Source: an uncultured Chloroflexia bacterium
GTDB lineage: Bacteria > Chloroflexota > Anaerolineae > Anaerolineales > Anaerolineaceae
NCBI GenBank assembly: GCA_963704755.1
Contig: OY969938.1
Coordinates: forward strand, 1,140,001 to 1,172,000
DNA length: 32,000 nucleotides
Direction: 5' to 3'
The translations under genes and the position numbers were made by a program. The notes beneath the pieces are model-generated. The model did no database searches, was not told where the DNA came from, and saw nothing but the letters and a program-made list of their open reading frames with translations. This document shows positions 1 to 32,000 of the stretch, piece by piece (position 1 is the first letter of the stretch; each line of letters opens with the position of its first letter).

Positions 1-996
1 ATCCGGCTTACGAAGAATGGACCCCAGGATGACGAACACCTCGCCAAAAAATCCGTGGATGCTCTCCAGCGAACGGTCCCAGGCGCGCATGGTGGTTGCT
101 ATCTGAGAGGCGCTTTCGGCCCCAAAAAGGCCCGAGGAAGCGGCCCAAATTACAAAAAAGATCAACACCGGGATCACAAAGACCAGATGAGAAATTTTTG
201 GCCGGCGAGAAGGCATGGTAATCAATACGCCAATGACCACACCCACGATCACTGCAACCAGGATGGAGAAAAGAACCAGCCAGATGTGGTTCATCATCAA
301 TTCTTGCAGATAGCCCCCACGCCATTGCGCGGAAAGGAAGGTCCACATACGGGTAATCAGGGTCTCCTGATGGGTTGTGAACATGATCGTCACCCGGACC
401 GCTGCGTATATTCCGGCCAGGACACCCAATGCATACAGTCCGCGGGTCGCTTTGACATTATAAATCACACTCAAGGCAAACAGCAGCAGACCGGCCCCAT
501 AAACCGCCAGCAGCAACAAGATTACCCCCAGGATACCGGTCAGGCTAAGTGGATTAAAAATGGCGCTCGCATCAAATCCAAAGGCTGAGCGGAGCGCCAA
601 CAGCAGCAACAGTACCGTTCCCAACGGTGTAAGCAATGCAGCGAGCAAAGCACATTGGTCCGGGTAGGTTCCTGCACCTCCAAATAATTTCATTACTCCT
701 AATAGCAGCAAATTGAACGTATAAAAACTGCCAACGATTAAAACGTAGCTGAACAGGATACCGATTACAACGTTTTGATGGCCAACTATTAGGGGGGTGT
801 TTCCGACTGTATTTGCATACAAACCAACGAGTAATCCAAATATGCTTACCCCCAGGAATGTTTTAAGAAAATTAGCTTTTGAAATTTGATCGAGATATTC
901 TTCCCGGTTGGGCCTGGTCAAGACCTGTATCCAACCGTCGAACATTCCACTCAAAAGCGTTGGCGGGCTTTGCTCAAGTTGTACTTCTCTAGGCAT
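1..996 (-). CDS. Multi-pass membrane protein with Yip1-like N-terminal region; partial, 3' end runs off the window
   Basis: Minus-strand frame is open for all 332 codons from ATG 996..994 to position 1 (checked triplet by triplet; no TTA/CTA/TCA in register). In-frame stop lies immediately upstream (997..999) and AAGGAGA about 5 nt upstream. Absent from the ORF track because there is no stop in the window. Translation begins MPREVQLEQSPPTLLSGMFDGWIQVLTRPNREEYLDQISKANFLKTFLGVSIFGLLVGL, followed by several hydrophobic helices. Confidence 0.7.
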   Translation of the reverse strand, partial: MPREVQLEQSPPTLLSGMFDGWIQVLTRPNREEYLDQISKANFLKTFLGVSIFGLLVGLYANTVGNTPLIVGHQNVVIGILFSYVLIVGSFYTFNLLLLGVMKLFGGAGTYPDQCALLAALLTPLGTVLLLLLALRSAFGFDASAIFNPLSLTGILGVILLLLAVYGAGLLLFALSVIYNVKATRGLYALGVLAGIYAAVRVTIMFTTHQETLITRMWTFLSAQWRGGYLQELMMNHIWLVLFSILVAVIVGVVIGVLITMPSRRPKISHLVFVIPVLIFFVIWAASSGLFGAESASQIATTMRAWDRSLESIHGFFGEVFVILGSILRKPD

Positions 997-1491
997 CTAT
1001 TCTCCTTTCGAATAATAATTAAGTCAAAATATTGGCACGCAGATATACCATAGAGTACGATCGGGAAAAATTTGTCCGTGGCCTGGCCAAATTAAAATAG
1101 CAGCCACTTCCCATTCGTTTCGAAATGGAATCTTCGCTCTAAAAAACAGCAATCCAACTGAGCGATTGCTCCAAACTATGTCCCTCTACCGAAGAGGCTG
1201 GAGCATTGAAACGAGTAAGGTCACTTTATGGGTTCACCGAATTGCCAAACAAACCACAATGGCCTTATACGTCAGCAGGACACAAATACACCCCGGTACC
1301 AATAACCGTATGTGCCCTAAAATGTGTCCATCCGTAAAAGTTTTTAGAACAATTACAAAAATAATTATACACTGTTTTTTAGGGGTGCCAGGGGATAGAA
1401 AAGAGAGAGTAGAGAGTAGAGAGTAGATGATTAGTCTAAAAAGAAGGCAATAAGTCGACAAGGCAACGAGGGGCACAGGGAAGGTTCGAAA

Positions 1492-2028
1492 ATGCCTCCC
1501 CCATTGTTCTGCCCGGTCTCCAGACCGAGGCCGCTCTTCAACTTGACAAGGAAATTCTAACCAGGCAGGAAAATGCCTCCCCCATTGTTCGGCCCGGTCT
1601 CCAGACCGAGGCCGCTCTTCAACTTGACAAGGAAATCCTAACCAGGCAGGAAAATGCCTCCCCCATTGTTCGGCCCGGTCTCCAGACTTTGGAAAGGCGT
1701 TAGGAAGACGCCCCTCCCATTGTTCGGCCCGGTCTCCAGACCGAGGCCGCTCTTCAACTTGGCAAGGAAATCCTAACCAGGCAGGAAAATGCCTCCCCCA
1801 TTGTTCGGCCTGGTCTGCAGACTTTGGAAAGGCGTTAGGAAGATGCCTCCCCCATTGTTCGGCCCGGTCTCCAGACCGAGGCCGCTCTTCAACTTGGCAA
1901 GGAAATCCTAACCAGGCAGGAAAATGCCTCCCCCATTGTTCGGCCTGGTCTGCAGACTTTGGAAAGGCGTTAGGAAGATGCCTCCCCCATTGTTCGGCCC
2001 GGTCTCCAGACCGAGGCCGCTCTTCAAC
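1492..2028. repeat. Composite tandem repeat: 8 copies of a 34-nt core with two alternating invariant linkers
   Basis: Core ATGCCTCCCCCATTGTTCGGCCCGGTCTCCAGAC starts at 1492, 1573, 1654, 1708, 1789, 1843, 1924 and 1978. Linkers are either 47 nt (CGAGGCCGCTCTTCAACTTGRCAAGGAAATCCTAACCAGGCAGGAAA) or 20 nt (TTTGGAAAGGCGTTAGGAAG). This gives 81- and 54-nt periods and a 135-nt higher-order unit from 1654 onward. Confidence 0.95.
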
Positions 2029-2651
2029 ACCCATCGGGAATGTAATCCAGCAATTTGTAGATGCGTTTTTTCAACCAAGCCCCACTTTCCTTCGACTCTG
2101 GGTGTAGGAGAGTGGCCCACGCAAATGGGTCTTTGCGTATCTGCCGGTCCGGCCAGGCTCTTGGGGTTTTATCCGGCATGAATGCCGGCCAGGCCCAGAC
2201 AGCGACTAAAGTCGCGGCTACAAGAACACAAAGCCCGGCCTTCGCCGGGCTGCCATTTGGCTCGGGTAGCTCGGGTTTCCAACCCGAGAAAGCGCGAGCC
2301 GGGGAACATTCCGTCTATGGGACCAGCGGCCGCCGGAAGAGAGACCCACGCAGGTGGGTCTTTGTGTGTTTGCAGGTGCAGCTTTAGCTGCTTTCGAACC
2401 CCGGCCCGCGAGCGAACAGACAACCAATTTTCGAGCATCCTCGAAGCGCATATAATAATTCTGGAACGCCTCGGATTCAGAAACACAGCCTGCGTCAAGG
2501 CTTATCCAGAAGTAAATCGAGGGTTTTTCATGCGTTGTAACAGGAGGCGGACGGGGTATTGGCTGCAAAATCGTCGAACGGCTGCTCGCAATCGTCTACG
2601 TTCTTTCTAACCAAGCCAGCCGGGCAGTAGCAGGCGCGCGGCCTGGATTAA

Positions 2652-2721
2652 GTTGAAGCGGGGATTTTATAGTTTTTTGGTGTGCGAATCACACCAAAAA
2701 CTATAAAATCCCCGCTTTAAC
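2652..2721. repeat. Long inverted repeat (about 32-bp stem hairpin, loop CGAAT), possible terminator
   Basis: Arms 2652-2684 and 2690-2721 pair with one bulged T and one G-T. T6 run follows on the plus strand at 2726-2731. Lies 14 nt beyond the stop of the 2735..4843 gene. Confidence 0.85.
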
Positions 2722-2734
2722 CCGAATTTTTTCT

Positions 2735-4843
2735 TCACGGCACCACCACGCTCTCCACGATATCCTGGATCTCTTGAGGGGCCGAATCCACCTTCTCGAC
2801 CAGGGTCACCGTGGTGGTCCGGCTGTTTTGCGCGCCCCCATCGGCCAACAGCCAGTAGGTCTGGTCCTCGACCTGCTGGCCGCTCGCCAGGTTGATCCAC
2901 ACCCGCTCGCCGGTGCCGGAAAAAGCGTGCTCCTCGCCGGGGTTTTGGATCGGCGATGGGAAGAAATTCTGGATCGTCACCAGCAGGCAGGCGCTGCCGT
3001 CGTCACAGGTTGTCTGCTCCTGCTGCACCTGCGTGGCCCCATCCTGCAGCGCCGCAGCCAGGGTGCGCGTGAGCAAATCCAGCGAAAGGCGGTAGGCAGG
3101 CGCATCGCTGAACCCCGAATTGCCATACGTAATGTTGACGGAATAATTCCCGATCGTTGCCGCTTCCTGGAGGATCTGCCCGGTATCATCCCGGTCCTGG
3201 GTCACCCTGCGGGTGACATAACCGACCGCATCGATCTCCGTCCAATATTCGCTGGTCATGTGCGCCGGCGGGAAATCCATGTCGGATCGCGGATTGCCCG
3301 TGACCTCCACCACCTCGTGGACCCAGCCTGGCCCTTTAAGAAGCGACTCGTCGAACTGCTGGGCCAGCCGCTGTACTTCCAGGTAAAGCGGGTCACTGAT
3401 CTGGGCCGTGGGTGTCACGACCACCGTCCAGGTTGGCCGCGGGGTGGCGCTGGGCAAGGCTTCCACCGGCTGAGGCGCTGCCGGCGGCTGCCAGGTGATC
3501 TGCCAGGGACCCTCGGCGGTGTAATTGATCCGCGAAAGCTGCACGACGAAGGGATGGTCGGGGATTTGCGAAAAGGTCAGACCAGCGACCAGGTTCCCGC
3601 TTTCACGGGAGGTGGTTCCACCCGAGCCGGTCAGGAGCGGGTCGGTCGTGTAAAACATCATGCCGGTGGCGGGTCCAGCGCTCTCAGCCGCGAAATCGAA
3701 CTCGGTTGCGCTGGCCAGGGTAGCCTGCACGATCTTGAGCGTATACCCGCCCGCGCTCAAGGTCTGGTCCAAAGGCCAGGTCTGCCCCACCTGTGGATTG
3801 GGCCCGGGGTCGAAGGTAAAGCTGGGACTATTGGGCGAGAAATCCATAAACATAGGCAGCTTATCACCAATCGGGAAGGAAACGACCTGTAAAATCAGGC
3901 GCTCGTCTCCACGAAAGGGAATGGTTTGATAGATGCGCGTATCCTGGTCGGTGGCTGTCGCGGGCGTGATGTCCGTCAGCGGGTAAACCTTGCCATTCTC
4001 TCCGCGCAAGGTCATATTCCAGGGGCCATTTATCCAGATACCGGCTTGGTCTTTTTGTAAAGACGCCTGAAAAACCGTTTTTTGCGGGTCCTGGGCGATG
4101 TGATCCAGCACCAGCGAAACGCCACCGTGGCTTTCGCTGTGCAATTGCTGGCCCTCCTGTGGAGGTGAAGGGATGATCTCCCCGGCCTCGATCGGGCGCA
4201 GGGACAATGCCAGGCTAAAATCTTGTCCGCCTAACCCCTCAATCAAGAGCAGCGGGTTTTGCGGCTGCCCCTCGAGCGTGGGGAAAGAGAAACTGAACAA
4301 CGTAGCGCCATTTCCGCCATCGGAATTTTGGCCCTGCAGGAAACCAACCTTTTGCCCATCCGGCAATTCGATGGTGGCTTGTGGAAAGTCGTGCAGGTCC
4401 GGGCTGGCCGAGGAGCTAAACTCGACCCAAAAGCGCTGGTCGTCACTGACCGCGTGCACCACCTGTACCGTGACCTCGCCAACCGTTGCTTCACCCGGCT
4501 CGGCCAGCACCAGGACCGTTCCATTCCCGGAGGTAAACCCAAAACCGGGAACGAATCCGGCCGCCCGGCCGATCGCATAAACCACGCCGGTCAAAGCTAA
4601 CAGAGCCAGGATTGCGGCAATTACAGCCAAAAGTGGACGGGCGCGTAAAGACTGCATGAGTGACCTTCCTTTTAAAGGGTTCTGCCCCAACGAATGACGT
4701 CCGGGGTTGGCTGCCTCATGATGGCGCTGGTATAGCTGCGTTTCCAGGCGGCCGGCGAAATCCGGATCCGGTATCGGCCCGCCGTAATACCCTTCCAGCG
4801 CAGATTCTAAGCGGGGTGGAAGAGACAAATTTATTTCATCCAT
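2735..4843 (-). CDS. Membrane-anchored protein co-transcribed with ECF sigma (putative anti-sigma factor with about 600-aa extracytoplasmic region)
   Basis: ATG at 4843 (MDEINLS...) overlaps the sigma stop by 8 nt (ATGGATGA). Single TM helix ARPLLAVIAAILALLALTGVVYAIG sits after about 95 cytoplasmic residues. The ORF-track start at 4942 would overlap the sigma gene by 107 nt. No zinc-finger anti-sigma motif seen, so the function is inferred from position. Confidence 0.75.
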   Translation of the reverse strand: MDEINLSLPPRLESALEGYYGGPIPDPDFAGRLETQLYQRHHEAANPGRHSLGQNPLKGRSLMQSLRARPLLAVIAAILALLALTGVVYAIGRAAGFVPGFGFTSGNGTVLVLAEPGEATVGEVTVQVVHAVSDDQRFWVEFSSSASPDLHDFPQATIELPDGQKVGFLQGQNSDGGNGATLFSFSFPTLEGQPQNPLLLIEGLGGQDFSLALSLRPIEAGEIIPSPPQEGQQLHSESHGGVSLVLDHIAQDPQKTVFQASLQKDQAGIWINGPWNMTLRGENGKVYPLTDITPATATDQDTRIYQTIPFRGDERLILQVVSFPIGDKLPMFMDFSPNSPSFTFDPGPNPQVGQTWPLDQTLSAGGYTLKIVQATLASATEFDFAAESAGPATGMMFYTTDPLLTGSGGTTSRESGNLVAGLTFSQIPDHPFVVQLSRINYTAEGPWQITWQPPAAPQPVEALPSATPRPTWTVVVTPTAQISDPLYLEVQRLAQQFDESLLKGPGWVHEVVEVTGNPRSDMDFPPAHMTSEYWTEIDAVGYVTRRVTQDRDDTGQILQEAATIGNYSVNITYGNSGFSDAPAYRLSLDLLTRTLAAALQDGATQVQQEQTTCDDGSACLLVTIQNFFPSPIQNPGEEHAFSGTGERVWINLASGQQVEDQTYWLLADGGAQNSRTTTVTLVEKVDSAPQEIQDIVESVVVP

Positions 4844-5405
4844 TTTCTTCCTCCCAGTTTGCGCGCAAATAGTCGAGTGTGCGATAGAGCGCCATCTTGA
4901 CTGCCGCCTCGCTGCGTCCCTCGACCATGGCAATTTCGGCAAAACTCAACCCGGCCGAAAAGCGTAAGCGCAGCAGTTCCTGGCGGTCTTCGGCCAGCCC
5001 GGAGAGCAGGACTTGCAGCCGGCGGGCATCCTCACCCCGCTCGACGGCGGCCAGCAAGCCGGGCTCGGCTGCCGGTGGATCACCCAACGGATTCAACGGG
5101 CGCCGGCGGTAATAATCAACCAGCCGCCGGCGGGCAATAGTAAACAACCAGGCCGCAAAACATCCGCCCGCCCGGTAATGGTAGCTCTTCAACCCTTCGA
5201 GCGCCTCGATGAAGACCTGGGCTGTCAGGTCTTCTGCGTCGTGGACGTTGCCCGAGCGCCGGTAAAGGTAGCGGTAAAGTGGTGTCAGGTAGCGCCGGTA
5301 TAGGTCCGCAAAGGCCTGGGGGTCTTCACGGGCTTTTTCCACCAGGGCAGTCTCCTCCGCGGTGCTCGTCTCGTCTATAGATCTTTCTCGGCCGGGTTTA
5401 TCCAT
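4836..5405 (-). CDS. ECF-type RNA polymerase sigma-70 family factor
   Basis: Region 2 (DAEDLTAQVFIEALEGLKSY, FAAWLFTIARRRLVDYYRR) and region 4 HTH (LSFAEIAMVEGRSEAAVKMALYRTLDYLR). 189 aa is typical ECF size. Confidence 0.92.
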   Translation of the reverse strand: MDKPGRERSIDETSTAEETALVEKAREDPQAFADLYRRYLTPLYRYLYRRSGNVHDAEDLTAQVFIEALEGLKSYHYRAGGCFAAWLFTIARRRLVDYYRRRPLNPLGDPPAAEPGLLAAVERGEDARRLQVLLSGLAEDRQELLRLRFSAGLSFAEIAMVEGRSEAAVKMALYRTLDYLRANWEEENG

Positions 5406-5486
5406 GGAGTGCCAGTTGAAAATGATGTAAGGTGTTGGCTTGCTTTACATAATGGAACGGTACTACTCAACCAAGCGAGGTTGAAC

Positions 5487-5551
5487 CCTGAAATTGAGGG
5501 GATCACCGGGGCGAAGCCCCGGTAATCCCCTCAATTTCAGGAATTTTTTTT
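5487..5551. repeat. Long inverted repeat (26-bp stem, 1 mismatch, GCGAAGC apex) followed by T8
   Basis: Arms 5487-5512 and 5516-5541, T8 at 5544-5551 on the plus strand. Outer arm GAAATTGAGG (5490-5499) is shared with the hairpin at 29821-29871. Confidence 0.85.
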
Positions 5552-5662
5552 ACCGGTTTCAACGGAGCTTCTCACCAGATTCATCGGCGAAACGTGGAAA
5601 AAGTAACAAAAATTTATCGCCGGCTTTCGCCGGCCGAGACCAGCTCAAATGGGCGATCCGTG

Positions 5663-6340
5663 CTAATATTTGGGTTTTTCGGGCGGCATGGGGGTCGCGT
5701 TACAGCCGATCACCTTGATGTTATTGAGCATGGCCGCAAAATCATCCAGCACGCCATCTTCTTTTAGTTTTGACCCGTCCGTGAAAGCGCCGCTGCCGGT
5801 CAAGCTGATCCCCAGGGGGTCATCGTTTTGAATGGTATAGGCCGCGAGCTGGGCTTCCCCTCCATCCGGCCCGCTGATCAGGTATATTTTGGCTTCGGGC
5901 AGGGTATCCAGCAGTTCGAACGTGATTCCATTGTTTTCCCATATTTTTTCAATGGCTTTCGTCCAGCTCTTCAAAGTCGGGTTCTGGACAAAGGCCTGGT
6001 ATTGGGCCACGCTACTGCCGGTATGCGCCTGCTGCTGGAAACGATAGTTCAGCACCTGCAAGGTGATCTGGTCATTTTCATCCTGCGAATCGGGCAGGGT
6101 AAACGTACAGCACTGCGATTCAGTTGGTTTCCAGGTCCGCGGACGGGGGATCTGGTAGCTGCACAAACCGTCATCTTGCAAGATCCCATGGACGCTATCC
6201 AGGCTTTCAGACGTCGGAGTAGGGGGAACGATCCGGGAGCTCACCGCCGAACATCCGGCCAGCAGCAAAGCCAGCAGAGCCAGGATGGACACAAGGGTTA
6301 CCGAAAGCCAATCCCCTTTGAAACCCCCTGTTCTTTTCAT
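5663..6340 (-). CDS. Lipoprotein of unknown function
   Basis: Signal peptide with lipobox LLLAGC-S (SILALLALLLAGCSAV). GGAGAGGAGG RBS upstream of the ATG. Confidence 0.8.
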   Translation of the reverse strand: MKRTGGFKGDWLSVTLVSILALLALLLAGCSAVSSRIVPPTPTSESLDSVHGILQDDGLCSYQIPRPRTWKPTESQCCTFTLPDSQDENDQITLQVLNYRFQQQAHTGSSVAQYQAFVQNPTLKSWTKAIEKIWENNGITFELLDTLPEAKIYLISGPDGGEAQLAAYTIQNDDPLGISLTGSGAFTDGSKLKEDGVLDDFAAMLNNIKVIGCNATPMPPEKPKY

Positions 6341-6453
6341 CGCATCCTCCTCTCCGATAACATCCTGCTCTTACGAGGATCATCCCCTGCGGGCCGGCAC
6401 AAGTCTGGCCTGCAGGGGAATTTATTTTTTACTAGAAATTCACCGGAAGGAAA

Positions 6454-6849
6454 TTACTTGCTGGTGCTTACCACCGTGCTGCGATAAAACAGCGGCACGA
6501 TTTCCTTGCTCCCGGTTGGAATGTGCAGAAGCTCGCCGCGGAAAAGGATGCTGGCATCTTTGACCTGCGGATTGGCGCCTTGCAGTTTTTCGACCGTCAG
6601 GCCGTAGGCCTTTGCGATGCTGTCCCAGGTATCGCCGTTGGAAACCAGGTAAAGCCGGTCAGCGCGGGTGATGGTGATCCCATCCCGCTCGAGCTGCCAG
6701 ACGTACAGGCGGGTAGTTTTGTCGTTCAGCCGGTCGCTCTTCGAAGTCGAGTCCGCCAGGGCCGGGCCGGTCAGCATCAGTGTAGTGGCCAGGACGCCCA
6801 ACAGTACGAGCATCGAAACCAGCGGATTTAAGAATTTGTTGCGTTTCAT
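6454..6849 (-). CDS. Secreted LysM domain protein
   Basis: Start moved to MKRNKF (AGGAGA 7 nt upstream). Signal peptide ends ...LTGPALA. C-terminal LysM-like segment YLVSNGDTWDSIAKAYGLTVEKLQGANPQVKDASILFRGELLHIP. Confidence 0.82.
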   Translation of the reverse strand: MKRNKFLNPLVSMLVLLGVLATTLMLTGPALADSTSKSDRLNDKTTRLYVWQLERDGITITRADRLYLVSNGDTWDSIAKAYGLTVEKLQGANPQVKDASILFRGELLHIPTGSKEIVPLFYRSTVVSTSK

Positions 6850-7338
6850 ATTTTTGTCTCCTAACAAAGTGTGGATTTCTTCCACAGGTAAAGGTCGAAA
6901 TCAAGTGAAATTGTTTAGCGTGCTGAACTTATTTAATGGCTTTTTGCCTCCTTTTGAACGGTGCGTATGAATTTCCCCCTCCAAGCCGTAGGTGAACAAA
7001 CCCTACCTTCATCGAAAAAGGCTTTCGGGAAGTTTTCTTCTCCAATTGAGTTGGTAACTTTTAGTAGGCTGGCAAATATTCCGTCTGCCGCGAGCGGGAA
7101 AAATCCATACGAACAATAATAAGACGCCGGATGCTATCGCTTAGTTCCATAATCGAGCCTCTTTTTACCAAATGATTCGCGAACCCGATGATTAAACAGG
7201 TTTACCGATACGTTTTACTGCGGGTACACTTCAGGCTTTTTAAATAGTGACCAGATTTACGCGCACGCCCCAGTTAGCGGAGCAAATCCTTGTATTGTAT
7301 ATATCGTAGAATTCCTGAAAAGGTGACATTAAACCGCC

Positions 7339-7385
7339 AAAAGACCTGCGGAAGCTCGACCAAAGTGAGCCTTCGAAGGTCTTTA
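7339..7385 (-). terminator. Possible terminator of the trp operon
   Basis: On the minus strand AAAGACCT...AGGTCTTTTGG forms an 8-bp outer stem around an imperfect inner hairpin, ending in TTTT. It lies about 22 nt after the trpA stop. Confidence 0.35.
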
Positions 7386-7406
7386 AGCGGATTTATCTTC
7401 CGTCGT

Positions 7407-8249
7407 TTACAGGGGTGGTGCCGTTAACCCCGCTCGCAAGGCTGCGACAAATTTACCCGCGGCCTGTACAGCCCCCTCCGGGTTCGCGGCCTTTCTTACC
7501 GCATCGATCAATGCCGAACCGACGATGACCCCATCGGCCAGAGCGCCGACCCGGCCGGCTTGCTCAGGGGTCGAAATGCCAAAGCCTACCGCGGTTGGCG
7601 TGTGGGCGGCCGCTCTGGCTCGCTGGGCGAATTCAGGCAGATGCGGCGGCAGCTCGCGGCGGGCGCCGGTCACCCCGGCCAGCGCGACCAGATAGAGGAA
7701 CCCGCTGGTCCTCTCGGCGACCATCTGCACACGCTCCGCCGGCGAAGACGGGGAGAGCAGGTAGATCAGGGCCAGGTCGTGCTCCCGGCAGGCCGCTTCG
7801 ACGGAGCCGGCTTCCTCAGGTGGCAGGTCCGGCACGATCAGCCCATCGGCCCCGGCCGCGGCAGCCTCGCGAACGTAGCGCTCGACCCCATAGGCCAGCA
7901 GCGGGTTGACGTAGCCCATCAGGACCAGCGCCTGCCGGACCCCGCGCTCGCGCAAGGCCGCCGTCATTTGCAGGCAGCGCGCCACCGTCATACCCTGGTC
8001 CAGGGCCGCCTGGGTCGAACCCTGGATGGTCGGGCCGTCCGCCAGCGGGTCAGAAAAAGGCACCCCCAGCTCGATCAGGTCGGCCCCGCCCGCCGCGATT
8101 GCAACCAATACTTCCAGAGATGTGGCCGGGTCCGGGTAGCCCAGGGTGTAGTAGGGCATCAGTGCAGCGCGCTTTTCGTCTCGGGCCTGCTGGAAAGCAG
8201 CGGCGATACGTGCCAGGCCGGTTTGAGTGCTGATTGGGTTTGAAATCAT
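7407..8249 (-). CDS. trpA: Tryptophan synthase alpha subunit
   Basis: [22 protein letters not shown] motif. 4-nt overlap with the trpB stop. Last gene of the canonical trp operon order. Confidence 0.95.
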
Positions 8250-9457
8250 GCGACCCCTCCCTGCGATTTGAGAATAATATCCAGGTCTTTGTCCCCGCGC
8301 CCGGATAAATTGACCAGCAGCAGGCTCTCTTTAGGCAGCCCGGGCGCCATGCGGATGGCCTCGGCCAGGGCGTGCGACAATTCGAGCGCCGGCAAGATGC
8401 CTTCGCTGTGCGCCAGGCGGTGAAAAGCCGCCAGCGCCGAGCGGTCATCTGCGCTGGTGTATTCGGCCCGGCCAATATCGTGCAGGTAAGCGTGTTCCGG
8501 GCCAACCGCGGCGTAGTCCAGACCGGCCGAAATGGAATGAGTTTGGGCCACCTGGCCGTCCTCGTTTTGCAGCAGGTAGGTGTAAGTGCCCTGCAGCACC
8601 CCCGGCCGTCCCAGGCGCGGGTCGCCGAAGCGGGCGGCATGCTTACCGCTGGCCAGGCCTTCCCCGCCAGCCTCCACCCCGACCAGGCGCACCGCGGCGT
8701 CCTCGCGAAAGGCCTGGAACAGGCCGATCGCGTTCGACCCGCCGCCCACGCAGGCGATACACACGTCCGGCAAGCGGCCGGTCTGCGCCAGGATCTGGAC
8801 GCGGGCCTCGTTGCCGATCACCGACTGGAATTCGCGCACGATGGTCGGATAAGGGTGCGGGCCGAGTGCCGACCCGAGCAGGTAATGGGTGCCGTCCACG
8901 TGCGCCACCCAATCGCGGATAGCCTCGTTGACCGCATCTTTCAGGGTCCGGCTGCCGCTCTCCACCGGGTGCACCTCGGCGCCCAGCAGGCGCATACGCT
9001 GGACATTGGGCTGCTGGCGGGCGATATCGACCGTGCCCATGTAGATGACACATTCCATGCCCAGCAGGGCCGCCACGGTGGCGGTGGCCACCCCATGCTG
9101 CCCGGCGCCGGTCTCGGCCACCAGCCGGCGTTTACCCATGCGTTGGGCCAGCAGGCCCTGCCCCAGGGCGTTGTTGATCTTGTGGGCGCCGGTGTGAGCC
9201 AGGTCTTCGCGCTTGAGGTAGACCTGGGCCCCGCCCAGTTCCGCGCTCAGGCGGGCGGCGTGGGTCAGCGGGGTCGGCCGGCCGACGTAATCGTGCAGCA
9301 GCCGGGCGTACTCCGCCTGGAAGGCTTCGTCCGCCTGCGCGGCCAGGAAAGCCTGCTCCAGCTCCTCAACCGCCGGCATAAGCACTTCCGGGATGTACTG
9401 GCCCCCATACGGGCCAAACTTGGGATTCAATCGTGTTTTGGTTTGTTCTTGAATCAT
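8246..9457 (-). CDS. trpB: Tryptophan synthase beta subunit
   Basis: PLP-lysine motif HTGAHKINN, plus GGGSNAIG and the ETGAGQHG segment. 403 aa. Confidence 0.97.
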
Positions 9458-9486
9458 ATTTCGTTCCTAAGATTTGTCACAGATGA

Positions 9487-9576
9487 ACACAGATGGACAC
9501 AGATAAACTTTTTTTAGGTTGCTGCGGCTTTGCCGCAGCAACCTAAAGTATTTCTTCTATCTGTGTCTATCCGTGG
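9487..9576. repeat. About 90-bp nested palindromic element between trpF and trpB
   Basis: Inner perfect 14-bp hairpin at 9515-9545 (TAGGTTGCTGCGGC ttt GCCGCAGCAACCTA). Outer arms 9487-9505 and 9558-9576 match at 16/19. The right outer arm encodes the last 5 codons and the stop of trpF. Confidence 0.8.
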
Positions 9577-10198
9577 CCTTTTTTGCGTTCTGGATAAAAG
9601 CAGCCATTTTTTGCGTATCTTTCTTGCCGGGGCGGAGTTCCACCCCGGAAGCGACATCCACGCCCCAGGGATGCACCTGGGCGATGGCGGCGGCCACGTT
9701 TTCCGGCCGCAGGCCTCCGGCCAGCAGGACCGGCGCTTGGGCGGCCAGCCCGGCCGCCAGGCCCCAGTCCGCGACCTGGCCGGTGCCGCCGAAAGCGCCC
9801 GGGCGGTAGGCATCCACCAACCAGGCCGGCGCCAGGGTGCGTTGGGGATAGCGGCCCAGGCCGGCCTTCAAACCGGCTTCATCCGCCGGGCGCAGCGCCT
9901 TGTAAGCCCGCTCGCCCAGGCGGTTCAATACCTCCGGCGGTTCGTCACCGGAGAGCTGGGCCAGGTCCAGGCCGTAGGTTTGCAGGGTCGTCTCGATCTC
10001 CTCGGCTGCTGCATTCACAAACACACCCACCGTGACAACGTTGTACCCGGCCAGTGCCCGCATGATTTCCGCGCAGGTTTCCGGTGAAATACAGCGCGGG
10101 CTGCCGGGGTAAAAGTTGAACCCGAGCATATCCGCACCCGCCGACACGGCGGCCAGGGCGTCTTCGCGATTGGTGATGCCACAAATCTTGACCTGCAT
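9557..10198 (-). CDS. trpF: Phosphoribosylanthranilate isomerase
   Basis: N-terminus MQVKICGITNREDALAAVSAGADMLGFNFYPGSPR and C-terminal VDVASGVE segment. Sits between trpC and trpB. Confidence 0.92.
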   Translation of the reverse strand: MQVKICGITNREDALAAVSAGADMLGFNFYPGSPRCISPETCAEIMRALAGYNVVTVGVFVNAAAEEIETTLQTYGLDLAQLSGDEPPEVLNRLGERAYKALRPADEAGLKAGLGRYPQRTLAPAWLVDAYRPGAFGGTGQVADWGLAAGLAAQAPVLLAGGLRPENVAAAIAQVHPWGVDVASGVELRPGKKDTQKMAAFIQNAKKATDRHR

Positions 10199-10205
10199 GC
10201 TGCCC

Positions 10206-10991
10206 TCAGCCTGCCAGCTCGCGGACCTTGGCGGCCACGTCCCCGGCCGTGACCAGGGCTTCGCCCACCAGCACGGCGTCCACCCCGGCGGCCGCCAGGC
10301 AGTCCACGTCGGCCCGCTTGTGAATGCCGCTCTCGGCCACTACCATCACCCCGGCCGGGATGAGCGGCCGCAGGCACAGGCTGGTCTCCAGCTTGACCTG
10401 GAAGGTACCCAGGTCGCGGTTATTGATCCCGACCAGGCGCGCCCCGCTCGCCAGGGCCGCTTCGACCTCGTCCTCAGCGTGGACCTCGACCAGCGCGGCC
10501 AGTCCCAGCCGGTCACAGGCCGCCTGCAAGACCCGCAGGCGGGCCGGGGCCAGCGCTGCCACGATCAGCAGCACCGCGCTGGCTCCGGCCGCACGCGCCT
10601 CGTACAACTGGTACTCTTCCAGAATGAAATCCTTGCGCAGCACCGGCAGACGCGGCAGGAGCGCGGCCACCTGGCGTAAATGCTCCAGGCTGCCGCGGAA
10701 GAAGCGCTCGTCGGTAAGCACACTGATCGCTGCGGCTCCGTTGGCGCAGTAGGTCGCCGCCAGGCCCAGCGGATCGAAATCGGCCACCAGCAGGCCCCGC
10801 GATGGCGATGCGCATTTGACCTCGGCGATCAGGCGCGGCCGGGCGCCGGCCGGGCGGCGCAGCGCCGCGCAGAAATCCAACGGGGTCAGGCCGGCTTCAG
10901 CGGCAGCGCGCACCTGTTCCAGCGGTACGGCTGCCATGCGTTCCGCCAGTTCGACGCGCTTGTGGATCAGAATTTCGTCCAGGCGGCTCAT
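10206..10991 (-). CDS. trpC: Indole-3-glycerol phosphate synthase
   Basis: IAEVKCASPSRG, AISVLTDERFFRGS and VGINNRDL segments. Start overlaps the trpD stop by 4 nt. Confidence 0.93.
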   Translation of the reverse strand: MSRLDEILIHKRVELAERMAAVPLEQVRAAAEAGLTPLDFCAALRRPAGARPRLIAEVKCASPSRGLLVADFDPLGLAATYCANGAAAISVLTDERFFRGSLEHLRQVAALLPRLPVLRKDFILEEYQLYEARAAGASAVLLIVAALAPARLRVLQAACDRLGLAALVEVHAEDEVEAALASGARLVGINNRDLGTFQVKLETSLCLRPLIPAGVMVVAESGIHKRADVDCLAAAGVDAVLVGEALVTAGDVAAKVRELAG

Positions 10992-12010
10992 AGGGCAAAC
11001 TGGGCTGAGTAAGCGGTCAACGTATTCAGTTTCGCCAGGGCGGCGCCGCTGGAAAGCGAATCTTCGGCCTCCTCCAGGGCGGTGGGGAAATCACCGTTGC
11101 CGGTGGCCAGCGCCGCAGCACTGTTGAGCAGCAGCACGTCCCGGCGCGGGCTGGTGTCCTTCCCTTCCAGCAGTGCCCGCAGGATCACTGCATTTTCGGC
11201 CGGGTCGCCGCCGCGCAGTTCTTCTGACTGAGCCCGGCGCAGCCCCAGAACAGCCGGATCCAGCTCGAAGGTTTCTACCCGCCCGTCCTGCAAATGGCTG
11301 ACCCGGTTCTTCCCACCGGTGGTCAGCTCATCCAGCCCGCCGTAGCCGTGCACGACGTAGGCCGCCTGCCCGCCCAACTCACCCAGCACCTCGGCCAGGG
11401 GTTGGGTCAGGGCCGGGTCGTACACGCCGATCAACTGGTGGGTCGCGCCGGCTGGATTGGTTAGCGGGCCGAGCAGGTTGAAAATCGTGCGCTGGCCCAG
11501 TTCGCGCCGCGGGCCGATGGCGTACTTCATGGCCGGGTGGAAGCGCGGGGCAAACATAAAGCCGATCCCGACCTGGTCGATGCAGGCGGCCACCTGCTCC
11601 GGGGTCAGGTCGATGTTGACCCCCAGGGCGCTCAATACGTCCGCGCTGCCGCAGCGCGAGGAAGCCGCCCGGTTGCCGTGCTTGGCCACCTTTTTGCCCG
11701 CCCCGGCGATCACAAACGCCGCCGCGGTGGAAATGTTGAACGTCTGGGCGCCGTCCCCGCCCGTGCCGGCCGTATCCAGCAGCATGCCGTTCTTGACGTG
11801 GTAAGGCACCAGGCTGGCCTGGGCACGCATGGCCCGCGCCGAGCCGACGATCTCTTCTACCGTCTCGCCTTTCATGCGCAGGCCCACCAGGTAACCGCCG
11901 ATCTGGGCCGGGGTGGCCTGGCCGGTCATGATAATCGTCATCGCATCTTCCGCTTCGGCGCTGGATAAATCCTGCCGGTTAACTACTTTTTGAATAAATG
12001 GCTTAAGCAT
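10988..12010 (-). CDS. trpD: Anthranilate phosphoribosyltransferase
   Basis: DTAGTGGDG and KHGNRAASS motifs. 340 aa. Overlaps the trpG stop by 8 nt. Confidence 0.95.
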
Positions 12011-12620
12011 GGTTTCTCACATCCCTTTCGACAATTGCAGAGGTTTCCAATTCGGAAATATGTAAAAAGTTTTCCAACAGTTGCTTTCCGCAACTGGTCA
12101 GGATCGATTCGGGGTGAAACTGCACCCCAAAAATAGGATATTCCTTGTGACGCAGGCCCATCAGCTCGCCGCCGGGGGTGGAGGCGGTCGCCTCGAGCGC
12201 CGCGGGCAGCGGTTCAGCCACCACGAGTGAATGGTAGCGGGTGGCTTCGAAGGGATTGGGCAGCCCGGCAAAAAGCCCGCTGCCATCGTGGAAGATCGGC
12301 GATGTTTTGCCGTGCATCAGGTGACCGGCCCGCACGACCCGCCCGCCGAAGACCGCCCCGATGCACTGCTGGCCCAGGCACACCCCCAGCAGCGGGATAC
12401 GCGGCCCCAAACAGCGGATCACCTCGGCGGAAATGCCGGCCTGGTCGGGGTCGCCCGGCCCGGGAGAGATCACAATCTGGTCCGGGTGGAGCGCCTCCAG
12501 CTCGGCCACACCGATGGCGTCGTTGCGAAAAACGTGTACCGCCTGGCCCAGCTCACCGAAAAGCTGCGCCAGGTTGTAAGTAAATGAGTTGTAATTATCG
12601 ATAATCGCCAGCATAGACAC
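12003..12620 (-). CDS. trpG: Anthranilate synthase component II (glutamine amidotransferase)
   Basis: Class I GATase triad context: GVCLGQQ (Cys) and FGVQFHPES (His/Glu). Operon position after trpE. Confidence 0.92.
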
Positions 12621-12645
12621 CTCTCTCTTTAACCAAACGTCCCTT

Positions 12646-14127
12646 TCACCCGGCCTGCTCGGCCATCTCGACCGCCACGGCCAGGGCGCGGGCCTTGTTC
12701 AACGTCTCTTGATATTCGCTCTCCGGGTCCGAATCGGCCACGATGCCGGCCCCGGCCTGGATCGAGATCTGTTGGCCCTGCATGACCAGCGTGCGGATGG
12801 CGATACAGGTATCCAGCGAGCCGTCCGCGGCAAAATAGCCGACCGCCCCGGCGTAGGGGCCGCGGGGCTGGCCTTCTAACCGGTCGATGATCTGCATGGC
12901 GCGGATCTTGGGCGCGCCGCTGACCGTCCCGGCCGGGAAGGTCGCCCGCATCAAGGCAAAGGCGTCCAGATCCGGCCGCAGCCGGCCCTGCACCTGCGAC
13001 ACGATGTGCATCACGTGCGAGTAGCGCTCGACCTGCATCAATTCCGGCACGTGCACCGAGCCGTACTCGCACACCCGGCCCAGGTCGTTGCGGGCCAGGT
13101 CCACCAGCATGACGTGCTCGGCCCGTTCCTTGGGGTCGGCCAGCAGTTCGCCCTCCAGGCAGGCATCCTCCTCGGCGGTCTTCCCGCGCGGGCGGGTGCC
13201 GGCGATGGGGCGGATGGCGGCCGTGCCCTGTTCGAGCCGCACGTGCATCTCGGGCGAAGCACCGATCAGACGCAGCGGCTCGCCGCCCGCCAGGGTACCA
13301 AAATCGAAATAAAACATGTACGGCGAAGGGTTGAGCCGGCGCAGCGCCCGGTAGATCTCAAAGGGCTCGGCCTGGGTTGCGCGGCTGAGCCGCTGCGAAA
13401 GCACCACCTGGAAGATATCGCCGGCCGCGATGTGCTGCTTGGCCCGCAAAACGGCCTGGACGAATTGCTCGCGGGTCAGGTTGGCCTGCATCTCAGTAGA
13501 TACCCCACCGGCCGGGTGGGCCGCAATTTCCGGCAGCGGACCGGCCAGGCGTTGTTGGATCGCGTCCAGGCGCGCTCCGGCTTCGGCCTGGGCCGCGATG
13601 GGGTCTTGACCCGCGTCCGGGTTGGCGATCAACACCAGGCGCCCGAAGGCGTGGTCAAAGGCAACCACGGTATCGGCCAGTAGAAAGATCGCATCAGGCA
13701 GGACAGCGTGTGGGTTAAGGGCGACGCTGGGCTCGAAAAAGCGCATCATTTCGTAGCCCAGGTAGCCCGCCAACCCGCCGCTGAAGCGCGGTAGTCCGGG
13801 CAGGGCCTCCACGCGCATCTGGGCCAGTTCATCCGCCAGGGCCGCCAGTGGATCGGTCACCTCATGGTAGTCCACCGTTTCCCCCTGATGGACTGCCAGC
13901 GTCTGTCCGCGCAGGACAAAGGCTTTGCGCGGCTGGATGCCAATGAACGAATAGCGGGCCAACTGTTCTCCCCCGCTGACCGACTCGAGCAAGAAAGATG
14001 GCCCGGCCCCGGCCAGTTTCAGGTAAATCGAAGTCGGCGTTTCCAGGTCGGCCGGTTGGGTCCGTACCAGCGGGCGGACAACCGGATTATTTTTCGTTTC
14101 GTTTTCGCGGATTGTTTGTACGAGCAT
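12646..14127 (-). CDS. trpE: Anthranilate synthase component I
   Basis: Start moved to MLVQTIREN (AAGGAG 8 nt upstream; the upstream part of the ORF is T-box leader). Conserved FLLESV, GAVGYF and [20 protein letters not shown] segments. Confidence 0.94.
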
Positions 14128-14142
14128 GAGCGGCACTCCTTG

Positions 14143-14478
14143 GTTAATGCAAAATCTCTCCCGTCCAATGGGGCGAGAGAGATTTCCCGTGGTGCCACCC
14201 AATTTAGGCTGCTCGCTTAACCAAAAACCCCGTCGCGACGACGACGGGGATAAAAAGCCAGCCTCACTTTTGGGGTACGTCGGCCTTGTGACCGGTTATA
14301 CCCTTTGCCTTGATAACGGTGGCAGCTCCGGCACAGGCTACTCGACAACCCTTTCGCCTTGCAGCTCCGAGAACCATTCAGCGCCAGTGTACGGGTGGCA
14401 TTCTCACCGTTCAGCCGCTCTCTGGACCGCCGGTCCAGCGCCTACTATTTCTCTTCACAGCTTTTCACGTTCAATTGT
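14143..14478 (-). promoter_or_regulatory. T-box leader (tRNA-Trp-responsive riboswitch) of the trp operon
   Basis: Read on the minus strand:
- GA/AGUA motifs: TGAAGAGAAATAGTA.
- AG box: CCAGAGAGC.
- GGTGAGAA distal motif.
- Specifier-loop GAA-TGG (UGG at 14376..14374).
- Stem III CCCCGTCG...CGACGGGG.
- T-box sequence AATTGGGTGGCACCACGGG (14186-14204).
- Terminator AAATCTCTCTCG...CGGGAGAGATTTT (14151-14185), directly before the trpE RBS. Confidence 0.85.
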
Positions 14479-14485
14479 TAGGAAG

Positions 14486-14514
14486 TTTATAGCAGGTTTT
14501 GGGGGCACTGTCAA
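14486..14514 (-). promoter_or_regulatory. Sigma-70-type promoter of the trp operon
   Basis: Minus strand reads TTGACA (14514..14509), a 17-nt spacer, then TATAAA (14491..14486). Positioned just upstream of the T-box leader. Confidence 0.6.
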
Positions 14515-14573
14515 GGAGGTTGTTGAAGATTGTTGAAAAACTCGCTTTTCAACAAAAATATTGGAAATATCCT

Positions 14574-14600
14574 AAAAGTCAGGGTGTTTCTCAACACCCT
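14574..14600 (-). terminator. Possible terminator downstream of the peptidase gene
   Basis: Minus strand reads AGGGTGTT gaga AACACCCT gac TTTT: an 8-bp stem, 4-nt loop and short T run, about 140 nt after the stop at 14741. Confidence 0.35.
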
Positions 14601-14740
14601 CGCGCGTAAACAAGTGTCTAGTGTCAGGAAAACCAATATTCCAAATAGCCTTCAGCAACCACCTTGGATGCAGTGTGACCAAACAACAAACGCGCCGATT
14701 TCTTGGCCACCTTTTTCAAGTGGGGACGGGAGCTTCGCCC

Positions 14741-16273
14741 TCAACTTGCCATACGCCTTTTTCCGGTCACTAACCGATACGTCATTCCCTCAATCTGCAC
14801 GAAATAATAATGGGCATGGTCGTCGGATAAATGCATTATGGTCACGTTCTGGCGTTCTGCCAGCCTGGCCAGATCATTGATGGTGGCTACATTAATCACC
14901 GGCGAAAGAGCCTTCAATCCCGAATCATATACATCTATCAGGAGCGAACTATATTTTATGCGCACAACCGCTTGCGGGTCTTCTCTGGACGCTTTATAGA
15001 AAATATATCCTAGGGTAAGCAACCCACCCAATGAGATAACCAGGCCAAGGATGGCAAAAATCCGGGTAGCCCGGATGGGAAGGGATAACCCCAACAATTG
15101 GAAAGTATTACTTACCAGGTCAGGATTGCTGATCGACCCGGATTGGACGGTTTGCAGCGGATTGGCCTGAGACGAATCCCCTGCGACGGAAAGGTGCAGG
15201 CTGTCCACCTTAAAATTCAGGTGGGGTTCGAAGGAATCAGAAAAAACCTGCCCAAGGGCACTGCCCGTAATCGCATCGTGAGCGACAACAGAAAGCGTAT
15301 AGGAACCGATGTGGAGTCCGGTCTCCGTTTCGACCGAGGCTACCAGGGTCTGAACCTGGCACAGGTCCAGGGTAGCCAGGCTGGTATGCGTATTTCCGCT
15401 AAAGCTTTCCTCGACAGACAGCGGAATGGTACGTTTCCAACCGCTTTGAGGATCCTGTATCGAGGCATAAACTTCTTGTTGGCCCGAAATGTTTTCCAGT
15501 TGATCCCCTCCCTGCAAGGTATAGATAAAACCCAGGTTGAAGGAACAGGTCAGGTTGGTAAATATCGGATCGCCGGATTGGAGAGAATCGGTATCATATA
15601 CTCCCGGCGTAGTGGCAGCCGAGTAGAAGAAAGCCCCGGACTGCTGATATTGAATATCATCCGCGGCCCGTTCGAGCGGGCGGCTAAAGGCGAAAATAGC
15701 CAGCCCCAGGAATATCACCGCCAGCATACCGGACAGGTAAAGACCGATTTCAAACATTCCGGCCGGGTTCCCGCTTGGCTTTTTCTTCTGGTTAACCTTA
15801 TTCGGCTTTTCCATAGTAATACTCACCATAAAAAGAATTCCGAGCAAACCGGCGACAATTGCCATGTTAAGGGGTAATTGCAGCCATTTTACAGCCGCCC
15901 CTGCTTTGGGCAGGTGAATCCAGAGTTTGCCGACAACCTCCGCCTGGGTAGGTTCGTATTCGTCCACCCAGGTATTGTTGTCACCCTGGAGGATAAAACG
16001 GTCCTGCGCCGTACTGATGATACGATGGACGACGTTATCGTTCATCAGCGCATCGCGGTATATTACAATTTCGCCAACCTGGTAGGAGGGAGAACGGCGG
16101 GCAATCACCAGGTCACCGGTGTGAAAGTTCGGCTCCATGCTGATGCCGTTTACCATGGCATAAGATACCTGGCCTCCTAGATTGGTGGGGGCAAAAGCGA
16201 TCCATATTGCAGCCAGGCCAATTAGCGCCAGGATGTTAGTGACAATGGCCGGCAAACGCCAGAATCTAGCCAT
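14741..16273 (-). CDS. SipW/Sec11-type (Ser-His) signal peptidase I fused to a C-terminal multi-TM extension
   Basis: Start taken at MARFWRLPAIV (N-terminal TM anchor). Catalytic Ser in NGISMEP, catalytic His in DNVVHRIIS, and the GDNN box (LQGDNNTWVD). About 340 further residues contain 3 predicted TM helices, an extracytoplasmic domain, and a cytoplasmic tail ...VINVATINDLARLAERQNVTIMHLSDDHAHYYFVQIEGMTYRL. Confidence 0.85.
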   Translation of the reverse strand: MARFWRLPAIVTNILALIGLAAIWIAFAPTNLGGQVSYAMVNGISMEPNFHTGDLVIARRSPSYQVGEIVIYRDALMNDNVVHRIISTAQDRFILQGDNNTWVDEYEPTQAEVVGKLWIHLPKAGAAVKWLQLPLNMAIVAGLLGILFMVSITMEKPNKVNQKKKPSGNPAGMFEIGLYLSGMLAVIFLGLAIFAFSRPLERAADDIQYQQSGAFFYSAATTPGVYDTDSLQSGDPIFTNLTCSFNLGFIYTLQGGDQLENISGQQEVYASIQDPQSGWKRTIPLSVEESFSGNTHTSLATLDLCQVQTLVASVETETGLHIGSYTLSVVAHDAITGSALGQVFSDSFEPHLNFKVDSLHLSVAGDSSQANPLQTVQSGSISNPDLVSNTFQLLGLSLPIRATRIFAILGLVISLGGLLTLGYIFYKASREDPQAVVRIKYSSLLIDVYDSGLKALSPVINVATINDLARLAERQNVTIMHLSDDHAHYYFVQIEGMTYRLVTGKRRMAS

Positions 16274-16455
16274 GCTGCGTTTTTTCCCTTGCTGTTTACG
16301 ACCCCGATATGCAAGCCTTGAATGATTATTGGGCGGTAACCACTCCGTTCTTCCCGAATAGAAAGGGAATTTTGTGGCTATGAACATGCTTCTCAAGTAA
16401 AAACAGCAATGCTACTATTAATAATAATAGCGGAGTAGTTACACCGGGTCAATAC

Positions 16456-16486
16456 AAATCAGGCCTGGCAGAGCCAGGCCTGATTT
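16456..16486 (-). terminator. Intrinsic terminator/attenuator between the secreted-protein gene and the peptidase gene
   Basis: AAATCAGGCCTGGC aga GCCAGGCCTGATTT: perfect 14-bp GC-rich stem flanked by A/T runs, 39 nt after the stop at 16525. Confidence 0.6.
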
Positions 16487-16524
16487 CAACACTACCAACT
16501 AATCTTGTTGTCTGATGCAAAATT

Positions 16525-16932
16525 TTACGGGGCAGGATCGAGGGTACTGCTGGCAACAACATTCAACGCAGTCACAGCAGTAAGTTCCAGAGTAGGATTA
16601 GTGTAAGTACAAGTCACATTTATCACAGGCGCTGTACCGTCTGCCAAACCACAAATCATCCAATCTCCAGCGGTAGCCGTCTGAACCTCAACGAGTTTCG
16701 CAACTGCTGACCCGGTCGTGGGAGCAACGTCGAACGTGATGTTGTCAACGAGAGTGGGGTCAGTAGCATTCAGATCATAAACGACATTCGTGACAGCATA
16801 GCCAGAGACTACACTATCTTTATATCCGGCAGCACTGTCTGCAACAGTATTCGCGGCCGCGAAGGCATAGCTGCCGCCGGCCACAACGATTGCGACCAAA
16901 GCAATAAATAGAACTTTGAATTTGCGTAACAT
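16525..16932 (-). CDS. Small secreted beta-rich protein with SipW-cognate-type signal peptide (TasA-like fibre subunit candidate)
   Basis: Start moved to MLRKFKVLF (AAGGAAG RBS). Signal peptide ends ...VVAGGSYAFAAA, matching the GG[ST][FYW]A pattern of SipW substrates. The mature part (~105-110 aa, depending on cleavage site) is rich in T/V/A/N/D with no Cys pair pattern typical of enzymes. Adjacent to the SipW-type peptidase. Confidence 0.75.
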   Translation of the reverse strand: MLRKFKVLFIALVAIVVAGGSYAFAAANTVADSAAGYKDSVVSGYAVTNVVYDLNATDPTLVDNITFDVAPTTGSAVAKLVEVQTATAGDWMICGLADGTAPVINVTCTYTNPTLELTAVTALNVVASSTLDPAP

Positions 16933-17260
16933 GGCATCTTCCTTTTTTTTTGCGTTCCTAACTTTCGCCGGATCTGCAATTTTAATAAAATGCATGAAGG
17001 TCGATTAGCCATCCGATCAAATTAAAAATTGGCTTTGTGATAAAAGCCAACGAACCACACACAACCATATGTGACCCACGGCAACCTGGCAATCATGGTC
17101 ATTTTCATGACGTTAGACCCATGGCTTTGCGTCACCGGCTTTCGCCGATTTTGCCTTTATCGGATAGGGAATAATACTAATTACTATAATACCACAAACA
17201 AACCAAAAAAGCAAGGGGAGCGAATTGCCTCACAATTAATCTTACTTTGCGAAATAACGT

Positions 17261-18509
17261 TGGCTCAAAATAAATGTTACCCTAACGCGGAATAAAGCAC
17301 CGCAGAGGGAGCTCATGATGAGTTAACGCAGTCGGCGGGAGATGCTAGAAAGCATTCGTCCGCGCTATTTGAAAGCCAGGAAAGCCGAGAAGAAACAGAT
17401 TCTGGATGAATTTATCGCCACAAGCGGATATCATCGTAAATACGCTATTCGGCTGTTGAAGCATGGTTCCAAGCCAAAGGGGTTGAAGAAAGCCGGGCGA
17501 CGGAAGAAATACAACGGGGAAGTCGTCGTGGCTCTGGAAAAGATTTGGGAAGTTAGTGGGTGCATCTGCTCAAAACGACTACAGCCTTTTATTCCTGAAA
17601 TGGTGGATGTTTTAGAGCGCTGGCAGGAAATAGAGTTGAGCGAGGAAACCAAAGCGCTTTTGTTGAGCTTGAGCCGGGCCACCATAGATCGCTGTTTGAA
17701 AAAGGCACGCCTCGCCCCCACCCCACGTGGGCTTGGGACTACCAAACCGGGCAGTTTGCTCAAACAAGCCATTCCCATCCGCACCTTTACCCCTTGGGAG
17801 GACGAGAAGCCAGGCTTTCTGGAAATCGACCTGGTGGCCCATTGTGGTACAACCACCGAGGGTACCTACCTCAATACCCTCACTGCAACCGATTTAGCCA
17901 CCGGCTGGACCGAGTGCCTGGGCCTGGCCAACAAAACCCAGACAGCTGTCTCTCAAGCCATTGAGGAATTGCGCCATAACCTGCCTTTTCCTCTTTTGGG
18001 ATTGGATTCAGACAATGGCAGTGAATTCATCAACGATACACTTTTGCGATACTGCCAGAGCGAACTCATTACCTTTACGCGTTCGCGGCCTTACCACAAG
18101 AATGATCAGGCTCATGTGGAACAGAAGAATTGGTCGGTTGTTCGACATACCATTGGCTATGACCGCTTCGAAACCCCACAAGAACTTGCCTTGCTCAAAT
18201 CCATTTACTCCGATTTGCGTCTTTACATCAATTTTTTCCAGCCAGTTCTCAAACTGATTGCTAAAGAAACCGTTGACGGCAAGACGATCCGTAAGTATGA
18301 TCTGGCCAAGACCCCCTATCGCCGGGTCTTAGCCCAGGACTCTCTTCCCCTGAAAGTCAAGGCCAGTCTTACTGCCCAATATGTTCATCTGAACCCTGTG
18401 TCCTTACAGGCCAGTATCAATAAAAAGGTCAATCAATTGTTAAGAATTCTCCGGTAACATTTCTATTTGAGGCAACGATTATCCCAAAGTAACATTTTAT
18501 TTTGAGGCA
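17261..18509 (+). mobile_element. Insertion sequence (about 1.25 kb, single DDE transposase, TG...CA termini)
   Basis: IRL is TGGCTCAAAATAAATGTTAC (17261-17280). IRR is GTAACATTTTATTTTGAGGCA (18489-18509), and its reverse complement matches IRL at all but one substitution and one indel. A second internal copy of the right repeat lies at 18454-18474 and overlaps the transposase stop. No clear target-site duplication seen. Confidence 0.8.
17342..18457 (+). CDS. DDE (rve/integrase-core) transposase with N-terminal HTH
   Basis: D-D-E candidates are LEIDLVAHCG, LGLDSDNGSEFIN and HVEQKNWSVVR. GGGAG RBS present. In-frame stop 18 nt upstream fixes the start. Family not determined (IS481/IS3-like ends). 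Confidence 0.88.
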   Translation: MLESIRPRYLKARKAEKKQILDEFIATSGYHRKYAIRLLKHGSKPKGLKKAGRRKKYNGEVVVALEKIWEVSGCICSKRLQPFIPEMVDVLERWQEIELSEETKALLLSLSRATIDRCLKKARLAPTPRGLGTTKPGSLLKQAIPIRTFTPWEDEKPGFLEIDLVAHCGTTTEGTYLNTLTATDLATGWTECLGLANKTQTAVSQAIEELRHNLPFPLLGLDSDNGSEFINDTLLRYCQSELITFTRSRPYHKNDQAHVEQKNWSVVRHTIGYDRFETPQELALLKSIYSDLRLYINFFQPVLKLIAKETVDGKTIRKYDLAKTPYRRVLAQDSLPLKVKASLTAQYVHLNPVSLQASINKKVNQLLRILR

Positions 18510-18543
18510 CCACGGGAGTGATAAAGGAAGCCACTATTCAACG

Positions 18544-18604
18544 ATAAGACTGGGTATATGTGGCGGGGCGGAGAAGCCGCCCCGCCACATATACCCAGTC
18601 TTAT
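18544..18604. repeat. Perfect 28-bp-stem hairpin (loop AGAAG)
   Basis: Arms 18544-18571 and 18577-18604 pair at every position. Lies between the IS right end and the stop of the phosphatase gene. Confidence 0.9.
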
Positions 18605-18635
18605 AAAATAGCAAAGTGTTTTTCAACACCTTTGG

Positions 18636-19322
18636 TTATTTTTCCACCACATCCCACCACTTGGACAGATGCTTCTCGGGGGTCAGGGGCTGATCCATGT
18701 AATGCGAGACATCGTTGAACAGCATCAGCCGGGCACGGACGGGATCCTTGAAATCGAGCACATTCAGGCAGGCCGGGGACTGGTCCAGCCGGTCGCGGTA
18801 CCCGCGCGCATCGAAGCCGAGCAGGCTGCTGATCAACAGGCGGATGGTCGCTTTATGCGAGACCACCAGTACATTTTGCCCACGGTGATTCAATACGATT
18901 TCGCGGATGACCGGCAAGGCTCGCGCGATCACGTTGACCCCGGCTTCGCCGCCCTGGGGGGCAAAGGTAAAGGGGTCCTCTTCCCAGGAGGCATATTCAT
19001 CCGGATACATGGCCTCCACATCCGATCGGCGCATCCCCTCCCAATGGCCGTGGTGGATTTCGCGCAGCCCTTCTCGCTGGATCAGCGGCAGGTTATGCGG
19101 CCTGGCCAGGATGGTGGCGGTATGGACCGTGCGGGCCAGCGGGCTGCAATAGACAGCCGAAATCTCATCGTCCGACAGCCGCTCAGCCAGCCGCTCGGCC
19201 TGGTAAATGCCTTCCGGGGAAAGCTCCACGTCCACTGCCCCGGCAAAACTGTCTTCCCCACTCAGTTCGGTTGCGCCGTGGCGGACCATATAAATTCGGG
19301 TAGTCGTTTGAGGTGTAGTCAT
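18636..19322 (-). CDS. Histidine phosphatase family protein (phosphoglycerate mutase-like)
   Basis: RHGAT catalytic motif (IYMVRHGATE), HHGHWEG, and second His in VVSHKATIRLL. Confidence 0.9.
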   Translation of the reverse strand: MTTPQTTTRIYMVRHGATELSGEDSFAGAVDVELSPEGIYQAERLAERLSDDEISAVYCSPLARTVHTATILARPHNLPLIQREGLREIHHGHWEGMRRSDVEAMYPDEYASWEEDPFTFAPQGGEAGVNVIARALPVIREIVLNHRGQNVLVVSHKATIRLLISSLLGFDARGYRDRLDQSPACLNVLDFKDPVRARLMLFNDVSHYMDQPLTPEKHLSKWWDVVEK

Positions 19323-19387
19323 AGTTTTAAGGCAATCGCTTTATTTGGATATTCTTAGTATAGTGTTTTTCCTGGCTCAGTCAATTT

Positions 19388-20060
19388 GGGAAGAGAAAGA
19401 GGAGAGAGTGGAGATTGGAGATTGAAGATTAGAGATTAGGAAGAAGGCGACGAGGAGATGAGGCGATGAGGGAGCGGTTAGCAATTGGCCGTAGGTGGGT
19501 GGAGGGCTCGGAAATAACGCCGGCAAAACACCGGGCTGCTCGCCATACCCAAACTTGCCCGAAACCCACCGTAAGCAAAGCGATTAGCGGTTGGCAATTA
19601 GCTGTAGGGTGGGTGGAGGGCTCATCGACGTCATCGGTTAATCACATGGCAGCTTTGCACTCCCAAACTTGCCCGGAACCCACCGTAAGCAAAGCGATTA
19701 GCCATAGGGCGAAGCAGCCGGCGAGTTGGCTTGGATTGGAAATGGATATTGGCTCCGGCTGCTTCACCAGCTACGCCGAATGAAAAACGATAAAAAAGCA
19801 CATCCGCCTTATCTCTATCTGTCGGCAAGCGCAATTTAACGCCTTCCCCCTTTTAGGGGGAAGGGTGGGATGAGGGTAGATGCCGGCCAAAACTCATGCC
19901 GTTGGGTTACGGGCATTGCTTTGGTACGCCAAACCCATCATCCAATCGCAAAAACAGGACGCCCGCCCGCAACCCAACCTACGTTTACTTGTGGCTGTTA
20001 GAAGTTAGCGATTAGCGGTTGGCTAAAAGCTAACAGCCAACCGCTAACCGCTTCCCACCG
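19388..20060. repeat. Non-coding repeat tract (purine-rich leader, two ~114-nt-period direct repeat units, small hairpins)
   Basis: GA-rich tract at 19388-19476. Block GTAGG(G)TGGGTGGAGGGCTC occurs at 19491 and 19604. A 41-nt block CCCAAACTTGCCCGRAACCCACCGTAAGCAAAGCGATTAGC occurs at 19548 and 19662 with 1 mismatch. Hairpin CCTTCCCCC tttta GGGGGAAGG at 19842-19864. GCGGTTGGCT/AGCCAACCGC palindromes at 20011-20047. Confidence 0.85.
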
Positions 20061-20146
20061 ATTTACATCCGGGCCAAACCTCCTTATAATCACTCTCCGG
20101 TATGGGCACAATCTTTTAATGGCAATAACAGGACAGCGAGGGTTTT

Positions 20147-21070
20147 ATGGCGATAAATTCGGCGGGCAATAATTCCATCTGGTCCCGGCTGCGGACATTG
20201 GTCGGGCCGGAACAACTGACCTGGCGCACGGCTCGGGAATATTTCTACATCATTCTCGGCGCGCTGATCCAGGCCCTGGCCATGCGGCTCTTTTTGATCC
20301 CGGCCCAACTGGTCAGCGGCGGCATTTCGGGCATCTCTCAAATCGTGAATGCCTTCACCGGCTGGCCGATCGGCTTGATGGTGCTGATCGGCAACGCCCC
20401 GCTGTTCATCATCGGCTGGCGTTATTTGGGCGGCATCCGTTTTGCCCTGCGCACCGCCGTCGCTATCATCCTGTTCTCATTCCTGACCGATTTTCTGGTG
20501 CTGTTCATCCCGGCTGAAGGCGTGGCCGCCAATGACCTGGTACTGGAGTGCCTGTACGGCGGCGTCCTCTTAGGCGTCGGGCTTGGCCTGGTCTATCGCG
20601 GACAGGGTACCAGCGGCGGCTCGGATATCCTCGGGCGCATCCTCAACCACCGCATGGGCATCTCCATATCCCAATCCTACCTGATCACTGACACGGTGGT
20701 GGTGCTGGCCGGGGGTTTTGCCTTCTCCTGGACGCGCGCTTTGTATGGCCTGCTGGTCATTTATATCAGCGGGCTGGCCGCCGAGGCCGTCTCAGAAGGT
20801 TCGAGCGTCTTCCGCACCGCCATGATCATCTCCGCCTGCCCGGACCAGGTCGCGGCCAATATCATGAGCGTGCTCGAACGCGGCGTGACCATATTGCCCG
20901 GCACAGGCGCTTACACCGGCGCCGACCGGCCGGTGCTGTACTGTGTGATCACCCGCTCGGAGGTCAACCAGCTCAAAGAACTGGTCAAAGAAGTGGACCC
21001 GAAGGCCTTTATGGTCATCGGATCCGCCCACGACGCCCTGGGAGAGGGCTTTCATCCGCTGGTCAAATGA
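20147..21070 (+). CDS. YitT family membrane protein (DUF2179 C-terminal domain)
   Basis: EYFYIILGALIQALAMRLFLIPAQLVSGGISGISQIV is a typical YitT N-terminus. C-terminal soluble domain VTILPGTGAYTGADRPVLYCVITRSEVNQLKELVKEVDPKAFMVIG. Confidence 0.88.
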   Translation: MAINSAGNNSIWSRLRTLVGPEQLTWRTAREYFYIILGALIQALAMRLFLIPAQLVSGGISGISQIVNAFTGWPIGLMVLIGNAPLFIIGWRYLGGIRFALRTAVAIILFSFLTDFLVLFIPAEGVAANDLVLECLYGGVLLGVGLGLVYRGQGTSGGSDILGRILNHRMGISISQSYLITDTVVVLAGGFAFSWTRALYGLLVIYISGLAAEAVSEGSSVFRTAMIISACPDQVAANIMSVLERGVTILPGTGAYTGADRPVLYCVITRSEVNQLKELVKEVDPKAFMVIGSAHDALGEGFHPLVK

Positions 21071-21080
21071 GTCCGCAACG

Positions 21081-21743
21081 CTACCGCAGCAAAACGGCTG
21101 CAACGATCAACGCCTGGGCCAGGTGATAGGTCACGATCACGATCAGGCGCCCGTGTTTGATCGGGCCGACAAAACGATCATTGGCCAGGGTGAAGTCCGA
21201 GCTAAAAAATAGCAGCGCCCCCAGGCCGGCCAGTCCCGACGACGGCCAGGGCCAATCGGCGCGGAACAGCGTGGACAGGGCCGACAGCACCATCACCGTG
21301 ATGACCAGGACGTAGAGCAGCACCGGATAGCGCATCCGGCGTCCGGTGGGACGCAGTAAAATTGCCCGGCGCAAGCGCCAGTACCCCCAACCATCGAAGC
21401 CGATGAAAGCCAGAATGATCAAGATCTTCTGCCAGTTAATTACCGGCAGGCCCTGGTTGAACCCGATGATGTAAAACAGGTGCGCCAGCAAGAACCCGGC
21501 CAGTCCAAAGATAAAATACCCGGGCGGGAACAAAAGAAAAATATCTCCGACCAGAGAAAATACCAGCCCCATCCCGAACCAGTAGCCCTGGCCCACCCAA
21601 CCCCCGGCCAGGCTGAAACCCAGGATCAACAACAGCATCACGGCCGGCTTGGTCGCGATGCGCAGCCGCTGCTTGCGGCTGGCTACCGCGTACCAGTCGG
21701 CTGCAGCCAACAGGAAATACCCGACATACCACCCCCACCCCAT
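21081..21743 (-). CDS. YhhN family (lysoplasmalogenase-like) membrane protein
   Basis: Polytopic 220-aa protein with the SLVGDIFLL motif. AAGGAG RBS. 6 nt downstream of era. Confidence 0.75.
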   Translation of the reverse strand: MGWGWYVGYFLLAAADWYAVASRKQRLRIATKPAVMLLLILGFSLAGGWVGQGYWFGMGLVFSLVGDIFLLFPPGYFIFGLAGFLLAHLFYIIGFNQGLPVINWQKILIILAFIGFDGWGYWRLRRAILLRPTGRRMRYPVLLYVLVITVMVLSALSTLFRADWPWPSSGLAGLGALLFFSSDFTLANDRFVGPIKHGRLIVIVTYHLAQALIVAAVLLR

Positions 21744-21749
21744 AGTGAC

Positions 21750-22667
21750 CTACTCCTTATCGCGTGAATAGCCCAGCCAGCGCAGTACGTCCGGTTTGTT
21801 GCGCCAGTTGGGGTTTACCTTCACCCGCAGCTCCAGGAATACCTTGTGCTCACCCATTTTCTCGATTTCCGCCCGGGCGCCGCTGCCGATGCGCTTGAGC
21901 ATTTCCCCGCCTTTACCAATCACGATACCCTTATGCGAATCACGTTCGACGAAAATCGTGGCGTAAATATAGGCGCTGCCATCCGGCCGTTCGGTGAATT
22001 CGTCGATGCGCACGGCGATCCCATGCGGGATCTCGTCGCGCAAATGCAACAGCGCCGCCTCGCGGATCAACTCGCCGGCGATATCGCGCTCGTAAAAATC
22101 CGTGACCTGGTCGGGATCGAAAAAAGGCGTCCCCTGGGGCAGCTTCTCACGGATGGCCTCCTGTAAAGCAGGCAGCCCCTTTTTACTGGCAGCCGAGAAC
22201 AAAAGCACCTGGGCCTGGGGAATAAGCTGCCGGTACAGTTCCTGTCGTTCGATCAGTTTTTGCGCGTCCACCAGGTCGGTCTTGTTGATCGCCAGGATCA
22301 GCGGCGGCAAAGATTTTATGCCGTTGAGTAAACTGGCTATACGCAGGTCCTCGGGGATCGGATCGGTGTTGGCTTCCACCAGCCAGACGATCAGGTCGGC
22401 GTCTTGCAGGGAATCCTCGGCGACCTGGTTCATAAACTCGCCTAGCTTGTGGGCCGGTTTATGCAAACCGGGCGTATCCACGAACACCATTTGGGTCGAG
22501 TCGCTGGTAAAGATACCCAACTGGCGTTGGCGGGTCGTCTGCGGGCGCGGAGAAACGGCGGCTACCTTCTGGCCGATCAGGGCATTCATCAGCGTGGACT
22601 TGCCCACGTTTGGCCGGCCGATCAGCGCCACGTAACCGGAGCGAAAATCTTCAGTAAAATTCATCAT
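21750..22667 (-). CDS. era: GTPase Era
   Basis: G1 GRPNVGKST, G3 DTPG, G4 NKTD, and a C-terminal KH domain (IFVERDSHKGIVIGKGGEMLKRIG). Confidence 0.96.
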   Translation of the reverse strand: MMNFTEDFRSGYVALIGRPNVGKSTLMNALIGQKVAAVSPRPQTTRQRQLGIFTSDSTQMVFVDTPGLHKPAHKLGEFMNQVAEDSLQDADLIVWLVEANTDPIPEDLRIASLLNGIKSLPPLILAINKTDLVDAQKLIERQELYRQLIPQAQVLLFSAASKKGLPALQEAIREKLPQGTPFFDPDQVTDFYERDIAGELIREAALLHLRDEIPHGIAVRIDEFTERPDGSAYIYATIFVERDSHKGIVIGKGGEMLKRIGSGARAEIEKMGEHKVFLELRVKVNPNWRNKPDVLRWLGYSRDKE

Positions 22668-22682
22668 TAATTTGTTCTCTTT

Positions 22683-23219
22683 TCAACTTTTTATCTGGCC
22701 ATCTGCCAGCTTTTGGTCAATCACCCGGTGGCCTTCCAGGTCCAGTAAATAAGCCTTGGATTCCAGCCCGCCCGGCGCCCCATAGCCGTGTAAGCGCCGG
22801 TCGCTGCCCACCACCCGGTGACAGGGGATCACCAGCGGGATGGGGTTGCCGGCCATGAAACCGCCCACCGCCCGCGGCGCCCGCGGATTGCCCGTTCGCG
22901 CCGCCAGCTCGCCATAGGTGCAGATTTCGCCGAAAGGAATGGCGTAGCAGGCTCGCAGGACCTTCTCCTGGTAGGGGGCCAGCCCTTCCCAATCGATGGG
23001 CAGGTCGAAATCTTGCCGTTTCCCGGCGAAATATTCTTCCAGTTGAGCGACGGCCGCCTCCAGCAGCGCTGATATTTGCGGATCATCCGCTTTTATTTCG
23101 GGCAGCGCGGCAAAGGCGATTTCCTCCAGGCCATTCCGGCTGGCAAAAATCGTCAACGGCCCCACAGGCGTGGTGGGCATCACCCGTGCGTATACCGGTA
23201 ATTCCTGGCCTGGGTTCAT
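22683..23219 (-). CDS. ogt: Methylated-DNA--protein-cysteine methyltransferase
   Basis: Active-site IPCHRVV motif. Start moved to the ATG at 23219 (AAGGAG 5 nt upstream) instead of the GTG at 23225. Confidence 0.92.
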   Translation of the reverse strand: MNPGQELPVYARVMPTTPVGPLTIFASRNGLEEIAFAALPEIKADDPQISALLEAAVAQLEEYFAGKRQDFDLPIDWEGLAPYQEKVLRACYAIPFGEICTYGELAARTGNPRAPRAVGGFMAGNPIPLVIPCHRVVGSDRRLHGYGAPGGLESKAYLLDLEGHRVIDQKLADGQIKS

Positions 23220-23369
23220 GGACACTCCTTGATTTGCAAATAGCCAAATTTCTAAGGAATTCTATTCAACGCGGGTTAAATCTACCACAGATTAGAACAC
23301 TGCGTTCTTTTTTGGCCCTTCGCTCCAGGGCAATCACATCATGCCAATTTAGTCTCAACAGAGAGATAA

Positions 23370-23414
23370 TTTTGAGTGTTATTGTGGGGCTACGCCCCAC
23401 AATAACACTCAAAA
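23370..23414. repeat. Perfect 21-bp-stem hairpin (loop TAC)
   Basis: TTTTGAGTGTTATTGTGGGGC tac GCCCCACAATAACACTCAAAA, lying between the ogt start and the stop of the STAND regulator gene. Confidence 0.9.
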
Positions 23415-23513
23415 AACAATTCTTTGTGGAATTGCCCTCGAAATGCAGGCAGGCTGCAATCGCCCTGCCCTTCGCTCGCCCATGCGGCTCAAAATGAATG
23501 TGAACATTCCACC

Positions 23514-25892
23514 CTACCGGGAATGCACCTCAAATTTACCCGCCAGGTCCAGCGCTTCTGCACAGGCCGCATCGTAGCGCATGCGCTGGCCGGCCTGCCA
23601 GGCCTCGTCGAATTCCGTATCCAACCCCTCTCGTGCCCACCGGATGGTTTGATCGAGGCGCTTCTGTTCGACATTGTAGCGCACATACCCGGCCCCAATC
23701 GAATCGATCAAAGCCAGGGATGCAGCCAGGAGCCGCACGGACCGGGTTGAAAGGCATTGGTGGACTGAAATTTCTGCAATCCCGCGGATAAAATAACCGG
23801 TATTGGCCTTATCGTCGATATCCATGGCAATTTGAAGCCCATCCGCGAAAGCCCGAATCGCGCCCTTTTCATCACCCGCAGAGACACCCGCTACACCGAA
23901 ATTATATAAGGCCTGGTGAAGCACAATCCGGTCGCCGGACTGCCTGGCTATGGCTAATCCTTCCCCTAAAATCTTGAGACCCGCCTCGACTTTCCCTTGC
24001 AGATACAGCGTGAAACCCAAATAACTGGTCGAAAAAGCCAGGCACCAGGGTTCATCGAAATCGGGTGAAATTATAGCGTTGATTTTCGAGAAGGATTCCT
24101 GGGCCCTCGCATAGTCTCCCTGGCTGAGCAGGCTGACGCCCAGCATCAACAAGCCAATCACCCAGGTGCGCAGATCGTTTTGGCTGCTGCTAAGGTCGAT
24201 GGCGGCCTGGCAGTGCTGGATCGCCTGCGGATATTCGCCCGAGGCCCAGGCCATGCTGCCAATGGTCAATTCAGCCTGGGACAAATGTATGGCGGTCAAT
24301 TCTCCGGGTTGGGCAGATCTCAACACCGTTTCCATCCATTGGCGCGCCTCGTTGTGCATCCCACGCACCCACCAGAACCGCCATAATGCCCAGGTGAAAC
24401 GAACCGCGGGTTCCCATTGGCCATGATCCAGCCAAAAATCCACCGCGGACCGCAGGTTGTTTCGGTCGCGGCTTAAAAGCGGGAACCAGTATTTCTGGCC
24501 GGCTTTTTGTAGATCAGGCTGGGCTGTTTCGGCTAACGACAGGAAATAGGCGGCATGCGCGGACTGGAGGATCTCTTTTTCACCGGAATTATCCAACCGC
24601 TCGATTCCAAAGGCACGGATCGTTTCCAGCATCTGCAGACGCGGTTGGTCGCCATCCAGGGTCATTTGCACCAGGTTCTTTTGCACCAGCGATTCGATTC
24701 GGGCAAAAACAGTTCCACCCAAACCCTGGCTGCACGCGGATTCGACCGCCTCCAAGGCGGCTCCGCCCGAAAAAACGGCCAGGCGGCGGAACAGAGTTTG
24801 TTCTTCGGGCGCGAGCAGGTCGTAACTCCAGGCAATCGTATCCCGCATGGTTTGCTGGCGGTTCGGCAGGTCGCGGGCGCCGCCCACCAGAATTTGCAAT
24901 TGATGGCTCAAGCGGTCGAGCAGCGCCTGGGGTGGCAGCAGCGCGATCCGGGCCGCGGCCAGTTCAATCGCCAGGGGCAGTCCATCCAGGCGCATACAAA
25001 TCTGTGCAATTGCCGCAGTATTGCTCTCGGTTAAAGCAAAATCCGGGCGGGCAGCCTGGGCGCGCAGCACGAAAAGCCGGATCGCGTCGAATTGGGATGC
25101 ATCTTGAAGCGCCAGGGGCTCATCCGAATTGGGCACCATGAGCGACGGAACCTGATAGGCTTGCTCTCCGCGTACGTGCAAGGCTTCCCGGCTGGTGACC
25201 AAAATTTTCACCTGCGGGCAATTTTGCAGAATCGCAACGATAGAAACTGCCGCCGGAACAACGTGTTCGAAGTTATCCAGCACCAGTAAAAATGACTTAT
25301 TGCGCAGCCAGGTCACCAGGCTCTGCAGCGGAGGAATATTCCGCATTTCATCCAGGCCCAAAGATTGGGCGATCGTCGGCAGTACCAGGGCTGCCTCCCG
25401 AACAGGCGCCAGAGAAATAAAAACGGCCCCATCTTGAAAGGCGTCCTGGCAAATGGACACGACCTCAATGGATAATCGTGTTTTGCCGACCCCGCCCGGG
25501 CCGGTCAGGGTCAGCAGGCGGATATCGGGCCGCAGCAATAATTGTTGGATCACAGCCGCTTCTGTGGCGCGGCCCACCAGCCCGGTCAGCGGCCGGGGAA
25601 TCGCACCGTTGAATTGGACTGAGGTCAGTTTTGCTGCAGCCGGCTCATCCTCTGGGCCAGAATTCGCATTGGTCTCAACCAGGAGATCCTGCTCTTCCGG
25701 CCGGAGCGCCAGGGCTTCGGCCAGCATGCGGATTGTGGACGGGTATGGATGCCGGCGTTCGCCGCGCTCCAGGGCGCTGATTGCATTAGCGGATAACCCG
25801 GCCTTCTCCGCCAGTGATTCCTGGCTCAAACCGGCCCGTTTGCGGTACTGGCGTAACAATGCGGCGAAAGTGTTTGGACGGTCTTGGTTCAT
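23514..25892 (-). CDS. XRE-type HTH / STAND (NB-ARC-like) P-loop ATPase / TPR-repeat regulator
   Basis: Start at the ATG at 25892 (MNQDRPN). HTH LSQESLAEKAGLSANAISALERGER. Walker A LTGPGGVGKTRL. Walker B FLLVLDNFEHV. Helical repeat C-terminal half. Confidence 0.88.
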   Translation of the reverse strand: MNQDRPNTFAALLRQYRKRAGLSQESLAEKAGLSANAISALERGERRHPYPSTIRMLAEALALRPEEQDLLVETNANSGPEDEPAAAKLTSVQFNGAIPRPLTGLVGRATEAAVIQQLLLRPDIRLLTLTGPGGVGKTRLSIEVVSICQDAFQDGAVFISLAPVREAALVLPTIAQSLGLDEMRNIPPLQSLVTWLRNKSFLLVLDNFEHVVPAAVSIVAILQNCPQVKILVTSREALHVRGEQAYQVPSLMVPNSDEPLALQDASQFDAIRLFVLRAQAARPDFALTESNTAAIAQICMRLDGLPLAIELAAARIALLPPQALLDRLSHQLQILVGGARDLPNRQQTMRDTIAWSYDLLAPEEQTLFRRLAVFSGGAALEAVESACSQGLGGTVFARIESLVQKNLVQMTLDGDQPRLQMLETIRAFGIERLDNSGEKEILQSAHAAYFLSLAETAQPDLQKAGQKYWFPLLSRDRNNLRSAVDFWLDHGQWEPAVRFTWALWRFWWVRGMHNEARQWMETVLRSAQPGELTAIHLSQAELTIGSMAWASGEYPQAIQHCQAAIDLSSSQNDLRTWVIGLLMLGVSLLSQGDYARAQESFSKINAIISPDFDEPWCLAFSTSYLGFTLYLQGKVEAGLKILGEGLAIARQSGDRIVLHQALYNFGVAGVSAGDEKGAIRAFADGLQIAMDIDDKANTGYFIRGIAEISVHQCLSTRSVRLLAASLALIDSIGAGYVRYNVEQKRLDQTIRWAREGLDTEFDEAWQAGQRMRYDAACAEALDLAGKFEVHSR

Positions 25893-26119
25893 AGTTCGAT
25901 CCGGTGCGCGGCACAACAAACAATCGTTAATCGATCTGTTTAATCAATAATTTCTCACAAAAATTGTATCAGCGCTTGATGGTTGGGTCAACTGTGTGGG
26001 GGATGTAGGGGGAGTGTGCAGGTAGTGTGCGTGGTTTCTGAGGCGCAGAAACTCTAAAATGTTTTCATATCCGGCAAGCAATTGCCATCCAATTTCAAAA
26101 AGCCAAAGGAGATTATCCA

Positions 26120-26608
26120 ATGTTCAAAGAATCATTACCCGGACGTGTCGTCGAAGCCAGCCAGGGAACAACTTATCGGGTCGTTACCGATCTGGTCACC
26201 TTCAAAGCTGTCGCTGAAAACACCGCAGGCGCCTACTCGCTGTTTGTCACGCAGACCCTGCCCGGTCAGGGCACTCCGCCCCACCTGCAGCACTACGAAG
26301 ACGAAGCTTTCTTTATCCTCGCAGGGACCTACCTGTTCCGCATGGGCGACCAACAAATTCAGGCAAAGGCCGGCGATTATCTCTTCGTGCCGCGCGAGAC
26401 CATCCATGCCTATACCAACATCGGTTCCGAAGTGGCGAAAATGGTCATTCTGGTATCGCCGGGTGGGCTCCATGAAAAATTCTTTGCCGAAGCTGGCGAC
26501 CCAATCGCGGACCTGGCCAATCCCCCTGAAATCAGCGGCCCACCCGACCTGCCCCGTTTGCTGTCCGTGGCCGCCAAATATGGTGTGGACATTCTGCCGC
26601 CAGAGTAA
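26120..26608 (+). CDS. Cupin domain protein
   Basis: Cupin motifs GQGTPPHLQHYEDEAFFILAG and GDYLFVPRETIHAYTN. AAGGAG RBS. Confidence 0.85.
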   Translation: MFKESLPGRVVEASQGTTYRVVTDLVTFKAVAENTAGAYSLFVTQTLPGQGTPPHLQHYEDEAFFILAGTYLFRMGDQQIQAKAGDYLFVPRETIHAYTNIGSEVAKMVILVSPGGLHEKFFAEAGDPIADLANPPEISGPPDLPRLLSVAAKYGVDILPPE

Positions 26609-26613
26609 ATCAA

Positions 26614-26651
26614 GCGGAGTTGGCGGGGGCGTTGCCCTCCGCCAACTCCGC
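26614..26651 (+). terminator. Hairpin terminator candidate after the cupin gene
   Basis: GCGGAGTTGGCGGGGGC gtt GCCC(t)CCGCCAACTCCGC starts 6 nt after the stop codon. No strong T run follows. Confidence 0.5.
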
Positions 26652-26695
26652 AAATTCGAAATTCTTTTGTAAAAACTCAGCTACCATACAGGAAC

Positions 26696-26753
26696 TGCGT
26701 GTTTTTTATTGCATTTATGCGAGAAGCGCATAAATACAATAAAAAAACACGCA
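26696..26753. repeat. Long inverted repeat (27 pairs, 1 mismatch, 1 bulge; loop AGAAG)
   Basis: TGCGTGTTTTTTATTGCATTTATGCG agaag CGCATAAATACAATAAAAAAACACGCA. Has the same 5-nt loop as the hairpin at 18544-18604. Confidence 0.88.
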
Positions 26754-26787
26754 TACCTTCTGAACCTGGCTGAGTAATTACATTCTT

Positions 26788-27645
26788 TTAATAATTAGTG
26801 GTGATATCGATCAGGCCTTTTTCGCGCGCTTGAAAATCACAGCGGCGGAAGACAAAGATCGATGCGACCGCAAACACCAGCGACGAGCCGAGCAGGATCA
26901 ACAACATCATGCCGTTGCCGATATTGGTAAAGGTGGGAAAGGCGTCCGCCACGTTACCGACCAGCGAGCGACGGATCAGTTCCAACCAGTAAGTGACCGG
27001 CAGAACGTACCCTACCGGCCGCAAAAAGGACGGCAGTATTTCCAGCGGGAAGATGGCCCCGCTGAACAGGAAAAATCCGCTGGCAATCGCGTCACCGATG
27101 TAATACGAATGTTGGGCCGTCATCAGGGTCACGCCGGCCAGCAGCAGCCCCAAGGTGGCCAGCATCAAGATGCCCAGGATCAAGGTCAGCAGGAACAGAG
27201 GCCAGTTGACCTGCGCCCAGTGGATGGTCACGTGCATGAACCAGACGCCGGCCAACACGGTGATGATCACCCCAAACGAGCCGGTGATAAACTTGGCCAC
27301 CCCGCGCCCAAATAGATAGAAGGGCACGCTCACCGGGGCCACGTACACGTATTTGAGTGTGCGGTAATGCTCGCGGTCCTCGATGATCGTCCAGGAAATG
27401 CCCGAAAGGACGGCCGGGACGTATTGGTAAAAGGCGTTGCCCAGGTACAGGTAAGCAAAAGCGGGTGAATCGAACTTGCCGTTGGTGATAATAGCGTACA
27501 TCACCACCAGGATGGCCGCCCCGGCCAGGGGTTTGACGATCGAGTAGGTTGCAAACAGAAACGGATCGGTCCAGTTGGATTCGATCTGCCAGCCCAGCCA
27601 GGTAGCCGTCAAAAACGAGCGTGAAATAATAGATTTACGCAGCAT
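26788..27645 (-). CDS. ABC-2 type transporter permease
   Basis: 285-aa polytopic protein. ATG lies 3 nt after the stop of the upstream permease. Part of the ATPase-permease-permease operon. Confidence 0.85.
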   Translation of the reverse strand: MLRKSIISRSFLTATWLGWQIESNWTDPFLFATYSIVKPLAGAAILVVMYAIITNGKFDSPAFAYLYLGNAFYQYVPAVLSGISWTIIEDREHYRTLKYVYVAPVSVPFYLFGRGVAKFITGSFGVIITVLAGVWFMHVTIHWAQVNWPLFLLTLILGILMLATLGLLLAGVTLMTAQHSYYIGDAIASGFFLFSGAIFPLEILPSFLRPVGYVLPVTYWLELIRRSLVGNVADAFPTFTNIGNGMMLLILLGSSLVFAVASIFVFRRCDFQAREKGLIDITTNY

Positions 27646-27648
27646 AAA

Positions 27649-28494
27649 TCACCGCCGGTTCTCGGTCAATCGGCCTTCGCGCACGGCCAATCGTTCGATA
27701 TGGGCTAATAATACTCGCGCCCCAAACAGGAAGATTACCGAAAGCGCCACCAGCGCCAGCAGCTCGATGCGCACATCCAGAAAACCCAGAGTCGGGCCGC
27801 TGGCGAACACCAACTGGCGCATGGCGTCCAGTCCCAGCGAGAGCGGGATGAGAGAAGAGGCGGCCGCCGCCCAGAAGCCCAGGTTCTTGATCGGAAAATA
27901 CATCCCCGAGATCAGGTAGATCGGTTCCTGGGCCAGGTTGGCCAGGTGCCAGGCTTCGCGCGAGAGCAGCAAGAAGATCGACGAGCTCATCATCCCCAGC
28001 CCGTACAGCGCCACCATGCTGATAGTGAACACAGCCAGCAGTTCGCCCAGGCTGGCGACAACGTAACTGACATGGAAAAACAGGCTGCCCAACAGGATGA
28101 TGACGACCGCCCGGATCAGCGTAGCCACCAACCCGCCCAGGGCCATGCCGAGCAGGATGGCCATCATCTGTCCCGGCGAGATGATGTACAGGGCCAGGTT
28201 ACCCTGCTCCTTCTCCCAATATAATTGGGTAGACATGCTCCAGAGGATATTCATCCAGAAGGCCGTCATGGCGCCGCCCACGACGACAAAGCCGACGTAA
28301 TCTTCCGGCGCGCCAATGGCCCGGTAGACAAACACATAGGCCGCAACCGACATGACCGGCATGAGGATATCGAAAAACAGCCAGGACCGTTCGCGCTGCA
28401 AGCCAACCATACGCGGATAAGCTCGCCCGATCACTGTACGCATGAACAGGCGCCAGCCGGTGGCTTTATTCTCAAGCGGCGGGAGCATCTGCAT
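27649..28494 (-). CDS. ABC-2 type transporter permease
   Basis: Start moved to MQMLPPLENK (GGAGGAG 7 nt upstream), overlapping the ATPase 3' end by 23 nt. Polytopic membrane protein. Confidence 0.85.
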   Translation of the reverse strand: MQMLPPLENKATGWRLFMRTVIGRAYPRMVGLQRERSWLFFDILMPVMSVAAYVFVYRAIGAPEDYVGFVVVGGAMTAFWMNILWSMSTQLYWEKEQGNLALYIISPGQMMAILLGMALGGLVATLIRAVVIILLGSLFFHVSYVVASLGELLAVFTISMVALYGLGMMSSSIFLLLSREAWHLANLAQEPIYLISGMYFPIKNLGFWAAAASSLIPLSLGLDAMRQLVFASGPTLGFLDVRIELLALVALSVIFLFGARVLLAHIERLAVREGRLTENRR

Positions 28495-29506
28495 TTTCGA
28501 TCTCCTCCATGCGCTGGCCAACCAATTGCACAAAGACGTCTTCCAGGGTGGGCTCACGTTTTTGCAGGCTGAGGATCCGGGCTCCCTGGTGGTTCAACTC
28601 GTTGAGCACTTCGGCCAGCACGGCTTCTTTTTCCAGTTTGACATCCAGGCGAATCGCATCGACCTCAGCGTGCTGGTGGCTGTCGTTCAGGCCATCGATC
28701 CAGGCCAGCGCTTCCTCATCGATAGGCTTCTCAGCCTCGACCCGGATCTGGAACAACGCGTCCGATTGGAGCACTTGCTTCAGGTGGGCCGGCGAATCGC
28801 AAGCCAGGACCACTCCCTGGTTGATAATCGCTACCCGGTCGCACAGGTCGTCTGCTTCGGCCATATAATGGGTGGTCAGCAGCAGGGTGCGGCGGGTGTT
28901 CTCCTCCATCCAGCGGCGGATAAACGCGCGCACGTCCCGCGAGGCGCCCACGTCCAGCCCCAGGGTGGGCTCGTCCAAAAAGATTACCTGCGGATCGGTC
29001 ATGAACCCGCGGATGATGTTCATCTTCTGGCGCAAGCCGGTGGACAGGTCCGAACATTTGGTGTTCTTGCGGTCGGCGATGCCCACAATTTCCATCAGGG
29101 TCTGGATGCGCCGGTTGGCCTCTTTGCTCTCGATCCCGTAGAATTGTGAGAACATCCACAGGTTCTCGCGCACGGTCAGCAAGCCGTAACCGGAAGTCTC
29201 GCCGCCCGAGACCATGTTGATCCGCTTGCGCACTTCCTCCGGCTTGGTCGCCACGTCGATGCCGGCCACGCTGGCCTTGCCGCTGCTTGGCGCCAGCAAG
29301 GTGGTCAGGATCTTGATCAAGGTCGTTTTGCCGGCCCCGTTCGGTCCCAGCAGGCCAAAAAGTTCGCCTTCGTAGACCTCCAGGTTCACATCACTCAAAG
29401 CTTTTAACTCCTTGTAGGCCTCTTTGCGGTTGTTGCGGATCTTATAAATCCTTCCCAGGTGCTCTGTTTTGATGGAAAGGCCGTTCTTGGATAGATTGAT
29501 GTCCAT
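28472..29506 (-). CDS. ABC transporter ATP-binding protein (DrrA-like, with C-terminal extension)
   Basis: Walker A GLLGPNGAGKTT, signature LSTGLRQ, Walker B IFLDEPTLGLD. Confidence 0.95.
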   Translation of the reverse strand: MDINLSKNGLSIKTEHLGRIYKIRNNRKEAYKELKALSDVNLEVYEGELFGLLGPNGAGKTTLIKILTTLLAPSSGKASVAGIDVATKPEEVRKRINMVSGGETSGYGLLTVRENLWMFSQFYGIESKEANRRIQTLMEIVGIADRKNTKCSDLSTGLRQKMNIIRGFMTDPQVIFLDEPTLGLDVGASRDVRAFIRRWMEENTRRTLLLTTHYMAEADDLCDRVAIINQGVVLACDSPAHLKQVLQSDALFQIRVEAEKPIDEEALAWIDGLNDSHQHAEVDAIRLDVKLEKEAVLAEVLNELNHQGARILSLQKREPTLEDVFVQLVGQRMEEIENADAPAA

Positions 29507-29636
29507 ATAACCTCAGATGTTAAGTGGTTGTAAGGCAACCGTAGGGTAAGCGTAGGGAACGCGTCAAGCAATGGAACAAGATTTCTTATATTATTGTAAT
29601 CGAAAAGGGCGACTTCTCTTCTTCTCCTCCTTAAAT

Positions 29637-29667
29637 AGCATGCCTGGGTCGGCGTCCCAGGCATGCT
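29637..29667. repeat. 12-bp-stem hairpin
   Basis: AGCATGCCTGGG tcggcgt CCCAGGCATGCT. Confidence 0.75.
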
Positions 29668-29677
29668 CCAGTTTACT

Positions 29678-29707
29678 AAAAGGTGGCCTGTATGGCCACC
29701 TTTTTTT
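29678..29707. terminator. Canonical bidirectional-type intrinsic terminator
   Basis: AAA AGGTGGCC tgtat GGCCACCT TTTTTT: A tract, 8-bp GC-rich stem, then a T7 tract whose first T closes the stem. Confidence 0.65.
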
Positions 29708-29745
29708 GTTTATCTGTAGCTACACAGCCACTGAAAAGGAACTCT

Positions 29746-29806
29746 GGGGGTGTTATGTTGTTTTTTTGGTGTGTAAAGCACACGAAAAAAACAACATAAC
29801 ACCCCC
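29746..29806. repeat. Long inverted repeat (28-position stem, 1 mismatch; loop TAAAG)
   Basis: GGGGGTGTTATGTTGTTTTTTTGGTGTG taaag CACACGAAAAAAACAACATAACACCCCC. Shares TTTTTTGGTGTG with the hairpin at 2652 and GTTGTTTTT with the hairpin at 31784. Confidence 0.9.
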
Positions 29807-29820
29807 AAATCTTTTAATCT

Positions 29821-29871
29821 GGAAATTGAGGTAGGTGTGGGTGCTATGCACCCACACCTACCTCAATTTCC
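29821..29871. repeat. Perfect 24-bp-stem hairpin (loop TAT)
   Basis: GGAAATTGAGGTAGGTGTGGGTGC tat GCACCCACACCTACCTCAATTTCC. Outer arm GAAATTGAGG is shared with the hairpin at 5487. Confidence 0.9.
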
Positions 29872-29883
29872 ATGTTTAACCTT

Positions 29884-30345
29884 TTATAAATACGTGGAGC
29901 ACGTGATAAAAATATGGGCCGCCGCAAAGATCACGCACGGGATCAGGGCTACGTAGTTCTTCATCCACAGCCCGGCGAAGAAGAAATACAACGGCGGTAT
30001 GGCCGCAATGCCGCCGATCAGCAGCCAGGGCGCGACCACTCCGCGATAGTAGAAGAACCAGGCCACGTAATAGCCCAGCAAGAACAGCCCCGCCAAACCA
30101 AGGAAAAGGCCATTTCCGCGTTGGCCGCCCTTGCGCAGGATCAAGATCAAGACCGCCACGGTCAGGATCCCAAAGGTCCCTTCGACGATGTTCATCAGCG
30201 GGTAGGGCGAACTGTTTTTCGTCAAAACATTATTGGCCGGCGGCGCGACCATCCAGATGATATTGGGCAGTAACTGCAAGGCGTACAACCCAAGCCCAAC
30301 CAGAGAAAACCCCAACACGTAGTTTTTCACTCTTCCCACCCTCAT
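29884..30345 (-). CDS. Small integral membrane protein of unknown function (about 4 TM helices)
   Basis: 153-aa ORF with hydrophobic helices (LGFSLVGLGLYALQLL, GILTVAVLILIL, FLGLAGLFLLGYYVAWFF, LLIGGIAAIPPLYFFFAGL). Start codon uncertain: no clear RBS at the ATG at 30345, and an internal GTG at 30330 is possible. Confidence 0.65.
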   Translation of the reverse strand: MRVGRVKNYVLGFSLVGLGLYALQLLPNIIWMVAPPANNVLTKNSSPYPLMNIVEGTFGILTVAVLILILRKGGQRGNGLFLGLAGLFLLGYYVAWFFYYRGVVAPWLLIGGIAAIPPLYFFFAGLWMKNYVALIPCVIFAAAHIFITCSTYL

Positions 30346-30501
30346 ATATTAAAGTTACATTCGTTCAGGAAAATGCCTATTCGACCGGACCTGAAATTAC
30401 CCTAAATATACGGGAATAAATGGATTCTGTTGCACCCTTTTAGCCGAAAGTTAGGTAACACAAAACCACAAAGAAAAGATTCTAATAATTTCCGTACCTT
30501 A

Positions 30502-31128
30502 TCAATTCTGGTTAGCTTTTAGCCAATTCTGCATGTAAGCAATATATTCGGGTGCTGGCATATCGTTTAGATCTTCGTCTGTAAAGCCATGTGCTTTTCT
30601 ACCATCATAAAAGTCAGATGTAAAATCTGTGAAACGGTACCAGATTTGGGTCGGACTATCAATAGCTTTTGAATGATCGATTTCTACCATCCAATTGCGT
30701 ATGCACCTGACTACATCTTCCGGTTCGTCATTGTGGCATTTAACATCTACACCAGATAAATCGGAAATCGCTTTTTGAAAGTCATAGCGCTGACGCTCTA
30801 ATATCAGCATTTTCTTCTCAATTTTATTGAACCGGGAGTATCCGTAATCGATCCCCAATTCAAAGGGCATATTCATACGAAAGAATTCACCCACCGTTGA
30901 AGAGCTACATCGCGAAAGGTCATGGATGGAATAATCAGTCACCTGTATTAATTTGCATATTTTATCGATACGGTTATCTGCTGAATTCAAATACTCAGAG
31001 GCTATTCGTGGAGAAAACCCTAAATAACAGAGCGTAAAAAGTAAAGGACGTAATAGCCCTTTATATTCCTCATCGAAAGGGCAATTAATAAATACCTGGT
31101 TTTCTTGCTTTTCCCCCTTATTTAGCAA
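30502..31128 (-). CDS. TIR-like (Cap12/PycTIR-style Rossmannoid) domain protein with unique C-terminal region
   Basis: TTG start 5 nt after the upstream stop, the only start upstream of the conserved N-terminus. Ordered motifs are QVFINCPFD, YSIHDLS, RMNMPFELG and KKMLILE...ISDLSGVDVKCH. These recall the RxNVxFELG...PSDLxGV signature of the PF10137-type TIR-like domain (from memory). Gene is visibly AT-rich. Confidence 0.7.
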   Translation of the reverse strand: MLNKGEKQENQVFINCPFDEEYKGLLRPLLFTLCYLGFSPRIASEYLNSADNRIDKICKLIQVTDYSIHDLSRCSSSTVGEFFRMNMPFELGIDYGYSRFNKIEKKMLILERQRYDFQKAISDLSGVDVKCHNDEPEDVVRCIRNWMVEIDHSKAIDSPTQIWYRFTDFTSDFYDGRKAHGFTDEDLNDMPAPEYIAYMQNWLKANQN

Positions 31129-31133
31129 CTAAA

Positions 31134-31367
31134 TCACCGTTGATCTTGAGGAGGGAATGGATCGTTCCCGTAAGAATTTTTACTTTGGATGGTTCCGTCC
31201 CGTTTGTGAATAACCAGTTCCGATTTTTGATTGATACTCACCTGCCGTGCCCAAGCCTCGGCTTCGGTTTTGGTCTCAAAATGTTTCGAAGCCCGGTCAG
31301 AGCCGCCCTTGCGAACATTCCAACCGCCGTTTGGCGCAGGTACTACGTGTTGCGTGGTTTTCTTCAT
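31134..31367 (-). CDS. DUF2188-like small protein
   Basis: 77 aa: MKKTTQHVVPAPNGGWNVRKGGSDRASKHFETKTEAEAWARQVSINQKSELVIHKRDGTIQSKNSY. This matches my memory of the DUF2188 pattern (HV.P...GGW.V...G..RA...F.TK.EA...AR....ELvIH..DG.I). Confidence 0.75.
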   Translation of the reverse strand: MKKTTQHVVPAPNGGWNVRKGGSDRASKHFETKTEAEAWARQVSINQKSELVIHKRDGTIQSKNSYGNDPFPPQDQR

Positions 31368-31373
31368 AAGTTA

Positions 31374-31403
31374 ATTATACTTTAACTTTGTTAACGATAT
31401 CAA
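31374..31403 (-). promoter_or_regulatory. Candidate promoter of the AT-rich two-gene cassette (possibly giving leaderless mRNA)
   Basis: Minus strand reads TTGATA (31403..31398), an 18-nt spacer, TATAAT (31379..31374), then 6 nt (taactt) and the ATG. Such matches can arise by chance in AT-rich DNA. Confidence 0.4.
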
Positions 31404-31611
31404 GTCCTTAAACAGGTCAATCACATCAGAATTTATGTCCAATCGTAAGGGATAGAAGAATGCAATTTTTCAAGAAGTGCCTTTTTTGTCGTTGTGTTTT
31501 TTGGACCCATCGCTTGTGGTCCTCTAAACACAGGCCACCAGGATTGCATGAGCAGGTGAGCGATCTCCCGACTGGCCAGAAATACTGCATTGGTAGCCAT
31601 ATGCACCTTTT

Positions 31612-31725
31612 TGTCATTGCGAGGGAGGTCGTAGGCCGACCGTGGCAATCTCAGGGCTGGCCATTACGGGAGTCTGGGTGTGTTGAGATTGCTTCGTCGA
31701 CAAAATACGCCTCCTCGCAATGACA
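31612..31725. repeat. Fold-back element with CATTGCGAG...CTCGCAATG termini
   Basis: Outer arms are TGTCATTGCGAGG(GAGG) at 31612 and (CCTC)CTCGCAATGACA ending at 31725. Inner arms are GCAATCTCA (31645-31653) and TGAGATTGC (31684-31692). Confidence 0.75.
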
Positions 31726-31783
31726 TTATTGTGGAGGCCTTCTAAAAAAAATTAAAGTAACTGCTCAACTTTCCCGGAGAAAC

Positions 31784-31840
31784 AGGGAATTATTGTTGTT
31801 TTTCGCGTGCTGCGCACGTGAAAAACAACAATAATTCCCT
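31784..31840. repeat. Long inverted repeat (27-bp stem with one G-T; loop TGC)
   Basis: AGGGAATTATTGTTGTTTTTCGCGTGC tgc GCACGTGAAAAACAACAATAATTCCCT. Confidence 0.9.
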
Positions 31841-32000
31841 TCCCCGTAAACTGGCTTGAACAGTACCAAAAAATTTCTTATATCCCTGCTGATTGGACAC
31901 AATTTATGATGCGATTACCCCGATTAAGGAGTTCCTGAATTTGCGGACGTATAATAGGATCATTCGGGTGTCCATCTCAAACGAGAATCAAGCTTTCTCA

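Follow-up and report, generated by a model that had tools for sequence, protein, structure and literature searches.

The window analysed here, a stretch of DNA of 32,000 nucleotides, carries on its minus strand a pair of closely spaced genes within an AT-rich islet (Table 1). The upstream gene encodes a 77-aa DUF2188 protein, and the downstream gene, which is initiated with TTG, encodes a 208-aa protein that appears to be TIR-like. The TGA of the DUF2188 gene (31136-31134) and the TTG of its neighbour (31128-31126) are separated by a spacer of 5 nt, and an SD-like GGTGA positioned 5 nt ahead of the TTG overlaps the DUF2188 stop codon, an arrangement that suggests, from the sequence, translational coupling of the two genes. 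Two coupled minus-strand genes of these sizes, with this start codon and this gap, are what the initial annotation had described, and the five motifs that it had listed for the downstream product, QVFINCPFD, YSIHDLS, RMNMPFELG, KKMLILE, and ISDLSGVDVKCH, are all present in that order. Among the loci of related pairs, an SD-like motif was found in 46 of 73.

Table 1. Features of the gene pair and of its products, with positions in the window.
Feature	Position	Strand	Basis
AT-rich islet with the gene pair	30346..31460	n/a	42% GC versus 57% in the rest of the window
Sigma-70-type promoter-like site, TTGATA-N18-TATAAT	31374..31403	(-)	11/12 positions match
DUF2188 gene, 77 aa	31134..31367, stop included	(-)	ATG start, ORF list
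SD-like GGTGA over the DUF2188 stop codon	31134..31138	(-)	read from the sequence
TIR-like gene, 208 aa	30502..31128, stop included	(-)	TTG start, ORF list
TIR-like flavodoxin-fold core, residues 10-135 (beta1 to beta5)	30724..31101	(-)	AF2, Foldseek
Motif R84-M-N86-M-P-F-E90-L-G92, start of helix alpha3 (alphaC)	30853..30879	(-)	alignment, motif comparison
Motif S122-D123-L-S-G126-V-D128	30745..30765	(-)	alignment, motif comparison
C-terminal helical domain, residues 136-208	30505..30723	(-)	AF2

The compositional contrast that had drawn attention to the islet is real, as the GC content of the pair is 41.7% versus 57.0% for the remaining window; along the sequence it lies at 0.37-0.41 over 30350-31250, compared with 0.57-0.63 in the ABC-transporter genes. 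A search of the islet flanks for target-site duplications returned short direct repeats at chance level only, and no tRNA or Rfam elements were found beside the islet. The promoter and leaderless transcript proposed for the pair fared unevenly. The site is there, and its -10 box ends 6 nt ahead of the DUF2188 ATG, a leaderless-type geometry, but 5 promoter-like sites were found in 1.8 kb versus 3.6 +/- 1.9 in shuffles, so that the match is by itself not significant. Moreover, of 73 loci only 8 have a -10 box abutting the start codon, among them the Anaerolineae-type relatives L001, L007, and L041, and the leaderless geometry is thus a trait of the lineage and not of the module.

The smaller protein is readily placed. 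Its assignment to DUF2188 was correct (PF09954, 87.3 bits versus a cutoff of 22, E = 7e-25, profile positions 1-62/62), as were the accessions given for the two families, PF09954 for DUF2188 and PF10137 for CAP12-PCTIR_TIR. The protein also matches phrog_3220 (E = 7e-30) and the two PADLOC HMMs of the candidate PDC-S16, PDLC04941 and PDLC04942 (E = 5e-36 and 8e-36, positions 1-74/75), both of which are about 75 residues in length and match the DUF2188 protein only; a literature search for a publication on PDC-S16 found none. The AF2 model has a beta-beta-beta-alpha-beta-beta topology (pLDDT 84) and a C-terminal tail, SYGNDPxPPxD, that is conserved and of low confidence in the model. Neither in the PDB nor in BFVD did Foldseek find an annotated structure significantly similar to this model; its matches to DUF1508, the Cas1 N-domain, and HicB were weak (HicB3 6U0I, E = 0.25; HicAB 6HPB, E = 0.65; TM ~0.33), and a profile of the DUF2188 alignment (A4) searched against the PDB reached neither 5JN6 nor HicB. 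A SLOG- or Macro-like domain was sought by Pfam and by structure, and none was found. A likeness of DUF2188 to the HicB N-domain has been suggested (PMC13621843). In Mycobacterium prophages, DUF2188 forms the C-terminus of an annotated antitoxin located beside a BrnT-like toxin. Work by Burroughs and Aravind from 2020 is reportedly cited by others for a link between DUF2188 and defence.

The 208-aa protein yielded nothing significant in sequence and profile searches of Pfam, NCBIfam, PADLOC, PHROGs, and the PDB, and no match to PF10137 even at E <= 1. The Pfam and PADLOC searches proposed for the pair place one of its proteins, the 77-aa one being PF09954 and the candidate PDC-S16; its partner falls below the PF10137 threshold and matches no PADLOC model. 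The family of the 208-aa protein comprises more than 3,000 clusters and at least 573 species. In an alignment of 89 diverse members, 31-52% identical to the window protein, PF10137 was the sole Pfam family to be matched recurrently, weakly and in 8 of the 89 (best E = 4.7e-4), and PF01582 (TIR) gave a weak match in two. Alignment of the family with real PF10137 members by hhalign gave E = 0.023, resting on a 14-column core; VFINCPFD, HDLS, and RxNMPFELG of the family are paired with VFVVHGHD, TPDD, and RQNVIFELG of PF10137. The score was above that of 149/150 column shuffles; block shuffles, of which 14/150 reached the real score, preserve the motif and so constitute an invalid null, and the column-shuffle null was used instead. 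With an HMM based on 40 close members of PF10137, the 208-aa family scored no higher than its shuffled or reversed sequences, and this HMM was discarded as too narrow and uninformative.

At the level of structure, the AF2 model of the 208-aa protein (pTM 0.81) combines a flavodoxin-like TIR/NDT fold with a helical domain. The core is ordered beta1-alpha1-beta2-alpha2-beta3-alpha3-beta4-alpha4-beta5-alpha5, and the C-terminal helices occupy residues 136-151, 159-179, 184-188, and 192-205 (pLDDT 88-96). The similarity to a TIR-like/NDT fold that the initial annotation had anticipated for AlphaFold and Foldseek is present with marginal E values (1.4e-3 at best, up to 2e-2), the best matches being MilB (4OHB), the SPARTA TIR (TIR-APAZ), DNPH1, the Cap12 TIR-STING structures 9LMQ and 7UN8, and NDT. 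CheY-like receivers were close behind in the Foldseek list; a receiver identity was rejected on account of this lower placement and the lack of a Response_reg match in either Pfam scan. For the C-terminal ~70 aa, in which nothing familiar had been recognised at the outset, relatives outside the 208-aa family were sought in Pfam and among PDB sequences, and none were found.

The residues that would form the active site are strongly conserved. R84, N86, E90, and G92 are invariant across the 89 diverse members, and S122, D123, and G126 are conserved in at least 90% of them, with D123 nearly invariant. In the model, E90 lies within the helix spanning residues 88-100, and the loop containing R84 and N86 is of low confidence. 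The same combination, R-x-N-x-x-F-E-x-G with (S/T)-D-L-x-G, occurs in PF10137 members, in Cap12 (9LMQ and 7UN8), and in PycTIR (8JSJ), so that the hallmark named for these effectors is true of the family and of its solved structures. R84, N86, E90, and D123 line up with R78, N80, E84, and D110 of SfSTING with identical spacing, S-D123-L-x-G being equivalent to T-D110-L-D-G. In the published SfSTING TIR domain NAD+ is bound by R78 and N80, E84 is the catalytic residue, and D110 is contributed in trans to complete the active site; the R-x-N residues of TIR-STING contact the phosphate and ribose of NAD+. The catalytic Glu of all TIRs and of MilB is located at the start of alphaC (PMC9402430), and the supposed correspondence of the Glu in FELG to this residue is upheld by the alignment and position of E90. 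The TIR-like assignment is supported on modelled fold and predicted active site, the support for TIR homology from sequence being weak.

Compared with Cap12 and PycTIR (PF10137), the 208-aa protein shares the flavodoxin-like TIR fold, both motifs with the same spacing, and a beta1 of the form 'VFI....D', but it lies below the Pfam threshold and is without a STING, SAVED, or cNMP-binding sensor domain. Unlike the effectors of CBASS and Pycsar, it is in no operon with a CD-NTase or pyrimidine cyclase, and it has a unique helical C-domain and an obligate DUF2188 partner.

The pairing, whose conservation the initial annotation had made a point of interest, is strict. Of 86 loci, 84 have DUF2188 directly upstream of the TIR-like gene and in the same orientation; of the other two, one has the order swapped, and in the other DUF2188 lies at a distance of 1.7 kb. 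The stop-to-start gap is between -4 and +14 nt in 66/73 loci, and many of the best matches to the two proteins agree in the length of their longest contig. The protein P0192, which could be taken for a DUF2188-TIR-like fusion, has a truncated N-terminus and a scrambled junction and C-terminus; it looks like a frameshift artefact and was set aside. A third conserved gene was sought in 81 loci and none was found, 497 of 522 neighbour clusters being singletons; an upstream neighbour that recurs in 6 loci was dismissed as a third component, as it consists of generic ABC-transporter ATPases. Neither a cyclase nor a sensor lies beside the window pair, as had been noted from the sequence, and across the 86 loci no cyclase was found among the nearest neighbours of the TIR-like gene. 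In 70/74 loci the pair exceeds its flanks in AT content (median -9 GC points). It resides on 17 plasmids, of which 8 are conjugative, and is spread patchily over many phyla, with a CPR bacterium and an archaeal MAG among its carriers. The genes immediately adjacent are mostly housekeeping genes, defence matches being scattered and showing no strong defence-island enrichment; in one locus a CapP-type regulator is located directly upstream of the pair.

This setting bears on the view that the pair has nothing to do with conflict and encodes a housekeeping or salvage N-glycosidase, a MilB/DNPH1/NDT/LOG-like hydrolase, with a small accessory subunit. Housekeeping neighbours, a family that is both large and strongly conserved, and the place of MilB and DNPH1 at the top of the Foldseek list (TM of 0.6-0.7 for MilB, DNPH1, and the nucleoside 2-deoxyribosyltransferases, normalised to target, with a Glu at the equivalent helix start) would all be accommodated by it. 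We nevertheless consider it very unlikely, as the flanks differ by genome and the homologues are in no recurrent operon, metabolic or otherwise, the GC content is systematically below that of the host, and the plasmid carriage and patchy distribution are those of a mobile module rather than of a biosynthetic or salvage gene. In addition, there is no sequence-level match to MilB, DNPH1, or NDT, the R-x-N motif corresponds to the NAD+-binding residues of TIR-STING, the copy in one complete genome is a pseudogene, and the DUF2188 partner belongs to a family tied to defence and phages.

The two genes differ in their ability to stand alone. The TIR-like gene is accompanied by DUF2188 in 86/86 loci and is absent from the 50,697 phage genomes in which it was sought, whereas DUF2188 without a TIR-like gene was encountered, among the few orphan loci sampled, in a prophage (L090) and in a defence island with Kiwa/PemK/OLD (L091), and also in 32 phage genomes; an example of an orphan phage copy is that of Streptococcus phage Javan264. 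The solitary copies in defence islands and prophages are of the window subfamily and are co-oriented with the repressor. In the complete genome of Pseudoalteromonas CP178626 (L088) the TIR-like gene is broken up among three reading frames next to an intact DUF2188; the break may be a sequencing error. Since DUF2188 accompanied the TIR-like gene in every case and is itself common without it, the putative enzyme would be the dependent and potentially dangerous partner. One could also argue that DUF2188, as PDC-S16, is the actual defence or regulatory gene, with the TIR-like protein as an accessory that is optional or as an adaptor or scaffold that lacks catalysis; the match to a single-gene PADLOC candidate and the solitary copies in defence islands and prophages, with a repressor alongside, are in keeping with this. 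It is, in our estimation, quite improbable, for an optional accessory is difficult to reconcile with the asymmetry just described, and the polar, catalytic-type residues that remain invariant across the 89 members speak for a strongly selected enzyme and against a scaffold.

The organisation of the pair recalls type II toxin-antitoxin systems such as HicAB and the NAD-targeting RES-Xre and MbcTA, in which a small upstream gene is coupled to a larger downstream one. The likeness extends to the mobility, the AT-richness, and the solitary occurrence in variable contexts, and to a small partner that is found as orphans beside a large partner that is always accompanied and at times a pseudogene. 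It ends at DUF2188, in which no DNA-binding domain that could serve autoregulation is recognisable and whose similarity to HicB is not significant, and we know of no described class of TA toxin that has a TIR-like fold.

A recent preprint (bioRxiv 10.64898/2025.12.03.692087) predicts DUF2188 to be the partner of canonical TIRs in Thoeris-type systems, 33 entries of its Table S1 being labelled 'DUF2188'. The initial proposal of an undescribed module must accordingly be tempered, DUF2188 being both PDC-S16 and, in the preprint, a companion of canonical TIRs; the 208-aa family is unannotated. The predicted operons resemble the window pair in having two genes, a TIR and a DUF2188, and an immune role that is predicted only, but their TIRs are 33 proteins with a Pfam-detectable domain of the TIR_2 type, from which the large, Pfam-undetected 208-aa family is distinct. 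The preprint takes DUF2188 to be the effector. Applied to the window, such Thoeris-like signalling would have the TIR-like protein sense infection and make an NAD+-derived signal for DUF2188 to bind as effector or output, and the two-gene architecture is compatible with it. This is, we believe, unlikely, although less so than the housekeeping and accessory readings. Thoeris itself couples a ThsB TIR to a SLOG/Macro effector, whereas the canonical TIR match is confined to the two weak cases mentioned above, and the small DUF2188 fold has neither a SLOG/Macro domain nor any recognisable killing or enzymatic domain. Moreover, the active-site motif belongs with the effector clade of Cap12/PycTIR and not with ThsB-type TIRs, the small gene placed first with translational coupling is the classic antitoxin-toxin order, and the TIR-less orphans of phages and defence islands better suit an inhibitor, a sponge, or a stand-alone role. 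For the family in the window, the evidence thus favours a neutraliser or regulator.

We are inclined, at about an even chance, towards the view that the two genes form a conflict module, complete in itself and moved by horizontal transfer, of the toxin-antitoxin or abortive-infection kind, in which a TIR-type effector is restrained by DUF2188. The 208-aa protein would be an enzyme of the Cap12/PycTIR type, TIR-like but divergent, with an intact predicted active site, and by analogy with those enzymes it would cleave the N-glycosidic bond of NAD+ or a related nucleotide and cause cell arrest. Its helical C-terminal domain would stand where a STING, SAVED, or cNMP sensor is otherwise placed. DUF2188, presumably co-translated with the enzyme, would most likely bind and inactivate it, or else regulate it, and the block would be lifted by some trigger, for instance stress, infection by a phage, or loss of the module. 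The orphan copies in temperate phages may neutralise TIR-type enzymes or may be defence genes themselves. A bolder form of this proposal is rather doubtful: the 208-aa family, with its 573 or more species in most bacterial phyla, would represent unrecognised, very widespread free-standing TIR-type NADases, DUF2188 would be their dedicated inhibitor and serve as a general 'anti-TIR' module for at least two unrelated TIR clades, canonical TIR_2 included, and the temperate-phage orphans would provide counter-defence or prophage-encoded protection.

TIR-domain NADases are central to bacterial, plant, and animal immunity, and, to our knowledge, those known from bacteria are activated via fused sensor domains or partner cyclases. 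A large TIR-type family that has been missed by Pfam, NCBIfam, and PADLOC, is sensor-less, and is always coupled to DUF2188 would, if the restrained-effector proposal is right, imply a new logic of TIR control in which a small protein partner takes the place of a nucleotide ligand. It would also give a first mechanistic role to DUF2188 (PDC-S16, phrog_3220), which is common in temperate phages, and would point to TIR antagonists encoded by phages as a new class. The annotation gap extends to the source genome, where one gene of the pair is uncalled and the other truncated: DUF2188 is absent from the public gene calls, and the call for the TIR-like gene (P0032) starts at Met85, giving a 124-aa fragment that covers the C-terminal 60% of the protein. 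The TTG start of the 208-aa protein agrees with the N-termini of its homologues.

The two coupled minus-strand ORFs described in the initial annotation, an ATG-initiated DUF2188 gene followed by a TTG-initiated TIR-like gene, are present exactly as claimed, with a spacer of 5 nt between the TGA of the former and the TTG of the latter, and an SD-like GGTGA that overlaps the DUF2188 stop codon. The islet is indeed AT-rich, as the pair has a GC content of 41.7% compared with 57.0% for the remaining window, and of 0.37-0.41 versus 0.57-0.63 in the adjoining ABC-transporter genes. A DrrA-type ABC transporter, a small membrane protein and a divergent DUF8201 gene flank the pair, and no defence gene adjoins it in the window, in agreement with the earlier reading. 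The promoter-like TTGATA-N18-TATAAT (11/12 matches) ends 6 nt before the DUF2188 ATG; this leaderless geometry is real in the window but lineage-specific, being found at only 8/73 loci. A perfect short inverted repeat, seen by eye between the -35 and -10 hexamers, could be a candidate operator, though it is too short for significance. In public data the DUF2188 gene is uncalled, its exact 77-aa sequence being absent from a collection of 15 billion proteins, and the TIR-like call starts at Met85, so that the resulting 124-aa fragment (entry P0032) lacks the N-terminal half of the domain.

Features of the window (Rfam scores for RNA elements)
Feature	Position	Strand	Remarks
T-box leader	14166-14467	-	98 bits, E = 1e-20, above gathering score
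c-di-GMP-I riboswitch	17077-17165	-	84 bits, E = 2e-15, above gathering score
HTH(XRE)-NB-ARC-TPR STAND-type protein	23514-25919	-	801 aa; ~4.6 kb from pair
Near-perfect palindrome	29745-29807		arms 27-32 nt, loop 3-5 nt
Near-perfect palindrome	29813-29879		arms and loop in same ranges
TIR-like gene	31128..30502	-	208-aa ORF with all motifs quoted in the initial annotation
DUF2188 gene	31367..31134	-	77-aa ORF
TTAAC-AAA-GTTAA	31378-31394		between promoter hexamers
59-nt inverted repeat	31402-31460 and 31875-31933		arms 78% complementary, 414 nt apart
Near-perfect palindrome	31784-31840		arms and loop in same ranges

The association of the two genes is conserved, as a DUF2188 ORF lies directly upstream and on the same strand in 84/86 loci, the exceptions being one locus where the order is swapped (L015) and one where the genes are 1.7 kb apart (L061). 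The stop-to-start gap is -4 to +14 nt in 66/73 loci (eleven being 4-nt overlaps), and within the sampled loci the 208-aa protein was never encountered without DUF2188. The pairing is thus obligate, and the pair also bears signatures of mobility: it is AT-richer than its flanks in 70/74 loci (median -9 GC points), and 17 plasmids carry it, including 8 that are conjugative. The nearest neighbours are mostly housekeeping genes; a check for consistent embedding in housekeeping operons found 497 of 522 neighbour clusters to be singletons and no conserved third gene, the only recurrent cluster being generic ABC ATPases. Defence matches near the pair (AbiO, Nhi, GajB, PD-T4-6, mad genes, CapP) occur once each. 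The CapP case is a Geobacter sp. MAG (L051, 7105-11155), the only one of about 81 loci where a CapP-like ImmA/IrrE-type metallopeptidase (PADLOC capP, E = 8e-60) is encoded immediately upstream of the pair and co-oriented with it, with a 394-aa uncharacterised ORF downstream; this arrangement echoes the CapH/CapP-associated operon ‘DUF2188 + hypothetical protein’ of Lau et al. (10.1101/2022.04.27.489752). The STAND-type gene of the window is neither adjacent to the pair nor recurrent at other loci, and the HTH is its sole domain with PADLOC matches (capH-like, E = 8e-9).

The 77-aa protein is a bona fide DUF2188 member, as had been proposed (PF09954, E = 7e-25), that covers the PADLOC defence candidate PDC-S16 end to end (E = 5e-36) and matches the phage family phrog_3220 (E = 7e-30). 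In its AlphaFold model a beta-beta-beta-alpha-beta-beta domain is predicted with confidence (pLDDT 84), and the tail after it, SYGNDPxPPxD, is conserved but modelled at low confidence. Foldseek returned no significant annotated neighbour in PDB and BFVD, HicB antitoxins reaching only E = 0.25-0.65; a 2026 paper has proposed a relationship between DUF2188, 5JN6 and the HicB N-domain, with DUF2188 as a possible ‘minimal antitoxin’ (PMC13621843).

The 208-aa protein has no sequence match in Pfam, NCBIfam, PADLOC, PHROG or PDB. Its family is nonetheless large and strongly conserved, with 3,034 clusters at 90% identity and 2,928 representatives at 50%. Its relatives, all named ‘hypothetical protein’ among the matches listed, occur in at least 573 species-representative genomes from Chloroflexota, Acidobacteriota, Latescibacterota, Proteobacteria, Cyanobacteria, Bacteroidota, Chlorobi, Spirochaetota, Thermotogota and Atribacterota, as well as one CPR bacterium and one archaeal MAG. 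Among 89 members with 31-52% identity to the window protein, F13, N15, P17, R53, R84, N86, E90, G92 and D128 are invariant, and C16, D19, H69, D70, S72, R73, S122, D123, G126 and H132 are at least 90% conserved. One metagenomic representative (P0189, 406 aa) is extended at its C-terminus by a region bearing a PD-(D/E)xK-like motif and a weak Mrr_cat match (E = 0.006), and may be a rare TIR-like-nuclease fusion.

The AlphaFold model (pLDDT 80, pTM 0.81) comprises a flavodoxin-like alpha/beta core of five strands (residues 10-135) and a helical C-terminal domain (residues 136-205); E90 lies near the N-terminal end of helix alpha3, and the R84/N86 loop is poorly defined. All Foldseek matches are marginal, with target-normalised TM of 0.6-0.7. 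The best in the PDB is the MilB CMP N-glycosidase (4OHB, E = 1.4e-3) and DNPH1 is also among the top matches, although a housekeeping hydrolase of the MilB/DNPH1 kind is an improbable identity for this protein; the list further includes SPARTA TIR-APAZ, Cap12 TIR-STING (9LMQ, 7UN8), plant TIRs and NDT, with CheY receivers and PurE ranking below. When the 89 members were scanned singly, the sole recurrent Pfam family was PF10137, the CAP12/PycTIR TIR family (8 members, best E = 4.7e-4), and canonical TIR matched 2/89. Genuine PF10137 proteins were retrieved with a consensus query, confirmed by their precomputed Pfam label and aligned; hhalign related the 208-aa family to them at E = 0.023 only, in the expected register (VFINCPFD with VFVVHGHD, YSIHDLS with VLLTPDD, RxNMPFELG with RQNVIFELG), the score resting on a 14-column core and exceeding 149 of 150 column-shuffled nulls. 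A narrow PF10137 HMM did not separate family members from shuffles. The PF10137 profile also matches solved Cap12 TIR-STING and PycTIR chains (9LMQ, 1.8e-9; 7UN8, 1.5e-6; 8JSJ, 1e-4), which show R-D-N-V-V-F-E-F-G and P-(S/T)-D-L-x-G, and the first two of these are shared with the Foldseek list.

In SfSTING, a TIR-STING protein, R78 and N80 coordinate the phosphodiester and ribose of NAD+, E84 is catalytic, and the active site is completed by D110 of the other subunit in the dimer; the catalytic Glu lies on alphaC in all TIR and MilB structures (Morehouse et al. 2022, PMC9402430). The motifs R84-x-N86-x-x-F-E90-x-G and S-D123-L-x-G reproduce R78/N80/E84/D110 with identical spacing, and these are the most conserved positions of the family. 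Together with the marginal TIR/Cap12 structural matches, they uphold the TIR-like claim and make a Cap12/PycTIR-type N-glycosidase active site very probable. The protein is not filed as a PF10137 member because its family is a distinct one that falls below the Pfam threshold.

The two partners differ in their distribution. DUF2188 proteins of the pair's subfamily occur without the enzyme in a prophage, co-oriented with a cI-like repressor and integrase (L090), at a locus adjoining Kiwa, PemK and an OLD-like gene (L091), and in 32 phage genomes (identity up to 62%, mostly temperate Streptococcus phages), likewise on the repressor strand; a search of 50,697 phage genomes did not find the 208-aa protein. 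That DUF2188 is the main actor, and the TIR-like protein an accessory or scaffold, is improbable even so. In Mycobacterium prophages, again without the enzyme, the domain forms the C-terminal part of an annotated antitoxin beside a BrnT-like toxin; in prophiT48-1 (L092, OQ417964.1, 1803-2737) it ends a 197-aa ‘antitoxin’ directly downstream of the toxin gene. In a complete Pseudoalteromonas sp. genome (L088, CP178626.1, 4204-4836) the TIR-like gene, which lies between two IS110 transposase genes, is broken up into three frames alongside an intact DUF2188 identical to that of a metagenomic contig (L089) whose 203-aa partner is intact.

In the best-supported model, held with moderate confidence, the pair is a mobile module of a toxin-antitoxin-like or abortive-infection kind. 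Its effector would be a TIR-type N-glycosidase, most probably an NADase, and the co-translated DUF2188 protein would restrain it, presumably by physical interaction. The analysis establishes how the genes are arranged, that they pair obligately, their mobility signatures, the fold class, the identity of the motifs and the asymmetry seen in orphans; the catalysis, substrate, toxicity, interaction and trigger are what we infer. A signalling pair of the Thoeris kind, in which DUF2188 would be the effector, is unlikely, if less so than the other alternatives; it draws support from operons of canonical TIR and DUF2188 that the Sorek lab has predicted, with 33 TIRs listed (bioRxiv 10.64898/2025.12.03.692087). 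That predicted TIR-DUF2188 association concerns a different TIR clade. The components are of known kinds, a TIR-fold enzyme and a DUF2188/PDC-S16 candidate; what is new is that a TIR-like family of this size has gone unannotated, that it is strictly coupled to DUF2188 instead of a nucleotide sensor, and that the pair shows a toxin-antitoxin-like asymmetry.

Directly upstream of the pair's promoter, within a non-coding stretch of ~670 nt, lies the 59-nt inverted repeat, possibly a MITE-like element or else a sizeable structured region. The three palindromes bracket a segment with a 153-aa membrane-protein gene and the pair; the first and last have related sequences (families D1 and I8), and all three may be REP-like elements or insertion boundaries.
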